This document shows, piece after piece, positions 1 through 64,000 of a stretch of DNA of 64,000 nt; positions within the stretch are counted from its first letter, which is position 1; every line of letters starts with the position of its first letter. Source of the DNA: Squalus acanthias (lineage: Eukaryota); assembly GCA_030390025.1 (NCBI GenBank), contig CM059432.1, positions 63,180,001-63,244,000 on the forward strand. Reading direction: 5' to 3'. A program made the translations under genes and the position numbers. The notes below the pieces were generated by a model. It searched no databases. It was not told the origin of the DNA and saw nothing but the letters and a program-made list of their open reading frames with translations.

Positions 1-1008
1 CCACGATAGGGTTCCCCTTGTCCTCACCTTTCACCCCACCAGCCTCCACATTCAACGGATCATCCTCCGCCATTTCCGCCACCTCCAGCGTGATCCCACC
101 ACCAAACACATCTTCCCCTCACCTCCCCTTTCAGCATTCCGTAGGGACCGCTCCCTCCGCGACACCCTAGTCCACTCCTCTACCACCCCCAGCACCCCTT
201 CCCCTTCGCCCGGCACCTTCCCGTGCACGCGCAGGAGATGCAACACATGCCCTTATACCTCCCCTCTTCCCACTGTCCAGGGCCCCAAACACCCCTTCCA
301 GGTGAAACAGCGATTTACTTGTACTTCCTGCAATTTAGTATACTGTATTCGCTGCTCACGATGTGGACTCCTCTACATTGGGGAGACCAAACGCAGATTG
401 GGTGACCGCTTTGCGGAACACCTCCGTTCAGTCCGTAAGGGGGACCCCGAGCTCCCGGTGGCCTGTCACTTTAATTCACCGCTTCACTCCCACTCTGACC
501 TCACCGTCCTCGGCCTATTACACTGTTCCACAGAAGCTCAGCGTAAGCTCGAGGAACAGCACCTCATCTTTCGTTTAGGCACGCTACAGCCCTCTGGACT
601 CAATATCGAGTTCAACAATTTTAGATCATAACCTCAGCTCCAATCACATTTATATTTTATTTTATCCACCCTTTTATTTGTCCCCCCCACCTTTTTTTTT
701 TCCTCCTAGAAGCTGGCAGCTGTCCTTCATTCTGCCAGTGGATTTCACACTTCATTCAGCCTTAATCTGTCACATTAACACCACCTCTAGCCTTGCATAT
801 CTCTTAATGTCTCTTAATGTCTCTTCATCTTCCCCTTTGTTCCTTTATCCCCTCCCCCTTTTCCCAGCTTTACCCTGGCCTTAAATCTATTTGATTTCCG
901 GCTCTTCCCAGTTCTGATGAAAGGTCATCGACCTGAAACGTTAACTCTCTTTCTCTCTCCACGGATGCTGCCTGGCCTGCTGAGTTTTTCCAGCGTTTTC
1001 TGTTGTTA
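1..1008 (+). mobile_element. Penelope-like element 3' portion: GIY-YIG endonuclease C-terminus (ORF 302-631) plus 3' tail
   Basis: ORF reads FTCTSCNLVYCIRCSRCGLLYIGETKRRLGDRFAEHLRSV...EQHLIFRLGTLQPSGLN, the PLE-type GIY-YIG motif (VY..YIGET with CxxC insert). The same tail recurs at 6611-7559. Confidence 0.9.
910..946 (+). ncRNA. Minimal type I hammerhead ribozyme motif in the PLE tail
   Basis: AGTT-CTGATGA-A-AGGTC-atc-GACCT-GAAAC-GTT-AACT: CUGAUGA and GAAA cores, stem II AGGTC/GACCT, stem I AGTT/AACT, palindromic ACGT in place of stem III. Confidence 0.8.
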
Positions 1009-1009
1009 T

Positions 1010-1360
1010 ATATAAAAATAAACTTACCTGTCTTTAAAGTCTCTAAAAAAGATATACCTGTAAAAAAAAATTCAAAAAAATACTTAATTCACTACTTACC
1101 TTCTTAAAAGCGGGTCTTACTCTTCCTTTTTACTTTTCCAAAATCTTCCGTACTTACCTGCGCGTCCAAAGCATGAAGTGCACAGCGTGCGCGCAGCCTG
1201 TAGCGCGCACGCGATGCACCGAGGACCCGCCCCCTTTTCAGAAGAGCAATTGCCGGTTTTCAGCGCATGCGCAGGGCATGCAGAAAACCGGCAATTGCAG
1301 TGGGAATAAGCGAGAGTACGCAGTGCGTACTCTCGCGTCCCGGGATCAATTTTCGGCCCA
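1010..1360. mobile_element. Right end of a GC-rich Harbinger-type MITE with two internal hairpins
   Basis: Ends in TIR-like AATTTTCGGCCC; CpG-rich; palindromes at 1246-1298 and 1310-1336. Confidence 0.55.
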
Positions 1361-2330
1361 TTGTCATGCAAGAGATAGTTACCCTGTAATATAAGTCAGG
1401 GTCAATGGCCACAATTTCGCCTACCTATGCGGGTCCGGTGAGGCCGGGGTCGGTGGTGGGGTGCGACCCTGCTGCTGGCTCCATCCCGCTCTGTGAAATG
1501 AATTTTACGCTGATTGGGCTTGTTAAGCCCGCCCAGCACGTTTCCCGGCCAATTAGAGAGAGCGGGTCTGATGATGTCACTTGATGAAGCATCATCAGCC
1601 AGTTTCCTTAAAGGGACCATACACAAATTGATTTTGACAGGTCTGGTGTCAGTGTTCTACAGCATTGAGGTGCTGCAAACACTGACAAGCACTGCACAGA
1701 GGTGCACGGCTGCACCCAGGCTCTCCCAGGACTCACTCCATATGCTTATGGAGGGTGTCATAGCACGCAGGCAGGTCCTCTTCCCTTGCCATGGGCGGAA
1801 GAGACCTCCTCAGGAGATCAGCACAGCCTGGTTGCACATTGCACAGGAGGGCACAAGCAGGGATGTCATCAGGAGGATCAGGCTGCAGTGGCACAAACCT
1901 TTCAATGATCTCAGTAGATCACGAAACGTTACTGCAAAGCCACAGTCAATCTCATCCTGCTGTGCCACTCATCACATCTCCATCACTCTGCCTTCCCTAC
2001 CCTACTCCTGCACATCCTTACTCACACCAACTTACCTTGCACCTCCACCCATCCCTCTTTATCTACATTATCACTTCCCCATCTCACTAGTCACCCCTCA
2101 CAATCACCCTCATTCTAGTCCAATCATACCAACTAACAACACACAAGGGTAGGCAATTGGGTGTTTTAGCCAATGTTCATGTGACGTTTCTGTTAATGTG
2201 CTATCAAACATTGAAATCTTTATTTTCAACACTTTGCGTTCTTGGACAGATTCGTGTGCACCTTTGGAAGTGGCTTAGTGAGTTGCAGTGAATGCTGAGA
2301 CATAACAGTACCCCCCACAATAGTCTTGAG

Positions 2331-3196
2331 CAGCGACCACGACACCACACAACCCTGCCACGGCAACCTCTGCAAGACATGCCAGATCATAAACACAGAC
2401 ACCATCATCACATGTGAGGACACCACCCACCAGGTACATGGTACATACTCATGTGACTCGGCCAACGTTGTCTACCTCATACGTTGCAGGAAAGGATGCC
2501 ACGGAGCACGGTACATCGGCGAGACCATGCAGACACTGAGACAACGTATGAACGAACACCACACAACAATCGCCAGGCAGGAGTGTTCCCTCCCAGTCGG
2601 GGAACACTTCAGCAGTCAAGGACATTCAGCCTCCGATCTTCGGGTAAGCGTTCTCCAAGGCGGCCTTCGAGACACACGACAACGCAAAATCGTCAAGCAG
2701 AAACTGATAGCCAAGTTCCGCACCCATGAGGACGGCCTCAACCGGGATCTTGGGTTCATGTCACGCTACATGTAACCCCACCTGACGTAGAGTCATCCAG
2801 ACTCGAGTCGTCGTTGGCTTGTTCTCTCGACACAGATGCGGCCAGACCTGCTGTGATTTCCAGCAAAAAAAAGTTTTTTGTTTTCCATACAGACCCCAGC
2901 ATCTGCCACAATTGACCCCTTGTGACCCCACCTCATTGTCTTTGATGTAATGTTTTCCTGACTGACCTGTTTGGATACCATCCAAACCTTTGATTGCCGT
3001 GATTATCTCTCTGCCGAGGTGTGATAAAGGGCAGTTAGAAAGATTAACTGTAATCATCTGGCAGTGTTCTCTGACTATATATGCTGTGCCTATATGCATC
3101 TCTTCACTTCACCTGACGAAGGAGCAGCGCTCCGAAAGCTTGTGATTTCAAATAAAGCTGTTGGACTATAACCTGGTGTTGTGCGACTTCTCACAT
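2331..3196 (+). mobile_element. Second Penelope-like family: GIY-YIG fragment (2326-2775) plus 3' tail
   Basis: CKTCQII...YSCDSANVVYLIRCRKGCHGARYIGETMQTLRQRMNEH...GLNRD; possible TTGAG TSD at 2326-2330 and 3197-3201. Confidence 0.88.
3109..3145 (+). ncRNA. Minimal hammerhead ribozyme motif of the second PLE family
   Basis: TCAC-CTGACGA-A-GGAGC-agc-GCTCC-GAAAG-CTT-GTGA: stem I TCAC/GTGA, stem II GGAGC/GCTCC, palindromic AAGCTT. Confidence 0.8.
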
Positions 3197-3826
3197 TTGA
3201 GTGTGAAAGGAATGGCTTGGGCATTGTAGGGATGCTTTATGGTGTTGGTGTGGCGTGGTGCCAACCTGGTGCATCATGTGGCAGCCAGAGTGTACAGCGT
3301 CAAGTGAAGTAAATCTGGCTATGGTGAGGCCATCCCTGGTGTCCCGGGCAGCAATGTGGTCGGGTGCTGATGCCCTGTGTTCTGTGCAGCACCAGCTGAT
3401 TGCAGAGAAAGTTGGTGTTGATGTTGGTGCTGCTGGTGTGCCTGGAGCTACTGGTGTTGGGGCTGATCGTGGTGGGATTCTGAGGACAAGGTGAGATTTT
3501 TTCAAGGGCACCGATGCTGATGGAATAGATGGCGGGTGAGGTTTAGATGACAGAAGCAATCTGTCAATGGTGAAAGGTTGTTCCAATGAGGTGACAGTGG
3601 ATAGAGAGTTTGCTCCAAACACTTGCACGCTGCATAAAGCTCAATCTGTCTTCCAAATGCAGTAAGCAACAGCTTCTAACCTTGGGATAGTGAACACCTA
3701 TGAAATGGGAGCTTTTATAGACCATTTGCAGCTGTCAAGTAAAGAAATCATCCCATGCTGACACAACACCCGACCTCCTTACCTGACGTGATCCCCGAGC
3801 AGTGAGGAAGCTGTTGGCGAACTCTA

Positions 3827-6547
3827 GGCCGCGAATTTTCACCTGGAGGCAGGATGGTGGTGGGTCCACTGTTCGGCGGGTTCCGGACCCGCTCCCGGTT
3901 CCTGCCGCCTTGCAGTTGAAATCTTCCGTTGATTGGCCTCGTTAAGGTCGACGTGCGGGTTCTCCAAGGCAATTGCTGGGTGTGGGTCAGCTGCTCGCGT
4001 CTGATGAAGCGATGTTGGACTGATTATTTAAAGGGGTCATGTTCCCTCTGCAGATTCATTTCCGTTTTGTTCCCTGAAGTGGCTGCTGCAGGTATGGCAG
4101 TGCCAAAACCTAAGGCTGCTCCCCGCTTCGACGCGGACTCCCTCCATGCAGGGAGGGAGTAAGAGGACGGAAGGAGGAGGCCTCCTCAGCATACCAAGGC
4201 AGCTTGGCTGCAAATAGTTGAGGAGGTCAGTTCGAGGTCAGTCTGCACACGCATCTATTGTAATCAGCAAAATTGAGTATAACATCACACTTACCTTCCA
4301 TCTGCCTCCCATCTCTTCTCACCCCCACACTCTGCATTGGCAACCTTCCCCTGCACATCCCAACTCACCCTAACATCCCTTGCACCCTCACCCATCCCTC
4401 TCTTTCTCTGTACAGAATCATGTCACCATCTTACTATGCACCACTCACACTCTTATGCAATGCCAACAACTAACAACGCACAGGGAGGGAACTTGGTTTG
4501 TGCACCTCACTCCTTCATAGCCTCGCTCTAAACATCTATGTCATTCATTCTTAACACTCACTCCATCAATCTCTCTCAAACTCCACTTGTGTCCCTCATT
4601 ACAGAAGAAGAAAGCCCACAATAAAAGGGAGAGGGGGAGGACAGGAGGAAGCCCACCATCCCTGGCGCGCCTAACGAGCGCTGAGGAGGCAGACCTGGAG
4701 ATTATCGGAGGTGCAGAGGAGTTGGAAGTGGGGGACAGAGAGACGGGCATAGAACAGCAAGCTGGTGACAGAATTGATTTCCAACCCTCTGATTTAGCAG
4801 TCATGAGTGACTAATATGGGAGATGATGTTCATAGAGATTGAGTACTGAGCATCTGCACAATGGGATGTGTCTGCAACATACATTTCACTTGTCTAACTC
4901 ATGCCTTTACTCCCCCACTCCCCGCTGTCCAGGAGGAAGAGCAGGAGCACTCCTCAGAGGAACCACCAGCCTCTGAGGGAGCAGCGTCACCAACATTCAG
5001 CACACCCAGCACCAGCGCAGAGACGCACACCTCGGTGGGTTTTGTGCGAGATAGAGTAGTGTTGTCACCTGGTGTATCACAGCTCACAAGTGAGCAGGAG
5101 CAGATGTTGGAGACAGGTATAGCAGTGGAGAGTCCTCGTCAGAGGATGCAGGGCGCTCCCAGCTCTGCTCAGCTGCATGTAGACGCTGAGCCTCTGGGGC
5201 CATCCAGAAAGGGAGCGGTGCTGGAGCTTCAGGAACAAGTGCAGGAGGCTCTGTGTGGATTTGCTTCCACGGTAACTGTGAGTGTGCAGAGACTGGAGGA
5301 GTCCATCTTAAACATTAGCAATGCCGTGTTGAACGCTATGGGCAATCTAGGTGCCACCATGGGAAGGATGGCAACCTCCATGGAGGACTTAACTCGCCAG
5401 ACGCAAGCCAACCTGGTGGCTCTTCTAGATATGGCAGCTATGGAGAATAGAAGGCCATCTATCGTGGAGAGGAACCAGAGGTACATGGACGTCTCGGTTA
5501 TGAGGACTGTCAGTACAGAGACGGGTCCTCATGGCCCCACCGATGTGCAGCAAGGTGCTCTCCAGCAACTTGCTAGCAGTGAAGTGCGGGTGACCCATGA
5601 GAGGGTCGGTGGTGTTCGAGCACAAGGAAGTGGGGGCTCCTCTCCAAGCGCTCACACTCCCTTGCCACTGCCGAGCCCTCGGTCAGAGCCCCATCTGCCT
5701 GAGCCAGCAGAGATGGCCGAGTCTGCCCCTGCACAGCCGCAGGAGGAGCAGACTTTGGCGGGGCCCTCCAAGGCTCCCAAAACCAGAGGACAGCCGCCAA
5801 AGGCGTCTAAGCAGGAGCAGCAGGGAAGTGAGTAGGCTGCCTCCACATATGCTGAAGCCACAGGGGTCTCACAACGTAGAAGCACGCGTAAGAGGAAGAT
5901 GTCACGTTAATAATCACAAGGGTTCTCACTTGGGTGTTATGATAGATTTATTTGTAAAGTTTCTGTTCTTTGCCAATATTGTAATAAATTGATGTAGAAC
6001 GAAGATTTGGCATCGTTGCCATATGTGTGCTGACAATTTGAGGTGGCACAGTTTAGGGTAAGTGTGCCTTTAAAATCCAGCAATGCAGGTTACAGTGGAT
6101 CGATAGTGCACAACACATACTTGCAGCCTAAACACAGAATATGCCCCCCAAATTATTCAATCACCAACCTGACAGATTTCATAATGACAAGATTTGAGAG
6201 TGCAGCTTTTACACTGCAGTTGCAGCTGTGAAGTCTCCAGCTCGCTGGTGTTCACGCCACACTTACCTGGCATGTTGTTGGAACGTCGTGAAACCCGACC
6301 CAGAAGCTGGAAAATCCAAAAACCCTGTGAAAATAGCTCTAAACTACCACTTAATAGGCAGTTAAATGCCTTTAATCCCTTTCCTGCTGCTTGGTGTCGG
6401 GTCCGTTTGCAAATCGGAGACCCGACATTCAGGAACGTTGCGTGGAGGTGGGATCACGGCAGGTTCGGAACCCGCCGTCAGTCATTGCAAATTTAACCTC
6501 TGACCCGCCTCCAATCCTGCACTCTGAGTGCCGGCAAAATTCTGGCC
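3827..6547 (+). mobile_element. Nested non-autonomous Harbinger element carrying a three-exon Myb/SANT-like gene and no transposase
   Basis: TIRs GGCCGCGAATTTT / AAAATTCTGGCC, flanks CTA/TTA; MAVPKPKAAPRFDADSL at 4094; exon 4605-4764 (KKKAHNKRERGRTGG..LTSAEE); long last exon to 5835. Confidence 0.75.
4094..5835 (+). pseudogene. Harbinger Myb/SANT-like (MADF/MSANTD-type) accessory gene; exon 1 internally deleted, last exon (4933-5835) open
   Basis: Motif similarity to the other copies in the window; acceptors ttacag (4604) and tgtccag (4932); ORF track 4861-5835 with acidic/Ser-rich and coiled-coil-like segments. Confidence 0.65.
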
Positions 6548-6673
6548 TTATCTAAAGGTGAGCTTAAAATAGTTTTTAAATGCTTGTTAACAAGCTCTTA
6601 ATAATCTAAAATAACAACAGAAAACGCTGGAAAAACTCAGCAGGCCAGGCAGCATCCGTGGAGAGAGAAAGAG

Positions 6674-6710
6674 AGTTGACGTTTCAGGTCGATGACCTTT
6701 CATCAGAACT
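6674..6710 (-). ncRNA. Hammerhead ribozyme motif, minus-strand copy with GUC site
   Basis: Plus strand AGTTGACGTTTCAGGTCGATGACCTTTCATCAGAACT is the reverse complement of AGTTCTGATGAAAGGTCATCGACCTGAAACGTCAACT. Confidence 0.8.
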
Positions 6711-7424
6711 GGGAAGAGCTGGAAATCAAATAGATTTAAGGCCAGGGTAAAGCTGGGAAAAGGGGGAGGGGATAAAGGAACAAAGGAGGAGATGAAGAGA
6801 CATTAAGAGACATTAAGAGATATGCAAGGCTAGAGGTGGTGTTAATGTAACAGATTAAGGCTGAATGAAGTGTGAAATCTACTGGCAGAATGAAGGACAG
6901 CTGCCAGCTTCTAGGAGGAAAAAAAAGGTGGGGGGGACAAATAAAAGGGTGGATGAAATAAAATATAAATGTGATTGGAGCTGAGGTTATGATCTAAAAT
7001 TGTTGAACTCGATATTGAGTCCAGAGGGCTGTAGCGTGCCTAAACGAAAGATGAGGTGCTGTTCCTCGAGCTTACGCTGAGCTTCCGAGGAACAGTGTAT
7101 TAGGCCGAGGACGGTGAGGTCAGAGTGGGAGTGAAGCGGTGAATTAAAGTGACAGGCCACCGGGAGCTCGGGGTCCCCCTTACGGACTGAACGGAGGTGT
7201 TCCGCAAAGCGGTCACCCAATCTGCGTTTGGCAGCTGTCCTTCATTCTGCCAGTAGATTTCACACTTCATTCAGCCTTAATCTGTTACATTAACACCACC
7301 TCTAGCCTTGCATATCTCTTAATGTCTCTTAATGTCTCTTCATCTCCTCCTTTGTTCCTTTATCCCCTCCCCCTTTTCCCAGCTTTACCCTGGCCTTAAA
7401 TCTATTTGATTTCCAGCTCTTCCC

Positions 7425-7461
7425 AGTTCTGATGAAAGGTCATCGACCTGAAACGTCAACT
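7425..7461 (+). ncRNA. Hammerhead ribozyme motif, plus-strand copy with GUC site
   Basis: AGTT-CTGATGA-A-AGGTC-atc-GACCT-GAAAC-GTC-AACT. Confidence 0.8.
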
Positions 7462-8179
7462 CTCTTTCTCTCTCCACGGATGCTGCCTGGCCTGCTGAGT
7501 TTTTCCAGCGTTTTCTGTTGTTATTTCGGATTTCCAGCATCTGCAGTATTTTGCTATCGTCTTAATAATCTAAACTGCCTCCCCAGCCGCTTGCTGTCGG
7601 CTCTGTTCAGCGATGACAGACCCGACATCTGGGAAACTAGCGTGGAGGTGGGTTGACAGCGGATTCCTTAACCTCTGTCAAAAAAATGTTTTTCCCAGCC
7701 GACCCGCCAACAAATGCGCCCGCTGACCCCCTGAAAAATCCCCCCCAATGTGTACACAGAGAACAGAACAGATACCTGTGGGTATTCACTTCCAACCACT
7801 CTGAGAAACTGCCCTTACCTTCCTTCTAACCACGTTTTAATCCAATTAGCTACACTTCCCCAATTCCATAGCCCTTACTCTTTTCTGTGTGGTACCTTGT
7901 CAAAGGCTTTCTGAAACGATGTGCAGCTATTATTGCTGCATTTCTTCATGGTAACAATTGATTTTTGTTCTTGATGTTATATATCCTGAGACATATTCAT
8001 TCATGTTATTCAGCTTTTTGGGAACACGAGGTGTATTCTGGATCGTAAAGAATGTACGAAAAAATTCTTAACACTGTTGAAAGGCTGTTGGTGATAACGC
8101 TCATATGCCAGAGATCTCTTGAGTGGATTTCGAATGTTGACTTTTTCGTTGTTACGTATGTGCTGTCTCATTTTTAAAA

Positions 8180-8497
8180 AATTCATTCTCGGCATATGGG
8201 CATCACTAGCAAGGCCAGCATTTATTGCCCATCCCTAGCTGCCCTTGAGAAGGTGGTGGTGAGCTGTCTTATTGAACCGTTGCAGTCCGTGTGGTGAAGT
8301 GCTGTTAGGTAGGGAGTTCCAGGATTTTGACCCAGTGACGATGAACGAACGGTGATATATGCCCAAGTCCAGATGGTGTGTAACTTGGAGATGGTGGTGT
8401 TCCCACGCGCCTGCTGCCCTTGTCCTTCTAGGTGGTAGAGGTCGCCGGTTTGGGAGGTGCTGTCGAAGAAGCTTTGGCGAGTTGCTGCATGGTGCAT
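8180..8497 (-). mobile_element. CR1-type LINE 3' fragment (family B)
   Basis: Near-identical to 40050-40400; translation includes RSFIVTGSKSWNSLPN...HHHLLKG. Confidence 0.8.
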
Positions 8498-9319
8498 TCA
8501 TTATAACATACACCTCAATTTAACACATAAAGTTCTTGATCATCACAAGCCATATTGTAACTGTGCTTCCTGTCAAGCTTATGATGGAAAATATCTTAAC
8601 TTGTTTGTGATTTGGTCACTTATAATCTTCCTCACCCCTGAGCAAGACAACAGGATATTCTCATAATAGGGTTTTACTGTTCTTTATCCTCTTAACGGAA
8701 GGGTGTCCCTCAGAAGTTTAGAGTACGTTATTATAATACTAGTTGGAACTAATGTATTACACACTATGAGCACAATAAATTTGTGTGTACAGACATTAGA
8801 TGCATACTAGAAAATGCTTTGATTTGTCAGGTATATTTGAATGAATTTAAAAATTATTTCAGTCTAATAAATAGAAAAGAAAAATATTTAAACAAATGTT
8901 AACAATAACCGCAATACAAGAAACCGAATAGACTGCCATGGACAGCAGAGAAGTAAAGCTGCTATCTGTGTAGATTGAAATCAAATTGTCAGCATTGTGG
9001 TGTGTCTGATAAACTAACACACAACAGACAAGTCGGATACAGTCTGATCTTGCGTCATTGTAAATGAAGATATGCATAACATTTACATTTTGAATTAATC
9101 CTAAAGACTCAGGAACCTGTTGAGATATTTGCGAATATAGGCATGAATATGCCATAAAAGGAGATTTGCCTTGAAATTCTGACTCGTGATTGAAAAAAAA
9201 GTGTGAAGGATTTTTTTAACGAGCCAGCAGTCTTTGGAACAAACCCCCAGTAACAGACCAAAGCAGTGGTGTGAATCTCAACTGTGCATACCTTTGTTAA
9301 CTTTAATGAAGTTAATGAA

Positions 9320-10700
9320 AATTTGATCCCTGAGTTTAAACTCAGGGTGGGTATCGGACGGGTGAGGGTGGAGGGGGGGGGGGGGGGTGCGGTGGGGGGG
9401 TGGTGGTGGCGAGGCGAGGGGCAAGTTCTCATGACATCACCAGCACGAGGCCCGGGTGATTTTGACTCCTGGTCCTCATTTTAATATGGTTGCTGGGCTG
9501 CCCACCTGGTGTTAGAAAATGGGCAGCCTGCCCACTTTCGTGGCACAATTTACGGCCGGCCTATTAAAAGTGGGATTGCACCTCTTAAAGCGAGGTTGCA
9601 TTCCCTGCTTTCAGATTTCTTGGCAACACTGTGGACAGAATGCTAAGGGCAGTACTGAGTCACAGAGCTGCCCCAGGTTTTCTAATGCCTCTGTAGAATT
9701 CCTGTTGCAGGAGTTCAGGGCAAGGAGGGATGTACTGTTTCCCAGCACCCACAGGAGCATCCTGAGGGAAACTATCCAGCAGGCCCGGGCAGAGGTGGGT
9801 GAGAGGGGCAGTGCCACCAGCATCACCCCCAGGACTTGGGTTCAATGTAGGAAACGCTTCGATTACTTCAAAAGAGCAGAAAGGATGAGTACAGTTCTAC
9901 ATCTCTCTATCTCTCTCAACACCTGCCAACACTCCTTTCACCCCCTCCCCCACCACTCTCTCTTCTCTATCACATCCTTCAACATACAATCACAAGGGCA
10001 CACTGCAACGCCTCTCTTCGTCATTCCAATAAGGATGTACCCAGAACGTAAGCTGAGGAAGGACCAGGCATGCTTTAAATAGGAGGATCCTGTTCCTGCA
10101 CCAGCAAAGTAATGAGCCACTTGGTTCCCTGCACGGCACGCTGGAAGGTTGCATCCAGCTCACTAACACCAAATGCCAACATTACGAATGCCATCATGAA
10201 AGCATTGTCAAGCTGAAGAATGCCATTCGCACCATGGCAATGCCAGTGCCATCTGTAGTGGAGACAGTGGGTACATGCAGGAATAGTGTAATAAGGGCCT
10301 CTCTCATGGATGCTTCTGCCACTGTCAATGTGCTACAAGTAACAATCAAAGACGTAACCGTTAACAGCTTTTACTAATTCAGAACAGATTGCAGTCAAGT
10401 ATTATGATGAGATTCAGGGACCATGTGGCAGAATACTCCTTTACTCTGCTTCAAGGTTTCCCCAGACACGTCTGCACCTTTTATGAAGACTCACCCTCAA
10501 AAAGTACCATTAATGCAGCACGACAATTGTCCCATATGTTCCCCATAATACGTTAGGGCCTTCAACTGCATATTGCTGCAGTAATTGTTGAGCTGTCAAG
10601 GTCATAGAGAAAGCATTCCAGCAGAATCCCAAAGAACTACTCAGCAGACTTTGCAACCCGCTCCACCACTTCCTCCCTCCATTAGAAGTTCAGGTAGAAA
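9320..10700 (+). mobile_element. Degenerate Harbinger derivative with Myb/SANT exon (~9640-9885)
   Basis: PRFSNASVEFLLQEFRARRDVLFP...RTWVQCRKRFDYFKR; GC-rich left end; boundaries approximate. Confidence 0.65.
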
Positions 10701-10709
10701 TCTTGCTAG

Positions 10710-11316
10710 GAAGTCTTGCTACAATTGTACAGGGCCTTGGTAAGACCACACCTGGAGTACTGTGCTCAGTTTTGGTCTCCTTATCTAAGGAAAGATATAC
10801 TTGCCTTGGAGGCGGTACAATGAAGATTCACTAGATTAATTCCTGGGATGAGAGGGCTGTCCTATGATGAGAGATTGTATAGAATGGGCCTATACTCTCT
10901 GGAGTTTAGAGGAATGAGAGGTGATCTCATTGAAACATACAAGATTCTGAAGGAGATTGACAGGGTAGATGCTGAGAGGTTGTTTCCCCTGGCTGAAGTG
11001 TCTAGAACTAGGGGGCATAGTCTCAGGATAAGGGGTAGGCCATTTAAGACTGAGATGCGGAGGAATTTCTTCACTCAGAGGGTTGTGAATCTTTGGAATT
11101 CTCTACCCCAGAGGGCTGTGAATGCTGAGTCTTTGAGTATATTCAAGGCTGAGATAGATAGATTTTTGGACTCTAGGGGAATAAAGGGATATGGAGATCG
11201 GGCGGGAAAATGGAGTTGAGGTCGATGATCAGCCATGATCTTATTGAATGGCGGAGCAGGCTCGAGGGGCCGTATGGCCTACTCCTGCTCCTATTTCTTA
11301 CGTTCTTATGTTCTTA
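10710..11316 (+). mobile_element. CR1 LINE 3' end (family A) with stem-loop and (TTCTTATG)n-like tail
   Basis: [57 protein letters not shown]; tail ttcttacgttcttatgttctta. Confidence 0.92.
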
Positions 11317-11804
11317 CAGCATGAGTTAGAGGTTGCCATATTAGCATAGAGATGCTGGCGTTCAAACCTGTACCTATTATGACAGAAATGAAAACATTTT
11401 ATTTCACCAACATCTTGCAGGGAATTATTACTATTAATATGCAAATAACCAAGAGGCTTGTAACAATGATACTACTTACATTTCTAAATTGCTCATCCCA
11501 TACAGAGAGATATTTTTAGCATGCTTTACAGGGCAGTGAATAGAACGTGAACTCAGAGGGGGGAAAGGTATATCATTCCCATATGATTGGATTGAGATGC
11601 AACAATACAGATAGAGGAAAAGGTAGCTTAACTGAATGGCTTGCATGGAGGTGCACTGTTAAAAAGCCAATGTTTATGTACCAATGAAGAAAAACCATCA
11701 ATCAGAACCTGATTAACTAATCAGCCCAAATGCCCTGGCATCTCTTCTGACGGTGGCTATTGTCCATTATCATCTGCTTCCCCTTCCACGTGTTTCTTAA
11801 AAAT

Positions 11805-12510
11805 TTTTTAAATCTCAAACCTGACCCCAACCCGCCTCCAACCCACCCACATCTGGTTTTAACGGAGGCGGGGTGGGGGGTGGGGGGTTGTAGGCAGCCA
11901 ACCCGCTCCCAGGAGGCAGGTTGGGCACTTTAAATATTATAATGAGGCTGCGTGTCTCATATTTAACCTTCCTTCCAGGTTTATCCCTGGCCAGCCGGGT
12001 TTCCCGGGCCTCGGGAAACCCGGCAGCTAAAGGGAGGCGAGGACTGCTTCGTGGAAAAGGTAAGTGCCTTTACAGCACTGCTTATGGGGCAGGAGGAGCA
12101 GGAGTGCTTCCCCCTGGCCCTCCAAGCTTACCTTCTTCCCTGCCCACCATCGGCCACCCACCCTCCCCGCCCAATCCAAGGAATCCCCAGGCAATCGGAC
12201 ACCGCCCCCAGATCGGTGACCACCCACCCCCGAGATCGAGCCTCCCCAGGATCGGCGACCACCCCCACTATGATCCAGACCCACCCGCACGCTCCCACTA
12301 ACCCAGCTGCAAGGTCCCTATCTATTCCTGGCCTGCAGCCTCCTATGGAGCGTTCCCCACCTGACAGCAAGCCAAGCCTGTCAACCAGGCTGGCTTCTGG
12401 GCTGGGAACCTGCTTGAAAAAAAGACACACGATGTGACGTTAAAACTTCCTCCCTGGAACTGGTAGAAAGTTTTCCGGTGGCATTTAAATGAGGCCAGGG
12501 TGTTAAAATA
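11805..12510 (+). mobile_element. GC-rich Harbinger-type MITE, unexpanded sister of 12552-15840
   Basis: Shares AACCCGCCTCC..GGTTTTAACGGAGGCGGG..GCAGCCAACCCGCT.CCAGGAGGCAG and downstream blocks with 12620-12850. Confidence 0.6.
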
Positions 12511-12551
12511 CTCTGGGCCTCTTTTTGCTGCAACGTTTGAACTGACACCAA

Positions 12552-15500
12552 GGGGGGAATTTTAACCTAAAAAAACAGGTAGGTTTGGAGCGTGGGGATA
12601 GTTGAATTGTTAAAAATCGCAATCTCGACCTGAACCCGCCTCCGGTTTTAACGGAGGCGGGATGGGGGCGGGCAGCCAACCCGCTGCCAGGAGGCAGCAC
12701 GTTAATTTTAATATTATAATGAGGCTGAAGTCTCTTATTTAACCTACATTTTGTGTTTAACTGTAGCTGGTTGGGTTTTATACACTTCGTAAAACCCGAT
12801 AGTTACAGCAAGACGAGGACTACTGCATCCAGGAGGTAAGTACCTTTACACCTACTTCCTGGATCCAGGGTCCCTGCCTAACCCACCTCCCGTGATTAGA
12901 GACTCCCCCACAAGGCCTCCGATCACTCCCCCAGGCCTCCCCCTGCTCCAACCTCCGATCCACTTTGGACAGCCACCCCTCCACCCCCGATGTACTCCTG
13001 GGCTGACCTCCGATCTATTGCTGGGCCTCCCCCCCTCACCCCTCCCAATCTATTGCTGGGCTGACCCCGCTCCCACCACCAATCTATTACTGGGCTGACC
13101 CCCCTCCTCCCCCCAATATATTGCTGGGCCTCACCCACCCCCACCCCACCCGACTACCAAACTATTGCTGACCCCTCCCCCCCACCAATCCATTGCTGAC
13201 CCCTCCCCCCACCAATCCATTGCTGACCCCCCCCACCAATCCATTGCTGATCCCTCCCCCCCACCAATCCATTGCTGACCCCTCCCCCCACCAATCCATT
13301 GCTGATCCCTCCCCCCCCACCAATCCATTGCTGATCCCTCCCCCCCACCAATCCATTGCTGACCCCTCCCCCCCACCAATCCATTGCTGACCCCCCCTCC
13401 CCCCCACCAATCCATTGCTGACCCCCCCACCAATCCATTGCTGACCCCTCCCCCCCACCCCACCAATCCATTGCTGACCCCTCCCCTCCACCAATCCATT
13501 GCTGACCCCCCCTCCCTCCCACCAATCCATTGCTGACCCCCCCCACCAATCCATTGCTGACCCCTCCCCCCCACCCCACCAATCCATTGCTGACCCCTCC
13601 CCCCCACCAATCCATTGCTGACCCCCCCCACCAATCTATTGCTGACCCCTCCCCCCTACCCCACCAATCCATTGCTGACCCCCCCACGACCAATCCATTG
13701 CTGACCCCTCCCACCCCACCAATCCATTGCTGATCCCCCCCCACCAATCCATTGCTGACCCCCCCCCACCCCACCAATCCATTGCTGACCCCTCCCCCCC
13801 ACCAATCCATTGCTGACCCCTCCCCCCCACCAATCCATTGCTGACCCCCCCCACCAATCCATTGCTGACCCCCCCTCCCCCACACCAATCCATTGCTGAC
13901 ACCCCCCACCAATCCATTGCTGACCCCTCCCCCCCACCCCACCAATCCATTGCTGACCCCTCCCCCCCCACCAATCTATTGCTGACCCCTCCCCCCCACC
14001 CCACCAATCCATTGCTGACCCCTCCCCCCCACCAATCTATTGCTGACCCCTCCCCCCCACCCCACCAATCCATTGCTGACCCCCCCACGACCAATCCATT
14101 GCTGACCCCTCCCCCCCACCCCACCAATCCATTGCTGACCCCCCACCCCACCAATCCATTGCTGACCCCCCCCACGACCAATCCATTGCTGACCCCTCCC
14201 ACCTCACCAATCCATTGCTGACCACCCCCCCACCAATCTATTGCTGACCCCTCCCCCCCACCCCACCAATCCATTGCTGACCCCCCCCACGACCAATCCA
14301 TTGCTGACCCCTCCCACCCCACCAATCCATTGCTGATCCCCCCCCACCAATCTATTGCTGACCCCCCCACCCCACCAATCTATTGCTGACCCCTCCCACC
14401 CCACCAATCCATTGCTGACCCCCCCTCCCCCCCACCAATCCATTGCTGACCCCTCCCACCCCACCAATCCATTGCTGACCTCCCCTCCCCCCCCACCAAT
14501 CCATTGCTGATCCCCCCCCCCACCAATCCATTGCTGACCCCCCCACCCCACCAATCCATTGCTGACCCCCCCCACCCCACCAATCTATTGCTGATCCCCC
14601 TCCCCCCACCAATCCATTGCTGATCCCCCTCCCCCCCACCAATCCATTGCTGACCCCCCTCCCCCCACCAATCTATTGCTGACCCCCCTCCCCCCCACCA
14701 ATCCATTGCTGACCTCCCCACCAATCCATTGCTGACCCCCCCACCCCACCAATCCATTGCTGACCCCCCCTCCCCCCCACCAATCCATTGCTGACCCCCC
14801 CACCAATCCATTGCTGACCCCCCCCACCAATCCATTGCTGATCCCTCTCCCCCCACCAATCCATTGCTGATCCCTCCCCCCCCACCAATCCATTGCTGAC
14901 CCCTCCCCACCAATCCATTGCTGTCCCCCCCCCACCAATCCATTGCTGATCCCTCCCCCCCCACCAATCCATTGCTGTCCCCCCCCACCAATCCATTGCT
15001 GTCCCCCCCACCAATCCATTGCTGACCCCTCCCCCCCACCAATCCATTGCTGTCCCCCCCCACCAATCCATTGCTGACCCCCCCACCCCACCAATCCATT
15101 GCTGACCCCCCCACCCCACCAATCCATTGCTGACCCCCCCCACCCCACCAATCCATTGCTGACCCCCCCCCACCCCACCAATCCATTGCTGACCCCCCCA
15201 CCCCACTAATCCATTGCTGACCCCCCCACCCCACCAATCCATTGCTGACCTCCCCTCCCCCCCACCAATCTATTGCTGACCTCCCCTCCCCCCCACCAAT
15301 CCATTGCTGACCTCCCCTCCCCCCCACCAATCCATTGCTGACCTCCCCTCCCCCCCACCAATCCATTGCTGACCTCCCCTCCCCCCCACCAATCCATTGC
15401 TGACCCCTCCCCCCCACCAATCCATTGCTGACCCCCCCACCAATCTATTGCTGACCCCTCCCCCCCACCAGTCCATTGCTGGCCTCTCCCCCCCACCAAT

Positions 15501-15840
15501 CTATTGCTGACCCTGCCCCCCCACCAATCTATTGCTGGGCCGACCTCCCCCTCTGATCTATTGCTGGGCTGACCCCTACGCAAACCTTCCCTCCCTCCTC
15601 GCTGTGGCCTAGTGCTGCAGGCCTACTGCCTGGAGCCAGCCATCATCTCAATCTGGCTGGCTGCGGATGGGAAAAAGAGGCCTCGCATGCAAACCAGGCC
15701 CTGCCGTTAAAGTCAGCAGGGCCTGCAGGAAACCTGTGATCCCAGGGAGCCCCCCCCCACCGCCCCCAACCCGCCTTCCCCATGAAAATCCAGCCCCAAA
15801 ACGCAAGCCAAAAATTGTCCCTCAGTTAAAATCAGGGCCC
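12552..15840 (+). mobile_element. Harbinger-type MITE containing an expanded minisatellite
   Basis: Starts GGGGGGAATTTTAAC, ends GTTAAAATCAGGGCCC; homologous to 11805-12510 outside the array. Confidence 0.6.
13160..15540. repeat. Minisatellite of roughly 80 units of ~25-33 bp: CCACCAATC(C/T)ATTGCTGA plus a variable C-tract
   Basis: Directly visible tandem array; extreme C/G strand skew; unit count estimated from length. Confidence 0.97.
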
Positions 15841-15959
15841 GAGTGGCAGCATAAGCTTTGTTTTATCTGTTTTGTGCCTGGATTTGAGGGTGATGTTTAG
15901 GTGTCATGAACTGCAATTGCAGAAGATGGCATGGTCACCTAGAAACCAGCCTTCCAGCC

Positions 15960-16340
15960 TGTCCTCCCCTTAAAAGATTTGCAACACATTGCTTTGCTTC
16001 ATGACGCAGGCATTATGAGCACTGCCGGGGTCATGTGGATATATGTACATGATTTTGAGACAGTGGTTGCCGACCATCTGCACAGTCATGCAACAGAATT
16101 CCTTTCTATTGAGGTACGAGATTACACCAAGCCCTGATGCCCAGATGGCCACCATGTGTTCAGTTTATTGCGCCTTGCACTCTGGGAAAGCAAGTATGTG
16201 CATAAAATTGAGTACCTCTTTCCTGATACTGCTGATGGTTATTGGCGAATTGGATAAAGATGTGATGCTGAAAGAGGGTATTTGTGACCGCTGTGCTACT
16301 GTGCTGGACATGATGACAGGCTTACACCCAATATATACCG
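15960..16340 (-). pseudogene. HARBI1-like Harbinger transposase fragment
   Basis: LNRKEFCCMTVQMVGNHCLKIMYIYPHDPGSAHNACVMKQS matches the family pattern NRKGFHSLNVQ..CD......PGS.HD..IL..S. Confidence 0.7.
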
Positions 16341-16549
16341 TGTAGATGCCTAGCAGCTAGAGACATAGTCCAGTATGACTGCCACTTTTATTGCCACAGT
16401 TGAAGCAATGGGTATGGTAATATAATGGTACTGTCAACTCACTGGTCACAAGTTCCTATTCCCACAATGCCATGTTATGAAATTGAATTCAGTAAATCAG
16501 GCAATTCATGGGTGGGAAAAAGGTTTTTTGCTGTTGACAGCTGCCTCAC

Positions 16550-16752
16550 CATGTAGAATCTTACAGCACAGAAGGAGGCCATTCGGCTCATTGTGCCTGT
16601 GCCGGCTCTTTGAAAGAGCTGTCCAATTAGTCCCACGCCCTTGCTTCTTCCTCACAGCCCTGCAAATTTTCCTTTTCAGTTATATATCCAATTCCCTTTT
16701 GAAATTACTATTGAATCTGATTCCACCACCCTTTCAGGCAGTGCGTTCCAGA
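16550..16752 (-). mobile_element. CR1 3'-end fragment
   Basis: tagaatcttacagcacagaaggaggccattcggc...ccaccaccctttcaggcagtgcgttccaga resembles the reverse complement of 52700-52900. Confidence 0.7.
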
Positions 16753-16774
16753 ACTCCCATGTTCTTCTTCCAAT

Positions 16775-16986
16775 AGTGTGATGGGATCTTTTACATCCAC
16801 CTGAGAGGGCAGGCAGAGCTCCGAGTTTAACGTCTCATCCAAAAGACGGCACTTCCGACAGGGCAGCGCTCCCTCAGTACTGGGAGAGTCAGCCTAGATT
16901 TTACGCACAAATCTCTGAAGTGGGACTTGAACCTACAACCTCTGACTCAGAGGTGAGAGTACTACCACTGAGTGATGGCTGACACT
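16775..16986 (-). mobile_element. tRNA-derived SINE, 5' half (Deu-domain type)
   Basis: Reverse complement has A/B boxes (CTCAGTGGTAGTACT...GGTTCAAGTCCCAC) followed by GTACTGAGGGAGCGCTGC..GATGAGACGTTAAAC. Confidence 0.75.
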
Positions 16987-16998
16987 GCTAGACACAAA

Positions 16999-17760
16999 GG
17001 GGCAGAAATTGGGTACCTTTGCGCCTCCCGTTATCGCCTCCGGGGGGACGATAATGGGGCGCTAACCACTTACTGCCCAGGCAGGCGAGAATATCGCCTC
17101 CCGCTAAATTCGTCAGGAGGTTTGAGGCGGCGGTATGGTGTTGCGCTCTGATCTCCTTCGCCCGGAAATCGTGACGTCATCACCATGCGCGTGGCCCTGG
17201 TAGCGCCCAGGACCTGAACTTCGGTTCTGGCCCCTGCAGCATCGTCGGCCGAAAACACCGGCAGCTGCAGGAGGTGTTGATCGGGAGGCCGGGCGCTTCA
17301 GGAGTGAAAGTTAAAGAGGAGGCTGCCGAGGTAAGTCCCTAAATTTTTGAAATGGTTTTGCTCAATTTTTTTTTCCTTCTTTTGGGCCGTGATCGATCAG
17401 CCTGGCACTCTGCTGGAGTGCATGGGGCTGATCGAGCCGGATCACAGCTGCCGTCGGGGACCAGCTAACTGTTCCCAATGCAGAGCCTGCAGCGATGGCT
17501 CTTCCCTTTAAGGGAGGGAAGGAGCCTCGGATCGCGGCAGCTCTGCACGGACATTGTGCAGCGCTGCACAACCAATGCCCCGCCTGCGTCCTTTAGCGCT
17601 CTAGGAAGGAAGTGGAGCACTTGGCGCTTGGCGCTCCACTTCCTTCCTGGAGCGCTAAACCCAATTTTGTGAAAGCTGGAAATCATTAGCGCCTGGCGCT
17701 AAGTTTCCCAGCTTTCAAAGGTTACCGCCCCCAAACGCGCCGATAATGAATTTCTCCCCC
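16999..17760. mobile_element. GC-rich Harbinger-type MITE
   Basis: TIRs GGGGCAGAAATT / AATTTCTCCCCC; many GGCGCT/AGCGCC subterminal motifs, similar to 39729-41575 and 44502-45395. Confidence 0.75.
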
Positions 17761-17879
17761 TAAATGTACCTTTGTCCCTTCCGATATTGGGCTCTCGTTT
17801 CCTCCTCCCCCACCGCTCACCTCCATTTTAAAGAGGTTACGATAGATTTCCAATTGAGGATAGCAGTATTTTTTGATTT

Positions 17880-18625
17880 TTGGAGGAAGAAGAGGAGAAA
17901 CAGAGGGCGGGTAGGCCATTAAGTAATCCCCTACCACTCCAGACTACACAGACCAGCGTGTTTCTACCTCCAGATGACCCAGAACAGGGGTCAGCTGCGA
18001 TCGGTGATTTATGCCACATGTTGCAGCCCAACCTACAGCCCATCTCCACCACAGGCACTGCGCAGCCAGTGGCTGTTAAGGTCACAACCATCCTGAACTT
18101 TTACGCTACGGTATCATTCCAGGGAGCTACTGGGGATATCGCTGACATTAGTTAATCAGCTGTGCACAGTTGTAAAAAGAAAATCACAGATCCATTGTTT
18201 GGTAGAGCAAGTTCATCCATTTCCCCACCAACAATCCCCAGCAGCGTGGCAGACCATTGCAGTTTTACAGAGTGGCAGGTTTTCCCAAGGTCTAGAAGTC
18301 ATGGATTGTACGCACGTGATCATACCTGCTCCCCTGATCACTCCGTCTGCCCACGTCAACAGGGAAGGATTCCACTCTCTGAATGTGAGTTTTTGTTTGT
18401 GACCTTCAGCCCCATATCACGCAAGTGAATTCTTGCTTTCATTTTAAGGCAGCCAAGCATAACCATTTTCCAATTGAAATTTCTGAGTGAATCCTAGGAG
18501 ATCAAGACTATTCTCTACAGCTGATGACACCTGTGCACTTGCCCAGGAAAACAGCTGAGAACCACCAAAACTAGACTCATTCTGCCACCACAGTCACTAT
18601 ACAGCAGACGATTAGAATTTTAGAA
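17880..18625 (+). pseudogene. HARBI1-like Harbinger transposase, degenerate
   Basis: LCHMLQPNLQP...PVAVKVTTILNFYATVSFQGATGDI; MDCTHVII; VNREGFHSLNV; GDQDY-like motif; stops and frameshifts. Confidence 0.85.
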
Positions 18626-18629
18626 TTGA

Positions 18630-19055
18630 AGAAACAAATTTAGTATTGATATAGCACCTTTCACATCTTCAGGAATACCCAAAACTTTTCAGAGCCATTG
18701 AATTACCTTTTGAAGTGTAGTTGCTGTTGTTTTATGGGAGAACATAGCAGCCAATTTGCACACAGCAACATCTACAAATGAATGAATGACCAGTTCATCT
18801 GTTTCTGGTGACTTTGGTTGAGGGAGAACGTTGGCCAGGACACTCGGAGAACTTTGTGCTCTGCCTTAAATAGTGACAAGTAATCTTTTATTTCCAACTG
18901 AACAGATAAACCTCGGTTTAACACCTCAGCCGAAAGATGGCACCCCTTACAATGTAACACTTCCTCAGTACTAGACTGAAGTGTCAGTTTAGATGATGTG
19001 CTCAAGTGGAATGGAGCTTAAACCCAAAACCTCTGGTTCAGAGGTGAGAGTGAGA
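18630..19055 (-). mobile_element. tRNA/Deu-type SINE with L2-like tail
   Basis: Homologous to 16775-16986 and to the reverse complement of 20780-21150. Confidence 0.7.
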
Positions 19056-19759
19056 ACGGGGGGAAGTTGAGGGCTGACCTGGAGGGGGGCGGGCGGGCGG
19101 GGAGGGGTTGGTGTACCTGGCTGGGAGCTTTTCTTTTGGCTCAGAGCTGAGAATGTGTGGGTAGGTGGGGTGGGGGTGGGTGGGGGAAGGGCGAGGGGGG
19201 GCGTGGGGGGGGCGAGGGTGGGGGGGGTTGCGGTGACCTGGTAGGTCTTCTTCTTCTGCTTCTTCTTGGTAAGTCACATCTGGAAAAAGAAAAGAAGAGA
19301 GATTCGAATGGGTTTCTGAGGAACAGAGTTCACATGACTTTCAGTAAAAGGAATGAGATTCGGGTTTCACGTTCTCATTTGCGGGCAGGTAATGTGGGGT
19401 ACAGCAGCATGAGAAGGAGCAGGACATCTAACTGGGACCAGGTTCACTGAAATCATTTTGGTGGGCTACTGGTGGATGGGGGGGTGGGGGGTAGGGGAGG
19501 GGGATTTTTACATCGGAGAGTCTGCCTCAGGGGAAGGTGGGAGATTACTGTGGCAGGCCTTGCTGCCAATAGGCATTAGAATTTTTCTTTTTAATTGAAT
19601 TATTCAGTACTGAGGAGTTGAATTGATCATTCGCAATTGATTCAATTCCCACCAGGGCGATTAAAATCCAGCCTGCATGCCATAGCAATGCTGTGTGCCA
19701 GCAGTGCATAGTGTTCGGTGCTGTTATTCTGTAAATGACATAATGCGTAACGTATTCTC

Positions 19760-20240
19760 TGTTATTTGCACGTCATTACAATATGCCTATCCATACATGG
19801 GTGGATGTAATTAATGTCTGATGTCGCTTCCAGTGGGATATCTTGGGAATGGTGGCTGGGACTTGGCTGTTTGCTCGATTTTCCACCCCTGCATTCTGGA
19901 CATACTCCAGGCTTCCTTTTTGAAACTGCTGAACGGGCTGGATTTTGCAGAATATGTGACAAAGAAGGTGTGCACAGACGACTGAGTAATGAGGCTAATA
20001 TCACTCAAAGTACCCTGAAATGACCAGATAGCATAAACATTGAGAGTGGTACTGACCTTCGCAGCAGTCCCTATGGTGGAGGTGAGTTGAAGATCCAGTT
20101 CCAGCAGGTGGCACAACTCATTGAGGCCTTCCCTGGGGAAGTGCATCCTATTCAAGCAGTACTCCTGGTTCAATTGGAGGTACGACCATTGACGTTTATA
20201 AATTCTTGAAGTCGAATATCCCCAGAAAGCTCCCATCCAT
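19760..20240 (-). pseudogene. HARBI1-like transposase N-terminal half
   Basis: RIYKRQWSYLQLNQEYCLNRMHFPREGLNELCHLLELDLQ...KVSTTLNVYAIWSFQGTLSDISLITQSSVH. Confidence 0.8.
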
Positions 20241-20779
20241 CTCATGTGGTACTGGCCTCTCTGATTTCATCAAGAAAACACAGATACATGGATATTCCCA
20301 ATGGAAATCCCATGATGGCCCTTGTAGACTGAATGAAAGTAGAAAGTGAGAAGTATCACAGCTAATTATTGAGAGATAGAGGTTGCAGCAAGAGTCTGAA
20401 GGCAACAAACAGAAACAAAATGGGGAAAATTGATGCCAAAAAAGAATTTACAGGGAAAGTGATTGTGATCTGCTTTGACTTTTTAATTTCATTTCCGCCT
20501 TGACAGCTGATCTCGGTATGACAGTACGCCCCTTTTAAACAGGTTTACATCATGTAAATGAAGCAAAAATTAGAAGAAATTGGATACATGACCTCATCCA
20601 GTGGTTACTGACTCATTTGCACATGCCTGCATGTACGTGGATGGCTTCTGATGCCCACCCATCAATTCTGGCGGAAATTCACAATGACATGGCCAGGCTC
20701 CATCCCATTTTGCAAACATCTCTGCTCAGGTTACACCTGCAACAGACCAAGAAAACGATATAAATTATTAGGATAACGC

Positions 20780-21150
20780 TTGCTTGCAGCACTGAGGGAA
20801 TGCTGCGATGTTATAGGTACAGTCTTTCGGATAAATGTTAAACTGAGGCTGTGGCGTTCTGCTGCAATGGTTCAGGTGGAGGTAAAAGATCTCATGGCAA
20901 TATTTAGATATGAGCAGGGAGTTCTCTTGGTGCCCTGGCCAACATTCATCTCTCAACCGACATCCCTAAAATGGATTCACTGGTGATTCATCTCCTTTGC
21001 TGTTTGTGGGATCTTGTTGCTTGCAAATTGGTTGCTGCATCTTCCCACTGACAACATTGATTACACTTCAAAAGTAATTCATTGTCTATGAAGTGCTTTG
21101 GGACATCCTAATGACGTAATAAGGTACTAAATAAATGCAAATTCTTTCTT
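20780..21150 (+). mobile_element. Deu-type SINE body with L2-like 3' end
   Basis: GCACTGAGGGAATGCTGC..GTTAAACTGAGG..; 3' end AAGTGCTTTGGGACATCCT..AAATAAATGCAA. Confidence 0.7.
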
Positions 21151-22929
21151 CCTTCTTTAATACTACAGCATACTCAGAAAAACAGCACTGTTAGAAATTC
21201 AATTTATACTAGCGAAAAATTATGATTTTTGTGTCTCTTTCAATTTTACGTTGTTATTGACTTTGAAAAGTCTGGATACCCTAGAAAAGAATAGCTACTC
21301 CTTATCAGTCTTTACTGTGCTGTATTGCACTGCATCTCTGTCCTTTATCTCTTTCTGTGAAGGGTAGATTTTCCAACATCAAAACCTTTCCAGTCAGCGG
21401 GATTCAGGTGTGTGGGAACTGGAAGCTGGGCCTCTAGTGATTTTGGGGAGCTGGCGTGCTGGATGGGCCATATGTGACATCATTCTAAGAGACAGCATCC
21501 ATATCCCTATTGCTGGGCCTAGCCACAGCTTTCCTATGGGGAGCATGTGCTGGAATACTAAACAAGGCAACCCCCCCCCCCACACCCCCTGTGATTCACT
21601 TGATGCACTCACCTCAAACAGCAGCAGATTACATGCCGAGAGCTTGTTTTGAATGCCTAATGGGCCTTTACCTTGGAAAATTCATTGGGGTGGCATGTAC
21701 CATAACATTTTTGCCACCTCCATGCTCTCTACCCTTCTGTCTCACACTCACACTCTTTACCACACCCTACAGACAAGCATGTGTACAAGTATGTGTATGC
21801 AGACATGTACACAGACAAACACGTATCTCTCCCACAGAATAAAGATGAGTAGAGAACAGTAATTTTCCAAGCTTGTGCTCTTGATGGGGATTCTCATCCA
21901 CATATTGGAAATTTGGGCTTGTGTTCCGACTATTATTTTAAATGATCAGAAATTGTGTGCAACGCATGCTGGAATTTCTGATAGAAGTCTCAGTGGGTAA
22001 GGTTCTCTGCTGGGGAGTGCAAAGTCAGAAAATGACCCCTGAGAAGTCCATCATACAAATGCACCCAATTTGGTTTTGGGCTTACACTTACCTGTTCTTA
22101 ATACACATCTAAACATTATCTCCTTCTAAGGAGTAACTGTGTTTGTTTCATAATCTGAAATTTAAATGGACTTGATAGAATCAACCATTTTATCCTCCTC
22201 ACCAACTTCATGCTTCCAAGATCTTTGTTTCTCACTCTGTGTCTCCAAGATTCCAGTTCTCTTTTACCTATTCCCCTGCCTACTCTATTTCTGAGATTCC
22301 TGCAATTCCTATGTTTCTGTGATCATGCCTCCACCATGCAGGTCCAAGATTTCCTCTGCTCCCTTTGCTTCTTAGAAACTCCCCCACTATCTCTGCATCT
22401 GAGCTTCTTCCATTATCTTTGCATCTCTGAGATTGCGCTCCACATTCTTTGCATGTCTAAAATTTGTTTCCTCCACATATTTGTATTTCCAAGATTCCTC
22501 TCACTCTCTATATCTTTCAGATCCTTTGCCCATTTCAACATCTCTAAAGGTGCCTTTACACTTCCCCAAATAAACTGAGAGCAAATCATTTTGAACTTCG
22601 CTAAAGTTTGCAGAGCTGTTTTACATTGGCTCTTCCAAATCTAAACTTACTTCCCTGTTTCAAAATCCGTTTGAAGCCATTGACATTACTGTATTTTAAG
22701 GATGCTTCCAGTCGTCTGCATTTTTGAACCCAAACAGCAGACGGCTACATTTACACTGCAGTCTGGGGGTTTCACTCCTGGAGTTCCACTGCAATCTCTA
22801 GTCAGATCACTAATGAGAATCTAATTGCAGTAATGAAGTGGAGCTCACTTTGCAGTGATACTATAGTTGGTTTGTAAGTGCATCTTAAGGTTCCCTGTAC
22901 AGCATAGGCAGTATGGTTGGCAGACAGGA

Positions 22930-23070
22930 AATGGATTTTCCAGAGTGAAATGGGTGATACCGATTTATACATCTCTCCCGATTTTCATTTAAGTTGGGAG
23001 AGATGTATAATGGGCAGTTGAATCGATACTGCCGGTTTTACATTATCACTCAAGGTCAAAATTATCCCCA
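22930..23070. mobile_element. Short palindromic MITE
   Basis: TTATACATCTCTCCCGA / TTGGGAGAGATGTATAA central hairpin; TIR-like end AAAATTATCCCC. Confidence 0.5.
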
Positions 23071-23174
23071 TTAAGCATAAAAGGATAGATTATCAGAATC
23101 CTCATGCACTGTGAGGCATCTCACACACGGCAAGCGTATCTCAGAAAACTGCGCGTCTGTTGCCTGTGATCTCA

Positions 23175-23260
23175 AAGGTATAGATGGTAATAGATGGCAT
23201 CCATGTAGCTAGGAATGGCCCCTATATGAACTGCAAGGGTTTCTACTCCACCAAGAACAC
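23175..23260 (+). pseudogene. Small HARBI1-like fragment
   Basis: VIDGIHVA...YMNCKGFYS resembles AIDGTHVA...YVNRKGFHS. Confidence 0.55.
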
Positions 23261-26200
23261 CTTTGGCAAAGTTTCCAGGATAATCGTGCTTTGCTTTATT
23301 CTGGCCATTGAGAGAGGTATACACCTGGATCAGCTGCAGCAAGAGGCCATAGAAAGAAGCTGCAGGAAGTGACAGATGAGGCAGAAGAAGCAGAATGAGG
23401 TGGCACTAACTGACAAAACCAGCTTCTTCCAAGAGCCTGTCTCATGCCCTTTGTGACCCTCTTTCCATCAGGCTAAAAAGCTGGATTGCCAGATTGCAGA
23501 TAATAACACCTCAACTGAAGAATCTTTATATTTGTGGGCTTGGTCCCTTGAAGACATTCATACATGCCAACCTGGAAAACTAGCAAAAGCTGACACAGTC
23601 CGAGAATAGCTGACAACACAAAAATACCCCTTTAATAATGGGCCTTACGACATGTGAAAATAAGGAGTTCATTGAAAGTACACGGAGACATGGGCAGGCA
23701 ATAATTTAAGCTGCAGACTTACCCGACATTCAATTTGCTTTTATTGTAGGGAAAAGTCCTGATGTACATGAAAGTGCAGTTTGCAGCAATGGCGAGTTTA
23801 GAAATTACTGAAGAGAGACGTGAGCGCTGAAGGTGTGAGTTTGAAGTTTCTAAAAGATCTGGAGATAGTCCCCAGAAAGGTTTGGTTTTTGACAAGTTAT
23901 TTTGTGCATTTTCTGGTATTTTGAAGCCAACTGTATTTCTGTTTTTAAGCCAAAATTGGTTTCTCCTGAAAGGGTTGCAGATATTTTAAATAGAAATTGG
24001 AAGTAGTTTTAGGGACTTCAATAAATCAAAATAAAAGGATTAGCACCATCTGTTAAAGTAATAAATAGAGCAATGTCAAGCGAATTCATTAAACATTCAC
24101 CAGCTATTACTAACAACAGTAATTTCTGGCCGTTTTTATGATTTGAACCTGTCAAACAGGTTTATTTCCTTCTAATGGTAATAAAAATCATTAGACAGTA
24201 CAATTATTTTTCTGAAAGTGAAGTGCAGAAAAATGTGGTTTCCACATACAGTCATGGAAAGCTGACCTTTCAACTCTCAGATACTCATATTGATTATTAA
24301 TGTCACTCCTCATATTTCCCTATGGATGTTGACCAGTGGTGTGGATTCAATTCCTAGTTACCCCTTGGTGACAAGGGATGACAATTATATGTGCGTAAAC
24401 AAACTGGAAACAGCTAAGTTAGAGAATATTACCTGGCACTGCGACTCACACACGAATAAGTCAAGGTCTGTATCATACATTGCAACAGTGCCTTGTAGTA
24501 CAATCCTATATATGAGAATCTTAGTGTAAGCTGTTTAAATTAAATTAAAATGAACAGCATTCTACCCTTCTCACCAGTGCAATGACAGGAATGTTCAACA
24601 GAGTTAGTTATGCATTAAAACAAGGGAACATTCTCCTTATCTCACAAAGGTGGCCAGTCTTGAAGAAAATAAACCATCACATAAGACAACAGCTGAGGAT
24701 GCCCCAGAAAGTTATGTTGAATAAATTTAAAGGATTTTAGCAGCTTATTTGTTATGTACATTTATTAAAGGGTCAAACACTAAATAAAAACACCTGCAAC
24801 TGTGATTCTCAGATACCATCAGCTCATCTTAAAACTCTTCTGCCTCAAGTCCATGCTTAACCAACAGTGGGCTAAAATATTGGTTCTATCAGCATTCCAT
24901 TCTCCTTCTAATTGACCTAATTGGTTCTGACAAATTCCAATTGTGCCATCCAAATTATCTGATTGGTTATTATTGACAAAATTCAATCCCAGTGTACTCT
25001 TTTGATGCACACTTAAAACAAATAGACTGTAACTAATAAAACTTTAAAGGAACCTTGACAAATTAAATTAAAATTTGGTTGTCAATCCCAGTGTAAAAAG
25101 CTGATCTTCTTGTGATGCACTGACAAGCTGACATATGGACTGAAAAGCTGCCTGTCAACTTAAAACATTGATGGTTAGTATGCATGGACATTGCAATCAG
25201 CCACAATGTTACAGACAAAAATGGCTGTTTTGGCCCATTTAGCTGTTGCAGCTGCACTTGATTTTCCTCTTCCCCAGAGGCAGATGATCTATCAAGATTA
25301 CTAATAGTGCTGGGCTTCTGCCACAAATACGTAATAAGGGTGCACTGAGAAAAATCAGGCTGGTTCTCGGCAGAGTTGCACTGATGGGCAGAAGTGCAGT
25401 TTTGGTGCAATTTTAGCAGATAATTTATCACTGAGCAAGATCTAGTCCATGGATTTTGTTCTGCACTTCAGCAAATAGTTTTACGGAAATAACAATTGTT
25501 GGAACAATGGTAAAGATAGGTTTGGCTCGACCATCTGAAACTGCAATGTTGTTTGTCGCAGCTTGTTCAGATTAATGTCCTTGGGTAATTGAGGCTGAGT
25601 CCTAGAAAAGGCATAAACACTGCAGTCAAATAAATTGCTGCATTTGAAGTTTAACTCACTTTTTCTCCTGTATATAAAAAACTACAGTTGAAGTCATTGT
25701 ATTGCTCCTTAGCGAACAATTTATGAAATCTAGTTTAGGCATGCAAGTAGTAGTGATAAAATAATTTTGAATATATTAATTCCTTCTGTCATGTCAGTTA
25801 TACAAAAACATCACATGTTTTTCAGGCCTCATGACATGATATAATGACTAACTAGTGACTATTCTCTTTGGGGCAAGTTAAGCAGGGTCGTGTTGCTCCA
25901 AAATGAGACAGCTAGTGATTGAAGATTGGAATTGAGTTTACTGAACTTGGCAACCCAGTACTTGGTCTGAAATATTCCAGGGCACTATTGATGATTGACC
26001 AGCTAGCCTGATGCACTAATGGAACTTGAAGGGATAGAGCTGTCACTCAGCTCCAGATAACTGTGCAAGCTAATGCCAATGCTCCTAGATGGACAAGCAG
26101 CAGGAAGCTAACCAGTACTCTGTGCTGGTAAGCTGCATGGTCTTAGCTGGTTAAAATCCTATAGTGCCCCTGTGTACATTTACATGACTGTTGAAAACCT

Positions 26201-26329
26201 GTGCCTAAGCTTTCTGGACTTAAATAAGTCTTGTGTGTCTATATTGCCAAGGTTTTCAAACTGAGGTTACTGGACACTAAGGGATCTCTGAATCCCTTTT
26301 AGCCAATATTGTAAAGTGATCCCTCTCCT

Positions 26330-27760
26330 CCGACCCTAACTTTCAAAATTGCCATTCATCCCCACTCCTCAAATAATCTATCATCGACCCCTCTGTCCTT
26401 GTAAAGAACTGTCCTAATCTCCAATCTTACTTTCCTCTCCGAAGTTCTTGACTGTTGTCATCTCAGATCGGTGCTCACATCTCCCACAGATCCCTGTTTG
26501 AATCCATCCAATCAGGTTTCTGCCCCTCCCACTGCACTGAAATGGCCCTAACCAAAGTCACAAATGATATTCTCTGTGATTGTGGTGCAATATCTCTCTC
26601 CAACCTCACGGCAGCCCTCGACATGGCTGACCACATTATCTTCCTCCAACACCTCTCCTCTGTTGTCCAACTCAATGGGACTCCACTCGCTTGGTTGGAC
26701 TTTTATCTATCCAATTATCGTCAGAGATTTTCTAGCAATGGCTTCTCCTCCATCTTCCACTTCCACCATCACCTCCAGAGAACCCAAGGATCTATCCTTG
26801 GCCCCATCCTCTTCCTCATCTATATGTTGCACCTTGGCAACATCATCCGAAGACATGGGATCAGTTACCACATGTACACTGGTGATAGCCAGCTCTATCT
26901 CCCCAACAGCTCTCAACCCTCTAATGCCTCTGTGCTGTCAGCCTGCTTCTCCAACATCCAGTCTTGATTGAGCCATAATTTCCTTCGGTTAAATATTGGG
27001 AAAACCAGAGGCATCTTCAAAAGATCCGTAGCCATGCCATTGACGCCATTCCCTTTCCTGGCCATTGTCTCAAGCTGAACCAGACACTGAGTGGTTTCCA
27101 ACCCCATCTCCTCTCCATCACAAAGATGGTCTATTTCCACCTGTAACATCACCCACCTCCACATCAGCCATCTTCGCTGAAACCCCTATTCATGCCTTTG
27201 TCACCTCCAGACGCGACTATTCCAATGCTCTCCTGGCCAGTCTCACAGCCTCCAGCCTCTGTGAACTTCAGTTCTTTCTGCTGCCCGTATCCTATCTCAC
27301 ATCAAGTCTCACTCACCCATCTGCCCTATCCTTGCTGACCTACAATGGTTTCCAGTCTCCCAATGCCTCAAATTTAAAACCCTTATCCATGTGTCTTTAT
27401 CTGTAACCTTCTCCAGCCCTACAACTCCACCCGCACCCCCCCCACCCCGGTCCCTCCACCCCCCCCGGTCCCTCCGCCCCCTCACCACTGCTCTCCAATC
27501 CTCTGACTCTGGCCTCTTGTACATTCCCCCCTCCTTTGGCCTCAGTATTAGTGCTGTGCCTTCAGCCGCCTTGACCTTATGCTTTGAAATTCTATCCTCA
27601 AATTCTTCCACTTCTCCACTTCCCTCTCCTTTACGATGCTCCTTGAAACCCACCTATTCCTCTTAATCTCTCCTTTGGTTCAGCATGTTTTGTTTATGTC
27701 TCTATAAAATGCCTTGGCCTGTTTTTCTACATTAAAGGTGTTATATAAATGCAAGGTTTT
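26330..27760 (+). mobile_element. L2 LINE RT and 3' fragment
   Basis: ESIQSGF..HCTEMALTKVTNDIL..LTAALDMADH..QGSILGPILFLIYM..HMYTGDSQLY; HAFVTSRRDYSNALL; L2-type tail. Confidence 0.88.
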
Positions 27761-29329
27761 TATTGTATTGTATTGTATGCTGTTTTCGGAGTCTATGACG
27801 GTGTCTTGGGCTGCGTTTCGAGTGGGTAATCCTTATTTCTGAGGATTAAACATCCAACTTGTCTGGAATAAGTGGGGAATCCATCATGTGCCTCTTAAAA
27901 GATGGACATTTGTCCCAAACTATGCATTCACAAGCATAATCAGTTAGCAATGGATGCAGACCATTCAAGGAGTGATATCCTATTCTGAACACCATGGAAC
28001 GTTCCACAGCCTGAATGACACCCTATACCATGGGAATGCCACATCTTTAGAAAAATATGTCCACTGCTGCATGCTGTTGCTGAAACATACGTGGCCTGGG
28101 TAATGCAGATTACTTGCTAAGCAAGAATACTAGGAAAAGCTGACCAACAGCCCCCCCAAAAAGCTGACAAATCAAGAATGGCCCTGATTATAAGCCTATG
28201 ACATATGAACACAAATAGTTATACAGGCTTGTAACTTCAGCTGTAGATATACCCAACATTCCTTCACTCATATGGGAGGGTAAAAAAAACATAAGTACAT
28301 AAATGTTGAAGAAACAAAATTAATTTTCTAGTGGGGGGTGGGGCATAGACCCGAAGAGAATGTTGATTTTGACTCCTGTAATGCTTAGGTGATGAGAGAA
28401 TACGGACATCGAACAGGAGACCACCAGGAATAGGACGACCTCTATTGGACCACCAAGGTCTCATTCCTTTGATGTGACCCTGGAAGTGTACACAGAATCT
28501 TGATTTACAGGAGTATGATATGGATATCAAGGATTAAAATGTTCCAAAAAGTACAATTTATATACTTGGAACTTCAAAATGCTGACTGCACTCTCGACAT
28601 TCTTCTCTGTATGACTGTGATTCTAAATTTCCAGCACCAGTGTAGTCATGATATACCTGGGGTGTAGTGGCTGTTACAAAAAGCCCTTAGCAAAATCAGT
28701 TAGTGATGGCACAAACATATTTTGCACCATTTCTGCCCTGGTGAAACTTTTGTCCATGTCTAAAACACATATTGAAAATAAGTATTTAATTTAAATTCAA
28801 AATACAGAAGGACCTGGCCAACAAAAATAAACTGACCAAATCCAATAGGTTGGCCAAAAATTCAGTAGCTTCTGTATTTTATTAGTTTTTTTATTGTTTT
28901 TTTTTTACAGCTTTTTTAGAAAATGTATTTGGACTTTTTTCTCAAATAGCTTGAGTTTAAACAGTTATTCAGAAAAAATATTTATTTTACAAAGTTTAGA
29001 AGTTTACAGTAGTTTTGTGACTAGAGAAAAACTCAGAAAGTTTCTGTTGAAGTGGTGATGACACCTGCTTTGATCGTACCGTGCCCTGTTTGATGAGTGA
29101 CATCTGCAAGTGTAGCTTTTTAATGTATCACAGTGCTATGTCACGGACAACAGCCTCCATCATCCTGGGACATCTGTTACTTGGGGTCTTCTACACTTTA
29201 GCATTATCCTGGGCTGCAGTCATGATATTGCCATCTAAAAGCAGGCTAGAGAAAAGCCACTTACTGACACCACCATTTTCACCTTGTCACATCTTGTCAG
29301 TAATTTGAATAGCTGTATGGAGGTGACTG

Positions 29330-30530
29330 TGGGGGCTCCATGCTGTTTTATCCAATTCTATTCTCTATCAGCTTGTGATTTCAAATAAAACTGTTGGACT
29401 ATAACCTGGTGTTGTGCGACTTCTCATTTTTATTCTCTATCAGGGAAGAGCTTGCTGGCTCAAATTTACTGGCAGTGATTTTAACAGTTGCTTCCAACAC
29501 TTGCTTAGAGTGCCTCAGGAATGTAATGTCCCTAGTAAATTATGTCCTTCACATCAGTGGCCTTAAGTTTCCCCATCAGATATCCTTTCTCTTCTACCAC
29601 CATAAAGTGTGATAACAACAGCTGGTGTTTGTAGGTCCTTTGAGGTTTTCCAGTGTATCCTGATCTATTGGCTGCTTTGGGGCTGTCATCGTGGGAGGAG
29701 AAGAAGGTTCTTCTGATGTCTTCACTGTGAAGGGACTTATTTGAAGGATGCATTGGAGCATTGTCCACAATAAGGATGGCCTGATGGGAAGTTTGTGCTG
29801 CTGTAAATGAAGCTTCATGCATGGTAAGAACAGAGAATGCAACCACTCTGTGAACAACTTAATGTTCTTCCAAATGTTAGGCTGGGCCTTGGAAGTTCAG
29901 GTTAAGAATTTTAAAAGCTGGGAATTAATAGGTTTGCCAGTCACCATTAATAGGGAGCTTATGCATCTTCATGGTGTTGCTGCATGCGGAGATTGTGAGG
30001 CACTCCTTGCTGTGCTTGCTCCTTAGTGCAGCTGACTGAGCAAGATCAGCATGTATCTTGTTTGGCAGCTGTTTGTTGGAAACGCCTATTTCATCTGAGT
30101 TGTAGACTTGTTCTACAACAAAAGCTGGCAGCTTTTCTTCAGTTATTTTCTTGAATATTTTTCGTGAAGGAGGCTATTATGTCCGAGTCAGATGACAAGC
30201 TCTCCGCACTGAGACAGCTACCTTACACTGCAGTGTTTTTTCCATCTATATAATTAGCTTAAGCTGCCAGTAAATTCAGGACTTCTATTTGATACGTTGT
30301 TGAGCTGTAGGATGGGACCATTAAGGGGTAAATACCTCTTTCCCACAGCTGTTAAATCACATGAACAGTGCTTTATTCAGCTATGAGTGAGCAACCACAG
30401 CTTTCTTGTGGTGATCATATCCTTTGAAATGATCTCTTCCACTCTTTTCTCTTCACCTTCCTGCTCAAGTTTCTTTCTCTTCCTTCCTTCAAATAGAATC
30501 TCTCTCTCGGCAACTTAATTGGGCCCCAAA
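29330..30530 (-). mobile_element. Tigger/pogo (CENP-B-like DDE) transposase relic
   Basis: FTEWLHSLFLP..; AILIVDNAPMHP; PKQPIDQDTLENLK correspond to the DNAPxHP and QPMDQG motifs; frameshifted; contains a short PLE tail scrap at 29371-29427. Confidence 0.75.
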
Positions 30531-30584
30531 GAAGATTTCACCTTCTGTCCCCTCTCTCTCTCTCCTCTCAAGAAGAGAGAAGAT

Positions 30585-30970
30585 TATCAGAAAATTTAAT
30601 AGAGTTTTTAAAATTATGAAGAGTTTTGATAAAGTGAATAGAGAAAGGTATTTCTCTTTGCTTGGTGAGTCAGTGATGTGGGGTCATCAATTTAAAATTA
30701 TTACTAAGAGAATGAGGAGAAAGGTTAGGACAAATATCTTTACACAACACGTTCTTGGACCATTCAGTATTGGGGGCAAGGCTCCTGGCTGTGACCTCCT
30801 CGGGAGTATTGGAGGTAGATATCATTGCACCTTTTAAGGGAAAATTGGATAAATATTCAAAACCGATATAGGGTTATGGGGAGAAAGTGGGGCAGTGGGA
30901 TTAATTTTCAGTTGCTCGAAGAAAGCCGGCACAGACACGATGGACTGAATGGGCTCCTTCTGTGCTGTAA
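30585..30970 (+). mobile_element. Old CR1 3' fragment
   Basis: KIMKSFDKVNRERYF...GHQFKI...RTNIFTQ; CR1 3'UTR gatggactgaatgggctccttctgtgctgtaa. Confidence 0.7.
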
Positions 30971-31262
30971 ATATTTATTGTTCAAGGGGGTCCCTCTCAT
31001 CTCATTTCACATTCAAAGGGTGGCTGCCCTCTTCTTTCTCCCATAAAGCTTTAATATCTCTGCTTTCTCTCTTCTGTCAACCCACTCCCTGGGCTACAGC
31101 AATACTGAACTAAATAAATAAATACTGTTGTTAGCAGCTTGTTAATTGGAGAAAGACTTTTGTGCACAATTATATTGGGCTACCTTTGGTTATATGAAAA
31201 AAGAACATTCCTCTGTGGATGGATTGGAGTTCCAGCCATGTGGTAGTTCCTGGTAATTGCAT

Positions 31263-33470
31263 GGGGGCTAAATTGGGCCACGTTACACCCGTTTTTAGGT
31301 GCTAAGTGGCTACATAAGGATTAAAATGGGGCCTGAGATGCGCGTGCATACTTCTGACGGGAAGTGCGCAGGGCACCATCTTGGTAAAGAGATTTGAACG
31401 TGCATGCCTAATGACTGCCGGCAACATGTAAAACAGGGAGTTGATGACGCAAATCAGTGTTTTGATTTCACTGATTTGATACCAGCGCTGCCATTTTCAA
31501 ACACCCCACTCCAGCCAACACCCTGTCTTAGCCTCACACAGCTGAACACGACGTTAAATGGAATGAACAACATCAACAATAACTTGCATTTATATAGCGT
31601 CTTTATCGTAGTAAAATGTCTCAAGGTGCTTCACAGGAACGATTATCAAACAAAATTTGACACTGAGCCACATAAGGAGATATTAGGACAGGTGACCAAA
31701 AGCTTGGTAAAAGAGGTAGGTTTTAAGGAGTGTCTTAAAAGAGGAGAGCGAGGTAGAGAAGTGGAGTGGTTTAGGAAGGGAATTCCAGAGCTTAGGGTCT
31801 TGGCAGCTGACGGTATGGCTGCGAATGGTGGAACGATTAAAATCGGGAATGCACAAGAGGCCAGAATTGGAGGAGCGCAGATATCTTGGAGCATTGTCGG
31901 GCTGAAGGAAGTTACAGAGATAGTGAGGGGCGAGGCCATGAGGAGATTTGAAAACAAGGATGAGAATTTAAAAATCGAGGCGTTGCTGATCCAGGAGCCA
32001 ATATAGGTCAGCGAGCACAGAGCTGAGGGGCAGAGTCAGGCGATGTTACGGAAGTCGAAGTAGGCAGTCTTAATGATGGAGTGGATCTAGGGTCGAATAC
32101 AACACCAAGGTTGTGAACAGCCTGGTTCAGCCTCAGACAGTTGCCAGAAGTGGGATGGAGTCGGTGGCTAGGGAACAGAGTTTGTGGCTGGGACCAAAGA
32201 CAATGGCTTCAGTCTTCTCAATACTTAGTTGGAGGAAATTTCTGCTCATCCAGTACTGGATGTTGGACAAGTAGCGTGACAAATCAGAGACAATGGAAGG
32301 GTTGAGAGAGGTGATGATGAGGTAGAGCTGGGTACATGAGGAACCTGATTTGTTTTCAGATGATGTAGGCGAGGGGCAGCATATGATGAGAAATAGGAGG
32401 GGGCCAAGAATAGATCCTTGGGAGACTCCTGAGGTAATGGTACGGGAGTGGGAAAAGAAGATAGTGCAGGTGATTCTCTAGCTATGACTGGATAGATAAG
32501 AATGGAACCAGGCAAGTGTGGTCCCACCCAGCCGGACGACGGAGGAGAGGCATTGGAGGGGGATGATGTAGTCAACTGTGTCAAAGGCTGCAGATATGTC
32601 GCGAATGACCCCCCAACAGCTCTATTTAAAGGGATCATGAACTACTTATCGGTTAGTTGCTGGATTATTTCTTCTAGCTGCTGGTGCAATTGTACGCATT
32701 TTTGGAACTTTCCTATACTTGGTTAAAGTTCCAATAGTGTACAGCAAGTGGTCTGGCTGCTGTTGAAGTAGGTTTTTTGTCATTTAAAATCTTGTGCTGA
32801 AACAAGTTGCTTCCAGACATAGGTAACTTGGTAGGGTTTCCTCTGGCAATTGAACATGAATGGGAGAAGGAATAGAGGCCACACAGAGCAGGACAAGCTG
32901 CTAGAAGAGGGAGGAGGAGGAGGGCACTCAGCAGGAGGCCATATCTGGTTTGAGTCTTCAGGAAGCAATTCTCTTACCTCAACTTCAGCGAGACGACTTT
33001 GCGTCACAAAATGGAAGAAACCGCGCATTCGCGAAATTTGAATGGGCCGCACAGCCAATTAAAGGAACCGTGCACGAAAATAATAAGAAGGAATATTGCC
33101 ACTACCTCTTCCCACTGCCTCTTGAGCATATGTTTGGAGAACCTCCTGCCCCCATGTGGATATAGGATGTCTTTCCTTCTCTCCACTTCTTACACCAAGA
33201 CCTCCAGTGCCTTGTCAGAAAACCTTGGTGCACGCTCTCTCGCATGTTCAGCCATTCTTCAACATATCACAGCAGACTGCCTTTACATAGCACTAGCCAC
33301 TTATGATATCAGGCCCTCTGCTCATGTGTGTAGCCAATGAACAGCACGGTGAGCACTGGCTGCACGCAGCAATCATTTAAAAGAGCAGGCAGCACCAATT
33401 TAACATGCTGCCTGCAATGTGTACAGCGATCCCACCCCCGTTTTCGCGGGTTATCCAATTTAACCTTGGC
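31263..33470. mobile_element. Harbinger-derived element interrupted by an L2
   Basis: GGGGGCTAAATTGG start, CCAATTTAACC end; internal blocks resemble other Harbinger derivatives here. Confidence 0.45.
31567..32600 (-). mobile_element. L2 LINE 3' fragment
   Basis: (AAC)n-like tail then ttgcatttatatagc; highly similar to 45437-46490; RT motifs on the minus strand. Confidence 0.88.
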
Positions 33471-33921
33471 AGTCTCTTATCTCAGAGACAGACAGAATTG
33501 TAGTCTTTCACATTGGAGTTAGACTCCTGTGTTTGCATATTTTGTTTGTTGACATTGGGGTCCTTATATCCGGCCTCTGAATGTGAGGAACAGCTGGCCG
33601 GTAAGGATTATGAAGTCTGTGACAGGAGGGTGTAGTTGGAGCTCAAGATGTTCAGAGGCCTGGTAGGGCACATCAGGCTGTTTATGGAAGTGTGAGGGTA
33701 GCTGTTGGAGCCACATTTTGAGGGAAACCTGTTCTATGTTATGTAATAAAGTTTATTTTTAAGGGTATATACTGGGTGATGAACTGTAACTGAAGAGAAC
33801 CTTGGGGAAGGTTTTTTTTTGAATGGCCTCTCATGGGGGGCAAATTTAATTGGGGAGAAAAGTTTTGACCAATATTATTGTTGGATAAGGAAGGAAGAAA
33901 ATACACAGACTTAAAGTAATA

Positions 33922-36900
33922 GGGGGCTATTTTGGGGCTAGCATGAAAACAGGTGCTAAGTGGATCCTGTGCTAATAAGACAGGCCTGTTTGAAAGTATG
34001 GATTTAGCCTGCAATGTAGGGGCTAATTGGTGATTACCATGATTTAAACATGCCTGGAGGCACTAAACTGGAGACCTCCATGTTTAGCACTCAAGCGCTG
34101 ATTAGGAGCAATTTTCGTGTAGCAGTATTTATAGCCTCCACGCACACACTTCCACTGAAGGTATGGAGTGCGCTGGCTGACAGACAACGGCACATATCAG
34201 GATGGCTCAGGGCTCAAAGGTTCTCGGATGCGGCACTGGTGGTCCTGTTGGAGGAGGTACAGAGGAGGGCTGTCCTGTACCCGCAGGGGGTAACGAGGCC
34301 ACAGAGGCAAATAATGCGGCGGATGTGGCAGGTGATCACTGAGGAGGTCACAGCCAGGAATCCTGGCCCCAGGACACGGCTCCTGTGCCGCAAGAAATTT
34401 AACAATTTGACATGAATGGTCAAGCTGAGATCCCATCTCACAAACACACTTCTCAATAACTGCACCACCACCAGCATAACAACCTCAACACACTGCATCC
34501 ACCATCTAATTGTACACTAACATTCACGCAGCCCACACTATTCAAGCTTCACAGGCACTCCTCACACCTCAGACATATCTCACAGCTCTTCAACCATATG
34601 AGGCATTATACACACACAAATACACCTGCCAATACACTCATTCACAAACACCACTCTTTCTCTTCCAGGACAAGGACATAACGTAACAGGAGCCAGCAGG
34701 ACCTGACCGGGGGAGGGGAAGCACGACTCCATGAGATCACTCCCCTTGAGGAGGCAGTGCTGGTGGTAATCGGGAGGGGGGATGCCAGATGTCGTGGTCA
34801 CAGGCAGTGCAGGGGACATCTTGCCTAGAGGTATGTGGCCACTCCAGCTTCCTTACATATCCACAACTATTCCTAATCCCTAATCCTCAAACCTATCCTC
34901 ACTCACAAGCTCCATATGGTCTCATCACACACATCCTCCTATAGCGGCCAAACGCACTGCACCCTAACCCTTCCAGCATTCTCATTGCAGGCTCCCAGGA
35001 GCAAGATACACCTCGCCCCTTGGAGGAACTAGAAGAGGAGCAAGCGCCACCTCGCGGCCCCCCCACCTCCCCGGAGGTAGAGGAGGAGGAGAGCGAGGAA
35101 GATGGCACTGCATCAATTGCTACCACTGTCGCAGGCACCAGCTCAGAGACTGGCACCACACATAACTTAGAGGCTAGAGCAGAACACGGATCTTCACAGT
35201 GGCATGCACCGAGCACTAGTGGGCAGCAGCCACGCCGAGTGGAAGGGACACCACAGATGCCACCTTGCCGGGGAGCAAGGTCACATACTAGTTCTGCTAT
35301 AGAGGAGTCAGATGAGGACCTTGCAGGGCCAATCTTCAGAAGATGGCTGATCAGTCTGACAAACCAAATGCTTGGTGCAATGGACAGCCTGTCTGAAAGC
35401 CTAGGGGTCATGGCTAGAGGAGTCCACCTCCACCTTGGTCCATGGCTTGACACAGAGCCTGGAACCCATCCTCTCCAGTGTGGAGAGGCTGGCCAATTCC
35501 ATCCAGCAACCTGTGGAGCTCAACATCATGCAGCGTCTGATGACTGAGGTCGCAGCTTCCACTGCAGTCATTGCAGCTTCCATGGAATGATGAAGTGCTG
35601 TAAAGGAAGCCCAAACAGCTTCCACTGCACTACTAGCATCGTTCATGGAATGGCAAAGTGCTGCAATGGAAGCTCAGGCTGCTGCCATGGTGGCTCTGGG
35701 GTCCTCGGTTGGAAGGGGCTTGCAGAGTGTCTCCGATGCCCACAGATCTGTCCTCCACCAGATCAGTGGGCTGGCTGAACAGAGGCCCCGAGGTAGTGGC
35801 GTGGGAATCTTTGAGCAGGAACCTACTGGCCTCTCTCTGGATGGCAGCATTCCTGCTCCCTCGTCCGGCACTTCACCATTGCCCTTACAGTTGCCTGTCA
35901 GCCAGGCAGCCCAGACTGCTCAAGCCCATGCTCAGATGGTGCAGTCTGAGGTGGGGTCAATCTTGGCTCACAGCATCTCAAGGGCATCCCATGGCAGCAG
36001 CCTGAGCTTCCATTGCAGCACTTTGCCATTCCATGAACGATGCTAGTAGTGCAGTGGAAGCTGTTTGGGCTTCCTTTACAGCACTTCATCATTCCATGGA
36101 AGCTGCAATGACTGCAGTGGAAGCTGCGACCTCAGTCATCAGACGCTGCATGATGTTGAGCTCCACAGGTTGCTGGATGGAATTGGCCAGCCTCTCCACA
36201 CTGGAGAGGATGGGTTCCAGGCTCTGTGTCAAGCCATGGACCAAGGTGGAGGTGGACTCCTCTAGCCATGACCCCTAGGCTTTCAGACAGGCTGTCCATT
36301 GCACCAAGCATTTGGTTTGTCAGACTGATCAGCCATCTTCTGAAGCTTGGCCCTGCGAGGTCCTCATCTGACTCCTCTATAGCAGAACTAGTATGTGACC
36401 TTGCTCCCCGGCAAGGTGGCATCTGAACTGCCCTCTTCCAGGTACAGTCCATCTAGCTGGAACCCTCTAGTGCTCCCCCTGCTCCCCCTCATCTTCCTCC
36501 TCCTCCTCCTCTTCCTTCTCCTCTTCCTCCTCCTCCTCTTATGGCTCCTGAGCTTGACCCTCTGGCACAATTACTGGTGGTAACGGCTGGTCTTTCATGA
36601 TCGCCAGATTGTTGAGCATGTAGCAAATCACCACGAATCTGGAGCCCTCCTTGCCCTCCTGTTCCTCCTCTCCCTCTCCCCTCATCTCCTCCTCCCATTC
36701 CTCCTCCAGACCAATGGGGACCCCTAGCAAGATCCCCATGACCAACCATTCTCTTTCTCCTCATGACTCCTATAAGGTCTCCAATAAGGTACAGTAGCAC
36801 AGCACTCATAGCTGTTCCTCCTTCTGTCATTTCTGTCTCTCTATGTGTTCCCCAATTTTCAGCGTTTCTGGCCCTTTAAAGAGTTGCAGCCTGTTACACA

Positions 36901-36980
36901 CTGCAGCAACACTGCATTTCACTCCTTTCCAATGACGATAAACCAGTCAAGAGCGGGAAGACTGCTGAAAATCCACCCTG
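33922..36980 (+). mobile_element. Internally rearranged Harbinger: spliced Myb-like gene (+) convergent with a deleted transposase (-), plus an inverted duplication
   Basis: RAQRFSDAALVVLLEEVQRRAVLYP..MWQVITEEV..CRKKFNNLT; exons 34669-34830 and 34991 onward; minus strand SRFVVICYMLNNLAIMKDQPLP plus acidic tail (HARBI1 C-terminus) at 36430-36640. Confidence 0.75.
35254..36425. repeat. Near-perfect inverted repeat, arms ~35254-35690 and ~35989-36425
   Basis: Identical peptides in opposite orientation in the ORF track (35401-35646 minus vs 36033-36278 plus). Confidence 0.95.
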
Positions 36981-37690
36981 CGTATAAAATGAGGCCCCCT
37001 CCCAGGAAAACGAGATGAGTTTCCAGCTCTGTATAGTTGAATGGCGGAACAGGCTGGAGAGGCTGAACGGCCTACTTCTGTTCCTATGTTTCTATGTCAC
37101 ATGGGTGGGTGGAAGTTTCACCTCGCCGCATTTCTGGTGAGTGGAAGAAAATCCAGTCCTTACTCTGTCTCTGACCGTCAGCTGGACTATGAGTGAAAAT
37201 GATCTACACTTTAACAGTGGTCACATTGTAAGTGATAATGTAGTGGAAAACCATGTACCAGTTAAATGACAGACTTTCTGAGAACAGTATTGTTGTGCAA
37301 CATCAGATTTGTCAAGATGCTGAAAGCAAATTTTAAGTACATCAAAGGTCGCCTTAATCATACTCTCGGCAAACTGGTGCTCCTCATTATACTTAATTAG
37401 AACACAGGAAAGTATGGAATGAAAAAAGTCAATTGGATCCATTAAGCCTGGGTCTCCACAGACCATGTACAATATACTTTATCAAAAATAGAAAAAGCTG
37501 GAAACACAACATATCAGTCAGCATCTGTGGACAGAATAGACAGTATTTTGCTTTTTCTTTATCACAGACTCTATTTTTTCCATCTAAACTAGTGAGGGAA
37601 TATTCTGCATAAATATTTCCTAATCACTAAGTCGCAGATGATGTGGATACAGTTTTAGGGGATGCTTTTCCTCAGGGGTTCTCCTGATTG

Positions 37691-38640
37691 AACATAAGAA
37701 CATAAGAAATAGGAGCAGGAGTAGGCCATTTGGCCCTTCGAGCCTGCTCTGCCATTCAATAAGATCATGGCTGATCTACTACCTCATCTCTACTTTCCTG
37801 CACTATCCCCATATCCCTTGATTCCCTTAATATTCAAAAATCTATCAATCTCTATCTTGAATCTACTCACGACTGAGCCTCCACAGCCCTCTGGGGTAGA
37901 GAATTCCAAAGATTCACCACCCTCTGAGTGAAGAAAGTTCTCCTCATCTCAGTTCTAAATGGCCAACCCCTTATTCTTAGACTGTGACCCCTGGTTCTGG
38001 AATCCCCATCAGGGGAAACATCCTCCCTGCATCTACCCTGTCAAGCCCTGTAAGAATTTTGTATGTTTCAATGAGATCACATCTCATTCTTCTAAACTCT
38101 AGAGAATATATGCCTAGTCTACTCAATCTCTCCTCATATGACAATCCCCCAATCCCAGGAACCAGACTGGTGAAACTTCGTTGCACTCCCTCTATGGCAA
38201 GTATATCCTTCCTGAGGTAAGGAGACCAAAACTGTACACAATACTCCAGGTGTGGTCTCACCAGGGCCCTATATAATTGCAGTAAGATGTCTTTACTCTT
38301 ATACTCAAATCCTCTTGTAATAAAGGCCAACATATAATTTGCTTTCCTAATTGCTTGCTGTACCTGCATGTTAACTTTCAGTGATTCGTGTACAAGGATA
38401 CCCAGGTCCCTCTAAACACCAACATTTCCCAATCTCTCACCATTTAAAAAATACTCTGTTTTTCTATTTTCCTACCAAAGTGGATAACTTCACATTGCTC
38501 CACATTATATTCCATTTGCCATGTTCTTGCCCACTCACTTAGCCTATCTATATCCCCATGAAGCCTCCTTGCATCCTCCTCACAACTTACATTCCTACCC
38601 AGCTTTGTAACAACTTACATTCCCACCCAGCTCTGTACCA
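37691..38640 (-). mobile_element. CR1 LINE 3' portion (family A) inserted in a palindromic MITE
   Basis: aacataagaacataagaa tail; [24 protein letters not shown] duplicated at 37686-37690 and 38641-38645. Confidence 0.92.
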
Positions 38641-39728
38641 GATTGGCTACTGTAACTTCGGCGAAAGATTGTCAAAAACCCCTTTAAGGGGGGTTTCCAC
38701 TGATCTTCTGCTGTAGTAACAGTGGCCAATCAGGAGAAGCCCCCTGCGAAAATTCCTAGAGTAGCTATGGTAAGTTCTGAACCTTCAGAGTGTATTTGCG
38801 CAATGATTTATTATATCAATGGATAGAAAAAGGACGGATGAATTGTAATCACTGTAATATGAGAGGGGAATGGCGAATCCCATGCAGTCTGCCAAATGGC
38901 TTATCAATGGTACCCTCAGGCATAGCTGCATGATAAATACCCATGCAGTCATGAAGTGGTACCATTTCCCCCTGCTGATAGGTCAGCTTCCCAAGCCCTA
39001 CCAATGGTTTCAGGCTGCTAACAATCGGATGTCTGTTAGGCAGAGCCATGAGTGACCAATAGCAGCAGCCCTACGAACACCTTCAGCACTGATAAAGCAT
39101 ACACAGAAGAAAACTAGGGGGGAAATCTAGACAACGGGTGGGAAGAAGAGGTAAAGTTCAAGAGATTTTAAAAATGAGACCGAGGAGCGTGGCGAGGTTA
39201 AGATATTTTTTAAAGGGCCTGGTAACCATCCCCTGACGCTGGAACATCCTGTGGGGTTTAACAATGTTTCTGAAAGGAGGCGGTGTTACTACCCCAGGCC
39301 CAGTTGCAAATTCTGCACAGCATCTTCGGTGGTCTTAGAGGCTCTGTTTCTTTTCTCCCCATTATTTTCAAAAACTATTTACATTGGAATCAGGTGGAAA
39401 TTCATATCTGAAACATGCTAGTACCTGTGAGCTGTACTGTAAACTGGACTGAAGATATTACATTTATACTAAAGTCACCAACATTAAGAACATTTGTAGA
39501 GTCAAAAAAGTGTCTTCAGAGCATATACAATATCTGATGATTTAGCTGTGACCACTATCGTGCCTATATTCTCTGGTGATCCTTGGATGAGATTTGTCCC
39601 CATTCACTGACAAATTAGAGACCTTTATGTCGTGGATTCTGGTTACTGGGAATAGGCTCCAGGTTTGGCTTTGTGAATATCCAAAGTTGAGGAACTCTGA
39701 AGCCACAGCTGAAACTTTAAAACTATTG

Positions 39729-41575
39729 GGGGGAAAAATTGGGTTGATTTGCGCCTCTCGTTAAATCATCTAGCGCCCGGGCACGGCGCCGCTAATGCCT
39801 CCCGCGATATTCAGCGGGAGGTTAGCGTCGGAGATAGCTGGTAGCGCCTCGCGGCGCTGCACCGCCGGCGATGACATCATCGCCATGCGCAGCGCCCTGG
39901 TCGCAAACTTCCCTTGTGCCTCCTGACCTATCACCGAACGATATGTCCGACAGGGTCAGGGGGCGTTTTTGCAGTGGCGGCAGCGGTAGTTAAAGGGGCA
40001 GGTGTCGGGTGGCCATTTTTTTTTGGCCGACTGCCAGCACCTTTTTTTTTATTCGTTCACGGGATGTGGGCGTCGTTGGCAAGGCCAGCATTTATTGCCC
40101 ATCCGTCATTGCCCTTGAGAATGTGGTGGTGAGCCACCTTCTTGAACTGCTGCAGTCCGTGTGGTGAAGGTACTCCCACAGTGCTGTTAGGGAGGAAGTT
40201 CTAGGATTTTGACCCAGCGACGATGAAGGAACGGCGATATACTTCCAAGTCAGGATGGTGTGTGACTTGGAGGGGAATTTGGAGGTGATGGCGTTCCCAT
40301 GCGCCTGCTGCCCTTGTCCTTCTAGGTGGTAGCGGTCGCAGGTTTGGGAGGTGCTGCTGAAGAAGCCTTGTTGAGTTGCTGCAGTGCATCTTTAGATGGT
40401 AGATACTGCAGCCACGGTACACCGGTGGTGGAGGGAGTGAATGTTTAAGGTGGTGGATGGGGTGCCAATCAACGGGCTTCTTTGTCTTGGATGGTGTTGA
40501 GCTTCTTGAGTGTCATTGGAGTGGCACTCATCCAGGCAAGTGAAGAGTATTCCATCACACTCCTGACTTGTGCCTTGTAGATGGTGGAAAGGCTTTGGGG
40601 AGTCAGAAGGTAAGACACTCGCTGCAGAATACCCAGCCTCTGACCTGCTCTTGTTGCCACAGTATTTATGTGGCTGGTCCAGTTAAGTTTCTGGTCAATG
40701 GTGATCCCCAGGATATTGATGGTGGGGGATTCGGCCATGGTAATGCTGTTGAATGTCAAGGGGCGGTGGTTAGACGCTCGTTTGTTGGAGATAGTCATTG
40801 CCTGGCACTTGTGTGGCGCGAATATTACCTGCCACTTACCAGCCCAAGTCTGAATGTCATCCAGGTCTTGCTGCATGCGGGGATGGACTGCTTCATTATC
40901 TGAGGAGTTGCGAATGGCACTGAACACTGTGCAGTCATCTGCGAACATCCCCACTTCTGACCTTATGATGGAGGGAAGGTCATTGGTGAAGCAGCAGAAG
41001 ATGGTTGGGCCTAGGACACTGCCTTGAGGAACTCCTGCAGCGATGTCCTGGGGCTGTGATGATTGACCTCCAATCACCACAACCAACTTCCTTTGTGCTA
41101 GGTATGATTCCAGCCAGTGGAGAGTTTTCCCCCGATTACCATTGACTTCAGTTTTACTAGGGCTCCTTGATGCTACACTCGGTCAAATGCTGCCCCTTTT
41201 CCCTTTTTTTTCGTGATGCCGGCCGGGATCGCTCAGCCCGGCACTCCTCTTGCGTGCCGGGCTGTTTTCACGGCACCCCGCTCCAGCAGGGCCCCGGTGC
41301 GTGCAGCGCTAGGCCCCTCCCCTTTAATCAGGGGAGGAGGCCTGCAATGACGTGGTGCTATGTGCCTACACGCGTGGCGCTGTTGCACGTAGCGCTGCGA
41401 TCTTCAGTAGTAGCGCCCCAAGAAGGAGGTGGAGCACTTCCAGTAGCGCCCCACCTCCTGCTTGGGGTGCTACTGCTGAAATTCCGGCAGAGCGGTGCTA
41501 ACTTTTTTGGGACACTAACATTAGTGCCCCGGCGATGTTGGCGCCCCAAAAGGGACGCCACCCAATTTTTCCCCC
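39729..41575. mobile_element. GC-rich Harbinger-type MITE interrupted by a CR1
   Basis: TIRs GGGGGAAAAATTGGGT / ACCCAATTTTTCCCCC. Confidence 0.8.
40050..41193 (-). mobile_element. CR1-type LINE (family B) RT C-terminus and 3' end
   Basis: GVPQGSVLGPTIF..NDLP..MFADD..WQVIFAPHKCQ..LSTIYKAQVRSVMEY; inserted at a T-tract. Confidence 0.9.
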
Positions 41576-44501
41576 TCAGTTTCTTTTCTCTTTTCTGTCA
41601 CACCATTTTGCAGTCTGCACCCTCTTCTATAATGAAGCATTTGTTTTGATGACAGGTCTGTGAGATAGCATCAAATTGCTGGTAGTTGAACCAGATTCTG
41701 CCTTATACTTGACTCTTAGGTACAGAGGTAGGAATAACACCTGTCTGTTTCTTTTCTCCCCACTGTAGAAAGGATTTAAATTGGAATCAGATAGAAATGC
41801 ACATGTGATTCAGTTTGGCAGCTCTGAGCTGTGCTGCAAACTGATTGTAAATGCCATATATATGCGAAGAAATTACCAACATTAACAACATTTGTAAAGG
41901 TAACTGAAGATGCTTCAGAGTGTAGACATCGTGTGCAAGACAGTTCAATTTGCTTAGCTTCCCCTCTTCCTGTTAGGAGTGATTGTCAGTGGCTGTAAAT
42001 TCTACATTCCTTTAGTCTGCACCACATCCTAATGATTAAGTGTAGAATCAGACAGTGTGCTCCCTCCCGTTCCCTTCACCTCACCTTAGCCTAATCTGTT
42101 GATCCTTGCTGAATTACTTCATACTGGGAGTGCCATTACACACTAATTTGAAGCCTTCACAAATAAACAAAACCAGATTCTACAAAACACACATCAAAGC
42201 TGGAGAACTGGTAACTGCTCACAAGTTAGGTTAGGATGAAGGTGCAAACAGCTCTTCAAGTGGGAACCACCTGCTGGATTCTGATAGTGTTAGTCATCTG
42301 GCCAGGCCATTTGGTCTGTTAAGCAAGTAGCAAAGATATGATGAGCAGCAGAGCTTCTTATGGAGTGTCAAAAACAGCAGGAATTACTCAAGAACAAAAG
42401 GATAAGGATTTCTGTGCCCTACTTTTTTGTTAATTTAGCATATCACATTTCAAACAGATTCAAAAGTTAGGTATATGCTGCTACCATTTGATAAATATAG
42501 GTGATTGAATAAATCTAAATCTAGCATTTTAATCTGTCAGCAGTTGATTACATACAGGCAGGTGTGGCTCACAAAGCAAGGTTTGTAAGTACAACTCTGG
42601 TTTGTTCTTTTGCCAATTGTGACATTATAAATTTAAGATTCTAGTGCCAGTCTTTTTAGCACGGTTGTATTGCAATATTCTGAATTCTCTTGTGACTTCA
42701 CAGTTGTTAATGTTGTCACAAATCTACAAGAATCAGTAGCTAGATGTGTTATAAAGAGATCTATGTCTTAAGGCAAAGTAATCAGATAAAAAAATTTCAA
42801 AACTGCGCCAGTGCAAATTGAAATGTGGGGTAGGTAAGGAGACACTTGGAAAATCAATTTCAGAGAATGAGCGGATTGTACTTTCTTGGGAATCTTTTAA
42901 GGGAAACCCAAATTTAGGAGTGGACATTGGACATATATACAAACTGCTAACTGACTTTCTGACTTATGTTCAAGCTCAGACTGTGCTCCCCAGTGGGGAT
43001 TGGATTTGCAGCCAAAAAAATCAACTTTTGAAGGATAAATTTTGGATTGGATGGAAAATTAAAAGCAGAACAATCAACCAATTTCCCTCTCCAAAAGATA
43101 CTACAGGGGCATCAGGATAACACGAAGAAAACTATTGTTTGAAGTGAAGTCACGAGTATTGAGTGGAAAGTTAATTTACATCCAGTGCTCATGAAGGTTG
43201 ACTCACCGACAAGTCACCCAGCTACTGGTGTGATGGGCTTCAGTGCTTCCCAGCCAGATTGTTAAAAGCAAGAGGGATGCCAAGTGGAAGCAAAGCGTCA
43301 TGCATTAGGGAAGGGAACAAGTGACATCACTCATCTCTCCCAAATCTAGAGTGGGGCAGTCTGTGGCCTCCCTAAATTACTGACTGGCTTAAAAAAAATA
43401 AAAGGGAAGCATGTGCAATAAAAAGTAAAATGGAGTCACTCTGCTTGACTTTGTACCCAGACTGGTTTCAGTAAGAATATTCTAGACACCAGTCTAAAAT
43501 ATGTCTATATTACTGGTAAACCCAGTCATACAGACATAGAGCAGGTTGACGTCTTTGCATAACATTCCTGTACTCGCTACTCAATGTGATGGATAAAGAG
43601 TTTTAGAAAGTTGAGAGAAAGCACTACTGGATGGTTCAACTGTGTCTAACACTACTCTCTGCATTCCTACCCCTCAAAGAGGTAAAATAGGTTAGCAAAA
43701 ATACCATAAAAAAGCTGATTTAACTTTTCTCCCATGCTTTTAGTATAAAAAAAAATATGGGCCCTATGCCACCACACTGGCATCCTTTGTGTTTTGGACA
43801 CATGGAAGAGATCAAAAGCTTCCTCTGGTGTCAGACCATCCCTGGGTATAAATTGACAAATACTGAAATCACACTGGCATGAAACCCACATGGAAAAGGT
43901 GAAACTTAATATCAGTGCAGTCCATATCACTTTCGTATACAATGGCGAAGACATGACAATAACTTCAAAATGCCAAAAAGTGACTTTGAACAACATGTGA
44001 CTAACATGTGACATGGTCTGGGGGGTAGAAGCACTGTCCTCATAAATGGAATATAATTTAATTAGAATTAATACTGAGGGGCTGAAATTCTGATGAGCCC
44101 ACGACTGCCCAAAATGATAGCAACCAACTCCAAATAAATTGCAGAGATGGCGTCATTAGCATGGCCCATTTCACCTGCAAGAGCTCATCACTGGCACCCA
44201 CCTCAGCAAAGACTTGGAATGTTAGAGTGATTCTATGCCACTCTGACATATTAGATGCAACCAATGAAGGGTCTCATAGTAATACAATGGCCCCAACTCT
44301 ACAACTCCCAAAGGTGCTATTGGCCCATCTCTGTAAGGTGACTGATGGCTACTGATGTGGGCACTTGCGTCGTGTACATCTTCTCTCCTATTCCTTACTC
44401 CAACATACGTCTCTTTTTTTCTGCTAGCAGGGAAAGGCTGCATACAATTGGCCCTAGCAAATGCAGACAGGAGGTGGGGGTCACCGATGCTATGACTCTT
44501 G

Positions 44502-45395
44502 GGGGGAGAAATTCAGTTGGTTGCGTCTCCCGTTAGCGCCTTAAGAGGGCGCTAATGGGGCGCAAAGCAACTAGCGCCTGGGCGTGGCGATGTTTGCGCC
44601 GCTCGCAAAATTAACTAGACATTTTGCGGCGGCGCTAAACACTACCGCCACGATCTCCTGCGCCGGCAGATCGTGACGTCAGTCGAGTGCGCAACACCCC
44701 GGTAGCGCCCCGGAGCGGATATTGAGTGGCGCCCCCTGCCTTACTGCCTGCCGCTAGCAACGACAGGTTGAGGGGAGCGTTTTGCAGTCAGGAAGGGACT
44801 GGGGGAGCACTATTTAAAGGCGACCGCTTCCTGCCTTTTATTGTTGGTGACATTTTTGAACCATGCATTCTGAGAGAGAGAGAGAGAGAGACTTCTGGAG
44901 AGATTCAACGCTGTGTGAAGGATTTTGGGTACTGAGCAGAATTTTGCAGGTTCATTTTGATTTGCCCTTCCTTGTATTGATTTAGAAGAGACTGTGGGGG
45001 CTGCACTCTGAGCTCTTTCCCTGGGCCTCTCCATTGTTCTTTCCAGCAGATTTGATTTACAGGTCTCTCCAGGCCGAGATTCAAGGCTGCAATGAGCAGG
45101 ATGTGGATGGAAAGCAAGATCAACCCTCCCCTTTAAGAACTGGCTGGCGCCATTGTGTGTGTGTTCCATTGTTGACTGACATCACATGAGCTTCGCCAGC
45201 GCTCTGAGGTAGCGCCTCGCTCCGCGGCCTTTGCGCCTTAAGACAGGTGTGAAGCGCCTGATTTAGCACTCCAATCACCTCCAGGGGCGATAAAAGTCAA
45301 GTTTGCAGTCGGAGGCGATAATTAGCGCCAGGCGCTAATCTTTGCGCCCGGCCGATAATTGCGCCCCAAATGGGGCGATACTGAATTTCTCCCCC
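44502..45395. mobile_element. Complete Harbinger-type MITE (894 bp)
   Basis: TIRs GGGGGAGAAATTCAGT / ACTGAATTTCTCCCCC; 3-bp TSD TTG (44499-44501, 45396-45398). Confidence 0.9.
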
Positions 45396-45436
45396 TTGAT
45401 TCCTTCTGAGAAGAATCTGGGCATGGAGGCAATACT

Positions 45437-46490
45437 ACAACAACAACAACTTGCATTTATATAGCACCTTTAACGTAGTAAAACGTCCCAAGGTGCTTCA
45501 CAGGAATGACATCAAACAAAATTTGACACTGAGCCACATGAGGAGATATTAGGGCAGATGACCAAAAGTTTGTTCAAAGAGGTAGGTTTTAAGGAGCAGC
45601 TTAAAGGAGGAAAGAGCGGTAGAGAGGTGGAGAGGTTTAGGGAGGGAATTCCAGAGCTTAGGGCCTAGGCAGCTGAAGGCACGGCTGCCAATAGTGGAGC
45701 GATTATAATCAGGGATGCTCAAGAGGGCAGAATTGGAGGAGGGCAGATATCTCGGAGGGTTGTAGGACTGGAGGAGGTTACAGAGATAGGGAGGAGTGAG
45801 GCCATGGAGGGATTTGAAAACAAGGATGAAAATTTTAAAATCAAGGCATTACTCAACCAGGAGCCAATGTAGGCCAGCGAGCACAGGGGTAATGGGTGAA
45901 CAGGACTTGGTGCGAGTTAGGATATGGACAGCAGAGTTTTGGATGAGCTCAAGTTTATCGATGGTGAAATAGCGGAGGCCGGCCAGGAGTGTGTTGAAAA
46001 AGTCAAGTCTAGAGGTAACAAAGACATTTATTGAGGGTTTCAACAATGTACGGAGGTAGAAGTAGCCGGTCTTTATGATGGCACGGATTTGTCGTTGGAA
46101 GCTCATCTCGGGGTCAAATACGACACCAAAGTTGCAAACAGTTTGGTTCAGCCTCAGACAGTTGCCAGGGAGAGGGATTCAGCTGGTGGCTAGAGAAAGG
46201 AGTTTGGGATGGAGGTCAAAGACAATGGCCTAGAAATTTGTCTCATGCGGTGGCGCAAAAAGGGCGGAATTGGATCAGCCGCCCGTTACACGCAGTGCCT
46301 AATATTCAGTTCATTGACTGCAATGGAACTGAATATCAGGCGTTGTGTATAATGGGCGGCCGATCTGATAATGCCCGCTTTACGCCACAGCCCAAGATGA
46401 ATTTCTAGGCCACTGGCTTTGGTCTTCCCAATATTTGGTTAGAGGAAATTTCTGTTCATCCAGTACTGGATGTCAGACAAGCAATAGAGA
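45437..46490 (-). mobile_element. L2 LINE 3' fragment
   Basis: (CAA)n tail; FVTSRLDFFNTLLAG...IQNSAVHILTRTK..ITPVLAGLHWL. Confidence 0.88.
46227..46411. mobile_element. 185-bp fold-back MITE inserted in the L2
   Basis: TIRs GGCCTAGAAATT / AATTTCTAGGCC; central arms TAATATTCAGTTC / GAACTGAATATCA; flanks AAT/ACT. Confidence 0.8.
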
Positions 46491-48710
46491 GAATAGCTCA
46501 GCTGTTAAACTAAGGAATTAAGATCTGAGTTTAGCAGAAGTCTCCCCCAAACTCATGGCTAGTATAATTCTTTGTCTTCTCATTCACTTCCTCCCACATG
46601 GGCATGCACGACACCACGCAGCACAAGACACGACAACATAAATCAGTTATACATCTTTGGAGTGGAACTCCTTTCTGTTCATGAACAGGATGGCACTAAG
46701 GCTAGGGACACATAGGGTCATGTGTGCCAGCAATAATGCCCTGTACTTTGGGGAATCCTGCAAGTTGGTAATACTGCAAGGCTCTCTTGTGTTCCTGTGT
46801 GTCTTCTATGGGGAAATAGATTAATTAACTGGCGTGGGGAAACAAGGCAACTGTGACCTTCATGATTCATTGTGTACTGTAAGTTGAGAGATTTGGCAGA
46901 TGTTTCCTGCTGTTGCTTGGAAGGACCGATTTATTTCAATGGGATGTATTTGGGCGGGTTCTACAGCAGGTGGGTGATGTGCTCTGCCAGATTACCACCC
47001 AGGCGGTGAAGGTGAAAATTTCCTCTAACTATATGAAAATCCTGTAATCTCTGCATGCAGGTGTCTTCAGGTATGTCCAGGTATGATTTCTGTCTGGCAC
47101 TGTACTCATGGGTGGTAGCACAAGGGCAATCCTAATTGAGCATCTAGAATACAAAGACAGCTGTCTGGAATGCCTCCTCTGATTCTCTTCCTTCAAATCC
47201 CACAAGTATAGAGGGACACCAAGAGCAGTTCCCATATAGACATCATACAATGAAATATCCCTGGAGAAACAGGCTGAGCTCGCAGATGGAGTGCAGCTTT
47301 AAGAAGTTGACTGTACATTTATTTGTAGCAAAGCAGCTAAGCAGGAAAGAAGCCCTGAAACAGGTAGAAAAATATACAGTAGTTAATTGCAGCTAATCCA
47401 AACAAATCAGGAAACATTAAGACCAAACACCTAACATGAGGGAAGGGCCATTTTTGCATTACCCCTCCCTTCTGTTTCATATGGGAGCCAAACAGCTGGA
47501 GCACTGTTCAGGTGCTCCAGCCACATTACAGAGCCTAGTCATAACTAAAATATTTTTATGCCCTTAATGAACCTAGCATACATTTAGTGTGTAGGCTTTC
47601 AGCACCACAGATGCTTCCCAGTCAGTTAATAGTGCACCGTGTGCACTGGATGCTGAGTAGGCTTCAGGCTTCGGTCCCACAGAATGAGAGGAGGCAGTCC
47701 CCAATGCACAACAGGGTTACAGGTGCCGAAGATCAGATTATTGGCTTCATAGTATAAGTTGTTTGGAGGGGACTTACATGAAGACCTGTCTTGCCTGATT
47801 TACGCAATGTCCGTTGTAACTGGACAAATCAGATTAGCTTCCCAGTCTTTTCAATTCAGCACTCTGAATCGATGCTCTTGGGAGAGACTTCACCATAGCT
47901 GATTTTATTTTATTTTTAACTACACTCTAAGTAACATTTTTTGTGAATTACCATTAACCACATACTGTACATTAATATGAGTCAAACCCAACTGAGCCTT
48001 CCCAAACTTCCCCAACACAGAGCTCTCTAGAAAAGGCCAATGTTAAATCACTACAAACTAAGATAGTGTATTGAGATTACGTTAAGATTTAACTATTAGA
48101 TTAATCTACTTAATTTATCTTTTAAGCAGCTACAGTGTTCCATAAAGGTTAAAAATGTGATTTTTTTTGGAAGTGCTGTTAAAAAAAACCCACAAAACCC
48201 CTTGTTGCTCTGTTAGAGGTCAGGTATGAGGTAAAGATTGTCTAGACAAACCAGTAACCCTGTCTGGACAAACCAAAGAAAAATACACGTGTCACCACAT
48301 TCACTTTGGGCAGGCATGTAGTTTGTCCAATTTCACCGATAGTCTGGACAATCCAATAAGTGGCATGAGGTTTAATATATTAACTGGTTTGGTGAGCTAT
48401 ATATTTGGTGCGAGTGATTCGATACCAGTATGCACAGCAGTTTATATGTGGTGTGCACACTGTCAGTAAAGTATTTTGTGGTATACTCACTATCAATGCA
48501 GTTTTCTGTGGTGCACCCACTGTCTGTACAGATTATATGTGATGTACCTTGGGAAATATGCTTCAGAGACAAAGAGGAAATTAGACATATGGGGCAGTTA
48601 CTACACTGGGAAATCCTGTTTAGTTAAAGTTCAAGATTTAGTCAAAAAGTGAGGATCAGCAGAAGGTGAAAAGAAAGGAAAGAAAGATAACACAGTTAAA
48701 ATAAAGATAG

Positions 48711-49140
48711 GGGCGTGAAATTCGATTGGGTCTGAAAGCAGGCACGGGGAGTGCTAAGCGCAATCTGCCCGCGCCCGTTCAAAGTGCTGCCTGTTCATTA
48801 TAATGATTGGAGCGCTGAGCTCAGCGCAAAACACGCTGCTGGTTGGCTCAGCGCTCAAAAGGGGGGCCAATATCAGGTGCAGTCTACTGTCCAATAAAAT
48901 TTTGCCTGGGCTCTCTACACTTCTTAAAGGCGAGGTACTTTGTTGCAGAAGCACTTCATTGTCACTCTGCATGCAGCCATGGCTCAACAGGGACGTGAAA
49001 GGGCAAGGGGATTCTCTGCTGCAGCACAGGAGGCTTTGGTCCTGGGGATATACAGAAGAAGACAGGTCCGTTACCCACAGAGGGGCAGGAGGCCTTCCTG
49101 GCAGAACACCAGAAGGCAGTGGGAGGAAGGCACCTAACAA
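48711..49140 (+). mobile_element. Harbinger left end with truncated Myb exon 1
   Basis: GGGCGTGAAATTCG start; MAQQGRERARGFSAAAQEALVLG..RRQVRYPQRGRRP..QWEE. Confidence 0.65.
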
Positions 49141-49259
49141 CCAATGTTCCCGCTAATGTTTTTTGGGTGTGCGGCTCCTTTAAGGGGCTGCACAGCCCAT
49201 TCAAATTGCTGCGCATGTGTGTTTTTTTCCATTATTATGCCATTGAGCAGCCTGTGCAG

Positions 49260-50186
49260 GACCTCCTCTGAGGAGTCGTCGTCCGTGACCTGGACCACCT
49301 CCTGTGGGACGTGTGAAGGCCCTGTGGGAGATAAAAGACATGAATGAGTACTGTCAAGGTAAGAATGCTTGAAGCTATCATTAGGCATATGATCATATTT
49401 CACTCGCTGTTGACATCAAGTCAACATGAGCGATTGTTGTATGCCATGTGGCTGTCTGATATTTAATTGTGTCATCAGGTAGCTGGGAGGTCCCCATCTC
49501 CCCATCTCCCCATCTCTGATGATCAGGCAGGCCCAGACTCCGCTGATTTCAAGCGCTCGCTCCTTTGCACTTGTTAGCTTTGAGATGGCTGAGGGCCACC
49601 TCCAGTTCTCTGCCTCTCCTTCATGTTCTGTGCTCTCTTCTCCTGCTGGGAGGGAAAGAAGAGACCTCTGAGTGAGAGTAATGGCATGTGTGGGACAGAT
49701 GGATGGAGAGCATTTATTGAAGGTGACTATGAGGGAGAGGCATGACATTGCATAAGGATGAGGGTGAGTGTCAATGGTGGATGGACAGATGACGATGTGA
49801 GGAAGTGCACAGATAGAGAGGGATCGGTGTACCTGCAAGGTAAGTTGGTGTGAGGAGTGATGTTCTGGAGAAGGCTTCAGAAGACAGAGGGAGGGGTTGG
49901 GGTGATACGCATATCAGGATGTAGGTGAATGCACCATTGCTCTCACCTTTCCTGCCCTGCTTAGGTCATTGAATCATTTCCTGCATTGTATCCAGGAGTG
50001 TGGCACCACACACCTGCTGCTGACCTCTTGTACCACCTCCAACCATGCCTTCTTGGTCTCCCCAGCTGGCTTCTTCCTCCCGTTGCTAGGGAACACTATA
50101 TGCCTCCGGGTCCGCACAGTCCCCAGCAGCACATCCAGGGAGGGGTTGCTGAAATGAGGTGCAGCCTTTGACCTTTTGGATCCCAT
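49260..50186 (-). pseudogene. Harbinger Myb/SANT-like gene, spliced, degenerate
   Basis: KAAPHFSNPSLDVLLGTVRTRRHIVFP..KKAWLEVVQEVSSRCVVPHSWIQCRK*FNDL; donor (ctcac on plus) at ~49942-49946. Confidence 0.75.
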
Positions 50187-50209
50187 TCTGGCACTTCCTT
50201 CTCTTTGGC

Positions 50210-52914
50210 TCCCAAAGGAGGGGGTGTCGCAATATTAATCAAGGAGTCAATTACTGCTGTAAGGAGGGATGATATCTTAGCAGGTTCCTCTAATGAGGCC
50301 ATATGGGTAGAACTTAAAAACAAAAAGGGGGCAAGCACTTTGCTGGGAGTGTACTATAGGCCCCCAAACAGTCAGGGGGAGATAGAGGAACAGATATGCA
50401 GGCAAATCTCAGAGAAGTGTAGAAATAATAGGGTAATAATAGTAGGGGATTTCAACTTCCCCAATATTAACTGGGATAGTCAGAGTGTGAAAGGCTTAGA
50501 GGGTGTGAAATTCTTAAAGTGCATCCAGGAGAGCTTTTTGAGCCAGCATGTAGAAAGTCCTACAAGAGAGGGGGCGGTACTGGACCTAATTCTAGGGAAT
50601 GTAGCCAGGCAAGTGGTAGAAGTGTTAGTAGGAGAGCATTTTGGTGACAGTGACCATAATTCGGTGAGATTTAAGGTAGTCATGGAAAAGGACAAAGATG
50701 GACCGGAAATAAAGGTTCTAAATTGGGGGAAGGCCGATTTTAATATGATAAGGCAGGATCTGGCCAAAGTGGACTGGGATCAGCTACTTGTAGGAAAATC
50801 CACATCAGAGCAGTGGGAGTCTTTCAGAAAGGAAATAGAGAGAGTACAATGGCAACATGTTCCCGTAAAGGTCAAGGGTGGGACCAACAAGCCCAGGGAA
50901 CCCTGGATGTCAAGGGATATACGAGAATGGAGTAGGAAAAAAAGGGAGGCTTTTGGCAGATACAAAGGACTAAAAACTGTGGAAGCCCTATAGGAGTATA
51001 GAAAGTGCAGGGAGGTACTTAAAAAAGAAATTAGAAGAGCGAAGAGGGGGCATGAAATAACACTGGCGGGCAAAATAAAGGAAAATCCCAAGGTGTTTTA
51101 TAAGTATATTAAGGGCAAGAGGATAACCAGGGAAAGAGTAGGGCCCATTAGGGACAAAGTGGCAATCTGTGTGTAGAGCCAGAAGATGTAGGTGGGGTTT
51201 TAAATGAATATTTTGCATCTGTGTTCACTATGAAGAAGGACGATGTAGGCATAGAAATCAGACAGGGGGATTGTGATATACTTGAACAAATTAGCATTGA
51301 GAGGGAGGAGGTACTAACGGTTTTAGCGGGCTTAAAAGTGGATAAATCCCCAGGCCCAGACGAGATGTATCCCAGGCTGCTGTGTGAGGCAAGGGAGGAG
51401 ATTGCAGAGGCTCTGACACAAATTTTCAGAACCTCTCTGGCCACAGGGGAGGTGCCAGAGGACTGGAGAACAGCTAATGTAGTATCATTATTCAAGAAGG
51501 GTAGTAGGGATAAACCAAGGAATTACAGGCCAGTGAGCCTAACATCAGTGGTAGGGAAATTATTGGAAAAAATTCTGAGGGACAGAATTAGTCTCCACTT
51601 GGAGAGGCAAGGATTAATCAAGGATAGTCAGCATGGCTTTGTCAGGGGGAGATCATGTCTGACCAATTTGATTGAATTTTTCGAGGGGGTGACTAGGTGT
51701 GTGGATGAGGGTAGTGCAGTTGATGTGGTCCACATGGACTTCAGTAAGGCTTTTGACAAAGTCCCGCATGGGAGACTGGTCAAGAAGGTAAGAGCCCATG
51801 GGATCCAGGGCAACTTGGCACATTGGATCCAAAATTGGCTTAGTGGCAGGAGGCAGAGGGTGATGGTTGAAGGTTGTTTTTGTGACTGGAAGCCTGTGTC
51901 CAGTGGTGTACCGCAGGGATCGGTGCTGGGTCCTTTGCTGTTTGTAGTGTACATTAATGATTTAGATATGAATGTAGGAGGTATGATCAGTAAGTTCGCA
52001 GATGACACAAAAATTGGTGGGGTGGTAAATAGCGAGGAGGAAAGCCTCAGGCTACAGGATGATATAGATGGGTTGGTCAGATGGGCAGAACAGTGGCAAA
52101 TGGAATTTAACCCTGAAAAGTGTGAGGTGATGCATTTTGGGAGGACTAACAAGGCAAGGGAATACACAATGAATGGTAGGACCCTAGGAAGGACAGAGGA
52201 TCAGAGGGACCTTGGTGTGCATGTACATAGATCCCTGAAGGCAGCAGGACAGGTAGATAAGGTGGTTAAGAAGGCATATGGGATACTTGCCTTCATTAGC
52301 CGAGGCATAGAATATAAGAGCAGGGAGGTTATGATGGAGCTGTACAAAACGCTAGTTAGGCCACAGCTGGAATACTGTGTGCAGTTCTGGTTGCCACACT
52401 ATAGGAAGGATGTGATTGCATTGGAGAGGGTGCAGAGGAGATTCACCAGAATGTTACCTGGGCTGCAGCGCTTCAGCTATGAAGAGAGACTGGACAGGCT
52501 GGGGTTGTTTTCCTTAGAGCAGAGAAGGCTGAGGGGGGACCTGATTGAGGTGTACAAAATTATGAGGGGCATAGATAAGGTAGATAGAAATGAACTTTTC
52601 CCCTTAGTAGAGGGGTTAATAACAAGGGGGCATAGTTTCAAGGTAAGGGGCAGGAGGTTTAGAGGGGATTTGAGGAAAAACTTTTTCACCCAGAGGGTGG
52701 TTGGAATCTGGAACTCACTGCCTGAAAGGGTGGTAGAGGCAGGAACCCTCACAACATTCAAGAAGCATTTAGATGAGCGCTTGAAACGCCATAGCATACA
52801 AGGCTCTGGACCAAGGGCTGGAAAATGGGATTAGAATAGACAGGGCTTGATGGCCGGCGCGGACACGATGGCCGGAAGGGCCTCTTTCTGTGCTGTTTAA
52901 CTCTATGACCCTAT
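50210..52914 (+). mobile_element. Young CR1 LINE covering most of ORF2 (APE endonuclease plus RT) and the 3' tail
   Basis: GGGVAIL, YRPP, VGDFN, LDL, SDH (APE); NYRPVSL, DFSKAFD, PQGSVLGP, FADD (RT, 51221-52834); one TAG at 50991 and one frameshift near 51155; (CTATGA)-type tail. Confidence 0.96.
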
Positions 52915-53807
52915 GGGGGAGAAATTCAGTATCACCCCATTTGGGGCGCAATTATCGGCCGGGCGCAAAGATTAGCGCCTGGCGCTAATTATCGCCACTG
53001 ACTGCAAACTTGACTTTTATCGCCCCTGGAGGTGATTGGAGTGCTAAATCAGGCGCTTCACACCTGTCTTAAGGCGCAAAGGCCGCGGAGCGAGGCGCTA
53101 CCTCAGAGCGCTGGCGAAGCTCATGTGATGTCAGTCAGCAATGGAACACACACACAATGGCGCGGGCCAGTTCTTAAAGGGAAGGTTTGATCTTGCTTTC
53201 CATCCACATCCTGCTCATTGCAGCCTTGAATCTCAGCCTGGAGAGACCTGTACATCAAATCTGCTGGAAAGAACAATGGAGAGTACCAGGGAAAGAGCTC
53301 AGAGTGCAGCCCCCACAGTCTCTTCTAAATCGATACAAGGAAGGGCAAATCAAAATGAACCTGCAAAGTGCTGCTCAGTACCAAAAACTCCTTCACACAG
53401 CGTTGAATCTCTCCAGAAGTCTCTCTCTCTGTCTCTCAGAAAGCGTGGTTCAAAAATGTCACCAACAATAAAAGGCAGGAAGCGGTCGCCTTTAAATAGC
53501 GCTACCCCAGTCCCTTCCTGACTGCAAAACGCTCCCCTCAACCTGTCGTTGCTCGCGGCAGGTGGTAAGGCAGGGGGCACCACTCAATATCCGCTCCGGG
53601 GCGATACTGGGGCGTCGCGCACTCGACTGACGTCACGATCTGCCGGCGCAGGAGATCGTGGCGGTAGTGTTTAGCGCCGCCGCAAAATGTCTAGTTAATT
53701 TCGCGAGCGGCGCAAACATCGCCGCGCCCGGGCGCTAGATGATTTGCGCCCCATTAGCGCCCTCTTAAGGCGCTAACGGGAGGCGCAACCAACTGAATTT
53801 TTCCCCC
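52915..53807. mobile_element. Second copy of the 44502-45395 MITE in opposite orientation
   Basis: TIRs GGGGGAGAAATTCAGT / ACTGAATTTTTCCCCC; TSD TAT (52912-52914, 53808-53810). Confidence 0.9.
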
Positions 53808-54154
53808 TATGACTCTAACTCCAAATTCCGTCAAATTGCATTTTTAAAGTGTCCCATTACATACTGGAGTTGAAATTGCGTCATGCGGACCATCATCAAG
53901 CCCACTGATGCTAATTGGTGGGAAACTAAGAAATTATATAGTAATGCATTGACTTGTTTAAAAAGCCACTGACAGACACGCTGCACTGACTTCCATGTTT
54001 CCCAGCGCATCGCAAACTTAAAATCCAGCTCTCTGAGTTAGGGAAGGGAACACACAGTGGACTGTTTCACCGCTGGCTCCTGATCTTTATTCTTTGACCA
54101 CTGTTGGAAGTGTGCTTGATGACCCAATGTTGGGTAAGCATCCTGTGGGTTAAT

Positions 54155-55345
54155 GAGTACACACTGCAGCCACGGTAAGCCGGTGGTGGACGAAGTGAAT
54201 GTTTAGTTTTGTGGATGGGGTGCCAATCAAGCGGGCTGCTTTGTCCTGGATAGTGTTGAGCTTCTTGAGTGTTGTTGAAGCTGCACTCATCCAGGCAAGT
54301 GGAGAATATTTCATCACACTCCTTACTTGTGCCTTGCTTTGGGGAGGCAGGAGGTGACACACTCACCGCAGAATACCTAGCCTCTGGCCTGCTCTTGTTG
54401 CCACAGTATTTATGTGGCTGGTCCAGTTAAGTTTCTGGTCAATGGTGACCCCCAGGATATTGATGGTGGGGGATTCGGCGATGGTAATGCCGTTGAATGT
54501 CAAGGGGCGGTGGTTAGACTCTTAATTGTTGGAGATAGTCATTGCCTGGCACTTCTGTGGCGCGAATGTTACCTTTCACTTATCAGCCCAAGCCTGAACG
54601 TCTTCCAGGTCTTGTTGCATGCGGGCAGGGACTGCTTCATTATCTGAGGAGTTGTGAATGGCGCTGAACACTGTGCAGTCATCAGCGAACATCCCCATTT
54701 CTGACCTTATGTTGGAGAGAAGGTCATTGATGAAGCAGCTGAAGATGGTTGGGCCTAGGACACTGCCCTGAGGAACTCCTGCATCGATGTCCTGAGGCTG
54801 TGATGATTGACCTTCAACCACCACAACCATCTTCCTTTGTGCTAGGTATGACTCCAGCCAGTGGAGAGTTTTCCCCCCGATTCCCATTGACTTCAGTTTT
54901 ACTAGGGCTCCTTGATGCCACACCTGGTCAAATGCTGCCTTGATGTCAAGGGCAGTCACTCTCACCTCACCTCTGGAATTCAGCTCCTTTGTCCATGTTT
55001 GAACCAAGGCTATAATGAGGTCGGGAGCCGAGTGGTCTTGGCAGAACCCAAACTGGGCATCAGTGATCAGGTTATTGGTGAGTAAGTGCTGCTTGATAGC
55101 ACTGTCGATGACACCTTCCATGTCTGATGATTGAGAGTAGACTGATGGGGCAGTAATTGGCCGGATTGGATTTGTCCTGCTTTTTGTGGACAGGACGTAC
55201 TTGGGCAGTTTTCCACATTGTTGGATAGATGCCAGTGTTGTAGCTGTACTGGAACAGCTTGGCTAGAGGCACGGCTAGTTCTGGAGCACAAGTCTTCAGC
55301 ACGACAGCCGGGATGTTCCACTCGGCATTTCTGGGAACATACACT
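54155..55345 (-). mobile_element. CR1-type LINE (family B) RT fragment
   Basis: ANYCPISLL; QFGF; ALDIKAAFDQVWHQG; GVPQGSVLGP; MFADD. Confidence 0.9.
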
Positions 55346-55364
55346 GCAAAGAATCAGTATCTGC

Positions 55365-57230
55365 TGTTTCTTTTTTCTTGGGATCTGGGCAATGCTGGCA
55401 AGGCAGCATTTAATGCTCATCCCTAATTGCCCTGAGAAGGTCGTGGTGAGCCTTCTTCTTGAATCGCTGTAGTCCTTATGGTGACGGTGCACCTATGATG
55501 GTGTTGGTAGGGAATTACAGCATATTCACCCAGCGATGATGAAGGAACAGCAAATTATGTCCAACTCAAGATGGTGAATAACTTACATAGAATTACATAG
55601 AATATACAGCATAGAAACAGGTCATTCGGCCAAACTGGTCCATGCTAGTGTTTAAGCTCCACACAAGCCTTCTCCCACCCCTCTTCATCTAACTCTATCA
55701 GCATAACCTTCTATTCCTTTCTCCCTCATGTACTTATCAAACTTCCCCTTAAATACATCTATGCTATTTGCCTCAACTGCTCCTTGTGGTAGTGAGTTCC
55801 ACATTCTAGCCACTCTCGGGGTAAAGAAGTTTCTCCTGAATAAGGAGACCAAAACTGTACACAATACTCCAGGTGTGGTCTCACCAGGGCCCTATATAAT
55901 TGCAGTAAGATGTCTTTACTCTTATACTCAAATCCTCTTGTAATAAAGGCCAACATACCATTTGCTTTCCTAATTGCTTGCTGTAACTGCATGTTAACTT
56001 TCAGTGATTCGTGTACAAAGACACCCAGGTCCCTCTGAACACCAACATTTCCCAATCTCTCACCATTTAAAAAAATACTCTGCTTTTCTATTTTTCCTAC
56101 CAAGGTGGATAACTTCACACTTCTCCACATTATATTCCACTGTACCCCTGGATCCCTTTGCTTCTTTACCCCATTTAGACTCTTATTTATACTGAAGGAA
56201 TATGTGGCCTCCTTATTCTTCCTACCAAAATGCACCAACACACACTTACCTATATTGAAATGAATTTGCCAATTATATGCCCATTCTGGAGGGGAACATG
56301 AAGGTGATGATGTTCTCGAAACATTGCTACTATTGTTCTTCTCAGTGGAACAGGTCACAGGGGAGGGATGTGCTGTCAAAGTAAGCTTGGTGAGTTGCTG
56401 CAGTGCATCCTGCAGATAATACAAACTGTAGCTACAATGTGCCAGTGAGGATGGGATAGATATTGAGTCCAGTGACCTGGCACCAATCAAATGAACTGCT
56501 CTGTCTGTCCTGGGCCTTGTTGATTGTTGCAGCTGCAACAATCCAGCTGTGTGATGAGCATTCCATCACACTCCTGACTTGAACCTTGTAAATTGTGGAG
56601 ATGAACCAGTCATTGCTTAGTGCAAGGACTCTGCCTTACTCTTGCAACTAAAGTGGATTGTCCAGTTAAGTTACTGGTCAATGGTGACCCGAAGATGTTG
56701 ATGTTGGGGGCTCAGTAATGTTGATGCCGTTGAAGATCAGGTGAAGGTGGCTGCCTGTTAACTGGCACCTGTGTGGCATGAATATTACCTGCCACTTGTC
56801 AGGCCAAGTCTGGATGTTGTTTAGGTCCTGCTGTAGGTTGGCATGTGCTCCTCAATTATCATAGGAGTTGTGAATGAAGCTGAATACTGTGGAATCATCA
56901 GCAATTAGCTCCACTTCTGAGGGAAGGTTATTGATTGAGCAGTCAAAAAAATTTGGCCCCAGATCACTTCCCTGAGGAAATCCTGCAATGATGTCCTTTG
57001 GGCTGCAATGATTGGCTTCCGTCAACAATGACCATCTTCCATTGTGTTAGGTATGTCTCTAGTCACTGGCAGGTTTTCCCTTTGATCCCACTGACCTCAG
57101 TTTTGCTAGGGCACCTTGATTCCATACTCAGTCAAATCCTGCTTGATGTCAATGCCAGTTATTCTCAATTCTCCTCTGGCTATTACATATATGTTAGGTT
57201 CAAGGCTGTGATGAGGTCTGGAGCTTAGTA
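55365..57230 (-). mobile_element. Older family-B CR1 fragment interrupted by a family-A CR1 composite at 55585-56288
   Basis: 3' end at 55365-55584 and RT remnants at 56290-57230 parallel 40050-41193; the insert has a tacatagaat tail and RPHLEYCVQFWSP. Confidence 0.75.
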
Positions 57231-58739
57231 GTTCTGATGGAGAGGAGAGGATAGGAGAAAAAAATGTGAAAGGATGCAGTACTAAACTATTACACATGCT
57301 CCTGCTGTACAACCCTATGCAGCCTCGGAGCTGGGCCTGTGCAGGGTCATTGCAAGTATGAGAACAAGGCAGAAGAGGAGGTTCCTGGCCTCCCATCTTA
57401 CATTCCTGAAGGATTGCTCACTGTGCACCCCACTGCAGGGGTGCACAGCAAAATATCACGCTGCGGCTTTCTCCTGGAGCTTTGCTGACCAGAGGCTCTG
57501 TGGAGGACACAGGGGGCGAGCCAAAGACAGAAAGGTTCGTGATAGATTTCAATTTTATCCCACCCTCCCTCAGGATGTCTACAAGTAGTCGGGATCTTCT
57601 CACTGATGATCATTAGCAAACAGAAGATCCCGAGGCTAACAGTCAGCTGCAAGCCTGAGAAATGTGCTGGACTATCACAATGGCCTGGGATAGGAAATCC
57701 TAGCACATCTGGGCCTGGTGTGCTGCTTCCGTCCAATGCCAGCGCAGGGTGTGGGCAGGAAAATATGCTTTCTTAAGTCTTAACCAATTCCAAAAACAAT
57801 GAGCATTACTGGAGTAGAATGAAGTGCAGAAAAAATGTAATGAAAAACAGGAATAATGAAACAAGAAAAATGTGTTTCATCTTAGCAAAGGAAATACATT
57901 TTTCTGATCAGGACTATGCTCACTGTGCCATTTAATGCACTATAATGCTGTTATTTGTGAGTGTACTCACTGATGTTTGTGCATATTTTTGAACACGGGA
58001 ACTAATAATACAATTAAGTCACTAACAATTCAAAGAAATTCTTAGCCAAATATTACAGTCTGTCGGTTCATAAAAATAATGATCTATTTATGTTTATTGC
58101 TGAACATCTTCCAAGAAATAATCTTTCCAGTTACCTTTTCTTGCCACTTCCAAATGTATGGAAAATTTACGATGTGTCAAAAAAAGAACCATGTAGTGAC
58201 TGATGCTGAAGGAAGTTCAATACTCAGCTTCTTAATAATAAACTGTTAAATGGTAATGACAAACTAGCAGATCCTTAACCAGATTTTAAAACAAAACTAA
58301 GAGTTTGGCTCAAGCCTTCTTTGACTCAGTAGACAGTTATTTTAGGCAATTTTGTTCTGTGTGGAGTTTTATGATTCCAAACTCATATGAAGTGCTGTAA
58401 GTATTTATTAGCTATAAGAAAAGAGTTTGGAGTTGACACATCCAATTACGAAGTGGCTGTTGGGTGCTGATGTTTCCTGTCATTTCCCACTCTGCAAGAA
58501 ATACCTTATTCTAAACTAGCGCTCCTTTGCTTAAAAAAAACCCCATTATGAAGCCATTAATGTGGTCCACAGTTTCTGAAGTGCTACAGTGGATCAAGCG
58601 CAGGTGCTGGGTATTGAGGCCTACCCAGTGCCCAATATGCATGGCACCCCATTGTGCAAGTTCCAAGTGCTGTAGGTGGTTACAATCTATGCACACACTC
58701 TGTGCCAGATGCATTAAGGCATATAAGTAAGAGGAAAGC

Positions 58740-58920
58740 CCCGTAATGTGCCTGGAATGCCTGGGCAGCACTTTAGATGCTCGGTGCTCATTTTCAAAGG
58801 GCACATTAAGGAGGCCTTCAACCATATGAATCTTCTGCATTGCTGGTTGGGCTATTTCCTGGTGTACCAGGTTAGCCAGCTAAATCATACAGTCTGGAAA
58901 TGTTCCAGCTTCCATCTCCA
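58740..58920 (-). pseudogene. Possible HARBI1-like C-terminal fragment
   Basis: Weak similarity to the R..VE.AFG.LK.R.RCL region, across frameshifts. Confidence 0.35.
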
Positions 58921-60779
58921 GTGTGTGATGCATTAGAGACAATTAACCTCAGGCCCTTCGGTTAGGGAGGAGACAGTCAGCCAGGATTGCAGCTCTTGAA
59001 TACTATTCAGCAATCCCTGCTGCATGTACATGTGTATGCACATTGGATAGGAATAGGATAATAGGATCGGGTTCAGCTATGTTGGCTCCTTATGTGGTTA
59101 AATCGCCTGCCAATATTCAATGCTGAAGCCTACATCTGAACAGTGGTCATGTGGCCAAGGTACTGGAGGAGATCCAGTCCCCATGGAACTGTACCCAATG
59201 AGGAGCTAATGCCTTCAGGAGAGGAGAGCAGGGGGAGGGAAGAAAATAAAATTGTCAAGAAGAGGAAAAAAAGTGAAATCACTTTCTTATGAAGATATTG
59301 CCTGGGGTATCTCCAGCATGGTGGGACAGAAGTGATATCATAACACCTACCATGTAATTCTTCCTGGATTCTGCCTGGCAGGCGCTTGCAGTGAAAACCA
59401 AGCAAGAAAACTGAGCATTGGAGCAGGGTTTCCCCTACAGGTGGGCGATTCTATAGAGGGGCAGCCAGTGACCTCCTGGGACTTTAGGAAAGTTTTTTTT
59501 TCCTTTTCTAAGACACAGCAGGGCTGCACTGTGTGACTTGATGGTCATCTGGCTGCTATTCCTCACAGCTGTCAGCAGGCCAAAATACCACCAGCAATTT
59601 CTACCACTCAAGTTCTTTGAGGTCTGCAGCAACCCACAGTTGCCCTTGTCCAGTTTGGTGCAAGCAGCAATTCCCAAGCAGTAGTCCAGCCTGGTGCTTG
59701 CACCAGCCAATTAGATGAGCTGAGCCCGGAAGTATAGCCGGGTTCAGCAGAGGTCAAGACCGGCTTTAAGCTGGAGCAGGGTTGAGGAGAAAACTCGGGA
59801 CCAAACTTGTTGCTTATAAATATCTGGCATCCTGCTCTTTAAATAAACTGTATATTGTAAGTCTTTGCATTTGAAGTGCAGTACTTGAAGTGTTACTAAA
59901 CAACATTTCAATTCTTGTTGGAGCTATTTGAGAAGTGCTCAAAAGCTTGCAATAAACAATGAAATCAAAACAATTTTGAACAATTTTGAACAAAAGAAGA
60001 TAGTACAATTTTTTCCCATTTAATTTTTGTGTAGGTAGATTGACAATTACTTCTCCCCTCCTTCCCTTTGCACATAGCACCTTGGAAGTCTGTTTGAACC
60101 AAACTGCAGTAATACGATGTGGCTCAGTGACTTTTCTCTTCCCTTGCTTCATTTGCACTCAGATTCAGCAGCTGCTTTGAAATCATGTGATATCCCAGAT
60201 TTGTACCATAGTTCAGTTGAAGGTCTTGGCTGTGTTTAGGCATGTCAGCTGAGTTAACTTCTTACACTGTAAGGCTGATTGCCCGAGGGCTTCTGTCTTT
60301 CTGAGAATGCTTTGTTTTCCACAGCCTGTCCAATCAGAACTCTGCATCCAAAGAATCTGAGTCGTAATAGGTGACCTAAATTATATGAGAAACAGGTATG
60401 GAGAATCATGTCCAGACAAAGGCTTTCTTTAGTCACTTAAAATAAATATACCATACTTTCACTGCTTTGTTTGGGGATGTTGAGAAGTCTCCAGTCAATA
60501 AAAAACCTCAATCATAAATGTTTCATCAAAATTGTTTTGTCAGCAGCATTATTTCATTTCTCAGGAAATCTATTTAATATTGACTATTTTATTTCATTGA
60601 AATTCATGAAAAAAATGAGGTCCTGTTCCCACCCCTGGAAAGTATTTTATTGCATTCTGTTGATTGGATTGTTGACCAGCTGCGTGTTTTGTCATGTACA
60701 TTGATGCTTGTGCCACTGAAGATGCAATTTTAGGAATTTTGCTGTTCTCTGCTTGGTAGGTTCAGATACTCGGTAAGGG

Positions 60780-61072
60780 ATCATGCACAGAATGCATCGG
60801 TGTTGTGCTGAAGGGTGAGATGTTAAATCGAGGCACTGTCTGCCTGCTGAGGGAATGTAAAACATCCTATGACACTATTCAAAGAATAGCAGGGAATCCT
60901 TCCTCAACCTACACCATGGAAAACAGATTATCTGGCCATTTGCTGTTTGTGGGACCTTGCTGTGCTCAAATTGGTTGGCATGCTTACCTACAAAACAGAA
61001 ATTGCACTTCAATTAAATGTAAAACACTTTGGGATGTCCTAACATAATAAGGTGATGCGTAGATTCAAGTTC
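60780..61072 (+). mobile_element. Deu-type SINE remnant
   Basis: GAGATGTTAAATCGAGG..GCTGTTTGTGGGACCTTGCTGTGC..CACTTTGGGATGTCCT, similar to 20780-21150. Confidence 0.65.
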
Positions 61073-61075
61073 TGT

Positions 61076-64000
61076 GGCCTAGAAATTGGATATGGCCACG
61101 AAACGGGCAGTGTTAAAGCCCAATGATGTTAAGCTGCGCCACCTCAAAATGGTCTAGGTAGCATGCAAAATTCATGCTCGGTCCTCATTAACATGATTAT
61201 AGTCTTGATTTCAGCGTTAAAACTGCTGCTCATTGGCTTAACGCTGAACAGGTGGACCAATATCGGGTCCAGTGTAATTCCCAGTCATGTGTGGCACAGG
61301 CTTTATTCAGTACTAAAAGGGGAGGTGCATTGAGGCTACAGCACCTCATTGTTAAACCACTCAGAACTGTAGCTATGAGAAGAAGAAGAAGGTGCTGCAA
61401 AGCCATGGCAGAATGTCCTCAAAGGGAGAGCGCCTGGAGATTTTCCGACGTGGCTCTGGAGGCACTGGTTGTAGCACTGGAAAGGAGGCGGGCTGTCCTC
61501 TTCCCACATAGTGGAAGGAAGCCCTCACCACACACCTAATGAAGGCTGTGGCAGGAGATAGATGCCCACTTAAGGAAAGACATCCTTGCTCTCGAGGCAG
61601 TGCAAAAAAGGTTCACTCGGTTAATCCCGGGGATGAGGGGGTGGTCATATGAGGAGAGGTTGGGTAGATTGGGACTCTACTCATTGGAGTTCAGAAGAAT
61701 GAGAGGCGATCTTATTGAAACATATAAGATTGTGAAGGGGTTGGATCGGGTGGATGTGGGGAGGATGTTCCCGATGACGGGTGAGACGAGAACTAGGGGA
61801 CATAGTCTTAGAATAAGGGGCTGCTCTTTCAAAACTGAGATGAGGAGGAACTACTTCACTCAGAGGGTGGTAGGTCCATGGAATATGCTGCCACAAAAAG
61901 CTGTAGAAGCTACAACATTAATTAAATTTAAAACAGAAATAGACAGTTTCCTAGAAGTAAAGGGCATTAAGGGTTACGGGGAGCGGGCAGGAATTTGGAC
62001 ATGAGTCTAGGTTCGGATCGGTCATGGCCCTGTGGGTAGTGGAGCGGGCCCAGGGACTGTGTAGCCTGATTCTGCTCCTATTTCGTGTGTGCAATTCTGT
62101 TAGATGCAGGAGATGGTTCTGTGATAGATAGTAGATTGGCGGTTAGGATCAGATCAGCCATGATCTTATTGAATGGCGGAGCAGGCTCGAGGGGCCGATT
62201 GGCCTACTCCTGCTCCTATTTCTTATGTTCTTATGTATGTTCTTATGTCACAGCCAGCACTGTGGTGTCTAGGTCGGCCATCCAGTGCCAAAAATAGTTT
62301 AATGACCTCATACGGCAGGTCAAGGTGAGTGAAGGCTTCAGCAACTGCCATATCCCACCATCTGCACTACAAACCTTACACACTACTCAATGCACCACAC
62401 CCCCATCACTCACCTATCAACAATTTCTACCTATCAACACTCACACCTCATAATCAGAGCTTCACTGCACTCTCACAGCCTTACCACTGCTGCAACACTC
62501 ACACCCGCATCTCATTCCTTGCACACACTGACAGCTATTCAACTATGGCAGGCACATCACCCAAACACATTGCACCGCACTCACTGACACACTTCTCTTT
62601 CTCTTGCAGGCCAAGGTCGCGCATAACCAAAGGGAGCAGCGTGAGACTGGCGGGGGTCAGGCTGACACCCACGACCTCAGCCAGCTGGAGGAGAGAGTGA
62701 TGGACATCATTGGGCGGCAGAGCATAGAGGCCGTAGCAACCGGCGAGGTTGAACCTCTTGGGGACAAGAACAGTATGCTCATTCCTAATCCTTCTTCTCA
62801 CATCCCACTTTCCCCTCATCCCACAATCTCTTCTCACTTTCAAGCTGCTGATGCTGTATGCATGGATATCTTGCTTAACCCCACCCTCCCATCACCATAA
62901 CCCAACTCTTGTGCCTTTCTGCTTTCAGATAATCAGCAACAAGCACTCGAGCAGCCTGTCCCCGAGGTGATACACGAGAGCAAGGGGGGAGAAGAAGAAA
63001 AAGAAGACACAGCGTCTCTGCATCTGTCACGCGAAGACACCAGTTCAGAAACTGGCACTGCGCGGACTTTAGAAGCTAGTGTAGAAGTGGGATCCGCACA
63101 GGGTGAGGCACTGGGCATGAGTGGGCTGCAGCAAGGCCAGGGAGAAAGGGTAGTTCGGGGGCCAGCTCCCCGGAGGGCGAGTTCACGGGCGAGTTCTGCT
63201 GCACAGGACTTAGATGAGGACCTCGAAGGGGGCGTCCACCTCCAACATTGCACGGGGCTCTGCGCAGAGCTTGGAGCCCAGGATTTCCAGGATGGAAATG
63301 ATGGAAGACTCCCGAAGAGACCATGTCGACCCAGACGTGATGGGTGATGTCGTGGCTGTCATTGCAGCACAGGCGGAAGCGACCCACCATTTTAGTGCTG
63401 CAGCAGAAGCGCAGACCGCTCTCATGAAGTCTCAGCTTGATGCCACCTAAGCTCAGACTGCTGCCATCATGGCTGGGTTTACCAGTATCGTACGGGGCTT
63501 GCAGGGTGTCACAGCAGCCCAGCAAGCTGTCCTCCAAAAGATTGCTAGGAATGCTGAGGCGCTGCCCCGGGGGAGTGGCCGTGGGTCTGTGGAGCAAGAA
63601 CCTGCTGTCCTCTCTCAGGATGACAGCATTCCTGCTCCCACCATTGCCACTCCGCCCTTGCCCTTGCCACTGCCTGTCAGCCAGCCAGCCCAGACTGCCG
63701 CCGCCCATGCCAAGGTAGTACAGTCTGCAGCTGAGCCTTCTAGGGCCAGAGCTGCTCGAGGTCGCCCTGCAAGGCCATCTGAAGTGTCCCCCATGCTCCA
63801 CCAGCCCTGCTGCAGCCACTGGTGGAGCACTCCGTAGAAGGCACTAAGAGATCGCACAAGGGTGATTAGTTCATGTCGTTACTGTAAATGTGTGTGATGT
63901 GATTTTTGATCAATTTATTAATTTTGTTTGGAATTTTTTGTGATGTCTCTCACTTCAGTTTTGTGCCCAGGAGGACGCTGTGATATTTCGTGTCAGAGGG
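61076..64000 (+). mobile_element. Harbinger element with a three-exon Myb-like gene (ATG 61405; exon 1 ends 62324; exon 2 62610-62772; exon 3 from 62929); runs off the window
   Basis: TIR GGCCTAGAAATTGG; RESAWRFSDVALEALVVALERRRAVLFP; canonical GT/AG sites; AKVAHNQREQRETGGG. Confidence 0.78.
61565..62247 (+). mobile_element. CR1 3' fragment inserted into Myb exon 1
   Basis: QKRFTRLIPGMRGWSYEERLGRLGLYSLEFRRMRGDL; (TTCTTATG)n tail. Confidence 0.9.

What the first reader, a model, noticed from the sequence alone, without database searches (positions are those of the whole stretch)
910..946. Hammerhead ribozyme hidden in a Penelope element tail
Seen: complete CUGAUGA / stem II / GAAAC-GUH / stem I architecture downstream of a GIY-YIG ORF, with stem III reduced to the palindrome ACGU. 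Known: PLEs carry minimal type I hammerheads that are proposed to cleave as dimers. Inference: this family processes its own RNA. This copy has GUU at the cleavage triplet whereas the copies at 6674 and 7425 have GUC, giving a natural pair of variants.
Basis: partly seen in the sequence, partly recalled or inferred. Interest (0 to 1): 0.7.

Follow-up and report, generated by a model that had tools for sequence, protein, structure and literature searches.

The report
Known-type hammerhead in shark Penelope tail
The motif is a real minimal hammerhead ribozyme at the tail of a Penelope-like jumping gene in a shark-like genome, a kind described in 2014, and its GUU cut site is the usual form in this family, not an oddity.

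Summary
The hammerhead at 910-946 is real. It has a full core, an extra A after position 9, a 5-bp stem II, a 4-bp stem I and ACGU in place of helix III. It lies 283 nt behind a GIY-YIG ORF whose best relatives are elasmobranch proteins. A strict descriptor gives 4 hits in the window and 0 in 100 resamples; related loci carry the core on the sense strand in 28 of 59 cases and never antisense. This is the published minimal hammerhead of Penelope-like elements.

The 'natural pair' needs correcting. The copies at 6674 and 7425 are two arms of one fold-back insertion with a 15-bp target duplication. U17 carries 94-100% of contig depth in four runs, so GUC is the minority form; U17 occurs in 24 of 56 published motifs.

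Cleavage is untested. Insertions end about 67-102 nt past the cut site, so their templates were intact there. The scan has noted this motif kind before, here and in other genomes.

The parts
2..631 (+). 3' end of the PLE ORF (open at the window edge): linker with CX4CxxC zinc-finger-like motif and GIY-YIG endonuclease
   Evidence: relatives P0003 and P0017 carry RT plus GIY-YIG
632..909 (+). 3' untranslated part of the element (pseudo-LTR), pyrimidine-rich
   Evidence: shared at about 98% with the copy at 6611-7231
910..946 (+). minimal type I hammerhead, U17 form; predicted cut after 942; A10.1-U11.1 pair (922 with 934)
947..1009 (+). element sequence past the cut site up to the 3' end of this insertion, followed by AT-rich flank
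   Evidence: the same end point clusters in contigs (table 7)
6596..6610 (+). left copy of the 15-bp target-site duplication
   Evidence: the 15-mer occurs twice in the window, here and at 7560
6611..7231 (-). long arm of a head-to-head insertion (5'-truncated at element position 387), hammerhead with C17 at 6710-6674, no tail extension
7229..7559 (+). short arm of the same insertion (starts at element position 714; 3-bp overlap with the other arm), hammerhead with C17 at 7425-7461, plus a 33-35 nt tail extension
   Evidence: 298 nt identical between arms
7560..7574 (+). right copy of the 15-bp target-site duplication
2299..2775 (+). 3' end of a second, distant PLE family (GIY-YIG; 36% identical to the first over 139 aa)
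2777..2907 (+). decayed hammerhead-plus-tail module related to the 910 family; core boxes damaged, stem II intact with different letters
   Evidence: local alignment and fold
3109..3145 (+). second intact minimal hammerhead of another family: AGCU palindrome, U17, G10.1-C11.1

Best explanation
A genuine minimal hammerhead in the 3' pseudo-LTR of a young, high-copy, Neptune-type Penelope-like retrotransposon of a shark or ray. Shown here: the anatomy, its place and strand, covarying stems in relatives, the fold-back insertion, U17 as the majority form. Inferred mechanism: in tandem transcripts of master elements two motifs pair through their ACGU palindromes and exchanged stem I arms to form a double hammerhead, probably helped by the element's own protein, and cut slowly after position 17 to trim the precursor. 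Reverse transcription starts at two sites about 70 and 98 nt downstream of the cut site on RNA that is intact across it, so each insertion carries a whole hammerhead as a passenger. The copy at 910 has no usable partner in view, and the C17 pair would be locked in a 298-bp duplex in any transcript that spans both arms.
For: Descriptor 4 hits vs 0 in 100 resamples. Core alone, no stems demanded: 28 of 59 related loci sense, 0 antisense; both stems of 3 bp or more in 22 of 28, against 10% (stem II) and 5% (stem I) after shuffling; 8 different stem II and 15 different stem I end triplets (many loci belong to one coral-type family, so these are not 28 independent events). GIY-YIG and RT-bearing relatives. 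Target duplication and identical arms, the layout described in PMC8557442 and PMC3846280. Loose ends cluster at 7526, 7527 and 7555 (69, 96, 151 contigs in X1), like the two RT start sites of PMC11167929. T at position 17: 94.2, 95.9, 100 and 99.6% of depth.
Against: No cleavage was measured. The predicted double-hammerhead fold is 4.7 (U17) and 8.1 (C17) kcal/mol less stable than two trapped monomers. The 10.1-11.1 pair is A-U, against G-C in 26 of 28 related loci. Within the family the motif is not clearly more conserved than the tail: 3 of 37 vs 10 of 98 variable sites, p = 1; only after dropping the CpG and position 17 is it 0 of 34, one-sided p = 0.045 (a post hoc choice). No row marks 7457/7458 among the loose ends shown (18 of 389 rows). 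No Rfam match. The upstream tandem pseudo-LTR and RT lie outside the window.
Confidence: 0.65

Rival explanations
1. The motif is hammerhead-derived but does not cut to any useful extent in this family; it is kept as part of a protein-binding or promoter structure, or simply rides along.
For: A-U at 10.1-11.1, 4-bp AU-rich stem I and a predicted core-trapping hairpin; all three local copies run through the cut site; cleavage was dispensable for insertion in vitro and no reads ended at the site in the anole element (PMC11167929); Naiad elements thrive without canonical hammerheads (PMC8557442).
Against: Every catalytic core base is intact, no other letter reaches 3% of depth at 7425-7453 in any of 4 runs, and distant families keep core and stems with different letters. 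The anole motif did cut when protein was added, and C3/G8 swaps partly rescued it.
Confidence: 0.2
2. Cleavage followed by ligation makes a unit-length RNA circle; reverse transcription starting just downstream of the resealed junction gives copies that run through an intact hammerhead and can exceed one unit.
For: Explains 3' ends beyond the cut site equally well; proposed in PMC4209133.
Against: No circle was looked for here; unprocessed RNA was the dominant substrate in vitro (PMC11167929).
Confidence: 0.12
3. This copy has been taken over by the host as a regulatory ribozyme, and U17 is a tuned allele at this locus.
For: Core and stems are intact.
Against: The copy is about 98% identical to its neighbour, all 6 differences in 296 nt are transitions, and U17 is the family majority. 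Nothing singles this locus out.
Confidence: 0.02
4. Chance match to a short consensus.
For: The loose pattern alone is reached by 3 of 100 shuffles; no Rfam hit.
Against: 0 in 100 resamples with stems, 0 of 1180 shuffled flanks; strict strand and position bias in relatives.
Confidence: 0.01

Closest known systems
Minimal hammerheads (min-HHR) of metazoan Penelope-like elements, Cervera and De la Pena 2014, PMC4209133 (read: parts 1-2 of 4 of the main text, parts 1-2 of 3 of supplement file 2; file 1 could not be searched)
   Same: CUGANGA and GAAA cores, an extra base between 9 and 10.1, 4-bp helix I, palindromic 15-16 with no helix III, position in the pseudo-LTR behind a GIY-YIG ORF, U17 or C17, opposite-strand pairs of motifs.
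   Different: A-U at 10.1-11.1 (3 of 56 published rows by my count; consensus is G-C). No cartilaginous fish among the 56 rows.
PAc, Poseidon-type PLE of Anolis carolinensis, Frangieh et al. 2024, PMC11167929 (read: parts 1-2 of 4)
   Same: Hammerhead upstream of two clustered 3' end sites that define an optional tail; AT-rich targets.
   Different: This family has the CX4CxxC linker of the Neptune/Nematis type, which Poseidon lacks; nothing here was tested biochemically.
Neptune clade EN+ PLEs and their inverted insertions (PMC8557442 and PMC3846280, passages read)
   Same: Zinc-finger-like linker before a C-terminal GIY-YIG, head-to-head 5'-truncated copy, 30-40 bp tail on one arm, target duplication.
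   Different: Target duplication is 15 bp against 8-10 bp in the rotifer examples; clade not confirmed by an RT tree.
Non-LTR retrozymes of animals (bioRxiv 10.64898/2026.07.22.740005; read: part 1 of 5, section 12, passages)
   Same: Type I hammerheads derived from PLE pseudo-LTRs; reported in one chondrichthyan genome.
   Different: Retrozymes are non-coding tandem arrays; this copy has coding sequence and is not tandem in the window.

Membership tests
min-HHR of metazoan PLEs | Core CUGANGA, GAAA and NUH triplet intact | tested here: met
   914-920, 935-938, 940-942
min-HHR of metazoan PLEs | Helix I and helix II present, with an unpaired base between 9 and 10.1 | tested here: met
   4 bp and 5 bp, A921; stems covary in relatives
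min-HHR of metazoan PLEs | No own helix III; palindromic 15.1-16.1 | tested here: met
   ACGU at 938-941
min-HHR of metazoan PLEs | G10.1-C11.1 pair (consensus feature, above 80% in the paper, not invariant) | tested here: not met
   A922-U934; no other letter at 3% of depth in 4 runs. A-U also stands in 3 of the paper's own 56 members, so this marks a minority type and does not exclude membership.
min-HHR of metazoan PLEs | Sense strand, in the pseudo-LTR behind a PLE ORF | tested here: met
   283 nt behind the stop at 631
min-HHR of metazoan PLEs | Self-cleavage as dimer or with protein | not testable with these tools
   Only contigs were available, which cannot show RNA ends
EN+ Penelope-like elements | C-terminal GIY-YIG endonuclease | tested here: met
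   PF01541; C121, H140, H156 invariant in 22 aligned relatives; reading them as the CCHH motif is my inference
EN+ Penelope-like elements | RT domain in the same ORF | tested here: inconclusive
   The window begins inside the ORF; relatives at 70% and 49% identity carry RT upstream
EN+ Penelope-like elements | Inverted 5'-truncated copy, one-sided 30-40 bp tail, target duplication | tested here: met
   6596-7574
EN+ Penelope-like elements | Partial tandem with a 5' pseudo-LTR | not testable with these tools
   5' part lies outside the window and no genome is held
Neptune clade | CX2-5CxxC linker between RT and EN | tested here: met
   C75, C80, C83 of P0001; shared with Nematis
Neptune clade | Placement in an RT phylogeny | not tested
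   No RT in the window; no reference set in hand
Rfam hammerhead families | Covariance model score | tested here: not met
   No match at gathering score or at E up to 10; that these models expect a helix III is recalled
Non-LTR retrozyme | Non-coding head-to-tail tandem units, each with a hammerhead | tested here: not met
   Coding sequence attached; no tandem unit in the window

The most novel reading that the evidence does not exclude
Position 17 works as a folding switch in PLE hammerheads. Core bases U4-G8 can pair with C15.2-A1.1 and extend stem II into an inactive hairpin. C17 locks it (G5-17 pair probability 0.99 vs 0.83 in the 37-mer; gap to the active dimer 8.1 vs 4.7 kcal/mol), so this family kept the chemically slower U17 because it opens the core, and the element's protein acts by melting this hairpin. 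A minority GUC subfamily would then be slower, not faster, without protein. Support is thermodynamic modelling only; with 30-100 nt of flank the U17 copy was predicted to fold differently again.
Probability: 0.12. Interest if true: 0.5.

Novelty: new member of a known kind. Interest (0 to 1): 0.15.

Why it matters
As it stands it adds one more family to a described class, and little else. What PLE hammerheads do in the cell is still open (PMC8557442, PMC11167929). A young, abundant vertebrate family with a majority U17 and a minority C17 form, and a specific predicted inhibitory fold, is a convenient test case for why these motifs need a partner or a protein to cut.

Tried and rejected
Rfam at gathering and at E up to 10: no hammerhead match. 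No whole genome is held, so copy number and per-copy counts could not be made. An exact degenerate pattern in metagenome contigs found 0; the protein profile found nothing in viral contigs. Lunse, Weinberg and Breaker (RNA Biol 14:1499), the key paper on dimer cleavage, is not held; I saw only its citation and a summary in the review PMC6765202 (passages), so it may already cover U17, A-U pairs or sharks. Contig depth along the stretch (higher over the hammerhead and tail) was not used: depth is one figure per contig. Stronger conservation of the motif than the tail was not established. The remnant at 37484-37544 starts near the cut site, but I saw no hammerhead upstream of it and it is only 75% alike, so it was not taken as evidence of a cleaved template. 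Searches for sharks with Penelope and ribozyme, for Penelope/Neptune in cartilaginous fish and for an inhibitory fold in PLE hammerheads listed nothing on this family; I saw listings only. No measured U17 or A10.1-U11.1 rate was found: PMC3138052 passages say GUC and GUA are the fastest triplets and list GUU as active; that U17 and non-G-C 10.1-11.1 pairs are slower is recalled.

Full report
Observation. Stem I is 910-913 with 943-946, the first core box is 914-920, an unpaired A follows at 921, stem II is 922-926 with 930-934, GAAA is 935-938, the palindrome ACGU is 938-941, and residue 17 is U942. The loose pattern occurs 3 times in the window against 0.48 expected, which 3 of 100 shuffles reach. 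With both stems required there are 4 hits and none in 100 Markov resamples. Rfam does not detect it.

The element. The ORF at 2-631 is open at the window edge and scores as GIY-YIG. Among 36 longer relatives found, the 7 best are 59-70% identical and come from sharks and rays. Two that I scanned carry RT upstream of the endonuclease. A CX4CxxC linker precedes the endonuclease, which PMC8557442 gives as the mark of Neptune and Nematis elements. The bioRxiv survey found Neptune and Poseidon as the vertebrate groups. Neptune is therefore the likely clade, by inference and without an RT tree.

Is the structure selected? I fetched 80 loci that encode relatives (the best 80 of 493). Of these, 59 had at least 300 nt downstream and 21 were too short. 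Asking only for the core boxes, 28 of 59 have one on the sense strand 73-168 nt behind the endonuclease and none on the antisense strand. Both stems reach 3 bp in 22 of 28, against 10% for stem II and 5% for stem I after shuffling, and the stem letters differ between families. About half of the loci belong to one family that matches the published Acropora motif, so the independent cases are fewer than 28. Within the shark family itself, extra conservation of the motif over the tail is not established: 3 of 37 against 10 of 98 variable sites, or 0 of 34 after a post hoc removal of the CpG and position 17 (p = 0.045).

The GUU/GUC pair. The copies at 6674 and 7425 are arms of one head-to-head insertion. 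They are identical over 298 nt, meet at a 3-bp overlap, and are flanked by a 15-bp duplication at 6596 and 7560 that occurs nowhere else in the window. One arm has a 33-35 nt extension. This is the layout described for Penelope-like elements. The comparison is thus one insertion against one insertion, which differ at 6 of 296 sites, all transitions. Laying contigs of four runs on the GUC arm, T at position 17 carries 94.2% of depth in X1 (DNA, possibly the source sample), 95.9% in X14 (guessed RNA, same organism), 100% in X7 (3 contigs) and 99.6% in X10 (13 contigs). Depth is not copy number and the set includes subfamilies down to 85% identity, but the direction is plain: GUU is the norm and GUC is at most a few per cent. 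In the 56 published motifs I count 25 C, 24 U, 6 A and 1 G at position 17; Takifugu with C and Tetraodon with U are already such a pair. The related loci lean the other way (16 C, 4 A, 2 U of 22).

The pair at 10.1-11.1 is A-U. It is G-C in 26 of 28 related loci and never A-U, and A-U in 3 of 56 published rows. The predicted most stable fold of the monomer is not the hammerhead: core bases U4-G8 pair with C15.2-A1.1 (-9.5 kcal/mol with C17, -7.3 with U17, against -5.9 for stems I and II alone). The double hammerhead lies 8.1 and 4.7 kcal/mol above two such monomers. Some core pairing of this kind has probability above 0.5 in 13 of 21 distinct motifs from the related loci (a loose measure). U17 also lengthens the palindrome to six bases, which could draw A14 into a non-productive pair, so its net effect cannot be predicted. 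Two more motifs lie nearby: an intact one of another family at 3109-3145 and a decayed module at 2777-2907.

Mechanism. Shown: all three local copies run 67-102 nt past the cut site, and contig ends cluster at 7526, 7527 and 7555 with mixed AT-rich flanks (69, 96 and 151 contigs in X1). That matches the two internal RT start sites found for the anole element. Earlier notes of this scan report a Tx1 element that inserts at a fixed site in Penelope tails of this genome (unchecked), which could add to such clusters; the low agreement of the flanks (0.37-0.44) argues against one inserted sequence. The templates were therefore uncut at this motif, or cut and resealed. Inferred: cutting happens, slowly, in tandem precursors of master elements through a double hammerhead, probably with help from the element's protein, as in the anole element, where it was protein-assisted and not needed for insertion in vitro. 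In this window no partner is in view. The motif at 3109 has a different palindrome, and a fold of 6596-7575 puts the whole motif at 7425 in the inter-arm duplex.

Comparison and verdict. It works like, and meets the structural definition of, the minimal hammerheads of Cervera and De la Pena 2014, with a minority closing pair. Activity is untested. No cartilaginous fish is among their 56 rows, and my searches listed no paper on this family, but a 2026 preprint reports PLE-derived hammerhead repeats in one chondrichthyan, the 2017 dimer paper could not be read, and one supplement file was not searchable. The scan has recorded the same kind of motif and fold-back insertion several times. New member of a known kind; interest 0.15.

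Noticed in passing
window 3109-3145 (+): Intact minimal hammerhead of another family (AGCU palindrome, U17, G-C closing pair) with AATAAA just behind it; may be the proper motif of the GIY-YIG element at 2299-2775.
   Followed up: partly
window 2777-2907 (+): Decayed hammerhead-plus-tail module of the 910 type sitting directly behind the stop codon of the second, distant PLE family; looks like one family's tail inserted into another's 3' end. It begins at the 5' edge of its hammerhead.
   Followed up: partly
window 7410-7427 and 895-912: A pyrimidine run ending in CAG overlaps the 5' arm of stem I and resembles a splice acceptor; in Drosophila virilis Penelope an intron ends at the same structural place. 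Loose ends cluster before 7423-7426 (173 and 72 contigs in X1). Relatives lack the AG, so this may be chance.
   Followed up: no
window 7462-7559 (+): The tail is predicted to form a long stem-loop, and its central part is about 80% alike between the 910 family and the module at 2822-2864; candidate RT recognition structure.
   Followed up: partly
window 7444-7445: The CpG at the stem II loop shows no variant at 3% of depth, while four of the other five CpGs in the laid stretch do (5-62%). Unexplained.
   Followed up: no
window 37484-37544 (-): Old remnant of the tail, 75% alike, with no hammerhead seen upstream.
   Followed up: partly
L002:792, L012:513, L025:2140 (- strand): Related loci with a second hammerhead on the opposite strand upstream of the endonuclease, the same head-to-head layout as in the window.
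   Followed up: no
window 50172-52834 (+), 40469-41182 (-), 54576-55262 (-): LINE-type AP endonuclease and RT fragments.
   Followed up: no
window 9516-10082 (+): Myb/SANT-like domain (PF13873), as found in PIF/Harbinger elements (that link is recalled); similar-looking sequence flanks the hammerhead copies at 1200-2200 and 4100-5900.
   Followed up: no
window 12000-16000: Strongly C-skewed, GC-rich stretch (GC skew -0.47 to -0.64) with overlapping open frames; the two frames scanned had no Pfam match.
   Followed up: no
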